In this document: piece after piece, positions 1-34,774 of the stretch | How positions within the stretch are numbered: position 1 is the first letter of the stretch | How the letters are laid out: every line of letters starts with the position of its first letter | Virus genome (UHGV): UHGV-0288843 | DNA from: a virus | Reading direction: 5' to 3' (one strand) | Length of the DNA: 34,774 nucleotides | Program-made: the position numbers and the translations under genes | The notes under the pieces: generated by a model | Seen by the model: only the letters and a program-made list of their open reading frames with translations | Database searches by the model: none | Told to the model about the DNA's origin: nothing

Positions 1-141
1 TGGTGATTTTAAATCTATCAAAGAGCGACCAGCTATTCGCTCTAAACGTCTAAAATTCTTCAACACATTTCTGGCATTCGCTTTTGTTTGTCGAAAATCT
101 ACTTCTTTTAGCAATTGAATCAAGTGGAATCGCTCCTTTTG

Positions 142-196
142 TGGTATAATAACTATGTCGAAAATATTTGTCACAGCCGGAGCAATCTGGCTTTTT
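142..196 (+). promoter_or_regulatory. Extended -10 promoter (TGgTATAAT, 142-150) followed ~15 nt later by a strong intrinsic terminator (AGCCGGA gcaa TCTGGCT + T7, 165-196)
   Basis: Read directly: TGnTATAAT at 142-150. A 7-bp stem (one G-U pair) with a 4-nt loop is followed by TTTTTTTATTTT. Confidence 0.35.
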
Positions 197-261
197 TTAT
201 TTTCTACTAAATAAACTTTTTACAATACGTACTATGAGATAGTATTTTCAAATACATTTAC

Positions 262-480
262 TCATGATATAATCATATTAACTTTCTTGGGGATTTTATT
301 TCTGAAATAAATTTCTCCTTTTCTATGATAACTGGCGGAAAACAGTTATCGATAGTTCCTGTCTCCACCAGAGACACAATGTCAACCTTATTTGTTGGCA
401 CTATTAGCACTTTACTTGGGAAAAGTGCTAACTACCACATTAGTCAGCCATTGGTCGGCTGGCTTTTTGTTTGCAAAAAA
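262..480 (+). ncRNA. Candidate small structured RNA: extended -10 promoter (TGATATAAT, 262-270), three perfect hairpins (331-354, 363-377, 406-433) and an intrinsic terminator (CAGCC attggtc GGCTG + TTTTTGTTT, ~449-476)
   Basis: No convincing ORF. The 63-aa ORF at 325..516 lacks a ribosome-binding site. Consecutive 8-bp, 5-bp and 8-bp perfect stems are followed by a hairpin and a T-run, on the plus strand only. Confidence 0.35.
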
Positions 481-512
481 TCGGCTAGTTATTGTAAAAA
501 AGTTGCAATAAG

Positions 513-713
513 TTAAAACTCCAATGTAATTGGCCTCCCGTATTTTAAAATTCTCCATTCGCCATCTTTTGTATTGGTTTTATTCATATGATTTCTTTCA
601 TCACGAGCTATCGTATAATCGAAAAATAAATCGGCTTGCTCTGCTCCATGTAAGTATTCAACATAAACGCCATCGACTTGCCTTCCTATGATATAAACTT
701 CTGGATAACTCAT
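513..713 (-). CDS. hypothetical early protein (66 aa from the internal ATG that overlaps the upstream stop)
   Basis: ORF in the early operon. The ATG at 713 overlaps the stop of the 710..895 ORF (ATGA coupling). Confidence 0.35.
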   Translation of the reverse strand: MSYPEVYIIGRQVDGVYVEYLHGAEQADLFFDYTIARDERNHMNKTNTKDGEWRILKYGRPITLEF

Positions 714-895
714 ACACTTGAACCTCCTAAATATAGACCTAATCCCAAAATAAACGAGCATGAAAGGAAATAAACAAGGTCACTGCTTGTTATGGAATTT
801 CCATACACGAAATAGCTCACGGTTGCTTTGGCTACAAGAATCATTATTGCAATGCCACTAACTTTATTTATTACACTTTTCCAGTTGCGTTTCAT
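710..895 (-). CDS. small hydrophobic (2 transmembrane helices) early protein
   Basis: The 61-aa ORF has two long hydrophobic stretches and abuts the upstream gene. Confidence 0.4.
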   Translation of the reverse strand: MKRNWKSVINKVSGIAIMILVAKATVSYFVYGNSITSSDLVYFLSCSFILGLGLYLGGSSV

Positions 896-1477
896 TTATT
901 CACCATCCACCTTCACAGCAAAAGCCCAATAGCGCTCATCAATTGCTTTGATTTCTTGTTCTGTGAATCTTACTTGCTCGTAGTTACCGACAACTTTTTC
1001 ATTGTTAGATAAATAGAATTGATCTGTCTCAACATTTTTAACTAAATACTTCTGCAAATACAAAATATCAAACTTCACATAATACAATTGCTCTGTCTCG
1101 ACTTCGTAGCCGTTGTCAATGGCGCTCATTAGTTTTACTTTATTTTTTGGAACTGTAAGCCAGCTCTCTATTTTTTCAGTTAAAAACGAGTATTCTTCAT
1201 CATAGTACCGCTCTAACTGTCTGCCGATGAACGTCATGAAAACAGCACCAGAATTTAACTTAACATTACTGATTTGACCTCTTAAACCATCAAGCCAATC
1301 TGCCACAAATTTCTCTTCATGTGAAAATATGACTTTTCCCTGTACTTTGAGTTCTTTTATGACCTCAATTGCTGCATTTACTCCATCGTCATAACCTCTT
1401 GACCATTCATCTTCTGCATCGCAGCCTCCGATATCATAGAGCGCTTGAATTAAATCTTCTTTTTCTTGTTTATTCAT
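896..1477 (-). CDS. phage early protein of unknown function (DUF1642-like). Start probably the ATG at 1477 (MNKQEK...)
   Basis: ORF with GGGAGGGG 6 nt upstream of the ATG at 1477. The ORF track's longer N-terminus lacks a ribosome-binding site. Confidence 0.5.
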   Translation of the reverse strand: MNKQEKEDLIQALYDIGGCDAEDEWSRGYDDGVNAAIEVIKELKVQGKVIFSHEEKFVADWLDGLRGQISNVKLNSGAVFMTFIGRQLERYYDEEYSFLTEKIESWLTVPKNKVKLMSAIDNGYEVETEQLYYVKFDILYLQKYLVKNVETDQFYLSNNEKVVGNYEQVRFTEQEIKAIDERYWAFAVKVDGE

Positions 1478-1730
1478 CGCTGCCCCTCCCAAAAAAGTCA
1501 ACATTTCCTAGGATTTCTAATTCTCCATCTGGGTAAACATCTAACCAATCATGAGCACCAATAAAATTATTAAAGGCATTCAAACCTTTTGTTTTATGAT
1601 GGTGATTTACTCCAAAACCGACTAATAAAATTTCACCTCGTAACGTTCGAACAACGTCATGATATTTAATTACTTTACCGTTCTTGTCTTTTACCTCTTC
1701 AACACAATTTTTGTAATTTTCATAACTCAT
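1470..1730 (-). CDS. hypothetical early protein (86 aa, His-rich motif VNHHHKTKG)
   Basis: ORF whose ATG overlaps the stop of the upstream small ORF (ATGA). Confidence 0.45.
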   Translation of the reverse strand: MSYENYKNCVEEVKDKNGKVIKYHDVVRTLRGEILLVGFGVNHHHKTKGLNAFNNFIGAHDWLDVYPDGELEILGNVDFFGRGSDE

Positions 1731-1888
1731 TCCGCTTCCTCCTCAATACATTTAAACAAGCCCTCTGACTTCTTTAATATTTCTCTTTCCCTTTTATATA
1801 CATTTTCTTCAAAGAAAGCTTTTGCTTCTTCGTTATTACTTATGTCAATTTCAATATATTCATCTTTGAAAGCTTCTTTAAAGCTCAT
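1727..1888 (-). CDS. small acidic protein (53 aa), not in the ORF track
   Basis: Translated by hand: MSFKEAFKDEYIEIDISNNEEAKAFFEENVYKREREILKKSEGLFKCIEEEAE. GGAGG lies 6 nt upstream. ATGA overlaps join it to the yopX stop and to the next gene's start. Confidence 0.35.
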   Translation of the reverse strand: MSFKEAFKDEYIEIDISNNEEAKAFFEENVYKREREILKKSEGLFKCIEEEAE

Positions 1889-2301
1889 TCTGCGACCTCC
1901 AATAGCTCTGGGTTCTCGTGAATATTTCCGAGTATTTCTAAAGAACTAGTTCCATCAAAAGTATTAGAAACATCAATAAAATCATAGTTGTCATCTGGTT
2001 CTATTCCATCGATAAAAAATTGATAACAGTCTCTTTTAACGATACCTAGGTAGCTATATTCTCCATCTCGATACTGAACAATATCACCCTCAAAAATTTC
2101 AACGCCGTTCTTGTCTTTCAAGCCTGTTGATTGCATGAGGATCACATCTTTAAATTCTCGTGTCAACGTATGCCTATTCTCATGATCTCCATTATCAGCC
2201 TCAAGCCAAACTGTTTTTTTCTCAAAGTCAATTTGATTAACTTTCATCATTTTTTTATATTTCTTATCCCACGCTCTAAACTTTGGAATCATCTTCTTCA
2301 C
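1885..2301 (-). CDS. YopX-family phage protein
   Basis: Motifs EIFEGDIVQY and the C-terminal GNIHENPELL are typical of the YopX family found in Firmicute phages. Confidence 0.7.
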   Translation of the reverse strand: MKKMIPKFRAWDKKYKKMMKVNQIDFEKKTVWLEADNGDHENRHTLTREFKDVILMQSTGLKDKNGVEIFEGDIVQYRDGEYSYLGIVKRDCYQFFIDGIEPDDNYDFIDVSNTFDGTSSLEILGNIHENPELLEVAE

Positions 2302-2335
2302 TCACTTTCTAAAATAGTGACAGCTGTTCTCCAGT

Positions 2336-3100
2336 TCATATAAATAGCCCCATTGGGATATTTGACAACATTTTTTCCTGCGCAACTTCGTACATCTCTT
2401 TCTTTATTTCAAATCCATAAGCATTTCTATTGAGTTCTGCCGCAGCTCTAAGCGTAGAGCCACTACCAGCGCATGGATCTATTACAACATCCCCATAATC
2501 TGTGAAAATTTCAATTAACCGTTTAATAACGGGTACCGGTTTTTGTGTCGGATGTATTTTTGGGTAGCTGTTATCCGTTTCCCATTCAAACCAATTTAGA
2601 ACCATACGGCCGTCGTTATTGAATTTGGGAAGTTTTTCTCTGTAAAGAACTAGTGCATATTCTGTAGCCCCTACGATCCTCATATTTGCTTTTAGTACTT
2701 GAGGACTGGACTTCTTAATAAAAACTAGTGGAATGTGATTTTTAAAGCCGTACCGTTTACCATAATCAATCACCATTTGAAGCTGTTGAAAAGCGCAAAA
2801 TACAATCATAGCTGGCGCTTTTCCAACTTCTTTAGGTTCTTTCTTTAACATTTTTGAGCAAAAATGCATAAACTCTGATATTCTAAAATTCTCATCGGTG
2901 TCAAAAAAGCTTTTATTCGCTTTATCCGATTCTCCATTTTCAATTTTTCCACCCTCATACCATGCAGAACTGGATGCATAAGCATTTTTACCTAAGTTGT
3001 ACGGTATGTCTGCAATAACTAATTGTGCTTTCGGTATGCCGTATCGTTTATAATTTTGAAAATGATCGTTAAATAATTGTATTTTCGGTTCTCTCTGCAT
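2336..3100 (-). CDS. DNA methyltransferase (beta-class N6-adenine/N4-cytosine type) with no partnered restriction gene
   Basis: The catalytic D-I-P-Y motif (ADIPYN) is N-terminal. The SAM-binding DPCAGSGST motif is C-terminal. HPTQKP is also present. No adjacent restriction-endonuclease-like gene. Confidence 0.75.
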   Translation of the reverse strand: MQREPKIQLFNDHFQNYKRYGIPKAQLVIADIPYNLGKNAYASSSAWYEGGKIENGESDKANKSFFDTDENFRISEFMHFCSKMLKKEPKEVGKAPAMIVFCAFQQLQMVIDYGKRYGFKNHIPLVFIKKSSPQVLKANMRIVGATEYALVLYREKLPKFNNDGRMVLNWFEWETDNSYPKIHPTQKPVPVIKRLIEIFTDYGDVVIDPCAGSGSTLRAAAELNRNAYGFEIKKEMYEVAQEKMLSNIPMGLFI

Positions 3101-3155
3101 AATTTCAAAGGAGTAAAGAATTCTTTGTGGTCGACCAAACCTCCACTCCTTTCGC

Positions 3156-3296
3156 TTATTTCTTCTTTATTTCAGCTAACTTTTTCGCAACACTTTGCCC
3201 ACTTTTGTTGCATAGCGGACAAGAAGTTGCTTTTGAATGACCGAATCTATCTTTTTCCCAGACAATCATCTGTCCCTTGCATTTTATGCACGTCAT
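3156..3296 (-). CDS. small zinc-ribbon protein (46 aa, two CxxC motifs), not in the ORF track
   Basis: Translated by hand: MTCIKCKGQMIVWEKDRFGHSKATSCPLCNKSGQSVAKKLAEIKKK. GAGG lies 8 nt upstream. It fills the apparent 280-nt gap in the operon. Confidence 0.4.
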   Translation of the reverse strand: MTCIKCKGQMIVWEKDRFGHSKATSCPLCNKSGQSVAKKLAEIKKK

Positions 3297-3382
3297 CGTT
3301 TTTACCTCGCTTATTGTATGTGCCGTTTGCGATAGCTTTTTCTTTTAGTCTGCGTTTTTTCTTTTTGATTTTAGATTTAGTT

Positions 3383-4144
3383 TTACCCATTCACTTTGAC
3401 CGCCTTTGTCAAATCGAATCCTAAAGCGTTTGGATATCCTTCAACTTCTTCTGGTTTTACATGGTAAACATCTGTTTCAATGTTAAACCCTCCAACTTCG
3501 GCAGCTTTTTTTAACACATGACCATTCCAGCTTTTTCGATAGCCTGTTTTTTTATTTGCTTTAGGACTTACACAACTTCTAGCACCTTCCGCAGTGGCTT
3601 CACACGGTAAAACAAATAACGCTTTGTTTTGTTCGTCTAAATACAGTTGAACCCATTCGGGTTTGTTCAATCGTTGAACTACTGGACCACTTAAAGCCAG
3701 ACCGCTTTTTGAGATCGTTAAACATTCCTCTGCTTTCACTCCAAAATTGTTTGAAATAAGTAACGTTGCTGTATTTAAATTAAATTTCATGCGTTTGTTC
3801 TCCTCTACTTTGTTATTTTCTTTTCGCTTAATTATGTTTTCTATGCCGTTTGCCTTTCGCCAGTTTTGAAATGTGGTTGTTCCAAGTCCGAGAGCTTTCT
3901 TAATATCGTTTACTTGATAACCTAAGTCTAATAAGTGCTGATATTCTTCTTTCGTCAGCTTGTCAGGCTCTAATTTTGGTAATGGTCGCTTATCGTTTAT
4001 AAGGTTAGAATTCAGTCGTTTTGATAATCTCTGGACCTCTTCCACGATTTCTGGATTATTCATCCATGATTCATCATCACCAGTCAAAAAAAGAATTCTC
4101 TGGCGAATGGCTCTTTTTGTTTCTCTGAGTTTGTTTTTCGTCAT
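3383..4144 (-). CDS. putative DNA-binding early protein (N-terminal helix-turn-helix-like region, function unknown)
   Basis: 253-aa ORF in the early operon with a basic N-terminus. No clear family assignment. Confidence 0.4.
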   Translation of the reverse strand: MTKNKLRETKRAIRQRILFLTGDDESWMNNPEIVEEVQRLSKRLNSNLINDKRPLPKLEPDKLTKEEYQHLLDLGYQVNDIKKALGLGTTTFQNWRKANGIENIIKRKENNKVEENKRMKFNLNTATLLISNNFGVKAEECLTISKSGLALSGPVVQRLNKPEWVQLYLDEQNKALFVLPCEATAEGARSCVSPKANKKTGYRKSWNGHVLKKAAEVGGFNIETDVYHVKPEEVEGYPNALGFDLTKAVKVNG

Positions 4145-4575
4145 TCCTTTTCCTCCAAACTCATAATTTCAATTTCTGTTCGTGGTCGCATGCTATACAG
4201 CTTTTGGCAAACCATCACAGCAATTTGACCATCGTTTTTGTATAAAATACCTTCAGCAGCATCTGTCACTGCTTTAAAATAGTTGTCCAAATCGGGCTTT
4301 TTGTCGCAATATTTCCGCTCTAATTCCACTTCTAAGCGTTTCTGTTTATTGCTTAGAGCTGATTTAGGCGGATGGATGTAAAACGTCACATGAGCGGAAA
4401 TTGGCCCTTTTTCAATCAACTTTGCTCTTGATTTACGAAGATAATTTTTTACTTGATTTTTGTATTCTTTCATCGCTCGATCTTCGTAGGTTTGAACATA
4501 ATTTCCACGCCTTGCGAATCTTGGGCGACTTTGTGGCTTAGGTTCAACCGGTAGAATAATTCGCATCTCTTCCAC
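4141..4575 (-). CDS. rusA: RusA-family Holliday junction resolvase
   Basis: PDLDNYFKAVTDAAEGILYKNDGQI matches the RusA catalytic aspartate region. Size is 144 aa. Confidence 0.7.
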   Translation of the reverse strand: MEEMRIILPVEPKPQSRPRFARRGNYVQTYEDRAMKEYKNQVKNYLRKSRAKLIEKGPISAHVTFYIHPPKSALSNKQKRLEVELERKYCDKKPDLDNYFKAVTDAAEGILYKNDGQIAVMVCQKLYSMRPRTEIEIMSLEEKE

Positions 4576-4583
4576 CTCGAACC

Positions 4584-4883
4584 TTACAAATCGGATTCTT
4601 TGACGAATACTCCGTTTACCATTTCCCCTTGGCGATTTTTGATTTCGCTATATGCTTGATTTAAGCATTCGTGTAAGTCCATGTTATTTTGCATAGCGAG
4701 AATAATTAACGTCACAACCACATCCCCAATACCATCTCTTAGGTCGTTTTCGTTGTTTCTTGCCAATGCAGCCCCAACTTCTCCGACTTCCTCAATCACT
4801 TTTAACATTTGCTTTTCAGGCTCTGCTTTATCTAAACGCTTTTCTTTCGCCCATTCTTCCACTAATTTAACTAATTCATTCAT
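4584..4883 (-). CDS. MazG-like nucleotide pyrophosphohydrolase
   Basis: Size is 99 aa. EEVGEVGAA...GDVVVTLIILA matches the MazG/HisE-like all-alpha NTP pyrophosphatase signature. Confidence 0.6.
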   Translation of the reverse strand: MNELVKLVEEWAKEKRLDKAEPEKQMLKVIEEVGEVGAALARNNENDLRDGIGDVVVTLIILAMQNNMDLHECLNQAYSEIKNRQGEMVNGVFVKESDL

Positions 4884-5186
4884 CTAAAATTCCTCCCCGA
4901 AATCTAATTCACGTTTTAGCTTGCTGTGAATCGATTCTAGCTCTTTTTTGTATTCTTTGACTGTTTGTATTGTTTTACCACTAGAAAGCACATAATCGCG
5001 TTCTATTGCGACGAGAGCCTTACTTAAATTGCCATAATAACCAATCAAAGCGAGAGACTCTTTTTCTGTAGCGTCTTTATCAGTCAAAATGGTTAACTCT
5101 CCGTGTTCGTTTCGCCTCGCTTTATTTACGATTACTTGCTTATCATCGCTAGTAATTCGATAATCAAGTACCTTCATTTCAATCAT
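4884..5186 (-). CDS. hypothetical early protein (100 aa)
   Basis: ORF tightly packed between the replisome organiser and the MazG-like gene. Confidence 0.45.
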   Translation of the reverse strand: MIEMKVLDYRITSDDKQVIVNKARRNEHGELTILTDKDATEKESLALIGYYGNLSKALVAIERDYVLSSGKTIQTVKEYKKELESIHSKLKRELDFGEEF

Positions 5187-5189
5187 GAT

Positions 5190-6056
5190 TTACTCTCCTC
5201 CCGACAATTCTTGTATTTGTCTTTTTAGAGCTGCTTGCTCTTCTGGTGATAATTTTTCCTCTTCTTGTTTTGGTTCATTTACCCAATCTGGTAATTGCTC
5301 TTGTCTAACTGGAGGATTCGTATATCTTGCTTGCGTTGTCGTTTCAGATAAGTCGTATTCATCGTTAAAACGTTCATCACGTATCCAGCGGAACAATTCT
5401 TGTGGATGATACCAGTCGTTTAATTTGATATACTTAAGATAAGCTTTGTATCCTGTTTTAAACCGTTCGAAGTCTTCATCTGACTTAATTTTCTTTAAGA
5501 ATTGCTCTTTGGCTTTTTTCTTATTGGTTTTCTTCGGATATGTTTTCCAAACTTTTTCGAATAATTCAAGCATAGTTGAGCTCGGCTCAACACTATTCTT
5601 TTTTTTATCCTTAACTAACCTATCCTTACCTAACCTAACCTGTGTATCCATTTGGTATCCCATACGGTTGTCATCTGGTATACCAAGATGGTTTTCACTC
5701 TCTATAACCTCGGTTTTAAAGGTATATGCCTTACTATTTTTCTCAGCTAATTCAGCCTTTTCTTCTTGATATAGAGTTGGTTTGTATCGATCATTTCGAA
5801 TATAGTTATGAATTTTCCAATGCTTGATAACAATAACTCCGCTATCAAAAACTAAAATGAATCTTTTGGCCATTAATAGCTTTAGATCATCATCTCCACA
5901 TCCAACCATTCGTTGGATTTTCTTAGGATTATTAATAAATCCATCATCATCCGCTCGCATTGACAAATGAAAGTAAAGAGATTGAGTTGACAGCGGCATG
6001 TCTAAAAATGCATCGCTATCAATGATGGTCTTTGCAAACATTCTTCTTTCAGCCAC
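5190..6056 (-). CDS. phage replisome organiser / DnaD-like replication initiation protein
   Basis: The N-terminus MAERRMFAKTIIDSDAFLDMP...SLYFHL matches the replisome-organiser N-terminal domain. Internal GGTTAG iterons are present. Confidence 0.6.
   Translation of the reverse strand: MAERRMFAKTIIDSDAFLDMPLSTQSLYFHLSMRADDDGFINNPKKIQRMVGCGDDDLKLLMAKRFILVFDSGVIVIKHWKIHNYIRNDRYKPTLYQEEKAELAEKNSKAYTFKTEVIESENHLGIPDDNRMGYQMDTQVRLGKDRLVKDKKKNSVEPSSTMLELFEKVWKTYPKKTNKKKAKEQFLKKIKSDEDFERFKTGYKAYLKYIKLNDWYHPQELFRWIRDERFNDEYDLSETTTQARYTNPPVRQEQLPDWVNEPKQEEEKLSPEEQAALKRQIQELSGGE
5593..5650. repeat. Candidate origin of replication: four GGTTAG (CTAACC) direct repeats plus an adjacent A/T run, inside the replisome organiser gene
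   Basis: Plus strand reads ...ctttttttta tcc ttaactaacc tatccttacc taacctaacc tg. Iterons inside the organiser gene are typical of Firmicute phage origins. Confidence 0.4.
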
Positions 6057-6060
6057 CGTT

Positions 6061-6702
6061 CTATCCTCCTATGTTTAACTTTTTACGTTCTTCGATGTTT
6101 AATTTCACTGGTTTAATTTGATACTTATTCAAGAAGTTCTTAGTGCCTATTTGGTGTTCCTCTTGATGGTGTTGACGGCAACCAGCATAAAATGTGAATG
6201 TCTCATGATTGATTTTTTTACGATTACGCCCCATACCAACAACTTCAATATGGCAAACATCAGCATGCTTACCGCAAATACAGCACTTACGATATTTCAG
6301 GCAGTAATAAAACCATTTGTTGTTTTCAAGCAAGTATTGGTATCTTTTTTCTAGCGGTATATCGTTTTTCAAAATGAACTCAATCAAGAAACCGATCCAC
6401 TCAGTCGCTTCATTCTTGGTAGCTCGACTATGTTCAAAATAAACACCACTCTTAGCTTCGTAGTAGTATTTCAAGACACTTTCAATCCATTTAGGTTCGT
6501 CATAGCTCCAACGTGCCACATCGGCTATTAGAACGTGAGAAAGTGCATTCTGTTTTTGAGACATTTGTCGATTATCTAAGAATTCAACTTTCGCTAAATT
6601 ATCATCGTTATTAGCCAGAAGTTCGAGAAAATTTGAATTTATTTCATCCTCAAATTCGATAGCCAATTTATTCCCTTTATGATTTATGATTTTTCCAATC
6701 AT
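6061..6702 (-). CDS. Cys/His-rich (HNH-like zinc-binding) early protein
   Basis: The C-terminus CCICGKHADVCHIEVVGMGRNRKKINHETFTFYAGCRQHHQEEH is typical of HNH-type nuclease or zinc-finger modules. Confidence 0.4.
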   Translation of the reverse strand: MIGKIINHKGNKLAIEFEDEINSNFLELLANNDDNLAKVEFLDNRQMSQKQNALSHVLIADVARWSYDEPKWIESVLKYYYEAKSGVYFEHSRATKNEATEWIGFLIEFILKNDIPLEKRYQYLLENNKWFYYCLKYRKCCICGKHADVCHIEVVGMGRNRKKINHETFTFYAGCRQHHQEEHQIGTKNFLNKYQIKPVKLNIEERKKLNIGG

Positions 6703-6706
6703 TCAA

Positions 6707-7393
6707 TCACTTCTTTTCTTTTTTTGCCTTTTCTGCTTGGTTCGTAGCTTGAGCGATTAGACGGCCAATCATTCCATAATGTTGTTTGTTCATTTGTTCT
6801 AGTTTTGTTATTTTATCTAATTGTGGATAGCTCTCTTCAATCCATAAATTTAAACGCTTAATCATTTCTTCTGTTGCATCAAAACCAACGATTTCGCTCA
6901 ATGCTGATAATGCTGCTTCTGTTTTTTCCAGGTCTTTCACTTCAATTGTTGGAGGCTCTGGTAAATCTTCACCTCTATAGATATATAATCCTAACCCATG
7001 TTTTGCTAACGCCTTAACAAATGCACGTTTCAATGCTTTATTTACCTGCGTCATTGTCGGCGATGTTACATCGTTATTTTTAAAATCTAAAATAGGGTAT
7101 ATTTCTGTTTCTTCGACTTCTTTAAAAAGTACAGAGACTTCTACATATGAACCACCATTTGTTGTCTGATATGGTAATTCTTTTGATACTAAAAACTCTT
7201 TTCGCTCTCCCTTGACTACCATCCAATGTTCAAACTCACGAATAGAAATAATGGCGTTTGGATCATGCTTCTTCATAAGTTCGTGAGCATCAGACCACGA
7301 TAGATAATTGAACTTTCCTTTTTGTTGTATACGTTTTGATACATCTATTTCAGTCATTTTTTGAAAATCCGTAATAATCTTTTTCTCAGTCAT
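6707..7393 (-). CDS. putative Rad52-like single-strand annealing protein (Sak/DUF1071-type), tentative
   Basis: KFNYLSWSDAHELMKKHDPNA resembles the Sak/Rad52-like motif. The gene sits in a recombination/replication module. Confidence 0.4.
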   Translation of the reverse strand: MTEKKIITDFQKMTEIDVSKRIQQKGKFNYLSWSDAHELMKKHDPNAIISIREFEHWMVVKGERKEFLVSKELPYQTTNGGSYVEVSVLFKEVEETEIYPILDFKNNDVTSPTMTQVNKALKRAFVKALAKHGLGLYIYRGEDLPEPPTIEVKDLEKTEAALSALSEIVGFDATEEMIKRLNLWIEESYPQLDKITKLEQMNKQHYGMIGRLIAQATNQAEKAKKEKK

Positions 7394-7709
7394 TTAATAG
7401 CGCCTCCTTGTATACTTTGCCTAAACCGATGTAATCAATCTTTTCTAAATACTGTTGGTCAAATTCTTCTATTACATCTACAATGCTATTTTGAGTGACA
7501 ATAGCTGTTAATTCATGACACTTTAGCTGTGCTTTTTTATCATATTTAAAGATTTTAAAACACATCTGAAACACTCCATCTTCATCTGCAATTTCATTTC
7601 CGAAAAAGTCAGTACTATCAATTTCATCGTTTTCATATTGTTCCTTGTTTTGCTTTTTAGGCGGCTCTGTTAAAAATCGATCTAATGCATCTGCTTCACT
7701 ACGATTCAT
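7386..7709 (-). CDS. highly acidic early protein (107 aa)
   Basis: The N-terminal 45 residues are rich in Asp and Glu. The ATG overlaps the stop of the upstream small ORF. Confidence 0.45.
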   Translation of the reverse strand: MNRSEADALDRFLTEPPKKQNKEQYENDEIDSTDFFGNEIADEDGVFQMCFKIFKYDKKAQLKCHELTAIVTQNSIVDVIEEFDQQYLEKIDYIGLGKVYKEALLND

Positions 7710-7801
7710 TCACAAGACCTCATTTCTGTGATATAATTTTCTTGTATAATTTTTGTATGCGACTTATTGCTTGCCGGCTTAAGTCGCTTTTTTGTCGTCA
7801 T
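7706..7801 (-). CDS. small basic ORF (31 aa), coupled by ATGA overlap
   Basis: Translated by hand: MTTKKRLKPASNKSHTKIIQENYITEMRSCE. ATGA overlaps on both sides. Confidence 0.25.
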   Translation of the reverse strand: MTTKKRLKPASNKSHTKIIQENYITEMRSCE

Positions 7802-7911
7802 GCGACACCTCTGCGCTCTTTTTGTTGCGCAATGTATATTTTATTTTTTTGTTGCTGGTACCATAAATCAGCAAGTTTTTTCGTTTGTTCTAATTTGTCT
7901 TTTCTTGTCAT
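7798..7911 (-). CDS. small ORF (37 aa), coupled by ATGA overlap
   Basis: Translated by hand: MTRKDKLEQTKKLADLWYQQQKNKIYIAQQKERRGVA. Confidence 0.25.
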   Translation of the reverse strand: MTRKDKLEQTKKLADLWYQQQKNKIYIAQQKERRGVA

Positions 7912-8081
7912 TTCTTAACCTCTCTATCTTCAAGTGCCAGATCATAAAACAGTGTCCAAATGATGAATAAGCCGATATATACATTTTGGATAATCGGATT
8001 AAAATTTCCGCCTACTATCAACCCCAATCCGAAAACGATTAGCAACACTGCAATTCTTCTTAAGTTATAAATTTTTCTCAT
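7908..8081 (-). CDS. small membrane protein (57 aa, 2 transmembrane helices), not in the ORF track
   Basis: Translated by hand: MRKIYNLRRIAVLLIVFGLGLIVGGNFNPIIQNVYIGLFIIWTLFYDLALEDREVKK. GGAG lies 8 nt upstream. Confidence 0.35.
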   Translation of the reverse strand: MRKIYNLRRIAVLLIVFGLGLIVGGNFNPIIQNVYIGLFIIWTLFYDLALEDREVKK

Positions 8082-8092
8082 TTCATTTCTCC

Positions 8093-8278
8093 TTAAATAT
8101 GCATTCTATTTTGAATCTCTAAGTATCTTAAAAATTCAAGTTCTCTTTCAATTTGATAGGCTTTTCCTTCGGTCAGTTGTTCTGATTGTCTAAGCGCTGC
8201 TCTATCATCTTGTAGCTGTTTACGCTCTTTTTTGATTTGGTTGAGTATCCAACTTTCTTGTTCAGTTGTATAAGCCAT
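8093..8278 (-). CDS. small coiled-coil protein (61 aa)
   Basis: ORF with AGGAG 6 nt upstream of the ATG at 8278. Confidence 0.4.
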   Translation of the reverse strand: MAYTTEQESWILNQIKKERKQLQDDRAALRQSEQLTEGKAYQIERELEFLRYLEIQNRMHI

Positions 8279-8288
8279 GTTGGCACTC

Positions 8289-8399
8289 CTAACTTTGTTT
8301 AACTCCGTTGAGACGTTCAGCTAGTTCTTTGTATGGGTCTGTGATATTTCGTCCCTTTAAAGATTCATGATATTTATCTTGGATATTTTCTTTAGACAT
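8289..8399 (-). CDS. small ORF (36 aa), not in the ORF track
   Basis: Translated by hand: MSKENIQDKYHESLKGRNITDPYKELAERLNGVKQS. AAAGGAG lies 9 nt upstream. Confidence 0.3.
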   Translation of the reverse strand: MSKENIQDKYHESLKGRNITDPYKELAERLNGVKQS

Positions 8400-8427
8400 T
8401 TAAAGTTCTCCTTTGATTACCAAATTT

Positions 8428-8436
8428 TGATATAAT
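8428..8436 (+). promoter_or_regulatory. Extended -10 promoter (TGATATAAT) for the plus-strand KTSC gene
   Basis: TGnTATAAT lies ~40 nt upstream of the KTSC start. Confidence 0.4.
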
Positions 8437-8474
8437 TAGTTATTAGCATGTTTGTGCTAAAATAAATTAAGGCG

Positions 8475-8690
8475 GTGAATAGCATGGATATGATTCCTGT
8501 TTCTTCTAGCAATATGGTTGCTGCCGGATATGACTCTTCTAGTCAAGAGCTGACGGTCCAATTCCAAAACGGAGCATACACGCATTTAGGTGTACCTCAA
8601 TATGTCTACGATGGTCTAATGTCGTCCCCTTCAAAGGGTAGCTACTACCATCAAAACATCAAAAGATACCCTTACAGACATGGATACTAA
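8475..8690 (+). CDS. KTSC-domain protein (moron on the opposite strand within the early region)
   Basis: VSSSNMVAAGYDSSSQELTVQFQNGAYTHLGVPQYVYDGLMSSPSKGSYYHQNIKRY matches the KTSC domain pattern (YD..L.V.F.nG..Y.Y.gVP..vy..l..A.SkG.yf). It has its own promoter and ribosome-binding site. Confidence 0.55.
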   Translation: MNSMDMIPVSSSNMVAAGYDSSSQELTVQFQNGAYTHLGVPQYVYDGLMSSPSKGSYYHQNIKRYPYRHGY

Positions 8691-8849
8691 TTAATTCCAT
8701 TCAGGTGTTGGCTCTGACCAGTCAACACTTGTCTGTTCGATTCTGTCTATGCTGATTTCAATTTTTGTATTAGGGTTACTTTGTTCTTTTAATATCTCTA
8801 CAATTTCCAACGCTAATTCGCGTATTTTTTCTTTTCCTTCTTCATTCAT
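8691..8849 (-). CDS. small acidic ORF (52 aa), not in the ORF track
   Basis: Translated by hand: MNEEGKEKIRELALEIVEILKEQSNPNTKIEISIDRIEQTSVDWSEPTPEWN. AGGAGGGG lies 7 nt upstream. Confidence 0.4.
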   Translation of the reverse strand: MNEEGKEKIRELALEIVEILKEQSNPNTKIEISIDRIEQTSVDWSEPTPEWN

Positions 8850-8862
8850 TTAAAATCCCCTC

Positions 8863-9159
8863 CTATTCGATACCTAATATGCTACTTAACATATCTACTT
8901 TTTGATAAATAAGGTCTTGATAATCTTCAATCCCAAAATCAGCACTTGGGATAATTTCTAGTAACTCCCGAATTTCATTAATAACACTTTTTACTGTCGG
9001 TTCTTCAGGAGCAAGACCTTCGTATTCCATTTGTTCCTGCAACGTGTAGTACACATCTTTTAATTTTTGCCCTTCCAGATTTACCAATTGGTTAGCTGAT
9101 CCTTCAGAAATGATAGTACTTAAAAAGTTCCCTAATGCTCGTTTTTCTTCAATATCCAT
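8863..9159 (-). CDS. hypothetical early protein (98 aa from the ATG at 9159)
   Basis: AAGGAG lies 7 nt upstream of the MDIEEKRAL start. The longer ORF-track start would overlap the antirepressor. Confidence 0.45.
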   Translation of the reverse strand: MDIEEKRALGNFLSTIISEGSANQLVNLEGQKLKDVYYTLQEQMEYEGLAPEEPTVKSVINEIRELLEIIPSADFGIEDYQDLIYQKVDMLSSILGIE

Positions 9160-9160
9160 C

Positions 9161-9913
9161 CTAATTCTCCTTCCAGATTCCGTATTTAATAGCAAAATCT
9201 TTAACAACTGCTAAATAGATTTCTTTTAGTCGTTTGTCATTGTCTATGACATCTAATTTATTTGTATTTCTGATTTTGGTTTTCGAAGCACCTTCGTATG
9301 CCATCCGATTTTTTAAATTTGTTAGTCGTATTTTCAATGATGATCCAGCTCGACGGTCTACTTCGTCATAAATCGCTGTTTGTATTTCTTGGTAAGCACC
9401 AAACTCACCTTGTGTTTTTGCCATCTTATTAACTAAGCTACGGCATTCTTTACGCCAATCAGTTGTATTTAAAGCGATAATATCTGTGATGTTATCTACC
9501 TTGTTTTCAAGACGTTTGTTCGCTATTTCTTGTTTTGCGAGTGATTGGACTACGCTATTCATGAATTGTAATTCTGGACTTAGAGTTGACGTATCTAATT
9601 GTTCCTTGATGTGATTTTCCATTTGATTAAAAGCCTCAATATATTTCAGTTTGAATTGCAAAGCTTTTTGACCAGTGAACCCCATTGCTAACAAAGTGAA
9701 GCCGTCGCGATTCATAATAACTTGGCGATAAGATTGTTTGTTTTGCGGGTGAACATATATATCTTCATAAAATAAGTCTGCCGAATTTTCGGCTAGCCCT
9801 TGCTTTAATTCATCAATGGCTTCTAAAACATGTTTATGCTGTTTTCTAAATGTTTCAGCAACTTGTAAACTGCTTGTTACCACTTGTTTATTTTTCATTA
9901 TTACTAATTGCAT
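9161..9913 (-). CDS. phage antirepressor / regulatory protein, Rha family
   Basis: The N-terminus NKQVVTSSLQVAETFRKQHKHVLEAIDEL matches the phage pRha signature. It is the first gene of the early-left operon after cro. Confidence 0.65.
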   Translation of the reverse strand: MQLVIMKNKQVVTSSLQVAETFRKQHKHVLEAIDELKQGLAENSADLFYEDIYVHPQNKQSYRQVIMNRDGFTLLAMGFTGQKALQFKLKYIEAFNQMENHIKEQLDTSTLSPELQFMNSVVQSLAKQEIANKRLENKVDNITDIIALNTTDWRKECRSLVNKMAKTQGEFGAYQEIQTAIYDEVDRRAGSSLKIRLTNLKNRMAYEGASKTKIRNTNKLDVIDNDKRLKEIYLAVVKDFAIKYGIWKEN

Positions 9914-9934
9914 ATTCTGTTTCTCCCTTCATTT

Positions 9935-10096
9935 TTAGTTAGCTTCTTTCTGATAACTGTTACCTTCACTTTTCTTAGATTCACTTTTACTTTTTATTTT
10001 ACAAACATGTTGTATGCCAGTACGTCGCGTTAAAACATCAGCAAAAGCTTGTGCCAATAAATCGATATCTACTTTTTCTGACGACTTTTGATTCAT
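9935..10096 (-). CDS. small early ORF (53 aa), not in the ORF track
   Basis: Translated by hand: MNQKSSEKVDIDLLAQAFADVLTRRTGIQHVCKIKSKSESKKSEGNSYQKEAN. GGAGG lies 10 nt upstream. Confidence 0.35.
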   Translation of the reverse strand: MNQKSSEKVDIDLLAQAFADVLTRRTGIQHVCKIKSKSESKKSEGNSYQKEAN

Positions 10097-10118
10097 ATCA
10101 CACTTCCCTCCTCCTTTG

Positions 10119-10135
10119 TTGACATTCGGGAACTC
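10119..10135. promoter_or_regulatory. Operator-like site 1 (TTGACATTCGGGAACTC)
   Basis: One of three copies of the motif TTGACwwTyGGGAAy. Confidence 0.4.
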
Positions 10136-10340
10136 AACGATTAAAAAAAATAGATATTCTAGATTCTGGCATTTCTAATGCTGTTGCTATTTTTGCTAGT
10201 TCGTCAACTCCCAATGAAACTGTACCATTTTCACGTTTTGTATACATACTTCTGGTCCAACCTAATTTTTTTGCTAATTCTTCTTGCGAATAACCCTTAG
10301 CAATCCTTTCAGCCTTTAAACGATTGAGTTCAAATTCCAT
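10134..10340 (-). CDS. cro: Cro-like helix-turn-helix (XRE family) regulator
   Basis: 68-aa helix-turn-helix protein (YSQEELAKKLGWTRSMYTKRENG), divergent from the repressor. Confidence 0.7.
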   Translation of the reverse strand: MEFELNRLKAERIAKGYSQEELAKKLGWTRSMYTKRENGTVSLGVDELAKIATALEMPESRISIFFNR

Positions 10341-10396
10341 ATTAATAATTCCCTCCTTGATTTTTATTCATCCATGAATGTGCTTTAATGATATAT

Positions 10397-10417
10397 CGAC
10401 AATTCCCGATTGTCAAC
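10397..10417. promoter_or_regulatory. Operator site 2 (dyad ACAATtcccgATTGT, reverse complement TTGACAATCGGGAAT), overlapping the -35 of the leftward cro promoter
   Basis: On the minus strand: TTGACA, 17 nt, TATCAT, then AAGGAGGG and the cro ATG. Confidence 0.5.
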
Positions 10418-10445
10418 TAATTGTGCCGAATTAGAACATTTTTTG

Positions 10446-10474
10446 TTGACTATTGGGAACTTTATTAGTATTAT
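10446..10474 (+). promoter_or_regulatory. Operator site 3 (TTGACTATTGGGAAC), overlapping the repressor promoter: TTGACT, 17 nt, TATTAT
   Basis: Motif copy 3. -35 at 10446-10451, -10 at 10469-10474. Confidence 0.5.
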
Positions 10475-10494
10475 TCTCTTAGGAGGTGAATAAT

Positions 10495-11202
10495 TTGAGA
10501 ACAAACGATGAGATCATGACATTAATTACAGATTTGCGCAAACAGAAAAAAATGACATCCACTGAATTAGCAGAAAAAGTAGGGATAGCTAAGTCCGCAA
10601 TGTCACGTTACGAAAATAGAACAAGACAATTCCCTGTTAATAAGATAGCTGATTTTGCCAAAGCTTTAGAAACAAGTCCAGAATACCTATTAGGATTTGA
10701 AGAAGAACCACTTTCTCAAATTTTAACGAAAATAAACGAAACCTCAGCTAAGTTAGAAACTAAAAGACAAAAAAATGTATTAATATTTGCCGAGAAAGAA
10801 TTAGATAAGCAAATTCTTGAAACGGAATCACGCAATAGAAAAGTTGTTCCATTGGTAGGAAAGACCGCAGCAAACCCTGCAGTTCTAGAATATGGAGATA
10901 TAGACGTTGAACAGCACTCTTTCGCACACGTGCCGGAAGGAGCAGATTGTGCTATTAATATTCAGGGAGATTCAATGGAACCGCTAATTAAAGATGGAAG
11001 CATTGTTTTTTATAAAAAACAATGTGATGTTGAAAATGGTGAAATTGCAATCGTAGAAATTGATAATGATGGTGTTACATGTAAGAAAGTAATTAAAGAC
11101 TACTCAAATAAACAAATTATTTTGAGATCAATCAATACCAAATATGAAGATAGAATTTTAGAAAATGAAAAAATTAGAATTATTGGAAAAGTTATATTAT
11201 AG
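10495..11202 (+). CDS. cI-like repressor: XRE helix-turn-helix plus S24 (LexA-like) autopeptidase domain. Probably starts at the TTG at 10495; the ORF track uses a GTG at 10486 that lies inside the ribosome-binding site
   Basis: N-terminal helix-turn-helix (TSTELAEKVGIAKSAMSRYEN). C-terminal Ser/Lys dyad context GDSMEP...CKKV. AGGAGG lies 8 nt before the TTG. Confidence 0.75.
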   Translation: MRTNDEIMTLITDLRKQKKMTSTELAEKVGIAKSAMSRYENRTRQFPVNKIADFAKALETSPEYLLGFEEEPLSQILTKINETSAKLETKRQKNVLIFAEKELDKQILETESRNRKVVPLVGKTAANPAVLEYGDIDVEQHSFAHVPEGADCAINIQGDSMEPLIKDGSIVFYKKQCDVENGEIAIVEIDNDGVTCKKVIKDYSNKQIILRSINTKYEDRILENEKIRIIGKVIL

Positions 11203-11366
11203 AACTTTTGTATTAGACTTAAAAGTATTCTATTAAAGACCAATCTGTTTAAAAAAATAATTTATAGAAGAATAGTTCGTGGTTAGCTAAGAAATAAATA
11301 TAAATTTTAACCCTCGGACTTTTCTTCTTACAAAAAAAGAACATACATTCTCTAAGGAGGGATATT

Positions 11367-11549
11367 ATGAATAAATATGAGGTAGAAAAAAGACTTTGCG
11401 AAGAGTTGAATATTGAATATATTAACTTAAATTTACGTACAGGACCTAGTCACAGATTTACTGAAAAAGAATACCAAGAGCTTAAATCTGATTATGCTCA
11501 GTTATTTTTACAATTAAACAAGCTTAATGTTGAGAAAGACCAAGAGTAG
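11367..11549 (+). CDS. hypothetical protein (60 aa) between repressor and integrase
   Basis: Strong ribosome-binding site, TAAGGAGGG. Confidence 0.5.
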   Translation: MNKYEVEKRLCEELNIEYINLNLRTGPSHRFTEKEYQELKSDYAQLFLQLNKLNVEKDQE

Positions 11550-11577
11550 TTTTTAAATAAGATAGGGGGATTCGTTT

Positions 11578-12927
11578 ATGCTAAAGAGAGCAGCGTTATA
11601 CATTAGGGTTTCTACTGATCAACAAGCAAAACACGGGGATAGTTTAGACGCACAAATAGCTACTTTAAAAGATTATGTAAGTACTCAAGACAATTTGACA
11701 ATCATTGACACGTATATTGATGACGGCATTTCAGGACAAAAATTGTACCGCGATGAATTTCAACGCTTATTAGAAGATATAAAAAAGAACAGAATAGATA
11801 TTATTTTGTTTACCAAATTAGATCGATGGTTTAGAAATTTACGTCATTACTTAAATATCCAAGAAATATTAGATAATTCTGGCGTAACATGGCTTGCCGT
11901 TTCGCAACCATTTTTCAATACTGATACTGCTTATGGACGTTCCTTTGTTAATCAGTCAATGAGTTTTGCTGAATTAGAAGCACAAATGGCGTCTGAACGC
12001 ATCAAAGCAGTATTTGAAAACAAAATTAGAAAGGGTGAAGTAGTAACTGGGAGTGTTCCTTTTGGTTATAAAATCTGTGATAAGAAGTTAATTCCTAACG
12101 AAAATGCACCTATCGCAAAAGACATTTTTAAACATTATTCTATTCACAACAGTATACGCCTAACTGTTGAATATCTATTCAATGAATATGATATTACAAG
12201 AAGTTCTCGAACAATCAAGCACATGTTAAGGAATAGAAAATATATAGGTGAAGTTTCTGGTAACAAAAATTATTGTCCTCCCATAGTAGATAAGGAAACC
12301 TTTGAGAAGGTTCAAAATCTATTAGATAAAAATATTTCATCTATAGCAAAACGTACTTATATCTTTTCAGGACTGGTAGTATGTAGTTGTTGCGGTAAAA
12401 AAATGACTGGACGTTATCGAAAAAGAAAATATATTAAAAAAGATGGCACAGTGATGTATTATACAAAAAAAGTATACCGTTGTAACGGAAACACTTATAA
12501 AAGAAATAAATGCCCAAATAAGATAAATATAGCTGAAGAGATACTTGAAGAGTATTTATTAAACAACATTAAAGCAGACGCGGAAAACTTTGAAGCTAAA
12601 CAGAAGAAGATAGCAGTTTCTGCTCCTGAAAAAAACAATAATTCAAAAATACTAAAGAAAATAGAACGGTTAAAAAAAGCGTATCTTAATGAGGTTATAA
12701 GTTTAGACGAATATAAGAAAGATAGAAAAGAGCTTGAACAGATGATTGTTCAAGTCAAGCCTAAGGAAACTATAGTATTTAAATCGAATTGGTTTAACAA
12801 AAATATAGAAAGTACTTATCATGATTTCGATGAAGAAGAAAAAAGGTTTGTTTGGAGATCAGTACTTAAAAACTTAATTGTAGACCCTCATGGCAAAATA
12901 ACAATTAATTTTTTAACAAAAAATTAG
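11578..12927 (+). CDS. int: integrase, large serine recombinase family
   Basis: N-terminal resolvase domain (AALYIRVSTDQQ, catalytic Ser), recombinase domain, and a C-terminal zinc ribbon (CSCCGKK...CNGNTYKRNKCPNK). Size is 449 aa. Confidence 0.8.
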   Translation: MLKRAALYIRVSTDQQAKHGDSLDAQIATLKDYVSTQDNLTIIDTYIDDGISGQKLYRDEFQRLLEDIKKNRIDIILFTKLDRWFRNLRHYLNIQEILDNSGVTWLAVSQPFFNTDTAYGRSFVNQSMSFAELEAQMASERIKAVFENKIRKGEVVTGSVPFGYKICDKKLIPNENAPIAKDIFKHYSIHNSIRLTVEYLFNEYDITRSSRTIKHMLRNRKYIGEVSGNKNYCPPIVDKETFEKVQNLLDKNISSIAKRTYIFSGLVVCSCCGKKMTGRYRKRKYIKKDGTVMYYTKKVYRCNGNTYKRNKCPNKINIAEEILEEYLLNNIKADAENFEAKQKKIAVSAPEKNNNSKILKKIERLKKAYLNEVISLDEYKKDRKELEQMIVQVKPKETIVFKSNWFNKNIESTYHDFDEEEKRFVWRSVLKNLIVDPHGKITINFLTKN

Positions 12928-12973
12928 CCACTTTTAGGAACTGTCCTACTGGATATTTCCATTTAGCGCAAAC

Positions 12974-13012
12974 AAAAAAACCTCGTTCCCTAGAAGAGAG
13001 CGAGGTTTTTTA
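12974..13012. terminator. Intrinsic terminator after int (AAACCTCG...CGAGGTTTTTT). The A-run upstream also allows function in the opposite direction
   Basis: 8-bp stem with flanking A7 and T6 runs. Confidence 0.5.
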
Positions 13013-13086
13013 TGGACCATACAGGACTCGAACCTGTGACCGAACGGTTATGAGCCGTTTGCTCTAACCAACTGAGCTAATGGTCC
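13013..13086 (-). tRNA. tRNA with anticodon CAT (Met elongator or Ile2-lysidine type). CCA not encoded
   Basis: Clean cloverleaf: acceptor GGACCAT/ATGGTCC, D arm GCTC-AGTTGGTTA-GAGC, anticodon stem AACGG/CCGTT with loop CTCATAA, T arm ACAGG-TTCGAGT-CCTGT. Confidence 0.8.
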
Positions 13087-13117
13087 TGAAAAAATACCTC
13101 TTAAATAATAAGAGGTA
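13087..13117 (-). terminator. Intrinsic terminator for the minus-strand moron operon (TACCTCTTA aataa TAAGAGGTA, then U-run)
   Basis: 9-bp perfect stem followed by TTTTTTCA on the minus strand. Confidence 0.55.
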
Positions 13118-13128
13118 TTAATAAATTA

Positions 13129-13518
13129 CTATTTGCATTTATGAGACTTATGTTTTGGATCAATCCTGTATATCACTAAATACCCGTCTTCATTATAATA
13201 ACCAAATACCCTAAATGGATTTTGGTCTTTGCCATAATGATAAACTTCTCTTTTGATCCCATTAATTTCAACTTCTTCATAATTACTTCCTCGGCCTTTT
13301 GTCCGCAAAAATAATTTATCGACCTCTGTAATTGATAAATTTTTTCCTGCTGTTTCAGCTATAAATTTATCTAATTCTTTCAAAGAACCTTTATCCATTT
13401 TTTTGAAGCAGTATTTATTGTCCAAACACTCTTGAATACAAAATCGAAATTTCATTGATTTTCTATCTAAAAAAGAACCATTTTCTACAACTACATCTCT
13501 TGTTAATTTCTTCGCCAA
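13129..13518 (-). CDS. candidate toxin partnered with the Panacea-domain antitoxin (129 aa, TTG start). The C-terminal beta-rich motif FRVFGYYNEDGYLVIYRIDPKH is loosely RelE/HigB-like
   Basis: Begins 3 nt after the upstream stop, with GGTGA 7 nt upstream of the TTG. Size and position are typical of a type II toxin. Family assignment is tentative. Confidence 0.45.
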   Translation of the reverse strand: MAKKLTRDVVVENGSFLDRKSMKFRFCIQECLDNKYCFKKMDKGSLKELDKFIAETAGKNLSITEVDKLFLRTKGRGSNYEEVEINGIKREVYHYGKDQNPFRVFGYYNEDGYLVIYRIDPKHKSHKCK

Positions 13519-13521
13519 CTA

Positions 13522-13977
13522 TTAGTCACCTACATACACACTTTTATAATAATTAGCCATGTCTTCTGTAGATATTTTTTCCCTACAACTATCTCCTTCT
13601 GAAACTCCAGCTCTTAATCTTGCTTGTTTCCAAGGTAATTCTGTATGAGTCAATGCTTCAAGCTCATTTGCTGACTTATCACCATAAGTAATCCAAACTG
13701 ATTCTAGAACATCCACAGTTTGATTATCTATTGCAGCAGGTGAAGTACATTTAGGAATAGAATTCCATTTATATTCTCTATATTTATTATACAATTCTGG
13801 AGAAACAGGTCCATGCGCCCAAGCCTGAAATTCAGAATCATCTATTATGCTGTCATCTAAAAGTGCATTGTTCCACGCTTGTGCATAGTAACAAAGTTTT
13901 TGTAACTTTTTAGGAGTCATTGACTCTTTATTCAAAAACCAATCAGCTATTTCAAAAATACTATATTTTTTATTCAT
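13522..13977 (-). CDS. Panacea-domain (DUF4065 / GepA / SocA-like) phage-associated protein, i.e. a PanA-type antitoxin
   Basis: TPKKLQKLCYYAQAWNNALLDDSIIDDSEFQAWAHGPVSPELYNKY matches the conserved DUF4065 core (KLQKLlYYAQ ... AW.hGPV ...lY). Strong ribosome-binding site, AGGAGGGG. Confidence 0.6.
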   Translation of the reverse strand: MNKKYSIFEIADWFLNKESMTPKKLQKLCYYAQAWNNALLDDSIIDDSEFQAWAHGPVSPELYNKYREYKWNSIPKCTSPAAIDNQTVDVLESVWITYGDKSANELEALTHTELPWKQARLRAGVSEGDSCREKISTEDMANYYKSVYVGD

Positions 13978-14156
13978 ACTAGCCCCTCCTTAACACTTAT
14001 AATATAACATTTAGCTACATTATATGCAATAAAAATATAGCATACACCCCTTTGGAAAACGGCATTAAAACAAGTTTAAGAAGTTTTTTTCACTTACAAA
14101 CACGCAAATATGCCTAATCATAAGCTGGTTATCATATTTGTTAAGTTTAATTAAAT

Positions 14157-14189
14157 AACAAAAAAAGAGCCACCTTAGAAAGGCGACTC
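14157..14189 (-). terminator. Intrinsic terminator after the endolysin gene
   Basis: GAGTCGCC ttagaaa GGTGGCTC, followed by TTTTTTTGTT on the minus strand. Confidence 0.5.
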
Positions 14190-14248
14190 AAGAGAAATTT
14201 AATAAGTGTATTATTATTTTACACTACCTATAAATATTTTACTATACT

Positions 14249-15082
14249 TTATTTCACGACTGGAAACATAGCTTCTAAGCGATTATACCAAGGAGCGTTT
14301 TTGTTCCATTTATCTTGTCCGTAGAAAGGAATATCTTTGCCGTTGTTTCTCTTGTATAAGTCCTCAATGACTTTCATTTCATCTGGATGAGAGACACGTC
14401 TTGTGTTAACTCCGTTACAAAACATTACTGTCCAAGCATCTCCATTCCATTCTAGTTTACCTGTTTTTGAATTAATTGGTCTTTCGTATAAACATTGCAT
14501 AGTCGTTTCTCCACCTTTTATATTATTTTGATTGTTATTATTTGAATTGCCATTGCCTTCGTTTAGATTGCCCATATATTTTTTTATTTGGCTAATAAAA
14601 TAGTCTTTTACGGCATTTGTTTCTTTTCCATGCAATTCCCACGAACGGTGAGGACATGCCGTAGGAACAAATTCTTTGTGTAATCTTACAGTATCTCTAT
14701 TAGGTTGCATGCCCCAAAACTTCATATCTTCAGCAATTTGTTTAAATGTCATTTGTTCATTCGCTAAGAAATCGGCATCGCTAGCACCCATTGATTGACA
14801 TACTTCATAGCCAACATAGTTCAAATTCCCCTCTGGATTCGCTGTGTGCCATGCTGCATTGAATGTATCTTCTACACGTGCAATTGTATTTCGATCAATA
14901 TAATAATGAGCAAAGCCATTCGCCAGTTGTGTAGGAGACATTACAGCCAAGGCATTGACATATTGTGCAGCTGTAGCATAAATACTTCCGGCATCATTAT
15001 GAATGACAACACCTTTTGGCGTCGCATTGGGACGTCTCCCGGCAATCCCACCGCAAACAGATTGATTAATCACTTGCACCAT
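14249..15082 (-). CDS. endolysin: N-acetylmuramoyl-L-alanine amidase (amidase_2/PGRP-type) with a C-terminal cell-wall-binding region. Start uncertain (15082 or 15112)
   Basis: The N-terminal domain (VVIHNDAG...HTANPEGN...C..H) is amidase_2-like. An Asn/Gly-rich linker and a distinct C-terminal domain follow. The gene sits directly after the holin. Confidence 0.75.
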   Translation of the reverse strand: MVQVINQSVCGGIAGRRPNATPKGVVIHNDAGSIYATAAQYVNALAVMSPTQLANGFAHYYIDRNTIARVEDTFNAAWHTANPEGNLNYVGYEVCQSMGASDADFLANEQMTFKQIAEDMKFWGMQPNRDTVRLHKEFVPTACPHRSWELHGKETNAVKDYFISQIKKYMGNLNEGNGNSNNNNQNNIKGGETTMQCLYERPINSKTGKLEWNGDAWTVMFCNGVNTRRVSHPDEMKVIEDLYKRNNGKDIPFYGQDKWNKNAPWYNRLEAMFPVVK

Positions 15083-15536
15083 CTTTAGGTTCACCACCTT
15101 TATCATTTTCATCTTTTAATTTACTTAAATGCTCCTTAACCCATGAAGGAAAGGGAACGCCTAACTGCCCTAAGTTTTCAATAATGGAAATGCCATACAC
15201 TGCTATATAAAATAAGACAAATCCAGTAGCGATTGATTCTAGACCCATGATTTTCAAGTATGGATAAGCAACGCTTATTAAGCAGACCACTAATAAATGT
15301 TTTACTAATCCTAGCAATCCTTTTGTGCTATTTCCTTCCTTAATGAAAATACCTTTACATAATCCTGTTAAGATATCCCCTAACACAATCCAGACAAAAA
15401 CCTGAATAAAACCGTTAGAAATCATATTCTTGAATTCTAGTATCAACGCTTGATTATCAATAATCACCATATTTTCCACCTTCCAATAATAAAAACCGCT
15501 TAGCTTTTTGCTAAACGGCTTCATTTTAAAATTCAA
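15066..15536 (-). CDS. holin (3 predicted transmembrane helices)
   Basis: Three hydrophobic helices and a charged C-terminus, immediately upstream of the amidase. The start is either TTG (15536) or ATG (15524). Confidence 0.65.
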   Translation of the reverse strand: MNFKMKPFSKKLSGFYYWKVENMVIIDNQALILEFKNMISNGFIQVFVWIVLGDILTGLCKGIFIKEGNSTKGLLGLVKHLLVVCLISVAYPYLKIMGLESIATGFVLFYIAVYGISIIENLGQLGVPFPSWVKEHLSKLKDENDKGGEPKDGASD

Positions 15537-15539
15537 TCT

Positions 15540-16979
15540 CTATACTAATTCTGTAATATGCATAGAAGAAAGTTGCGTATAATCAAGTTGCTTATCTGCT
15601 GCTAATTCTAAACGAAACGCAAGATACTCACCTTTTTTTAGTGTAACATTTAAATCAAAGGCTGCGACATTTTGATAATTCAAACCGCCAACAGCCCCGA
15701 CTGCTGATCCAATACCTAAGTCTCCTACACCTTCATCAAGACCTTTGTCTATATGAGTATAAGCATATAGAACCCCTTTTGAGCTCCCAACTTGATATTT
15801 AACGGTTCCTTGTATATTTAATTTACAATCTCTCAAAACAGTAGCTTGCCACCTACCGCTATTCCATTGCAATGGATCGCTTTTCATCGGTAATCCAAGT
15901 CGCTGTCCTACGTTGCTAAATTCTGGTCCTAAGTTGTATCTTGACTTATTTTTGAATCCAGGATGATTAGTTCCTGATGAATACCAAGCTTCGAAAGGTT
16001 GCTCTTTTTCAAAAGCTACTTTTTTCCAATCCGTCCAAGATGAGGGCACACCACCAAATTGACGAATAACAATTGTTCGTTCCGTTTGAAATAATTGTCT
16101 GACTCCCCCTGGGTCTTTACTAACGAACAAACTTCCAGAGTTCGGTAGCGGCTTGTTTTCAACTCCTGTAGCCGGAATTGAGTATATGCCAGGTTCTTTA
16201 GCGTCATTTAAATCCGATAATTTAGCTTTTTTTAAAACAAATAACCCATTTTCTGCTGACTTTTGAGGGATGAATTTCTCATCTGATTCTGCCCGTGTAT
16301 AAAAGTCTGCTGCTCTCAATTCTTCTAGGGCGGCATTCATAGCATCAGTAACTGTTTTTCCAATTGTTGTAATCTTGGTTTCGCTATCTGTAGCCACCTT
16401 TGATATACGACCTTCTGCATCGCTGACTGTTTTATCAATTTTCGCTTGTAATGCATTCATTTCTTTTTTAATTGATTCAATACGAGCAACTACCGCATCA
16501 TAATCAGTATCTATTTTTTTTAAAGCTGCTTGATAGGCCTCGTTTAACGCTGTTACCAATTTGTTGTATTCTGTGATAATCGTTTCTGCTTCCTCTGCGT
16601 TAATGTCAGCATTTCCTTTAACAATAATTTTAAAGTCTCCGGTAGTATCTCTTTTCCCATCTTTTTGAAACGAGAAATAAGCCCTCTTGTATGTCCCTTC
16701 TACGCTAAAAGCTGCACTAGGAAACGTGTATTCAAATGTTCCTTTTTGCAATCCAGCGTTATTGGAAGAAACGTTTTCAGAATCAAAAACTTTCACTTTT
16801 CCGCCTGCGGGTTCTCCCTCAAAGGTAATAATTCCACCCGATAAATCTGGTATCTCATCTCGCCGAGAAATTTTCACAGTAATTGTTTGCATTTTTTCGT
16901 CGCCAACACGACCATAAATAATTGGTGGCATTATTGGATCCTTTGAAAAATCGAGATTTAATATCTTATTCGCCATCAA
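15540..16979 (-). CDS. tail fiber / receptor-binding protein (coiled-coil middle, C-terminal beta domain)
   Basis: Size is 479 aa. It is the last tail gene before the lysis cassette. Heptad-rich segment at residues ~130-230. Confidence 0.5.
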   Translation of the reverse strand: MMANKILNLDFSKDPIMPPIIYGRVGDEKMQTITVKISRRDEIPDLSGGIITFEGEPAGGKVKVFDSENVSSNNAGLQKGTFEYTFPSAAFSVEGTYKRAYFSFQKDGKRDTTGDFKIIVKGNADINAEEAETIITEYNKLVTALNEAYQAALKKIDTDYDAVVARIESIKKEMNALQAKIDKTVSDAEGRISKVATDSETKITTIGKTVTDAMNAALEELRAADFYTRAESDEKFIPQKSAENGLFVLKKAKLSDLNDAKEPGIYSIPATGVENKPLPNSGSLFVSKDPGGVRQLFQTERTIVIRQFGGVPSSWTDWKKVAFEKEQPFEAWYSSGTNHPGFKNKSRYNLGPEFSNVGQRLGLPMKSDPLQWNSGRWQATVLRDCKLNIQGTVKYQVGSSKGVLYAYTHIDKGLDEGVGDLGIGSAVGAVGGLNYQNVAAFDLNVTLKKGEYLAFRLELAADKQLDYTQLSSMHITELV

Positions 16980-19195
16980 ATCACCCCTCTATGATATTTT
17001 CTTTTATTCCTGTTCTTTCGATTAACCTTGCCCTCTAAATGCTCTATCCGTTCAATCAGCTGTTTATTTGTCAAACTGTTCAACATTATCTGTTTATTCA
17101 TATCTAACCCTAAATAATGATCTTCGGTGTCCTGTGCGCAAAGGAAAGGGGAATACTGAGCGATTAAACCTAGCTCTCGTTTTGCTGATGGCTGCTTTTG
17201 TTTATTTCTCGTTTGATAATTTTGTTTTCTGTTAAACTCAACAAAGTTTAGTTTCTTTGTTTCTTCAATGCCATCTATCGCAGTATTTTCAATGTTTTCT
17301 TTCAAACGTATATCTGATTGATTAATGATTGAATACCCGTTCATGTTTAAACTAGAGTAAAAATTTACAGGCGCATTATTAGGAACCTTTAACCCAGTAA
17401 TAAATATATTTCGTAGTGCCTTATCGTTTCCGTTAACATCCGTTTCAAATATTGTATTGAATAAACTTACATGTCCATTATTTCCATTTACACGGATAGA
17501 ACCTACATGGGCATCCGAAGAACTATCATAACGACCTAGCCATAAATCTGTTCCTGGATAAGCTGAAATATTCAAATATTCACGACCTGTTGGAATGTAC
17601 AGTGTTCTGTATAATCCACCTAGAGTATTTATCCCGTTTGATTTATACAAACGGAAAGCTCCACCTGTCATCTCAGAAAAAAGTTTTCCATTCCAAAGAT
17701 TCTTTATTGTTCCACTACTCATAGTTATTTGACTAGCACCGCTTTCTGATGTAATGGTACTACCTGTAATAGCTACCCCTATTATATTAATAGCTCTCAA
17801 TGTTCCCGTGGTCATTCGATCTGCAACAATCGCTCCGTTATTCGTCATAGCTAAACCGTAGGTACCGTTATAGCCTGTAGAACTAAATCCCAGACCACCA
17901 ACATTCCACCGCCAAACTTTCCTAGCCGTATTTACATCAGTTGTATCCATAATTAATAATTCTTGCGGGTCTGCTATGGATGGATAAATAACCACATGAC
18001 CTTTTCCAGGGTTTTTGATGATATCAGAAGCTTCTTTTTGAGCTTGTTCAAGCCAACCAAGTTTGTCTTTTATATCTTCAGTATCCGTTTTTGAGTCTTC
18101 AATTACTTTGGCAAAGTCGGTTCTTGCTTCACCTAATTCGATTGACTCGTATCGATCTAAAGCAATATTCCACACCGTTTTAACAATTTGCGCGGTTGTA
18201 TTGATGTTTAATTGATTAAATGCCACCGTTACCCAATCACACAGATCGACTATTTCCAAGTTTTTAAGCTGTTCTTTTGAAACAGAACTTGCTAAGTCAA
18301 CGTAACTAGCTTTTATACTTACCCGAGGGATACCTACATTGTTAGACTTGATAAACGATTGCACCATGCCACGCAAAGCCGCTACGTCTTTTGGCTCTTT
18401 GTCACTAAAATCGACCATCTGTATTCTACGTTCCGTGTAATTACCGACATAGTCACTATCTATATACACTTCTGGTAAAGTGATTATTTTTTCATCATCG
18501 CCATTACCAATTTTTGCCCAACCATATATTGAAGTATACGTATTTTCAATGGATTCCTCTTGATTAATATCTGTTAAATTTTTACCGTAGGCAATGACTA
18601 CATTCGTATCGGTACCGGCTTTTGCTAACAAGCGAACTTGATTATTATTAAAAAGATATTCCCCACCGAAATTATCTAAAATTGAACCAGCGACACCGCC
18701 TAAAACTTCTTGCGCATTTTTATATTTTGCGGGGTCTGTAAAATCAATTGAAGAGGTAGTCCTCACATCACTGTAAAAAGTAAAATCACTTTTAGGCTCC
18801 ATCTGACTTCTTAATTGATTCAATGCTGTTTGTGCCGAAATATTAGAATATTTGGAACCGATTTTTACCATTGTGCGCAACAATTTATAGCGATAATGCT
18901 CACAGTAAACAGTGACAATCCCTTTGATTGGTTTTGTAATTTGTGCAATTTCAAACCGTTGACTTTTAGCGACCAATGTCGGTCCAGCATCAGCGACTAT
19001 CCATCTTCCTACTTTCAGCTCATGAAACAAATTCCCTACCACTGGATACTGGAATGTCATATCATAAATACCATTACGTTCCCTTGTAGAAAGAGGATTT
19101 ATTGCATCTTGTAAAGGACCTATGCCTAGGGAGTTCCAATTGTTATTTTTCTTATCATGTAAAATAATCGTGCTCATACGGCTAAAGTCCTCCAT
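16976..19195 (-). CDS. tail-associated lysin / prophage tail endopeptidase (Tal)
   Basis: Size is 739 aa. Position after Dit. Gly-rich C-terminal region. Confidence 0.6.
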   Translation of the reverse strand: MEDFSRMSTIILHDKKNNNWNSLGIGPLQDAINPLSTRERNGIYDMTFQYPVVGNLFHELKVGRWIVADAGPTLVAKSQRFEIAQITKPIKGIVTVYCEHYRYKLLRTMVKIGSKYSNISAQTALNQLRSQMEPKSDFTFYSDVRTTSSIDFTDPAKYKNAQEVLGGVAGSILDNFGGEYLFNNNQVRLLAKAGTDTNVVIAYGKNLTDINQEESIENTYTSIYGWAKIGNGDDEKIITLPEVYIDSDYVGNYTERRIQMVDFSDKEPKDVAALRGMVQSFIKSNNVGIPRVSIKASYVDLASSVSKEQLKNLEIVDLCDWVTVAFNQLNINTTAQIVKTVWNIALDRYESIELGEARTDFAKVIEDSKTDTEDIKDKLGWLEQAQKEASDIIKNPGKGHVVIYPSIADPQELLIMDTTDVNTARKVWRWNVGGLGFSSTGYNGTYGLAMTNNGAIVADRMTTGTLRAINIIGVAITGSTITSESGASQITMSSGTIKNLWNGKLFSEMTGGAFRLYKSNGINTLGGLYRTLYIPTGREYLNISAYPGTDLWLGRYDSSSDAHVGSIRVNGNNGHVSLFNTIFETDVNGNDKALRNIFITGLKVPNNAPVNFYSSLNMNGYSIINQSDIRLKENIENTAIDGIEETKKLNFVEFNRKQNYQTRNKQKQPSAKRELGLIAQYSPFLCAQDTEDHYLGLDMNKQIMLNSLTNKQLIERIEHLEGKVNRKNRNKRKYHRGVI

Positions 19196-19935
19196 TTTGG
19201 CTTAATTTTAAAATCAGTGATATAGGTATAATTGATAATGCTTTCGCCTGGGGACAGAGTGATTGGGTTATAACCATCTGTATTTAAAAAGCAATATTTT
19301 GTGATATTAAGGCCACCATCTTTATAAGCAATGCCTTCTTCGCAATCTAGCGTAATTTTTCCTGTTCCAGCTTCTTTTGCAATCCTGAATTGTTGGCCAT
19401 TAATATAAATATTACTATCTTGTGTACTACTAGTTTTATTGAAAGTTATAATTGGCAGACTAGAAAAAGCTTCTGGATTCCTAATACCACCTCCACTTTT
19501 TATATCTCTTTCATCATCACCATCAAGACGAAAAACGAACGGCTGGCACTTAAAAACAAAATCAACATCTAACCAACTTCTTGTTTTGTCTGCCGCATCT
19601 ACTTTGCTGTAGCCTAGCGCCTTATAATAGTATTCGCTATATTCACTAAAAATAAGCGGAGCGTAATCTTTTGATAAATAAAGCCACGCAGCTATATCTC
19701 TTAACTGCGCGGCAATAGTTGTATCTGCTTGTTTATACAATCGTACTGGAAAGACCTTCTCGATGTCTTTATATTTTCCTTTATCATAAATGACATCAGA
19801 GCTCCTTCCATCTACCTCTGTAAACTGCAAAGCGGCTTCCGGAATAGTAAACGTCATTTCGTTTCTTATCCGCATAGCGAATTCATTCGATTGTTTCCCT
19901 CTAAATTGAAAATATGGATAGTTCGTTAAATCCAT
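19174..19935 (-). CDS. distal tail protein (Dit)
   Basis: 253-aa protein directly downstream of the tape measure, start-stop coupled. Confidence 0.55.
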   Translation of the reverse strand: MDLTNYPYFQFRGKQSNEFAMRIRNEMTFTIPEAALQFTEVDGRSSDVIYDKGKYKDIEKVFPVRLYKQADTTIAAQLRDIAAWLYLSKDYAPLIFSEYSEYYYKALGYSKVDAADKTRSWLDVDFVFKCQPFVFRLDGDDERDIKSGGGIRNPEAFSSLPIITFNKTSSTQDSNIYINGQQFRIAKEAGTGKITLDCEEGIAYKDGGLNITKYCFLNTDGYNPITLSPGESIINYTYITDFKIKPKWRTLAV

Positions 19936-22900
19936 TATAGCCGCCCCCTTGTTTGTCGTTCTGTGAGTGTTGCCAATTGTTGAGAAGTTTCTTCAATTGA
20001 TTTCTCATTAGAAAGATCTGCATGTTCAATGTTTATATTGATTGTAGGATTGTAGGTTTTCGCAAAGTTGCTATTATTTACAATTTGGCTACCCAAATTA
20101 GCAGCGCCCATCATATTTGTGTTTAATGCTAATTCTGGACTAGTAAAGTTAAAATTTGAAAAAGCATTGTCAAATGAGAGTTCCTTAGAAATAGAATCTG
20201 CCATATTAGAAGTAAGATGTTTAACATTATCAAATCCTGCTATTATTCCCTTTTCTAAACCAAACATTAGTGCAGAACCATTATCAATTAAAACTTTTTT
20301 ATCATATGGAATTGGACCTTTTAAACTAGCGATAGTATCTGCGATACCACTAACAAAGCCTTTAACTTTTTCAAATCCCCATTTTATTCCTTTTAGTAAT
20401 CCACCCATTAAAGATGTACCTGCATCCCATAGTTCATCTCCAACAATTGCAGAACCTAAACTATTTACTAATCTTTTTACTGCCTCTCTAGCCTCTTCTT
20501 TATTATTATCAATACCCTCTGCTAAACCATTAATTAATCGTATAGCTGCTTTCCACATTCTATCTGAGAAATTAATAATATTCTCAACTAATTTATCAAC
20601 TAAATCTGCAGCAGCGTTTACTAATCTGTATAAATTATTTCCAATTCCTTCTATACATTTCACTACTAAATCCATACCTGCATCGACGATTCGTGATAGA
20701 TTATTAGAAATACCTTGTAGTACGCTAACGATTAACGTCACTCCGGCATCAATGATATCAGGCATTCTAGAAGATAATCCATTTAAGAAATTAATCATCA
20801 AATTAACAGCCGCATCGATAATATCTCCCATTCTATTACCGATTGCATTAACAAAATTAACGATAATACTAATTGCTTCATTAGTGACTTTGCCAATATT
20901 ATTTGCAATTCCACGAAGAAAATTAATCAACAAATTGAAACCAGCTTGCAAAATATCAGGCAAATGTTTATTCAACTCTGAAAGCCACGTGATAATTAAT
21001 GTAGCCATGTTTTGCACTATTTTAGGTAATTGTTCTGTTATACCTTGAAGCAATGCATTGATTAAACTAGCTCCAGCTCCTAACAACTTTGGTAGTGCTT
21101 CAGTAAGTGAACCTAAAAAAGTAGTAATAATCATCGTTGCTGATTCTATGATAGTCGGCATAACTAATAAGATACCATTAGTCAGTGCATTGATTATTTG
21201 TACTGCAGATTGAGCAATGATAGGCAACAGCGTGACTATTCCATTAGTAAACGCCATTATCAGTTCCCCAGCAGATACTACAATGCTTGGCAATCCTTGT
21301 GCGATACCAGAAATAAAACCAGACACTACTTGTAAAGCTCCAGTAATAATACCTGGTAAAGCATTGGCAATCGCACCTAAAATTCCTTGTAGCGCTGTAC
21401 CAAAATTTGTACCTAATTGTGGCCCATAAGTCTTGATTCCTTCAGCTAATCCTTTAAAAGAATTCATAATTGTATCAATACCTTTATTTACATCTCCGCC
21501 ACCCAGAGCTTTTGCTAGTAATTCAAAAACTTTTATAAAAAGACCAACGGGACCCATCATTCCTAGGATAACCATTTTAAGAATTTTTAAACCTACACCA
21601 ACTATATCAAATGATTTTCCAACTCTCTCAGTTGGGTTTATAAGTTTTTTTAGAGAATCTATCACATTTTTTATTGCTTTACCGATTTTCATGATATTTT
21701 GCTCACCTTTGACGGTGAATGCTCCTTCAAGAAAATTACCTAATTCGCTCATATTTTTAATTGAACCAGACATTATTTTTCCGATTGCCTTTATCCCAAG
21801 TTTCATATCATTAATTTTTCCAGTAAAATTAATCATTCCTTGCCAAAGACTTTCAGGAAATAGCTTAATAAATTGAGACCTTAATTCCGCGATTTTCTCT
21901 CCTGGACCATTGGTTAGCATTTCAACAAAGCCTTTACTTAAAAGCTTTAATCCTTTAAATACTTGATCAATGGGTTTCATGAACGATTTTAAAGTCAACA
22001 CCATTCCATCAACCTTATTCCTAAAAGTATCTGAAGTTTTATAAAAATAGATGAAAGCTGCGATTAATGCACCAATTCCAGCGATAACTACAGCAAAAGG
22101 ATTTGCCATCATAGCCACTTTCATTAATGAGAAAGCCGTTTTGACACCATTAATTGCTGTTTTAACACTGTTCATAATTCCGATAGTTGCTTTGAAAGCA
22201 ATAAAGCCTGCTATAGCACCAACAATAACAGAACCTAGAAATTTAATTATTTGAGCATTTTTACTAATAAGTTCAAACAATTTATCAAAAATAGGAAATT
22301 TATCGCCAATTGAGTCTAATAGTTCTGCAAATGCCGCTTTTACATGAGGAATAGAAGCTTTGACAAAAGTAACAATCGCTCTTGGTAATGCTTTTAATAT
22401 ATTTCCAATCATGGGAATAAAGTTACCAAAAAGAAATGTGGCCGTTGTTTCTGCTAACTGATTTAAAGAAGGTTGGATATCTTGTCCAAGAGCCATTTTA
22501 CCAAGTACATTAGATAAAGAAGCTTTCATAGCTGCGAATGAACCGCTAAGTGTCTCTGCCGCTTCTTTTGCTGTAGTTCCTGTGATATCAAGATTTTCTT
22601 GTATTGCGTGAATGGCATTGTATACATCACTTAGGTTACTAATATCATATTTAACGCCTGTAAGTTTTTCGGCATCAGAGAGTAGTCGTTGCATCTCTTC
22701 TTTTGTACCACCGTAACCTAATTTCAAGTTATCAAGCATTGTATAGTTTTGCTTTGCAAAACCTTGATAGGCATTTTGAATATCTTGCATATTTGTACCC
22801 ATTTTGTTGGCGTTGTCAGACATATCAATCATAGCCATATTTGCAACATCTGCTGCTTTTTCTGTATCGCCACCAACAGATTGTAGTAAACTAGCGCTAA

Positions 22901-23255
22901 AACTTGTTACGTTTTCCATATATGCATTCGCTGATAACCCAGATGTTTTATACGCTTCATCTGCATACTTTTTTACTTTGTCCGCACTACCTTTGAATAA
23001 TGTTTCAATCCCACCGAGGGATTGTTGTAGATTTGCTCCTTCTGAAATTGCGGTAGAGAATGCAGTTTTAATTGATGAAATAGCTTTGCCTACAACTGCA
23101 GAAGCAACTTTTACTAATCCCATTGAGATAGCTAAATTTTTTATAGAAAAACCAGCTTTGTCACTACTGCCTTCCAATTGATCTAGCTGGCTGTTAAGCC
23201 CAGCTACACTTTTACCATTAACATCAACATCAATTACAACTTGCCCATCAGCCAT
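19935..23255 (-). CDS. tail tape measure protein
   Basis: Size is 1106 aa. N-terminal coiled coil, central transmembrane-like hydrophobic block, and long tandem ~11-aa periodic repeats (..GI.NN...I.DA..NL..). Confidence 0.85.
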   Translation of the reverse strand: MADGQVVIDVDVNGKSVAGLNSQLDQLEGSSDKAGFSIKNLAISMGLVKVASAVVGKAISSIKTAFSTAISEGANLQQSLGGIETLFKGSADKVKKYADEAYKTSGLSANAYMENVTSFSASLLQSVGGDTEKAADVANMAMIDMSDNANKMGTNMQDIQNAYQGFAKQNYTMLDNLKLGYGGTKEEMQRLLSDAEKLTGVKYDISNLSDVYNAIHAIQENLDITGTTAKEAAETLSGSFAAMKASLSNVLGKMALGQDIQPSLNQLAETTATFLFGNFIPMIGNILKALPRAIVTFVKASIPHVKAAFAELLDSIGDKFPIFDKLFELISKNAQIIKFLGSVIVGAIAGFIAFKATIGIMNSVKTAINGVKTAFSLMKVAMMANPFAVVIAGIGALIAAFIYFYKTSDTFRNKVDGMVLTLKSFMKPIDQVFKGLKLLSKGFVEMLTNGPGEKIAELRSQFIKLFPESLWQGMINFTGKINDMKLGIKAIGKIMSGSIKNMSELGNFLEGAFTVKGEQNIMKIGKAIKNVIDSLKKLINPTERVGKSFDIVGVGLKILKMVILGMMGPVGLFIKVFELLAKALGGGDVNKGIDTIMNSFKGLAEGIKTYGPQLGTNFGTALQGILGAIANALPGIITGALQVVSGFISGIAQGLPSIVVSAGELIMAFTNGIVTLLPIIAQSAVQIINALTNGILLVMPTIIESATMIITTFLGSLTEALPKLLGAGASLINALLQGITEQLPKIVQNMATLIITWLSELNKHLPDILQAGFNLLINFLRGIANNIGKVTNEAISIIVNFVNAIGNRMGDIIDAAVNLMINFLNGLSSRMPDIIDAGVTLIVSVLQGISNNLSRIVDAGMDLVVKCIEGIGNNLYRLVNAAADLVDKLVENIINFSDRMWKAAIRLINGLAEGIDNNKEEAREAVKRLVNSLGSAIVGDELWDAGTSLMGGLLKGIKWGFEKVKGFVSGIADTIASLKGPIPYDKKVLIDNGSALMFGLEKGIIAGFDNVKHLTSNMADSISKELSFDNAFSNFNFTSPELALNTNMMGAANLGSQIVNNSNFAKTYNPTININIEHADLSNEKSIEETSQQLATLTERQTRGRL

Positions 23256-23829
23256 CTTCTTCCTCCTCTCCTAAGTCAGTATTAGGTAAGGCATATTTCC
23301 TTTTTAACTCTCGCATTCGACGTTTTTCTTTACTTGATTCCCCTTTTTGAGGTTCCCAATTCCTAATCTGAATAATCCTCTGCATAATACAATTATCTGG
23401 TAGACTCTCTAAAAGTGCTTGAAACTCTTCCCAACTCATTTTTCCTTGTTCTTCGAAAAGATTAATACCAATTTGACGAAAAGAAGCATAGATATACTTG
23501 GCATCATAAACCAAATCTATATCTTTACTATTTATTTTAGTTGGTAATTCATTGCCTAATTCATCAGTTTCAACTTCGGAATGTTGACCTAAAAGCAGGT
23601 ATTCATCATAAACGTATTTAAACATTTCAAATTTTTGTAGTATATCTAAATCAACTTCCCCAACTAAGATTAGAATCGAAAGTTCAATCTTATCTTCTAA
23701 TATCAAACTCTCATCTTGTATTATTTCAAAAACATCAAGGACATGATCAAACGCTAAGTTTATTGGAAATTCTTTGCCCAAAAACGAAAAGGATGTAGTC
23801 AGCGGATTATTCAACCGCATAATACTCAT
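23248..23829 (-). CDS. tail assembly chaperone, gpT-like portion (probably expressed as a G-T fusion by -1 frameshift)
   Basis: Lies in the -1 frame relative to the upstream chaperone gene, with an ATGA overlap. This is the conserved siphovirus G/GT arrangement. Confidence 0.5.
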   Translation of the reverse strand: MSIMRLNNPLTTSFSFLGKEFPINLAFDHVLDVFEIIQDESLILEDKIELSILILVGEVDLDILQKFEMFKYVYDEYLLLGQHSEVETDELGNELPTKINSKDIDLVYDAKYIYASFRQIGINLFEEQGKMSWEEFQALLESLPDNCIMQRIIQIRNWEPQKGESSKEKRRMRELKRKYALPNTDLGEEEEDG

Positions 23830-24245
23830 CCTTTCTTTTTGCTAACTTTTTTTAGATATTCTTGTTTTAATTTTTTTGATTTTTTACCACGCTCATCTAA
23901 TAATTCAGTCTGTTTCTTAGTGTATTCTTCAATAGATTCACTAATACCTACTGATAAATCGTAAAAGGCGTTTAGCCATGCGATTATGTCTGGGATGTCT
24001 TTATACAAAATTGCAAACGTACCTTCACCAAGTACGGAATCATACCCTTTTGTCAACACAGAAATATATAATTCATCACTCATTTCCTCAGAATTTTCAT
24101 CTAAGTCTTTCAGTTCTTGTACGACTTTATCGTACGTTTCTTCATATTCTTTTATATGCTCTAATGAACAATCAAAGAAAAATTCGTGCCCAGCAATTTT
24201 CACTGGAAAACCAGTACGCTCTACTTTAATCTCTAATGCTTTCAT
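23826..24245 (-). CDS. tail assembly chaperone (gpG-like)
   Basis: 139-aa acidic protein between the major tail protein genes and the tape measure. Confidence 0.5.
   Translation of the reverse strand: MKALEIKVERTGFPVKIAGHEFFFDCSLEHIKEYEETYDKVVQELKDLDENSEEMSDELYISVLTKGYDSVLGEGTFAILYKDIPDIIAWLNAFYDLSVGISESIEEYTKKQTELLDERGKKSKKLKQEYLKKVSKKKG
23835..23841 (-). promoter_or_regulatory. Candidate -1 frameshift site (C AAA AAG) giving the G-T chaperone fusion
   Basis: It is the only slippery site downstream of the last -1-frame stop (TAG). It lies 9 nt before the G stop codon. Confidence 0.35.
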
Positions 24246-24258
24246 TTAATTACCTCCA

Positions 24259-24292
24259 TAAATAAGGACAGCCAAATAGCTGCCCTTATTTT
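24259..24292 (-). terminator. Stem-loop (attenuator) after the Ig-like tail gene. It overlaps the ribosome-binding site of the chaperone gene
   Basis: AAAUAAGGGCAGC uauuug GCUGUCCUUAUUU on the minus strand. Confidence 0.4.
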
Positions 24293-24297
24293 CGTAT

Positions 24298-24750
24298 TTA
24301 TGCTTGATTATTAAGTGTTAAGGTATGTTGTGCTGTTTTCTTACCATCCTCTGTTTCGCCTTCGGTAACATAAGTACCAACTGGTACCGTTTCTGTCCAA
24401 GTAATATTACCTGTTTCAGAGACAGCAAGGCCTTCTGTTACAGGCGTAATAGAATAGTTTACTTTTTTATTTGTAGCATTTTCAGGCAAAACAGTTGCTG
24501 TGATTTGTCGGCTACCTGCAGTACCCGCATTTGCTGTGGACGTTTTAGGAGAAAACTCTAAGCCTGTTACAGCAATTGGCGATGTTTTAAATGACGGTAC
24601 ATCTACTTTTTCGCCGCCGTCTGCAAAACCTACTTTGTATGTTCCTGATGGAACGTCGGTGTTTGGCTCAATACCTGTAATTTCTAGAGGGCTTGGACTA
24701 GCCGGAACAATGACTTCCTCACCTTTATAAACAATATACTCTCTAGCCAT
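24298..24750 (-). CDS. Ig-like (Big_2) domain tail protein, encoded as a separate gene after the major tail protein
   Basis: The C-terminal 80 aa (TGLEFSPKTSTANAGTAGSRQITATVLPENATNKKVNYSITPV...) match the bacterial Ig-like fold. It has its own ribosome-binding site. Confidence 0.55.
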   Translation of the reverse strand: MAREYIVYKGEEVIVPASPSPLEITGIEPNTDVPSGTYKVGFADGGEKVDVPSFKTSPIAVTGLEFSPKTSTANAGTAGSRQITATVLPENATNKKVNYSITPVTEGLAVSETGNITWTETVPVGTYVTEGETEDGKKTAQHTLTLNNQA

Positions 24751-24752
24751 TC

Positions 24753-24833
24753 TTATTCTCCTTTCTCCATTTCAATGATTACCCCAGTTTTAGTCGGAGT
24801 CATTTTACCGATTACTGGGGTTATACTTTTGGG
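24753..24833 (-). promoter_or_regulatory. -1 programmed ribosomal frameshift cassette at the 3' end of the major tail protein gene. It has the slippery heptamer C CCA AAA (24827-24833), a 6-nt spacer, a stem-loop (24782-24820), and an open -1 frame for ~24 extra codons ending at TAA (24753)
   Basis: Read directly from the sequence. See findings. Confidence 0.55.
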
Positions 24834-25300
24834 GTGATATTAGGTAAGGTATCAAAGGTAATCGTGCAGCTGAAATCTTCATACTCTGTCGCATCTCCTG
24901 CACCAGCGACAATATCTGTTACTGTTGCACGCCCTACATAAGTATCGCCATTCGTCATAATAATTTTATGCCAAATCTTACGATTTTCTCCAATTTTGTA
25001 TTTTTTACTTGCAATTAATTTTTGTGCGGGATCTTCTGGGTCATAAAATCCTTCAGGACTATAAGCACCAGAAACAGAAGTCACTGTAGTTTCTGGTGTA
25101 CCATCGCCATCATAGAAACCTGCATCGTCCGTTTCTTCATCGGTATCATCGCCAATTGAACTAATGTACTTGGCAAGACGTTTCCACTCTAACTCGGTAG
25201 TTGGTGTTGTTTCTTTCCCAGGTACATACTCAGCAATAAAATGCTGCCGTTTTGCATTTTTGTTCCGTGCAAACATTTGAATATTCATTTTTAATAACAT
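24821..25300 (-). CDS. major tail protein
   Basis: 159-aa protein positioned between the tail completion proteins and the chaperone/tape-measure genes. Ribosome-binding site is AAGGAGG. Confidence 0.55.
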   Translation of the reverse strand: MLLKMNIQMFARNKNAKRQHFIAEYVPGKETTPTTELEWKRLAKYISSIGDDTDEETDDAGFYDGDGTPETTVTSVSGAYSPEGFYDPEDPAQKLIASKKYKIGENRKIWHKIIMTNGDTYVGRATVTDIVAGAGDATEYEDFSCTITFDTLPNITPKV

Positions 25301-25698
25301 TAATTTTCCTCCTTAAATGTGGTTAATTTTGCTTGAAAATCTAATAAAAAAACGAACCAACCTTGTTCATCAGCTTCATTAATGAACGGTTTGCTCGTTA
25401 TCATTAAATTATTACACTCAAAAGAGCCATCTTTACTTGATAATTCTTCAATACTTTCTAATACATCTGAAAGAAGCCACAACGTATGCTCTAACTTATT
25501 ACCGTCTTTTGATTTCATGGCAATTTCATAGTTTAACAACTCGTCTTTGATTCCGTCATAATATTCGGTTTCTACCTTACCGCCCGGTAATGAGTAAATC
25601 ACTAAACTTTCTAGTGCTGAAAGGTATCCTTTCCGGATATTTAACGGCAAATTTGGAATCTGATTTATCCTTTCGTTTAAACAATCAAGAAAATCCAT
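25300..25698 (-). CDS. tail completion / tail terminator-like protein
   Basis: Synteny: fourth gene of the head-tail joining block. Confidence 0.4.
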   Translation of the reverse strand: MDFLDCLNERINQIPNLPLNIRKGYLSALESLVIYSLPGGKVETEYYDGIKDELLNYEIAMKSKDGNKLEHTLWLLSDVLESIEELSSKDGSFECNNLMITSKPFINEADEQGWFVFLLDFQAKLTTFKEEN

Positions 25699-26024
25699 TA
25701 TTTAATACCCGCTCCTTTCAAAAAGGCACGTTCCCACGAATTCATATAAGCACCTTTTGCTTTTAAATCCCACCGTGGTCCAGTCCCAGGCGTAGTATAT
25801 TTTTTTCCATTTAGATAAAATTGGCGTTTCGCATATTTTGTACCATAAATAATCTTTTCACCTTCACTTGATAAATGAGCGCTTTGCCTTAAACTATTAT
25901 TTTTTCGTGGTACAAATTGATTCATATCTGCCATCGCTTGATTACCCAGCGCATATCTGCCTCGTCTCATTGCCTCAGGGCTTACTTTGGTTCTTACACC
26001 GCTTAAATTCACCTTAATCCCCAT
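25698..26024 (-). CDS. head-tail joining protein (HK97 gp10-like)
   Basis: Synteny and size (108 aa). Confidence 0.4.
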   Translation of the reverse strand: MGIKVNLSGVRTKVSPEAMRRGRYALGNQAMADMNQFVPRKNNSLRQSAHLSSEGEKIIYGTKYAKRQFYLNGKKYTTPGTGPRWDLKAKGAYMNSWERAFLKGAGIK

Positions 26025-26365
26025 CAGACTACCTCAATCTCATACGAGTAGACATCATTCGAATAGGCTTCAATTACGGTATCAACTTTAGTGATTACGT
26101 GTTCTTTGTCATCGTAAATAACTACTGATTGTTCTTTGAACTCAGGCAAAGGCGTAGTCAATTCGTGATAACAGAAAATCAATCCGTTATACAGCAATTG
26201 TTTGCCACTTGATGAAAAAGTATATTGGCTTCCTCTGTCAATTCGGCAATACTCAATAAGGATCGGTTCCTTGTATACTGGCTTGTTCCAATCGCCCTCC
26301 CCTAAGTACTCTTTATACTCAAAGGAATCAACTAAGAATTTTTTGGGTGGCTTTGGCATTAGCAT
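26024..26365 (-). CDS. head closure protein (gp16-like)
   Basis: Synteny and size (113 aa). Confidence 0.4.
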   Translation of the reverse strand: MLMPKPPKKFLVDSFEYKEYLGEGDWNKPVYKEPILIEYCRIDRGSQYTFSSSGKQLLYNGLIFCYHELTTPLPEFKEQSVVIYDDKEHVITKVDTVIEAYSNDVYSYEIEVV

Positions 26366-26763
26366 GACGAAACACCTCGATATAACAAACCTGTACCTTC
26401 CAGATACAAATAAACGTCTTCGGCAGTTAACGACTTACTTTCGTTATTTCCAGAAGGATTGTAGCGACTGGCATTAGAAATACTCGTACGGCCTGCTGAA
26501 AAGCTTTGAGGGGCATTGTTGATACTTTCATACGTATCCGCACCAACATCGACAAAATACATTATTTGCGCACACAGAGCGAGTTTAAACTGTTTCACTC
26601 TAAATTGCCTAGAATCTTTCGTTATATCATTGAACTGATAAAAGTAATTCGTTACATTATCAATCGCTGCGGTGGCTTTTACTAAATATTTGTCAAAGTT
26701 ATCTTTATATTCATCTGCGGCGCCTGTAAGCTCTTTAAACTCTTCAAAATCAATATAGGACAT
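26359..26763 (-). CDS. head-tail connector protein (gp6/gp15-like)
   Basis: First gene after the capsid gene. Size is 134 aa. Confidence 0.5.
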   Translation of the reverse strand: MSYIDFEEFKELTGAADEYKDNFDKYLVKATAAIDNVTNYFYQFNDITKDSRQFRVKQFKLALCAQIMYFVDVGADTYESINNAPQSFSAGRTSISNASRYNPSGNNESKSLTAEDVYLYLEGTGLLYRGVSSC

Positions 26764-26792
26764 CTTAGATTCCTCCTAAAAAAAGAAGGAGA

Positions 26793-26873
26793 CTAAGCTC
26801 CTTCTTCCATTTCAATAACAACCCCGCTTGTTGTCGGCGTTAGTTTACCAACTTTCGGGGCTACACTTTTGGG
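26793..26873 (-). promoter_or_regulatory. -1 programmed ribosomal frameshift cassette at the 3' end of the major capsid gene. It has the slippery heptamer C CCA AAA (26867-26873), a 6-nt spacer, a stem-loop (26822-26860), and an open -1 frame for ~24 extra codons ending at TAG (26793). An intrinsic terminator hairpin follows (26778-26808)
   Basis: Read directly from the sequence. See findings. Confidence 0.55.
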
Positions 26874-27727
26874 GCAACACCTTTAATAATCGCTTTAGCA
26901 TTTTTTTCAGGGATATATTTGCCATACTTACCTGCCGCTTGTAACGCTGTGCCTGCGAAATCTTCTGAATCCATAGCACGTGCTACTTGAATACCTACGC
27001 CAGCTACACCTACGTTATCAGCTGAAAAAATTGCTACCTCATTTGGTTGAAATTTTTCATCTGGTAACTCTTCTAAAACAAACCCTTTAAATTTGTATAA
27101 AGTTTGTTCATCAACATTAGCGGATGAATTTTTAGAAGTTGTTGCAAGTTTTGAATCAATTAATAAGTCGTAAACGTCTGAATTAACATAGGCAACCCAT
27201 GCAACGTTTTGAGAAACATTGTTATTAACAAATTTCTTATGAGCATTAGAAAATAGTTTTGTAATACCAGCTTCATCTAATGTAGTGGTTAGTTCTTCAC
27301 TTGCATTGTCAGATAATGCTTTGCCTAACAAGTTATCCACATGTTGCGCCCAGGCAACAGCATGCAAAGCTAAGCGCTCTGCTACAACTTGATCAGGAAT
27401 ATCATTTACAGTAAACTGATCGACACCTTCATGAATTGAAAGTGGCGCTTCATATTTAACTTGTTTATTGACTGATTTAACTTCTTTACGTTTACCAAAA
27501 CGGCTTGAGCTGCCTGTCCCTGTTCCAAATCCTACATTTTCATCTGTCGAATATGCTTGAATAACAACGTCCGTATCTGTAACTTTCAAATCTAGAAATG
27601 TATCGTTTTGAGAGACTCCGTCTTTTGTCTGTAAAGTACCTCCGAAAGCACGTAAAAATACTGCTTTTTTAGCAAACAGTTCTGGCAAAATACCTGCATA
27701 TTGTTTAGTGTAATATTTGATTGACAT
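26861..27727 (-). CDS. major capsid protein
   Basis: 288-aa protein immediately after the scaffold gene. A strong terminator lies downstream. Confidence 0.7.
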   Translation of the reverse strand: MSIKYYTKQYAGILPELFAKKAVFLRAFGGTLQTKDGVSQNDTFLDLKVTDTDVVIQAYSTDENVGFGTGTGSSSRFGKRKEVKSVNKQVKYEAPLSIHEGVDQFTVNDIPDQVVAERLALHAVAWAQHVDNLLGKALSDNASEELTTTLDEAGITKLFSNAHKKFVNNNVSQNVAWVAYVNSDVYDLLIDSKLATTSKNSSANVDEQTLYKFKGFVLEELPDEKFQPNEVAIFSADNVGVAGVGIQVARAMDSEDFAGTALQAAGKYGKYIPEKNAKAIIKGVAPKV

Positions 27728-27743
27728 AATTTATTTCTCCTTC

Positions 27744-28298
27744 TTAAATATATTTTTCAACTGCTGCTGCAAACACGTCTGTGTTTCCTTTATCATTTTT
27801 AGGATTTCCAGGGTTAACGATTTGCGGCGTTGAAGCTGGGTCTTTATCGGTTTGAAACAAAAAGGCTTTATTTTCTTGTAGTCCCTTTAATTGTTCCTCA
27901 AAACCTTGTAAATTACCGTCGACAACTTTAATAGTGTCTTTATCTAGTTGACCAAGTAAGATTTCTTCATCAAGCGCATTCGCTTCTTTTAATGCTAATT
28001 TAATTGCGAAATCTTTTTGTTGTTCAGCTAACTGTTTTTCAGAATTATTTTTCGCTTCATCAAACTTTGTTTGTAAATCAGCTAATTTTTGCGTTAAATC
28101 ATCGTTTCCTTGTGCTGATTCTTTTAAGGCCGTCAATTCTTCTTGGTTAGCTTCTAGTTCTTGCTTAGCGCTGTCACGTTCACTCTCTGCAGTAGCAACT
28201 TGCGCATTTAGTTGCGTGACCGTCTTACCATGTAAAGCCATGATAGCCTTCGCTGTTTCTTCCTCAATGCCTAATGCGATTAAATCCTCTTTTTTCAT
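27744..28298 (-). CDS. scaffolding protein. Start at the ATG at 28298 (MKKEDL...)
   Basis: Acidic, coiled-coil-rich protein (ANQEELTALKE...). AGGAGG lies 9 nt upstream of the ATG at 28298. Confidence 0.6.
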   Translation of the reverse strand: MKKEDLIALGIEEETAKAIMALHGKTVTQLNAQVATAESERDSAKQELEANQEELTALKESAQGNDDLTQKLADLQTKFDEAKNNSEKQLAEQQKDFAIKLALKEANALDEEILLGQLDKDTIKVVDGNLQGFEEQLKGLQENKAFLFQTDKDPASTPQIVNPGNPKNDKGNTDVFAAAVEKYI

Positions 28299-28393
28299 AA
28301 ATCTGTTCCTCCTAAGTGTTTTTTGAGTGGCAACTCCCACTGTGAGCCGTCTTTTTGAGACTTCCGAGCAGGTCTAGGTATAAAATAAAAAGC

Positions 28394-28582
28394 CTAACGA
28401 TAGTTAGACCTGTTTTCTTCTCTTTTTAAATATTCTTCGTAATCGGCATCTAATCGATCGTAAGGATCTTCCTTTGTCTCCATATTCACGCGAAACCCAT
28501 ATCTAATAAAAGCGATAGTGATTGCTAGTGATAAACCAATGACTGGCAATCCAATCACAATGGCGATAAATTTTATTAGCAT
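28394..28582 (-). CDS. small membrane protein (62 aa) inside the head module
   Basis: One long transmembrane helix and a charged C-terminus. A hairpin terminator follows (28355-28390). Confidence 0.4.
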   Translation of the reverse strand: MLIKFIAIVIGLPVIGLSLAITIAFIRYGFRVNMETKEDPYDRLDADYEEYLKREENRSNYR

Positions 28583-28633
28583 AGAAACACCTCTTTTTTT
28601 ATTTTATAAATCATAAAATCCCACTTCTTCTCT

Positions 28634-29791
28634 CTAAAAATCGTCATAGCGAAAATCTTTTAGCAACGTATTAACCGGGGTGTAAACTTTTTCACGGGCA
28701 TAATTTCTGCCTAAATACTCATTAGAATCTACTAGTTCTCGTAGTTTCGCTTGGTTTGCTCTTACTTTCTGTTTCCATTGCTTGGCATTGTCAGTATGAT
28801 CTAATGCTTCGGAAACCATTTGATTCTTTTTAAATTTGACTACTTGGCGCTCTAATTGCCGTTGACGTTTCGTCAATTCAGCAACTTTTTCATTTTCCTT
28901 TGCATCAATTTTAGGTTGATTATTTGTATTGATACCAGGGATAAAAGGAATGTGTAAATGATTGCAGTTAATCCCTCTATGCCCGCCAGCAGTTCCATAT
29001 TCTGCGCCCCAATAAGGGTCGTAAATACTCTTATACTTTTCATTACTTGAAACAGATTCACGTAAATCGGCAACGTGTCCTTGAATCTTAGAACAAGCTT
29101 TTCTAGCCCCCATATGGCTAGTGACCAGTACCGTGTGAACGTCATACTCGCTCATACGGTCTTTTCGTAACTTATCATAGGTGTTACCTAATGTAGACTT
29201 TAAAACGGTTCGAACGTAACGTTCCAAGCTCCACGTATGACCGCCTTTATCTACAAATGTTGACTTAATCCCTTTCTGTGCCCAACTTTGTATAGTACGT
29301 TCTAACGCTTCGTCAAATGTAAATAACCCGCTGTTAAATGCAGCGACTGTCTTATTAATGATTTCATTGTACATTTGGCTGGTGGCTGTTCCATAACCGA
29401 AGTTAGTGGATAACAACGTTTGATTTACATAGTTGTTAATATCAGACCACACTTGGTCGTGATAGGCTTTCATAATATTGTCTAAATCTGTTGGCATAGG
29501 CTTTGGATCATAAGGTAATTCTTTATCAATATCTTTTACAATTTTTTGCCCGGTACTTTCAAACATTCGCTCTATTTCAGATTCAGCAATTCCTGTTACT
29601 TGAGAAATGACTTTTGCGGTTTCTTTGTTAAACAAATGTAACTCTTGAAGCTTTTCTCTTTGCCAATCTAAAATATTCTCGTTACCGTTTTTTAAACGCT
29701 TAGCGATGATTCGTATTAATTCGCCCTCTAACGATTGGTAGAGGTGTGACATATTAGAGGACCATAAATCTAATTGATGAGGCGTAATCAT
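28634..29791 (-). CDS. minor head protein, SPP1 gp7 / Mu F family
   Basis: 385-aa protein directly after the portal. The C-terminal region (HRGINCNHLHIPFIPG) is typical of the Mu-F-like family. Confidence 0.65.
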   Translation of the reverse strand: MITPHQLDLWSSNMSHLYQSLEGELIRIIAKRLKNGNENILDWQREKLQELHLFNKETAKVISQVTGIAESEIERMFESTGQKIVKDIDKELPYDPKPMPTDLDNIMKAYHDQVWSDINNYVNQTLLSTNFGYGTATSQMYNEIINKTVAAFNSGLFTFDEALERTIQSWAQKGIKSTFVDKGGHTWSLERYVRTVLKSTLGNTYDKLRKDRMSEYDVHTVLVTSHMGARKACSKIQGHVADLRESVSSNEKYKSIYDPYWGAEYGTAGGHRGINCNHLHIPFIPGINTNNQPKIDAKENEKVAELTKRQRQLERQVVKFKKNQMVSEALDHTDNAKQWKQKVRANQAKLRELVDSNEYLGRNYAREKVYTPVNTLLKDFRYDDF

Positions 29792-31290
29792 TATTCCTCA
29801 TCTCCTAGTTCATTTTCCGCCGATATTCTTTCTTGTTCTGGGTAGTCCATTTCTAACGTTTCTGCTCTAATCTCGTAAACTATTTTTTTGGCCTCTTTTT
29901 CAGTCACACCCGTTAATTTCTGAATAGCGCTTAGTTTTGATGAAAGACCAGCTGTAACTAATTTAGAGTAATAATCAGCTTTGGCATCTTGAGATTGAAA
30001 AACACCGTCATCAAAATCTATATTAATGCCTAGTTCTTTTGAATATTTGAATAGATTAAATGCTGCGGCCAATTCGAATATAGTTGTAATTAATTCTTTT
30101 AATGCTTCTTCCACAATTAAGACATTATCTGAACGGGTAGAAAAAGTCTCAGAATTTTCGCTGATGATTTCCGTAGCTGTTTTGACTGATTGTCCATCAA
30201 AGCTAAATGTTCCACTTGAAAAACCGGTTTGTAATTCAACAATTCGTAAAATAAAATTGATTGTCTCAATAAATTCCTGTGACCGTAACGTAGGAACAAA
30301 TTCACTAATAAAAGGATCGTCTGATTTCAACCGTTGATATACAGATGTCTTACTGTCAAATCGTTTTATAGGATTCCCTTTTTCATCATATCTAACTTTG
30401 AAGAAATGATCTGAAGCTAATATTTTTCTTCTCGCTTCTTCAACTTCATTCATAAATTCATCGTATTTTTCGTTAATATCAATCAATTGGCGCTTCGCGT
30501 TGTCAATAATACCTAAACTCAATGGACTATCGATATCTATGTTGTTTTTTCCAGCTAGTTTTATATAGACAAATAATGGTCGAGTAAATCCGACTAAAGC
30601 AGTCTCCTCTTTTAGTTCCTTGTACTTGTCTAATGTCGGTAATGGTACCCTAACACCTGTTTGAGATTGTTCTTCTGAACGATACAATTCGTTTCTGATA
30701 TAGTAAGTGCTATTTTCCCACTCATGAAATTCTAAAAGTGTGTAATAAACATTTTTCTTACCTTCATTCTGTTGTGTAATCGTAGCAATAGCTGCTTCAG
30801 ATATATCATTAGTGTTGGACTGTAAAGGGTAAAAAGTATCAGCTCGGCAAAAGGATATTTTTATTTTGTTTGTCTTTGTGTCTACATAGGGACGTAGGAC
30901 AAGCCCTCCTATTGCATATCCTGCTTCCAGCTCTTCACCAAAGTTCTTACGAAACTTATTATCGTTAAAAACTGATTGTAAAAACTGGTCCGCTTCATCA
31001 TTATCAATGCTTATCGCACACCCGTCATTAAAGACTAGCTTAGCTAATTTGCGAGAAACTACTTTTGATACATTTAATGAATGAAAAGCCCTGTGCATAC
31101 GCATACCATCACTATTAACGTAGCTCACATCAGGAAACTTATTTTTATATATGCGTTTGTTGTCCATTATTCTATCGATTTCAGCAGTATTTACTCCGAT
31201 TTTTGGATGATCTGTAATTCTATTAAGTGTTTCTACCATACCTATTTTTGCACCTCCAATCCTGAACATCGCTTTTAATTTGTCAAACAT
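29791..31290 (-). CDS. portal protein (SPP1 gp6-like)
   Basis: 499-aa protein between the large terminase and the gp7-like gene. Confidence 0.75.
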   Translation of the reverse strand: MFDKLKAMFRIGGAKIGMVETLNRITDHPKIGVNTAEIDRIMDNKRIYKNKFPDVSYVNSDGMRMHRAFHSLNVSKVVSRKLAKLVFNDGCAISIDNDEADQFLQSVFNDNKFRKNFGEELEAGYAIGGLVLRPYVDTKTNKIKISFCRADTFYPLQSNTNDISEAAIATITQQNEGKKNVYYTLLEFHEWENSTYYIRNELYRSEEQSQTGVRVPLPTLDKYKELKEETALVGFTRPLFVYIKLAGKNNIDIDSPLSLGIIDNAKRQLIDINEKYDEFMNEVEEARRKILASDHFFKVRYDEKGNPIKRFDSKTSVYQRLKSDDPFISEFVPTLRSQEFIETINFILRIVELQTGFSSGTFSFDGQSVKTATEIISENSETFSTRSDNVLIVEEALKELITTIFELAAAFNLFKYSKELGINIDFDDGVFQSQDAKADYYSKLVTAGLSSKLSAIQKLTGVTEKEAKKIVYEIRAETLEMDYPEQERISAENELGDEE

Positions 31291-31305
31291 GTAAACACCT
31301 CTTTT

Positions 31306-32595
31306 CTAGGCGATATAGGTTTTATAAAAGTAATTATTACCATACCTTGCTTCATCAAGTGCATGATTATATTTATCTACGGGCAATCCATTATCATTTC
31401 TCACATACATAGAGATTTCTTTTTCAAAATTATAGTGGTCAAATTCTTCTCCACATTCTAAAACTATAAATTGGCCACTTATCATGGTGTTTTGTAGTCG
31501 TTCTATTCCAACCTCTATCTTTAAACCATTACTTGAAACTTTATCGGAGCTATTGTTATCAGCTTTATCTGTAATAATCCCTATTAAGTCAAGCTCAGAA
31601 CGTAACGTTTTACAGGCAGGATCGACAAAGAAATAATTCCAGTGTGGCAAATGGTTCCATTTTGTATAACACCACTCAACAAACTGTTTAATCTCTTTTG
31701 CATAAATTGACATCGCTTTTGTTTCTCCCGTATCCGTTCCGCTATGATAGTAGTTTGCTAAACGATACAGATAAAATTTCCCAGCATAGAAGGTGACAAC
31801 CCAAAATGCACAGGTAGTTGCATCAGCTTGGCCACCATCAGCAGTAAAAAACGTTTCAATGATGTTTCCTTTTATTTCGGTTGCCTTGTTGTTCTTACCG
31901 AACATCGAGTAAATAACACCTTGTGGTAGCACTCTATGACCATACCAGTCACGTTCTAAAAGATATTCGCTACTTGATAACTCATCGTATAACTGCTGCT
32001 TTCTTGATTCACTTAAGATTGGATTATCATCTGGTGTCCAATGACGAAATAAAAAACGTCCTGATTTCTCAAAACGTTCTAACAATTCTAAATTAGGGTG
32101 ATTCGGTGCTGGCGGATTCTGTTCGCCTAAATGATAGCGCCATTCTGCAGCAAAAGTACGTCTAAAGCACTCATTAATGAAATCTTTATGCAGCAAGTTA
32201 AATTCTAAGAAAGTAACTGAGCCTAACGACATACCCGTAATAGCACCAACCGAATTGATTTTGCCGCCGCCTTTGTAATAAATCTTTTTTTCTCCGTTAG
32301 GTGCATATAAAAGCAAATGGTCCCCATGCTCATCATGTCGAATATCTGAAACACCATCAAAGATATGCATTAAGCCTAAACCGTCACCGTCCATAAACAT
32401 TCGGAAAGCTTGTTCTTGATTATAAGCAGTCACAAGATGGTTCTGGTCTGGTGAGCGTAAATAGAAGTCTGCCATTTTAAATATATCACTGGTGGTTTTT
32501 CCGCTACGAGGAGTGCCTTCGTTTAGTTCAAAGGTTACTTTACTTGTATCATAATTGATATTTGCCACTTGCTTATCACTAAAATTAATTGCCAT
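31306..32595 (-). CDS. terL: terminase large subunit (PBSX/Terminase_3-like)
   Basis: Walker A motif (GTPRSGKT) near the N-terminus. Size is 429 aa. It overlaps terS. Confidence 0.8.
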   Translation of the reverse strand: MAINFSDKQVANINYDTSKVTFELNEGTPRSGKTTSDIFKMADFYLRSPDQNHLVTAYNQEQAFRMFMDGDGLGLMHIFDGVSDIRHDEHGDHLLLYAPNGEKKIYYKGGGKINSVGAITGMSLGSVTFLEFNLLHKDFINECFRRTFAAEWRYHLGEQNPPAPNHPNLELLERFEKSGRFLFRHWTPDDNPILSESRKQQLYDELSSSEYLLERDWYGHRVLPQGVIYSMFGKNNKATEIKGNIIETFFTADGGQADATTCAFWVVTFYAGKFYLYRLANYYHSGTDTGETKAMSIYAKEIKQFVEWCYTKWNHLPHWNYFFVDPACKTLRSELDLIGIITDKADNNSSDKVSSNGLKIEVGIERLQNTMISGQFIVLECGEEFDHYNFEKEISMYVRNDNGLPVDKYNHALDEARYGNNYFYKTYIA

Positions 32596-33430
32596 CGCTC
32601 ACACCTCGTGATTTTACTTCTAACAAGGCTTCTAGCAATTCATTAGCTTTACCTCCAGCGGTTAACTTATCAGCCTTATTCGTAAGTATTTTCGCTTCTG
32701 CTTGAGCTTTTTCAGTTTGCGCTTGTTTTAATTCATCAGTAGCAATATACTTCATCAACTCACTCATAGCCTTTTGCTTATCGTAAAGCTTAACTGATAC
32801 ACCGTCTTTACCTTTTTTAACTTCCTGAATCAATGTACCGTCAACCTCGTTCGAATCTTTAAGAGAGACATTTGAAACTTTGTATGTTTTTACTTCGCCT
32901 GTTTCTTCGTCTATAACCTCTTCACCATTAATATCTTTAAACGGATATTCATCATAACCAAATTCTGTAAAATCGGTAATATCGGCAAATGCTTGCTTAA
33001 CATACTCTTGTATCAAGTCTTTAATATCCACAAACACATCTTGTTGCAACTCTGCTTTTAAACGGTGCAACTCTTTTTTTATGCTATCTTTTGCTATCAA
33101 CCTAATGCTATTGGCTCTAGCTGAATTATAGTCACATCCGTATGCTTGTTGATATGCCTTAGTGGCGTTAAAATGCTGTAAATAAAATAAACAGAACATT
33201 TTCTGTTGCTCTGTTAAAGCATCATTCTCTATAACGGGTTGCGACTCTTTTTTGTATGCAACCTTTTTCTTTTTGGTTGCAACCTCTTTAGGAGGCGCGT
33301 TCCATTTGCGAGATTTCCAAGACTTCACGGTGTTAATAGATACATCGTATTTATCTGCTATATCTTTATACTTCATACCATTTTTATAATCCTCATATGC
33401 TAAGTCCCATTTCTGCACATCCAACGCCAC
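32585..33430 (-). CDS. terS: terminase small subunit (N-terminal helix-turn-helix plus Terminase_2 domain)
   Basis: LTEQQKMFCLFYLQHFNATKAYQQAYGCDYNSARANSIRL matches the Terminase_2 signature. Confidence 0.7.
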   Translation of the reverse strand: MALDVQKWDLAYEDYKNGMKYKDIADKYDVSINTVKSWKSRKWNAPPKEVATKKKKVAYKKESQPVIENDALTEQQKMFCLFYLQHFNATKAYQQAYGCDYNSARANSIRLIAKDSIKKELHRLKAELQQDVFVDIKDLIQEYVKQAFADITDFTEFGYDEYPFKDINGEEVIDEETGEVKTYKVSNVSLKDSNEVDGTLIQEVKKGKDGVSVKLYDKQKAMSELMKYIATDELKQAQTEKAQAEAKILTNKADKLTAGGKANELLEALLEVKSRGVSDGN

Positions 33431-33568
33431 CTCCTAATTAATTTTATGTAAATGTGCGACAGATACATTAATACCTGTTATACTCTTTATATGGTAGTAC
33501 TCCTTTTTTAAAAGCTTAAGTTCAGAGATTACAATCTATCTTAATTTTGACACTAACGCTACCTAGCC

Positions 33569-33634
33569 ACTAGACCCATAATCTAGTGGTTTTTTTACGT
33601 ACAAAAAAAGACCACTCATTTTTATTGAGTAGTC
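33569..33634. terminator. Pair of back-to-back intrinsic terminators upstream of terS. Plus strand: CCACTAGA cccataa TCTAGTGG then T7. Minus strand: GACTACTCA ataaaaa TGAGTGGTC then T7
   Basis: Stems with flanking T-runs on each strand, read directly. Confidence 0.45.
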
Positions 33635-33806
33635 TAAAGATTTATATTAGACTGCCTAGCCAATCTAACACTTATTTAACAATACTAGGTTGCTAGCCAC
33701 TTTATCCTGTTTCCGCAGGCTGGCTAATTCTGAAAGGAGGTGAACCGATCGTTAAAGTAAGAAACATTTATTGACGATTTTTTTATTTAAGTAGCTATGC
33801 TACCTA

Positions 33807-33879
33807 TTGGCGTGACAGGATTCGAACCCGCATCTTATCTCACACGAAGTAAGTTGCATTACCACAATGCTACACGCCA
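33807..33879 (-). ncRNA. tRNA-like element with perfect acceptor stem (TGGCGTG/CACGCCA), D arm (GCAT-TGTGGTA-ATGC) and T arm (T-loop TTCGAAT), but an aberrant anticodon arm (4-bp stem, 12-nt loop)
   Basis: Folded by hand. No canonical anticodon loop could be placed. Confidence 0.35.
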
Positions 33880-34344
33880 AACCAGAAGGAGCGACCTTCT
33901 AGCAATTGCTAATAAATCAAATTAACCTTTACACACTCTCGTCAGAATGTTTTCCCTTCAGGACGTAGCTTTCGCAGACTTTCACGGCTAAAATGATTAT
34001 GTCACTGGCAAGGATTTGCACCTTGTATGGTCTATATTCCACCACAGTGACCAATCAATCAAACACCAGCAAAAACAATTGATTAAGTTTATCCTAAACG
34101 TACCTAGCTGCTACTCTATGAGTTTAGGAATTGCTCTCGTGCATAAGCAGCTGCCGCAGAGATCTGGTTAATGTTCTTATCGTCATATGATGGGATAGAG
34201 CAATATACCTAACCTCGACTAGTATGAATCAGGTAGTTACTACTGCATCCCTAGCAACTATTTGTGTCCCTTGCAAACCTGTAGAAAAAAGAGGAGGTTA
34301 TTCACCTCACTTCATTTTATTGAGAACGTAAGTCTGCAAGTGAC

Positions 34345-34415
34345 CATCGAAAGACAAAGTGAACGGTGACTAAACGAGAAAGTGTGTACTGTGTCCATTT
34401 CTTTGACTTTCGATG
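34345..34415. repeat. 15-bp inverted repeat (CATCGAAAGACAAAG / CTTTGACTTTCGATG, 14 of 15 complementary) enclosing 41 nt
   Basis: Read directly. No adjacent U-run on either strand. Confidence 0.45.
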
Positions 34416-34443
34416 TTACTATATTAGCACTCAAATTCGTATA

Positions 34444-34478
34444 AAAACCGCCAACTTTCCGCCAAAAAACCGCCAAAA
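34444..34478. repeat. Three direct repeats of CCGCCAA (TTGGCGG on the minus strand), 11-12 nt apart, immediately downstream of the arpU-like gene
   Basis: aaaaCCGCCAActttCCGCCAAaaaaCCGCCAAaa. Confidence 0.4.
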
Positions 34479-34480
34479 TT

Positions 34481-34762
34481 TTATTTATAGGCAATTATTT
34501 TTCCATTGCGGTAAGCTTCTGCGAATTCAATCAAAGCTTCTGATTTCATTCTTTGAATACTTCTTTCGGAATAGCCGACTTCTCTAGCAATCTTGTAATT
34601 AGAGTAATGGTCCTGCACACAGAAACTATAGTGCAAAATTTGTCTGCTAGTTAGGCTTAATGCCATAAGCCCAGATAAAATTGCGTCTCTTTCTGCTTCT
34701 GCATCTGCTAATTGTACTAGCGCATCTTCTGCTTTGTTCCCATGACTTTGGCTTTTAGGCAT
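34481..34762 (-). CDS. ArpU-family late transcriptional regulator (probably 5'-truncated by the window end)
   Basis: The C-terminus SERSIQRMKSEALIEFAEAY is the sigma-region-4-like helix-turn-helix of ArpU-type phage late activators. Position upstream of terS fits. Confidence 0.6.
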   Translation of the reverse strand: MPKSQSHGNKAEDALVQLADAEAERDAILSGLMALSLTSRQILHYSFCVQDHYSNYKIAREVGYSERSIQRMKSEALIEFAEAYRNGKIIAYK

Positions 34763-34774
34763 ATCTGTAATAAT

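Follow-up and report, generated by a model that had tools for sequence, protein, structure and literature searches.

Putative -1 frameshift cassettes at the capsid and tail-tube genes of an Enterococcus faecalis prophage, and a possible split Ig-like domain

Why should the capsid gene and the tail-tube gene of one phage end in nearly the same cassette, and what might the short peptide encoded in its -1 frame do? The question arises in a stretch of viral DNA of 34,774 nucleotides (UHGV virus genome UHGV-0288843, hereafter the window), which is an Enterococcus faecalis prophage; the exact tail-tube protein that it encodes is present on 564 E. faecalis contigs. A first-pass annotation, made without database searches, had read in each gene a slippery heptamer, a GC-clamped stem and an open -1 frame, had noted that the capsid cassette was almost identical to that of the tail gene and specified a homologous peptide, and had proposed that both proteins are made in a short and a long form. 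The sequence features and their coordinates were all confirmed, as was the near-identity of the cassettes; the proposal of two forms is supported by the comparative evidence set out below, the product itself being unmeasured. The elements at the tail-tube gene are these:

24821..25300, minus strand: tail-tube (major tail) gene, zero frame, 159 aa (ORF list)
24827..24833, minus strand: zero-frame slippery site of the tail-tube gene, heptamer C CCA AAA (sequence)
24782..24826, minus strand: spacer and presumed stimulatory hairpin of the tail cassette (fold, folds of relatives, covariation)
24753..24827, minus strand: -1 frame extension, the 'tag', 24 codons plus TAA (translation, tag HMM, AF2)
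24298..24750, minus strand: gene for the 'headless' protein, with a proposed role in decoration, 150 aa (ORF list, AF2, homologues)

The tail-tube protein belongs to the Tsh family, is 45% identical to Tsh of Listeria phage A500 (tblastn) and has 303 homologues, which carry the name 'phage tail tube protein' at source. Read on the minus strand, its gene ends ACC CCA AAA GTA TAA. The heptamer C CCA AAA, conserved among Enterococcus relatives, is followed by a spacer of 6 nt, GUAUAA, that contains the zero-frame stop (24823-24821), and then by a hairpin in which CCCCAGU (24820-24814) pairs with ACUGGGG (24788-24782) and an inner helix joins UCGG (24811-24808) to CCGA (24797-24794); its minimum free energy (MFE) is -16.9 kcal/mol (z -3.8). 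From A24827 the -1 frame reads SITPVIGKMTPTKTGVIIEMEKGE and stops at 24755-24753, just 2 nt upstream of the ATG (24750) of the 150-aa Ig-domain ORF, the Shine-Dalgarno sequence of which sits within the last codons of the tag. The second cassette comprises the following:

26861..27727, minus strand: major capsid protein gene, zero frame, 288 aa (ORF list)
26867..26873, minus strand: zero-frame slippery site of the capsid gene, heptamer C CCA AAA (sequence, pattern search)
26822..26866, minus strand: spacer and hairpin of the capsid cassette (fold)
26793..26867, minus strand: -1 frame extension of the capsid gene, the second copy of the tag, 24 codons plus TAG (translation, alignment, tag HMM)
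26778..26804, minus strand: terminator-like hairpin, GAAGGAG-cuuagu-CUCCUUC followed by U7 (fold, -13.1 kcal/mol)

Matches to the capsid protein in tblastn fall at the capsid position of related loci, and an Oceanobacillus homologue (37-44% identical) is recognized by Pfam as Phage_capsid_4. The gene ends GCC CCA AAA GTG TAG, with the zero-frame stop (26861-26863) inside the spacer GUGUA(G); the hairpin pairs CCCCG (26860-26856) with CGGGG (26826-26822) around an inner helix, GUUGGU/GCCGAC (26847-26852 with 26833-26838), and its MFE is -17.7 kcal/mol (z -2.8). The capsid tag, SVAPKVGKLTPTTSGVVIEMEEGA, stops at 26795-26793, in the loop of the terminator-like hairpin, which was seen by direct folding and is absent from the output of a consensus terminator scan; no headless ORF lies downstream. 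Across 126 nt the two cassettes are 77% identical, and the pattern CCCAAAAGNNTARCCCC has exactly two matches in the window, with none expected (100 shuffles). In the -1 frame, the differences between them (alignment read by eye) comprise six that are purely synonymous and the replacements I/V, M/L, T/S and T/A. Such synonymous and conservative substitutions, together with in-frame and +1 copies of the tag elsewhere, mark it as a real protein sequence.

The consequences for the two products can be read directly from the sequence. A ribosome that does not slip would add one Val after the heptamer and stop, giving the 159-aa tail-tube protein (17.7 kDa) and the 288-aa capsid protein (31.3 kDa), and a ribosome that slips would add the 24-residue tag, giving predicted long forms of 182 aa (+2.44 kDa) and 311 aa (+2.28 kDa). 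Peptides predicted to be diagnostic are SITPVIGK, MTPTK and TGVIIEMEK for the tail tag and SVAPK and LTPTTSGVVIEMEEGA for the capsid tag. The long form is absent from a collection of 15 billion proteins and has therefore never been annotated.

The case for recoding rests on relatives. We found 51 distinct related tag-coding stretches in Bacillota prophages and analysed 42 typical -1 cassettes among them, in which the heptamer is G GGG GAG/GAA, C CCA AAA, A AAA AAA or G GGA AAC; one further capsid cassette, beyond the 42, has A AAA AAG. Across about 50 distinct cassettes, then, the one hairpin follows at a constant distance behind five different slippery heptamers, and the heptamer is retained even where the zero-frame stop has shifted its position. 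A hairpin closed by CCCC...GGGG begins about 5-7 nt past the heptamer in 40 of the 42 cassettes, and the tag Gly codon is GGG in 40/42, against a background use of 12%. The fifth stem pair joins the wobble base of a Pro codon to that of an Asp, Ser or Thr codon, both synonymous positions, and is G-C in 14 cassettes, A-U in 12 and G-U in 7, without a single mismatch (Fisher 1.6e-4); a double change, CUCC/GGAG, was seen in one cassette. The clamp is found in none of seven tags that are in frame or reached by a +1 shift; in-frame copies occur in phiEf11 ORF15 and in a Staphylococcus Twortvirinae phage, and copies behind a +1 shift at CCC_stop in L147, IMEP5 and SANTOR1.

Both cassettes of the window thus meet what is asked of a -1 frameshift cassette, namely an in-frame X XXY YYZ heptamer, a hairpin within 5-9 nt and a conserved open -1 frame. 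Given the variety of heptamers at the one hairpin, the covariation and the copies of the peptide that are in frame or behind +1 sites and lack the clamp, we consider -1 frameshifting at the 3' ends of both genes very likely, an inference for which the product has not been observed in this element. Several observations are less tidy. G GGG GAG is non-canonical with respect to X XXY YYZ, and the hairpins of the Bacillaceae capsid cassettes are weak (z about -0.5). For the latter an H-type pseudoknot (loop GACUG with a downstream CAGUC) was considered and rejected, since it would leave 0 nt for the loop crossing stem 1. RNAalifold on the codon-register alignment returned only three pairs, because the position of the 5' arm shifts by +/-1 nt, and the arms were re-anchored instead; no Rfam family matched either cassette at E <= 1. 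Nor are these cassettes of the tail assembly chaperone G/GT kind: they lie in the capsid and tail-tube genes, and the chaperone pair occupies a separate locus (23248-24245).

Recoding at the 3' end of a capsid or major tail gene, the mark of a class that includes phages A2, A118/A500, PSA and SPP1, is found here in both genes. The first-pass annotation had mentioned +1 shifts in cps and tsh of Listeria phage PSA, and correctly so; it missed that Lactobacillus phage A2 has the same type of recoding at the same heptamer. A2 reads ACC CCA AAA GCG TAA in its head gene and GCC CCA AAA GCG TAG in its tail gene; each gene would yield its virion protein in two lengths (gp5A/gp5B and gp10A/gp10B), as in the window, and the A2 sites are reported to have been proven -1 by experiment (Garcia 2004, Rodriguez 2005; references 30-31 in PMC5221750). 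Because the slip site and its context match these A2 sites, the recoding is of a known kind, and the novelty lies in the product: in A2 each extension is a whole Big_2 domain, about 85-90 aa long and part of a single chain, whereas that of the window has 24 aa, roughly a quarter of a fold, with the rest a separate gene product.

The Listeria phages A118/A500 and PSA likewise recode at the 3' ends of cps and tsh. In A500, cps shifts -1 into an HeH domain, at a heptamer (G GGA AAC) also used in two tag cassettes, and tsh shifts +1 at CCC_UGA into Big_2; in PSA both shifts are +1, and they add an HeH domain in one gene and an acidic 24-mer in the other. The tag is absent from A118, A500 and PSA, and no headless ORF is listed in the three annotated regions examined. 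PSA, with extensions that are unrelated to the tag, was rejected as the closest relative because they are an HeH domain and an acidic peptide. In Enterococcus phage phiEf11, ORF10 has a predicted -1 shift into a 21-aa extension of the same tag family as in the window (IEAPKVESVIPTTDGASIVLS) and the same CCCCG/CGGGG hairpin, and ORF16 is homologous to the headless ORF of the window. The phage differs in its heptamer (A AAA AAA), its capsid family and its tail protein, which is of another MTP family (PF06199) and bears the tag in frame. Two ORF10 head-protein bands have been seen on phiEf11 gels, and its extension peptide went undetected by mass spectrometry; the authors called the frameshift 'speculative' and, in the relevant passages, did not link the ORF10 extension to ORF15 or ORF16.

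What, then, is the tag? The likely answer lies in the neighbouring gene. About 60 aa at the N-terminus of the headless protein match strands C-G of an FN3-like fold without strands A-B, and a Big_2 domain follows; Pfam gave a weak Big_2 match for the ORF and no fn3 match in the ORF, in the tag-ORF fusion or in 20 fusions. All homologues begin M-x-(F/Y)-K-I-Y-K-G. An AF2 model of tag plus headless ORF reached a mean pLDDT of 95.4, with strands in the tag at residues 6-12 and 15-20 (pLDDT 91-95) despite zero alignment depth there, and tandem Ig/FN3 proteins are its best structural matches over the full length. In this model, a fusion in cis, the two parts are held together by construction, and its coordinates were not inspected; without an alignment the fusion gave a pLDDT of 31, which is uninformative. 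Alignment by hhalign to full FN3 extensions was weak (probability 6.5%) and was used for register only; that register, which sets the headless part at FN3 columns 31-79, agrees with the AF2 model.

A profile search of 1.84 billion proteins adds to this picture. Full-length matches to the headless domain nearly always start at residue 1-6 of the protein, and in the rare internal copies (P0350, P0311, P0289, P0298, P0266 and P0399) the full domain is contiguous, the tag motif lying immediately N-terminal in the same chain. These contiguous homologues require about 80 aa for the fold and have the strands that the headless domain lacks, as expected of an acceptor with strands missing; a tag of 24 aa does not qualify as a self-contained folded domain. 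From the model and the contiguous homologues we infer that the tag is not a domain and that it corresponds to strands A-B of an FN3-like fold. The first-pass annotation had found the shared peptide 'distinctive', and missed that it would be half of an Ig-like domain with its other half at the N-terminus of the neighbouring Ig gene.

Tag and headless ORF also travel together. Of 143 loci fetched by tail-tube homology alone, 40 have both and 100 lack both; of the 3 discordant loci, two bear a variant tag. The loci are not independent of one another in phylogeny. Where tag and headless ORF were both found, the ORF begins 1-19 nt past the stop of one tag cassette (one locus has a gap of 62 nt); in Bacillaceae this is the capsid tag, in Enterococcus the tail tag, and the other tag has no ORF behind it. 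The two tags within one genome are on average more alike (mean identity 0.51) than either is to the tags of other genomes (0.32). The headless domain occurs in 583 phage records (Enterococcus, Bacillaceae, Staphylococcus and Brochothrix phages), and none of the 120 matches listed, from 174 homologues in all, covers both tag and domain. A Staphylococcus Twortvirinae phage has three adjacent genes arranged as tag, headless-Big_2-tag and headless, and the headless protein of Efquatrovirus carries no cargo.

These observations can be joined in one scheme. Ribosomes reaching the end of the tail-tube or capsid gene would encounter C CCA AAA and, 5-6 nt further on, a CCCC/GGGG-clamped hairpin, and a fraction would slip back by one base, re-pairing from CCA to CCC and from AAA to AAA, a step that is inferred with strong comparative support. 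The remaining steps are inferred as well. In an FN3-like Ig fold, beta-strands A and B would come from the tag, and the headless gene would supply the rest (strands C-G) and then Big_2. In this scheme the first domain of the headless protein could be completed only by taking up a tag, and the protein would therefore dock, non-covalently, on tagged subunits of head and tail, displaying Big_2 on the virion. The efficiency of frameshifting would set the number of decorated subunits, and a single decoration gene would serve both structures. There are no binding data, and we lean only slightly towards such complementation in trans, that is, towards the tag as strands A-B, docking of the headless protein and dosage by frameshifting. 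The whole chain, from frameshifting through to decoration, likewise seems to us a little more probable than its contrary.

Parts of this scheme have parallels. Among Ig-like domains added by frameshifting (Fraser et al. 2006), that of gp17.1* in Bacillus phage SPP1 is an Ig-like/FN3 module displayed on the fraction of tail-tube subunits that recoding sets, as proposed here; in SPP1, however, a whole FN3 domain is fused in cis and has no trans partner. By analogy, chaperone-usher pili and split CnaB2 (SpyTag/SpyCatcher) also have an Ig-like fold that lacks one or more strands and is completed by a short peptide from another chain. In the window two N-terminal strands would be donated rather than one C-terminal or N-terminal strand, the context would be virion decoration, and there is neither a chaperone nor evidence of an isopeptide bond, no conserved Lys/Asp/Asn pair spanning tag and acceptor being evident in the alignment. 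The likeness is therefore one of functional resemblance, not of membership. We found no description of docking in trans between tag and headless protein in the searchable literature, and a cryo-EM paper on Brochothrix phage NF5, in which the presence of the system is not established, mentions neither a frameshift nor a decoration protein.

Other readings of the locus must be weighed against complementation in trans. The most serious accepts the frameshifting and lets the tag act alone, for instance as a small hairpin on the surface or a clasp between subunits; the headless ORF would then lie next to it only as a relic of an ancestral, frameshift-dependent FN3-Big_2 extension that a stop codon had split. 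It can point to complete FN3 or Big_2 extensions behind the slip site in the same tail-tube family (L001, L066, A2 and A500), to the cargo-free protein of Efquatrovirus and to the fact that binding in trans is undemonstrated. Yet the split has been kept across all four groups of phages in the 583 records, no listed match spans it, and a second tag is maintained on the other structural gene without any ORF behind it. Moreover, a fragment of 55-60 aa in which a three-stranded sheet is short of two strands would be unlikely to fold independently, and tags and headless domains alternate in the Twortvirinae proteins. We regard the lone tag as unlikely.

Two further alternatives seem more remote still. 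If recoding took place again where the tag ends, by stop bypass or another -1 shift, tail-tube protein, tag and Ig ORF could be fused in cis; the ORF begins 2 nt past the tag stop, in a frame one more -1 step away, and some other proteins have the domain in contiguous form. Against this, every locus has a strong Shine-Dalgarno sequence and a start codon, the gap varies from 1 to 19 nt (62 nt in one case), so that the relative frame of tag and headless ORF is not fixed, and the capsid tag runs into a terminator hairpin with no ORF. A second -1 slip was rejected because the tag end has no slippery site, and a +1 shift from the end of the tail gene into the Ig ORF because that frame holds three stops. 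Fusion in cis is thus very improbable. Less credible still is the view that there is no recoding and that the cassette is an RNA element (a 3' stabilizer, a processing site or an attenuator) behind two highly expressed genes, with the open -1 frame a by-product. The hairpins do lie at gene 3' ends, a terminator-like hairpin follows the capsid copy, and the reverse strand of the palindromic stem also yields tag-like peptides. An RNA element does not, however, account for the fixed distance to five different heptamers, the protein-like substitutions in the -1 frame, the same peptide encoded in frame or behind +1 sites with no hairpin, or the tag motif within contiguous domains.

If complementation in trans is kept as the preferred reading, a bolder version of it can be put forward, in which the split FN3-like domain is a general tag/catcher docking system of many Bacillota phages; on present evidence we favour this narrowly. 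A tag of 20-24 aa would be placed by a -1 shift, a +1 shift or an in-frame fusion, depending on the phage, and the cargo of the headless domain would vary from Big_2 (once or twice) through He_PIG, acidic PE repeats and Thr-rich linkers to nothing at all. Twortvirinae proteins with a headless N-terminus and a C-terminal tag would then chain head to tail.

Were frameshifting borne out, long forms of the two most abundant virion proteins would be missing from the annotation of a common E. faecalis prophage, and the same gap in annotation would affect hundreds of Enterococcus and Staphylococcus phages with the headless domain, many of them therapeutic candidates. Were assembly in trans borne out as well, one decoration protein would serve two unrelated lattices at an occupancy set by frameshift efficiency, which would account for the very existence of such short frameshift extensions. 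A small, non-covalent tag/acceptor pair of natural origin, working on assembled capsids and tails, would also offer an obvious handle for phage display and engineering. In existing records, a small gene is also routinely mislabelled 'major tail protein'.

Two recoding cassettes, two tags and an adjacent headless ORF are present in the window, all on the minus strand. A cassette comprises a slippery heptamer, a spacer with the zero-frame stop, a CCCC/GGGG-clamped hairpin and an extension in the -1 frame. The tag is the short recoded C-terminal peptide, which we read as strands A-B of an FN3-like fold, and an ORF is termed headless when its N-terminal domain begins at strand C.

24821-25300, minus strand: tail-tube ORF, 159 aa, 3' end ACC CCA AAA GTA TAA
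24833-24827, minus strand: tail heptamer C CCA AAA, zero frame
24820-24814 with 24788-24782, minus strand: outer stem of the tail hairpin (CCCCAGU with ACUGGGG), inner helix UCGG/CCGA
A24827 to the stop at 24755-24753, minus strand: tail tag SITPVIGKMTPTKTGVIIEMEKGE, translated in the -1 frame
24298-24750, minus strand: headless ORF, 150 aa, ATG 2 nt past the tail-tag stop
26861-27727, minus strand: capsid ORF, 288 aa, 3' end GCC CCA AAA GTG TAG
Directly 3' of the capsid ORF end, minus strand: capsid hairpin CCCCG...CGGGG enclosing GUUGGU/GCCGAC
-1 frame at the capsid ORF end, minus strand: capsid tag SVAPKVGKLTPTTSGVVIEMEEGA, by translation

The tail hairpin begins 6 nt past the heptamer, with the zero-frame stop codon inside that spacing. 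Of the 17-nt pattern CCCAAAAGNNTARCCCC the window contains exactly two copies, where chance would give none, and the folding energies are -16.9 kcal/mol (z -3.8) for the tail hairpin and -17.7 kcal/mol (z -2.8) for the capsid hairpin. The first-pass annotation had described the heptamer, the stem geometry, a -1 ORF ending 2 nt before the Ig-domain gene, and a near-identical cassette with a homologous extension peptide at the capsid end; every detail held at these coordinates, and the two cassettes share the heptamer and 77% identity. Its further claim, that -1 programmed frameshifting gives short and long forms of both virion proteins, has strong comparative support, and we regard hairpin-stimulated slippage at C CCA AAA as very likely; no product has been measured. 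The predicted forms are 182 aa, 20.2 kDa (long) versus 17.7 kDa (short) for the tail-tube protein and 311 aa, 33.6 kDa versus 31.3 kDa for the capsid protein.

The window tail protein matches 'phage tail tube protein [Enterococcus faecalis]' at 99% identity, and 564 contigs carry its exact sequence, so the window is a common E. faecalis prophage. Within the Tsh family, the protein shares 45% identity with the Listeria phage A500 member. The predicted long form had no match in a collection of 15 billion proteins, and thus has never been annotated.

Related loci (62 genomic and 80 viral) were gathered via a tail-tube alignment, and their tail-tube and capsid genes were inspected at the 3' end. 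In many Bacillota prophages a homologous peptide of 18-28 aa lies in the -1 frame behind both genes, with the consensus GV..P.V.NV.PTTDGA.V.L in Bacillaceae and S(V/I)(A/T)P.V.K(L/M)TPT..GV.IEM in Enterococcus. Among 51 distinct tag-coding stretches, detailed analysis was restricted to 42 typical -1 cassettes. Their heptamers were G GGG GAG or GAA (31/42), C CCA AAA (8/42), G GGA AAC (2/42) and, in the phiEf11 head gene, A AAA AAA; a further cassette beyond the 42, in the capsid gene of L147, uses A AAA AAG, bringing the slippery heptamers in use to five. The heptamer is kept where the zero-frame stop is displaced downstream (L026, L022, L017, L033), and it is therefore the heptamer, not the stop, that constitutes the signal. 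Most Bacillaceae cassettes carry G GGG GAG or GAA, for example L002 (6466-6545), L004, L014, L016 and L024. G GGG GAG does not match X XXY YYZ but is conserved even with a displaced stop; this suggests slippage in the P site on G_GGG, where re-pairing would be perfect, while the A site would re-pair imperfectly and need a G.U at its middle position.

In 40 of the 42 cassettes the minimum-energy fold is a CCCC/GGGG-closed hairpin beginning about 5-7 nt past the heptamer (mean energy -16 kcal/mol, mean z -2.6); Bacillaceae capsid hairpins are weak. Covariation was counted with the hairpin arms anchored. In the fifth stem pair, the wobble base of a Pro codon (CCG/CCA) faces that of the Asp, Ser or Thr codon preceding GGG; the pair was G-C in 14 cases, A-U in 12, G-U in 7 and an A.C mismatch in none (Fisher 1.6e-4). 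One cassette shows the double change CUCC/GGAG, and cells changed on both sides numbered 29 against 13.9 when shuffled, a value reached in 0/500 shuffles. Stem pairing was 73%, versus 40-55% with partner columns slid, and in 40/42 cassettes the Gly codon of the tag reads GGG, versus 12% use in host genes. On these counts the stem is under selection at the RNA level. No Rfam family covers the element.

Tags are also reached without a -1 shift, and none of these seven has the clamp. Three are in frame (one in the phiEf11 tail protein ORF15, two in Staphylococcus Twortvirinae phage ORFs), and the others lie behind +1 CCC_stop sites in the L147 tail gene, Staphylococcus phage IMEP5 and both genes of Enterococcus phage SANTOR1. 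The peptide is therefore a protein module using any available route, with the hairpin tied to the -1 route. In SANTOR1 (L150, Efquatrovirus; 3355-3710, 5725-5800) capsid and tail genes both end CCC TAG and their +1 frames encode nearly identical tags, STPPVVGQVT..TSATIELS; neither shift is annotated, and a 73-aa ORF behind the capsid tag, annotated 'major tail protein', is the headless domain alone.

The tag resembled the first two FN3 strands and the ORF following it (MAREYIVYKGEEV...) resembled FN3 from strand C onward. All loci were translated in six frames and searched with two HMMs, one for the tag and one for the first 60 aa of the ORF; the counts below are for the 143 loci fetched blind to both.

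Co-occurrence of tag and headless ORF (number of loci)
Tags present: headless ORF present 40, absent 1 (L027)
Tags absent: headless ORF present 2 (L093, L095), absent 100

The association is strong (Fisher p = 7e-32), in loci that are phylogenetically non-independent; in L093 and L095, C CCA AAA is followed by a variant of the tag, RLTPSIDGVDVTATSATFQLS. Where both were found, 1-19 nt separate the start of the headless ORF from the stop codon of one of the tag cassettes, except for a single locus with 62 nt. In Bacillaceae that cassette is the capsid one, in Enterococcus the tail one; no comparable ORF lies behind the other gene's tag in these loci. Tags of the same genome are more alike than those of different genomes (mean identity 0.51 versus 0.32) and are mutual best matches at clade level.

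A tag-plus-domain profile gave 174 matches, of which at least 120 cover just 57-72%, the domain part only. With a domain-only profile (exhaustive HMMER, 1.84 billion proteins), full-length matches nearly always start at residue 1-6. Internal copies are rare; they are complete domains, directly preceded by the tag motif within one polypeptide: P0350 (...SPTLTELTPTKDGFTVKLTGSNEDSTFRIYDKSG...), P0311 (MVDTLSATTDGAVVSFKNVNVGDTFRIYTDQN...), P0289, P0298 and P0266 (...PPTIESVTPTEDGAVVIVVSGNGIDGSTMKVYQASDD...), and P0399. Because such contiguous versions exist, tag and headless part form one evolutionary and structural unit. AlphaFold2 modelled the window tag fused to its ORF with a mean pLDDT of 95.4, the tag residues forming two strands (6-12, 15-20; pLDDT 91-95); the alignment held 73 homologues with zero depth over the tag, the model is a cis fusion, and its coordinates were not inspected. 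The best full-length Foldseek matches were two-domain Ig/FN3 proteins, with Big_2 matching the second domain, and Pfam and hhalign gave no significant FN3 assignment.

Hairpin-stimulated slippage on C CCA AAA, for which the comparative support is strong, would yield the tagged tail-tube and capsid subunits. We propose that the tag would then fill in strands A-B of the first, incomplete domain of the headless protein (150 aa), which may thereby dock on tagged head and tail subunits and display Big_2, with occupancy set by frameshift efficiency. Strand donation and docking are inferred, without binding data. More speculatively, termination-reinitiation might couple partner synthesis to frameshift events, since the tail tag stops 2 nt before the ATG and holds the ORF's Shine-Dalgarno sequence.

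Three other readings can be weighed against this. The tag might act alone, which cannot be excluded without binding data. Further recoding might instead fuse the two parts in cis, and contiguous proteins do exist, but where both are found the headless ORF carries a Shine-Dalgarno sequence and a start codon of its own. The cassette might be purely an RNA element; yet the two window copies differ in the -1 frame by six purely synonymous changes and by I/V, M/L, T/S and T/A replacements, which is a coding signature, and tags persist without the clamp. We retain the split domain completed in trans as the most likely, though inferred, reading.

Frameshifting at capsid and tail gene ends is itself an already known type of recoding. 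The head and tail genes of Lactobacillus phage A2 end ACC CCA AAA GCG TAA and GCC CCA AAA GCG TAG, the heptamer and its surroundings matching those in the window, and each heptamer there opens a -1 Big_2 ORF; these sites have reportedly been shown experimentally (Garcia 2004, Rodriguez 2005; cited in PMC5221750). According to the review of Atkins et al., cps of A118 and of A500 is read with a -1 shift and their tsh with a +1 shift at CCC_UGA; both PSA genes shift +1. The sequences of A500 and PSA agree with these assignments, and the +1 shifts in PSA cps and tsh named in the first-pass annotation are correct. In A118, A500 and PSA the extension is an HeH domain, a Big_2 domain or an acidic peptide; none is the window's tag. 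The phiEf11 ORF10 extension belongs to this tag family: a -1 shift adding 21 aa to this head protein was proposed as speculative, with two ORF10 bands observed and the extension peptide undetected by mass spectrometry (PMC5221750). The long band ran 3-4 kDa above the short one, for an extension of just 2.1 kDa, and in-frame-tagged ORF15 (L144) was reported at 28 kDa versus 21.5 kDa predicted (PMC5221750).

Novelty lies in the nature of the product. A 2021 review of major tail proteins presents Ig-like domains solely as C-terminal fusions or frameshift products, and the literature searched gave no account of a split domain or trans-completed Ig-like decoration in phages; most subscription journals lay outside that search, so a prior description cannot be excluded. 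There is a reasonable chance that this is a new kind of virion-decoration mechanism.

The headless domain occurs in 583 phage records (tblastn; four inspected in detail), 458 from Staphylococcus and 115 from Enterococcus, plus Brochothrix and Lactobacillus. Its cargo may be Big_2 once or twice, He_PIG, PE repeats, a Thr-rich linker, or none; at L014 (~3311-3658) a Thr-rich, mucin-like repeat (TTTTTKPTTTTTTTKATTTTTTEK...) replaces the Ig-like domain, and some other headless ORFs carry long PE repeats. In Staphylococcus phage vB_Sau_P68 (Twortvirinae; L148 2339-3749) three adjacent ORFs encode a protein with a C-terminal tag (...SAPENVKVTPTEDGADVTAE), a headless-Big_2-tag protein (LAKLNLYKGNELV... 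...PEAPTDVTVDPGENSADITA) and a headless protein with an acidic (PE) tail (MEKTLKVYQNGEVV...). Because in-frame tags and headless N-termini alternate, a non-covalent three-protein chain is predicted. The trio is flanked by genes labelled recombinase / RNA polymerase and DNA repair exonuclease, with no capsid or tail gene alongside.

Tsh-family tail-tube genes (loci L001-L142) bear varied recoded extensions at their 3' ends: a full FN3 extension behind A AAA AAA or C CCA AAA (L001, L050, L066) or behind +1 CCC_UGA/UAA (L055, L056), acidic Pro/Glu peptides behind +1 (L005, L019, L034-L038), and a decayed -1 ORF of 6 codons (L100). Lys-rich tails (L077, L081, L089) and in-frame fusions to Big_2, fn3 and CarboxypepD_reg (P0032, P0112, P0081) also occur. 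The cassette stem is palindromic and its reverse complement also translates to a tag-like peptide (..APSVVGVT.., e.g. L010, minus strand, 5925-6014); such peptides score weakly with the tag HMM and are an artefact hazard in six-frame searches.

In the window, a terminator-like hairpin (GAAGGAG/CUCCUUC, then U7; 26778-26804, minus strand) has the capsid-extension stop codon in its loop; it was absent from the output of a consensus terminator scan. In the tail tag the homologous final codons form instead the Shine-Dalgarno sequence of the next gene, so the conserved stretch ATTGAAATGGARRAAGGAG has three roles. Finally, the tail assembly chaperone pair (23248-24245, minus strand) comprises 139-aa and 193-aa ORFs with an ATGA overlap, the second in the -1 frame with a junction near 23826-23850 (minus strand). 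That frame is open only past a TAG, starting just upstream of ...AGC AAA AAG AAA GGA TGA. The junction is probably a conserved G/GT-type -1 shift on A_AAG, which, if real, would be a third recoding site in the window's structural module.

Follow-up and report, generated by a model that had tools for sequence, protein, structure and literature searches.

In the viral genome UHGV-0288843, whose entire 34,774-nucleotide stretch was analysed (hereafter the window), the genes for the major capsid protein and the major tail protein each end in a canonical -1 frameshift signal, consisting of an in-phase C_CCA_AAA heptamer, a zero-frame stop two codons later and a stem-loop. The reading that best accounts for these signals, and which we favour by a modest margin, is that of a frameshift-dosed docking tag derived from a split FN3 domain, by which one Ig-like decoration protein would serve both head and tail.

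The capsid ORF (288 aa; positions 26861-27727, minus strand, as are all features described here) matches PHROG 840, 'major head protein', with an E-value of 1.5e-135, and lies between a Phage_scaffold gene before it and a head-tail adaptor gene after it. Capsid proteins of Lactococcus P335-type and S. thermophilus 987-type phages share 80% identity with its product. The zero frame ends GCC CCA AAA GTG TAG, with the slippery heptamer (26867-26873) in phase as X_XXY_YYZ. A predicted stimulatory stem-loop (26819-26863) comprises an outer helix, (UAG)CCCCG/CGGGG(UUG), in which CCCCG at 26860-26856 pairs with CGGGG at 26826-26822, and an inner helix, GUUGGU/GCCGAC, that includes a U.G pair. The spacer between the heptamer and the CCCCG stem is 6 nt (GTGTAG); in the minimum-energy fold the UAG joins the stem and only 3 nt are left. 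RNAfold gave -18.6 kcal/mol for the cassette (z = -3.5), and none of 200 shuffled sequences was equally stable. In the -1 frame, the region from 26873 to 26793 reads PKSVAPKVGKLTPTTSGVVIEMEEGA, with the stop codon at 26795-26793. This extension, PK-SVAPKVGKLTPTTSGVVIEMEEGA-stop, is referred to as the capsid tag and is proposed to correspond to strands A-B of a split FN3 domain; it is conserved in the related loci L002-L011, L100 and L117. A terminator-like hairpin, AAGAAGGAG-CUUAGU-CUCCUUCUU followed by a U tract, was found in the RNAfold centroid structure at 26778-26806 (a 9-10 bp hairpin and then U's, reading from 26806 to 26778) and is absent from the listing of a simple consensus terminator scan. 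Its 5' arm is formed by the last codons of the capsid extension, and the extension stop lies within its loop.

The major tail (tube) protein gene (159 aa; 24821-25300; PHROG 820 major tail protein, E-value 1e-60) has the same arrangement. It ends ACC CCA AAA GTA TAA, again with the heptamer (24827-24833) in phase, and is followed by a stem-loop at 24781-24821 (ACCCCAGU/ACUGGGGU, with an inner UCGG/CCGA helix). The tail cassette folds at -16.9 kcal/mol (z = -3.9; shuffles as stable, 0/200). Its -1 frame (24833-24753) reads PKSITPVIGKMTPTKTGVIIEMEKGE, giving the tail tag PK-SITPVIGKMTPTKTGVIIEMEKGE-stop. The last codons of this tag, GAAAGGAG, double as the Shine-Dalgarno sequence of the next gene, and variants in close relatives keep the peptide while altering the frame offset to the next ATG. 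As inferred from sequence alone, the long forms would contain the peptides LTPTTSGVVIEMEEGA (capsid) and TGVIIEMEK (tail), although no long product of either gene has been shown for this phage.

Each cassette is exactly 81 nt long, and 59 of the 81 positions are identical (72.8%). In both, the -1 frame is the only open one, the remaining two frames holding 2-4 stops per cassette. On the strength of this identity and of the single open frame, chance resemblance between the cassettes was rejected; transcriptional slippage was likewise rejected, since C_CCA_AAA contains no long homopolymer. Differences between the two cassettes number 7/4/10 at codon positions 1/2/3, a modest third-position excess. 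A pseudoknot between the loop of the stem and downstream sequence (GUUA/UCAU) fits both cassettes of the window but, being only 57% paired, lacks support across the family; it is not claimed here. Rfam covariance models run over positions 24600-27000 brought no family to its threshold; only three chance-level matches were obtained, away from the cassettes.

A first-pass annotation, made without database searches, had described the two regions as paralogous -1 frameshift cassettes predicting a long capsid form, and this description was supported by every computational test that we ran. Checked on the minus strand, its reading of the capsid gene end with an in-phase heptamer held, as did the CCCCG/CGGGG stem, the G-U pair of the inner helix and the 6-nt spacer, the last with the qualification that the minimum-energy fold leaves 3 nt. 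It also held that the cassettes are of equal length and about 70% identical, that the stem carries a compensatory change (G-C to or from A-U), and that five codon pairs differ only synonymously, to which TAG/TAA should be added. Two of its statements failed: the 13 identities reported among 23 codons are in fact 11 of 27 (9 of 24 among the extension codons), and the terminator placed immediately after the extension stop overlaps the last codons. The annotation was silent on the purpose of the extension, on the gene directly after the tail cassette and on precedents for C_CCA_AAA frameshifting in both capsid and tail genes.

Selection on the -1 frame, which the same annotation had inferred from the two cassettes, is weakly supported by that pair and strongly supported by relatives. 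In a set of 58 distinct tags homologous to these, the three codon positions of the tag frame vary at 0.36/0.31/0.61 (positions 1/2/3), none of the 58 has this frame closed, and the peptide is conserved in relatives. We consider it very likely that ribosomes read the -1 frame and that selection acts on it, with the reservation that the long product itself has yet to be shown in this phage. The pattern CCCAAAAGNNTARCCCC was found again at the 3' end of capsid and tail genes in more than 100 viral contigs. Across about 60 distinct related cassettes, the same tag is variously reached by -1 shifts at six or more sites, by +1 shifts or without any shift. The -1 sites leading to it are C_CCA_AAA, A_AAA_AAA, A_AAA_AAG, G_GGA_AAG, G_GGA_AAC, G_GGG_GAG and U_UUA_AAA; the +1 sites are CCC_UGA (used in L179), CCC_UAA and CCC_UAG; and in phiEf11-type tail genes the tag is encoded in frame. 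The close relatives L241 and L190 switch between an in-frame and a frameshifted tag. In relatives at 80% capsid identity, the frame opens into a full Big_2 domain rather than a short tag.

A phage usually has the tag on both its capsid and its tail gene. Such double tags were detected with the strict pattern in 44 of 80 loci carrying a gene for the N-terminal domain described below (the N-domain); the remaining 36 have mostly variant tags or lie on cut contigs. Tag pairs within a phage are 63% alike, compared with 55% between phages (permutation p<1e-4). The annotation had further suggested a covariation analysis of the stem across relatives, and here both pairing and covariation exceeded the slid and shuffled controls: for 48 distinct cassettes of relatives, the paired share of cells is 68% as against 31-50% in slid registers, and double-sided stem changes number 74 as against 40+-6.5 in shuffles. 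Pairing was scored in a fixed register, leaving about 32% of cells unpaired, and both the covariation and the association counts rest on related sequences, not on independent events. Among the in-frame versions, only the diverged L238 is without the stem (-10.3 kcal/mol); the stem status of these versions is uninformative, because the others are recent derivatives in which the stem is still present.

Directly after the tail cassette lies ORF150 (24298-24750), encoding a 150-aa putative adaptor or decoration protein in which a Big_2 Ig-like domain comes after an N-terminal segment of 57 residues, read here as FN3 strands C-G without A-B. AF2 modelled ORF150 with a pLDDT of 93.6, and the fold of the Big_2 domain matches those on phi29 MCP, lambda gpV and T5 pb6. 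The N-domain alone was also modelled confidently (pLDDT about 90), raising the possibility that it is stable without the tag. In the ORF150 model the conserved 'PLEITG' has neither a strand partner nor a strand assignment, as judged from DSSP strings only, without coordinates. Members of the N-domain family nearly always begin at residue 1 and carry varying cargo; of the 150 best representatives in an exhaustive HMMER search, 109 had the domain begin no later than residue 12, with the C strand as its apparent first strand.

Occurrence of the adaptor gene follows that of the short tag. Of the capsid relatives, every short-tag locus with sufficient flank (9/9) has an N-domain gene, and no other locus does (0/48). 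At C_CCA_AAA sites followed by short extensions, it is present in 29 cases and absent in 11; at those followed by long extensions, 2 are with (weak matches) and 63 without. The adaptor gene is not fixed in position: it follows the tail cassette here but, in Oceanobacillus L178 and in L179-L187, the capsid cassette. Tag stop and adaptor ATG are separated by 2 nt in the window and L002, by 1 nt in L003 and L005, and by 14-17 nt elsewhere. Some adaptor proteins (P0207, P0219 and L250) bear a tag at their own C-terminus.

That the tag and the N-domain descend from, and jointly form, one FN3 domain is likely. Among the 120 best matches to a profile run against 5.8 billion proteins, none had tag and N-domain contiguous; such natural proteins (P0235, P0162/P0169/P0141 and P0202) emerged afterwards from the exhaustive HMMER search. 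In the unsplit L260, which encodes P0202, a U_UUA_AAA cassette reads on through a tag-like segment, the N-domain and an FN3 cargo. The AF2 model of P0202 (pLDDT 94.6) superposes as a whole on tandem FN3-FN3 structures, and its tag-like part forms strands at residues 2-8 and 11-16, corresponding to strands A-B. Moreover, 'VTI' of SPVTITG is a strand in this unsplit model, whereas the equivalent PLEITG is strandless in the model of the split ORF150. With the capsid tag placed before the ORF150 N-domain, BLASTP gave a collinear alignment to the natural extension of L260 that runs through the junction (E-value 6e-11). A profile (A3) of six concatenations of a tail or capsid tag with an N-domain, the first row being the window's tail tag and ORF150 N-domain, matched the L260 extension in hhalign at 99.1%. 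In a sister subfamily, a Pfam Big_6 match spans the junction in 3/3 natural combinations of tag and N-domain and in 0/6 with reversed or shuffled tags; these matches fall below the Pfam gathering score.

The 24-aa extension ends in a stop and is not a complete Ig-like or FN3 domain; Pfam gave no match for it, and no FN3 or Ig family for the first domain of the window's tag and N-domain concatenations. A profile of six concatenations found nothing significant among PDB sequences, the top match being a 'decoration protein' (8eci, E-value 0.5). An fn3 match obtained after artificial insertion of a Trp at the junction is not counted as evidence.

We propose the following model. A minority of ribosomes would slip back one base on the heptamer, with tRNA-Pro moving from CCA to CCC and tRNA-Lys from AAA to AAA, bypass the zero-frame stop and append 24 residues. 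Capsid and tail-tube subunits would each be made in a short and a long form, and the long forms would share nearly the same C-terminal peptide. This tag would represent strands A and B of an FN3 domain split in the B-C loop; strands C-G would be supplied by the N-terminal 57 residues of ORF150, which carries the Big_2 Ig-like domain as cargo. By strand complementation in trans, the tag would complete the incomplete domain of ORF150 and anchor the Ig-like protein non-covalently on tagged capsid and tail subunits, at an occupancy set by frameshift efficiency. Binding of tag and N-domain in trans on the virion is inferred from comparative evidence without binding data, and we hold it to be only slightly the better supported possibility.

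A bolder reading, for and against which the case seems to us evenly balanced, is that many Firmicutes siphoviruses use such a two-part, non-covalent display system of half-domain tags and adaptors. A tag of about 20 residues (strands A-B) would be placed on the C-termini of capsid and tail-tube proteins by -1, +1 or in-frame coding, and one or two small adaptors beginning with strands C-G would snap onto it by strand complementation. The cargo would be swappable (Big_2, He_PIG, HeH/SAP, G5, mucin-like Thr-rich tails or FN3), the frameshift efficiency would set the density of head and tail decoration, and adaptors ending in a tag could form chains.

The most serious alternative, which we nevertheless regard as unlikely, is that the tags are made but act alone, as a subunit-contact arm or an assembly signal, while the Ig-like protein binds in some other way, if at all; tag and N-domain would then be merely the pieces of a domain that a stop codon has cut in two. 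In its favour, the tag is just 24 aa long, AF2 models the N-domain alone at a pLDDT of about 90 and binding data are lacking, and no N-domain gene is detectable alongside some short tags of other families (11 of 40 short-extension sites). Against it, the split has been kept in hundreds of phages from at least seven genera, always with its own Shine-Dalgarno sequence and ATG, which is unexpected for a broken domain, and the copying of the tag onto a second structural gene is left unexplained. Tags also co-vary within phages, and in the capsid relatives no tag is found where the adaptor gene is absent. Finally, adaptors with a C-terminal tag (P0207, P0219 and L250) are sensible only if tag and N-domain interact. 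It is much less probable that there is no productive frameshifting and that the cassette was copied by recombination, its open -1 frame being a relic of an ancestral Ig or FN3 extension. Phage structural modules are indeed mosaic, the capsid tag has more in common with the tail tag of relative L002 (19/24 residues, counted by hand) than with the window's own tail tag, the tail cassette's Shine-Dalgarno motif AAGGAG persists in the capsid cassette, and the phiEf11 extension went undetected by mass spectrometry (PMC5221750). A relic, however, would not account for the third-position excess in the tag frame of the 58 distinct tags, for a tag frame open in all 58 with the other frames closed, or for a peptide retained despite changes in slippery site, in shift direction and even in the need for a shift; the toggling between L241 and L190 and the two capsid bands of phiEf11 (PMC5221750) likewise speak against it.

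Very unlikely, too, is a covalent chain of tail protein, FN3 and Big_2 produced by a second recoding event or a stop bypass after the -1 shift. The tail extension stop lies just 2 nt from the next ATG, and the unsplit relative L260 makes exactly such a chain. Yet the frame offset between tag and adaptor is not conserved (1, 2 or 14-17 nt), a Shine-Dalgarno sequence and start codon are always present before the adaptor gene, and the capsid cassette precedes a terminator-like hairpin and a head-tail adaptor gene, with no domain to be joined. A second recoding event linking tag and ORF150 was rejected on the basis of the unconserved offsets. We give equally little credence to the hairpins acting mainly at the RNA level, on the 3' end and stability of the transcript after the capsid gene and on translational coupling before ORF150, with an incidental slippery site. 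The overlap of a terminator-like hairpin with the capsid extension and the location of the ORF150 Shine-Dalgarno sequence inside the tail extension are consistent with this view, but it explains neither the in-phase heptamer at both genes nor the conserved peptide, which is kept even in in-frame versions, and the slippery-site stem-loop is distinct from the terminator-like hairpin. The split-FN3 docking tag remains our preferred reading.

It is more than 20 years since frameshift-made long versions of capsid and tail proteins were first recognised; the reason for their dosing, and the spread of Ig-like domains among virion parts, are still mostly discussed as chance domain shuffling. Were the model correct, a common peptide would bring one decoration protein to two unrelated lattices, in a copy number tuned by recoding, which would provide a new rationale for 3'-end recoding of phage structural genes and a reason for the 'speculative' 21-aa extension of phiEf11. 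Annotation would be corrected for hundreds of adaptor genes now listed as 'major tail protein' or 'phage tail protein', and short post-stop ORFs overlooked by gene callers would be flagged. The tag and its half-domain partner would also constitute a natural split-domain tag/catcher system, available for cargo display on phage particles.

Capsid and tail genes with -1 frameshifting at their 3' ends have precedents in Lactobacillus phage A2, Listeria A118/A500/PSA and SPP1 (PMC5221750, PMC5009743). In Lactobacillus casei phage A2, it produces gp5A/gp5B in the head and gp10A/gp10B in the tail (Garcia et al. 2004; Rodriguez et al. 2005; via PMC5221750, PMC5009743). Like the arrangement described here, A2 is a case of one siphovirus of a Gram-positive host with a 3' -1 shift on both head and tail genes and with short and long forms, and its slippery site is reported to be C_CCA_AAA as well, followed by a stem-loop. 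The A2 extensions are, however, reportedly whole Ig-like domains (about 85 aa on the head protein), whereas here a 24-aa peptide is common to both genes and the domain-bearing part is encoded by a gene of its own. Listeria phages A118 and A500 combine a -1 shift in cps with a +1 shift at CCC_UGA in tsh, and PSA uses +1 shifts in both (Zimmer 2003; Dorscht 2009; PMC5009743). The structural module of the window is of the A118 type (Phage_Gp15, SPP1 portal, minor capsid 2), and the dual recoding of capsid and tail-shaft genes is shared, as is CCC_UGA with L179, the direction of the shift seemingly being immaterial. The Listeria extensions differ in being reported as larger C-terminal modules, and for these three phages our literature search turned up neither a shared short tag nor a separate adaptor gene. 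More generally, no description of a shared short tag or a split domain was found in that literature, which did not include Dorscht 2009, Garcia 2004 or Rodriguez 2005.

A further close parallel is Enterococcus faecalis phage phiEf11. For its major head protein, ORF10, a -1 shift at A_AAA_AAA adding 21 aa was proposed and termed 'speculative' by the authors; virions gave two capsid gel bands about 3 kDa apart, and mass spectrometry did not find the extension peptides (PMC5221750), which may have escaped detection owing to the shortness of tryptic fragments. The phiEf11 extension, KKIEAPKVESVIPTTDGASIVLS, is homologous to the tags described here and has the same CCCCG...CGGGG stem, and a homologue of ORF150 (ORF16, about 70% identical) follows directly after the tail gene. 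The slippery site and the capsid family differ, and the phiEf11 tail protein has the tag in frame. In the passages of the phiEf11 paper on the frameshift and ORFs 10, 15 and 16 (PMC5221750), the extension is not linked to the tail C-terminus or to ORF16.

Ig-like and FN3 extensions of phage structural proteins, including SPP1 gp17.1/gp17.1*, have been described (Auzat 2008; Fraser 2006; PMC5221750, PMC5009743). In SPP1, an FN3-type module is carried by a fraction of tail-tube subunits through a shift at CCC_UAA, the site also used by the sister tag subfamily (..TPQNVVVDANSKSASITAE), whose tag resembles strands A-B of FN3 extensions (HPNAPQNVTGVLN.DGSVS..W). The SPP1 module is contiguous and covalent; in the present phage the attachment would be limited to strands A-B, with the remainder proposed to come in trans. 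In chaperone-usher pili, a strand-deficient Ig-like fold is completed by strands of another polypeptide. By analogy of mechanism only, P0207 and P0219, with an incomplete N-terminal domain and a C-terminal tag, could chain in the manner of pilins. There is no sequence relationship, the missing strands are the N-terminal A-B and not the C-terminal G strand, and, unlike the pili, the tag/adaptor system is not known to have a chaperone. Compared with all these precedents, the present system goes further in three respects: the extension is a 24-aa tag rather than a domain, the tag is reached by many routes, and it is accompanied by a separate gene for FN3 strands C-G.

All genes in the capsid-tail part of the window lie on the minus strand. 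The major capsid gene (26861-27727, minus strand; 288 aa; PHROG 840 'major head protein', E 1.5e-135), flanked by a scaffold gene on one side and a head-tail adaptor gene on the other, ends GCC CCA AAA GTG TAG, with the slippery heptamer C_CCA_AAA (26873-26867, minus strand) in phase with the capsid frame. After a spacer of six bases, CCCCG (26860-26856) pairs with CGGGG (26826-26822, same strand), enclosing an inner GUUGGU/GCCGAC helix; the stem-loop has a folding energy of -18.6 kcal/mol (RNAfold, z = -3.5), and none of 200 shuffled sequences was equally stable. Read from the heptamer, the -1 frame is PKSVAPKVGKLTPTTSGVVIEMEEGA, with a stop at 26795-26793. The major tail protein gene (24821-25300, minus strand; 159 aa; PHROG 820, E 1e-60) ends ACC CCA AAA GTA TAA, with z = -3.9 (RNAfold) for its stem-loop and a -1 frame that reads PKSITPVIGKMTPTKTGVIIEMEKGE before a stop. 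The capsid and tail cassettes (slippery site, stem-loop and -1-frame extension), 81 nt each, are identical at 59/81 positions, and the remaining two frames hold 2-4 stops per cassette. Rfam gave no family match over the capsid/tail cassette region. In every sequence-level respect the cassette qualifies as a -1 frameshift signal; that ribosomes shift there in vivo is inferred.

The first-pass annotation had the capsid cassette right apart from three points. Its count of identical codons between the cassettes (13 of 23) failed, the figure being 11 of 27, and its terminator hairpin, placed after the extension stop, failed on position, since the terminator-like hairpin (26806-26778, minus strand) covers the last capsid extension codons. 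RNAfold supports the fold, though a simple terminator scan did not list it. The sequence AAGAAGGAG (26798-26806) falls within the final codons of the capsid tag, as we term the short extension peptide (24 aa in the window), and forms the 5' arm of this hairpin; its tail-tag equivalent, GAAAGGAG (24757-24764), is the Shine-Dalgarno (SD) sequence of a 150-aa gene. The window's capsid tag also resembles the tail tag of a related contig, L002, more closely (19/24 residues) than it does the window's own tail tag. Retention of the SD-like motif and closeness to the L002 tag suggest that the capsid cassette was copied, SD included, from a tail-type cassette.

Relatives of the capsid protein are encoded on 58 viral contigs, and their 3' ends are of three kinds: nearly identical capsids with the same short extension, capsids of ~80% identity in which a slippery run and a CCCC...GGGG stem lead into a complete Big_2 Ig-like domain, and capsids without any extension. 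Well over 100 viral contigs carry the pattern CCCAAAAGNNTARCCCC where an ORF of capsid or tail size ends; the product of the -1 frame there is a Big_2 domain, an HeH/SAP-like domain or a peptide of only 18-24 aa. Such a distribution makes the cassette a widespread module, and this kind of recoding has been described before (PMC5009743; PMC5221750).

Several other extensions were observed. At twelve loci (L072, L080, L088, L093, L098, L102, L119, L137, L147, L155, L160 and L161), C_CCA_AAA-stop-CCCC cassettes on capsid-sized ORFs give 45-75-aa extensions with an HeH/SAP-like motif (..KPT..TVDQIKAYLDA..ADLLALV). In a more distant relative (L012, 6538-6860), the +1 frame of the tail gene encodes a complete FN3 domain (KPQTVTGVINSDGSIKVDWKS...); such FN3 extensions (L012; P0283-P0294) are miscalled as separate 'fibronectin type III domain-containing proteins' with spurious internal starts. 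A second pair of short frameshift peptides, SLAPTVGAAKVGTAKLGGK and SVTPTVGSAKVGDATL, occurs on capsid-sized and tail-sized ORFs in L085 (5566 and 7965) and also in L148, L163 and L165, and after it lies a small collagen-like ORF that opens with MAYTPNTWKDGD; conceivably this is an unrelated tag/partner system using the same cassette.

Among ~60 distinct family tags, drawn from all fetched loci, the mean pairwise difference in the tag frame is 0.36 at the first codon position, 0.31 at the second and 0.61 at the third. The tag is reached by -1 shifts (C_CCA_AAA, A_AAA_AAA, A_AAA_AAG, G_GGA_AAG, G_GGA_AAC, U_UUA_AAA and, most commonly, G_GGG_GAG followed by UAA), by +1 shifts (CCC_UGA, CCC_UAA, CCC_UAG) or by plain in-frame coding, and two close relatives, L190 and L241, toggle between a frameshifted and an in-frame tag. 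Because the peptide is retained while the route to it changes, selection very likely acts on the tag as a peptide, an inference from sequence alone. The stem was assessed in 48 distinct -1 cassettes: 68% of cells are paired, a level that none of 500 shuffles reached (63.5%), and slid registers give 31-50%. Double-sided changes number 74 against 40+-6.5 in shuffles, and one pair, formed by two wobble positions, is seen as A-U, G-C, G-U and U-A. Since these cassettes are related to each other, the statistics lend support but do not prove the stem. Family-wide support for a pseudoknot was lacking.

Among relatives, the apparent -1 site met most often is (C/U)_GGG_GGA_G, read xCG GGG GAG UAA, which occurs in about 24 of 62 distinct cassettes (for example L178, 3908-3925 and 6425-6442). 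With re-pairing open to the Gly tRNA only, it falls outside the canonical X_XXY_YYZ heptamers. Its G run is in many cassettes also able to pair with the CCCC further 3', forming an alternative hairpin in competition with the CCCC...GGGG stem.

Directly 3' of the tail cassette lies ORF150, the adaptor gene (24298-24750, minus strand; 150 aa; database label 'phage tail protein'), which starts 2 nt beyond the tail-extension stop with its SD within the last tag codons. Its AF2 model (pLDDT 93.6) consists of a small 57-residue beta domain at the N-terminus (the N-domain) and a C-terminal Big_2 domain resembling those on the phi29 capsid protein, lambda gpV and T5 pb6. The N-domain is a distinct family with the constant opening M..(F/Y)K(I/V)YKG; an exhaustive HMMER search over 1.84 billion representatives gave 283 members, and in 109 of the 150 best the N-domain starts at or before residue 12. 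Behind it comes interchangeable cargo (Big_2, He_PIG, HeH/SAP, G5, Thr-rich mucin-like tails, FN3 or none), and the family is present in phages of Enterococcus, Brochothrix, Bacillus, Oceanobacillus, Virgibacillus, Sporosarcina and Lentibacillus.

The HeH/SAP-like motif of the capsid extensions is also the cargo of many adaptors (e.g. P0108-P0135). Large phage genomes of about 140 kb also encode members of the family, with the tag in frame. Tandem adaptor genes with differing C-terminal parts occur in L179 (4001-4991) and in the 136-142-kb contigs L246, L257 and L258 (about 5975-6730), an arrangement suggesting that cargoes compete or combine on shared tags. Some adaptors carry their own C-terminal tag (P0207, P0219 and L250, 5992-6522); their tag-like ends are VATNDDAKVTAK, TPTDEGATVKAK and ENVEVDPNEDSADVSAE, and their N-terminal N-domain is incomplete. 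An annotated 160-aa E. faecalis protein, P0030, contains 28 N-domain residues (EYIVYKGEEVIVPAS.PSPLEITGIEPN) inside unrelated sequence, probably a recombination or assembly scar. In the window, the adaptor is followed 3' by genes for a DUF6673 protein (139 aa) and a Phage_Gp15 protein (193 aa) with an ATGA overlap (23248-24245, minus strand); this place is the usual site of the tail assembly chaperone pair.

The tag and adaptor are closely associated. In nearly all of 80 viral loci found via the N-domain, a tag ends only a few bases 5' of the N-domain gene, and in 44 of them (strict pattern) a second tag closes the other major structural gene, 2-2.5 kb away. In the window and in phiEf11-type phages the adaptor gene comes after the tail cassette; an Oceanobacillus prophage and others have it after the capsid cassette, with a terminator behind the tail cassette, the mirror image of the window. 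An N-domain gene was present in 9/9 short-tag capsid-relative loci with enough flank and in 0/48 others. At C_CCA_AAA sites it was present with 29 short extensions and absent with 11, the figures for long extensions being 2 (weak matches) and 63. The two tags of one phage are 63% alike, compared with 55% between phages (p<1e-4).

A further type of paired short tag was observed in L062 (1705 and 3998), with SVAPQSVKSEGIKGGVKLTAK after a 412-codon ORF and SVAPQSVKTIAKQGGELTIIAN after a 278-codon ORF, and also in L070, L118, L122 and L174. The 82-85-aa ORF after the first tag is matched by the N-domain profile and opens with an additional helical-looking segment (MADTPDRSAEFLKALQKG).

Among the family members whose N-domain does not start near residue 1, P0235, P0162, P0169, P0141 and P0202 carry a tag-like segment (such as SPTLTELTPTKDGFTVKLT or PPTIESVTPTEDGAVVIVV) immediately before it in one chain, joined to it by a 6-8-residue loop. 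Upstream of P0202 (contig L260), a 276-aa tail gene ends TCT TTA AAA TAG CAAGCCCCG, a U_UUA_AAA cassette of the same build as the window's, and the -1 frame is stop-free across the tag-like segment, N-domain and FN3 domain. In the P0202 AF2 model (pLDDT 94.6, pTM 0.83) the tag-like part forms two strands (2-8, 11-16), and the whole superposes on tandem FN3-FN3 structures over >200 columns. The most conserved N-domain motif, SPLEITG, has no strand partner in the ORF150 model; in that of P0202, the VTI of SPVTITG gains a strand assignment. The window capsid tag joined to the ORF150 N-domain aligns collinearly with the natural P0202 extension through the junction (27/84 identical, E 6e-11), and a profile of six such concatenations, with the window tail tag and ORF150 N-domain as first row, matches it at 99.1% (hhalign). 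A split counterpart with the same FN3 cargo exists in P0281. In a sister subfamily, natural tag plus N-domain matched Pfam Big_6 across the junction in 3/3 cases (21-24 bits, below the cut-off of 27.6), and controls with reversed or shuffled tags gave this match in 0/6. The likely arrangement is an FN3-type domain divided in its B-C loop, with strands A-B in the tag and strands C-G in the N-domain.

The frameshift signals, conservation, tag-adaptor association and split-domain homology are shown by sequence. That the tag binds the N-domain in trans is inferred without binding data, and we lean only modestly towards it. If shifting and trans binding hold, a portion of the capsid and tail-tube subunits would bear a docking peptide, the Ig-like protein would join both head and tail structures by strand complementation, and shift efficiency would set its density. 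Adaptors with both an N-domain and a C-terminal tag would allow head-to-tail chains.

The main rival is that the tag acts alone and the adaptor binds by other means or never; this is possible and cannot be excluded without binding data. An interaction module fits with the tandem adaptor genes of some phages, with adaptors that themselves end in a tag, and with the occurrence of like cargo types either fused via the same cassette or on an adaptor. Tag/adaptor docking is the more novel reading, and it could go either way. A second recoding event fusing the tag to ORF150 was also considered and is unlikely, because the offset from tag stop to next ATG varies, being 1 or 2 nt in the window's close relatives and 14-17 nt elsewhere.

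The shared short tag, the split FN3 domain and the adaptor family were undescribed in the full-text literature searched (strand-complementation decoration, Enterococcus phage structures, joint capsid and tail decoration, shared C-terminal extension), several key older papers being outside reach. The window cassette fails the defining feature of an 'Ig-domain extension', as no domain is encoded. The nearest precedents are A2 and A118/A500/PSA, with dual frameshifting on head and tail genes, SPP1 gp17.1* and Fraser's survey, with FN3 or Ig extensions, and the capsid-extension proposal for Enterococcus phage phiEf11. Its authors proposed a -1 shift to account for two capsid bands ~3 kDa apart, did not find the extension peptide by MS and termed the idea speculative (PMC5221750). 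The phiEf11 capsid gene ends TCA AAA AAA TAG, in place of the window's CCA AAA, and its tail protein ends in frame with ...SPSVESVTPTFDGASTELS; its capsid cassette has the same CCCCG...CGGGG stem as the window, and the -1 frame, KKIEAPKVESVIPTTDGASIVLS, is a clear homologue of the window tag.
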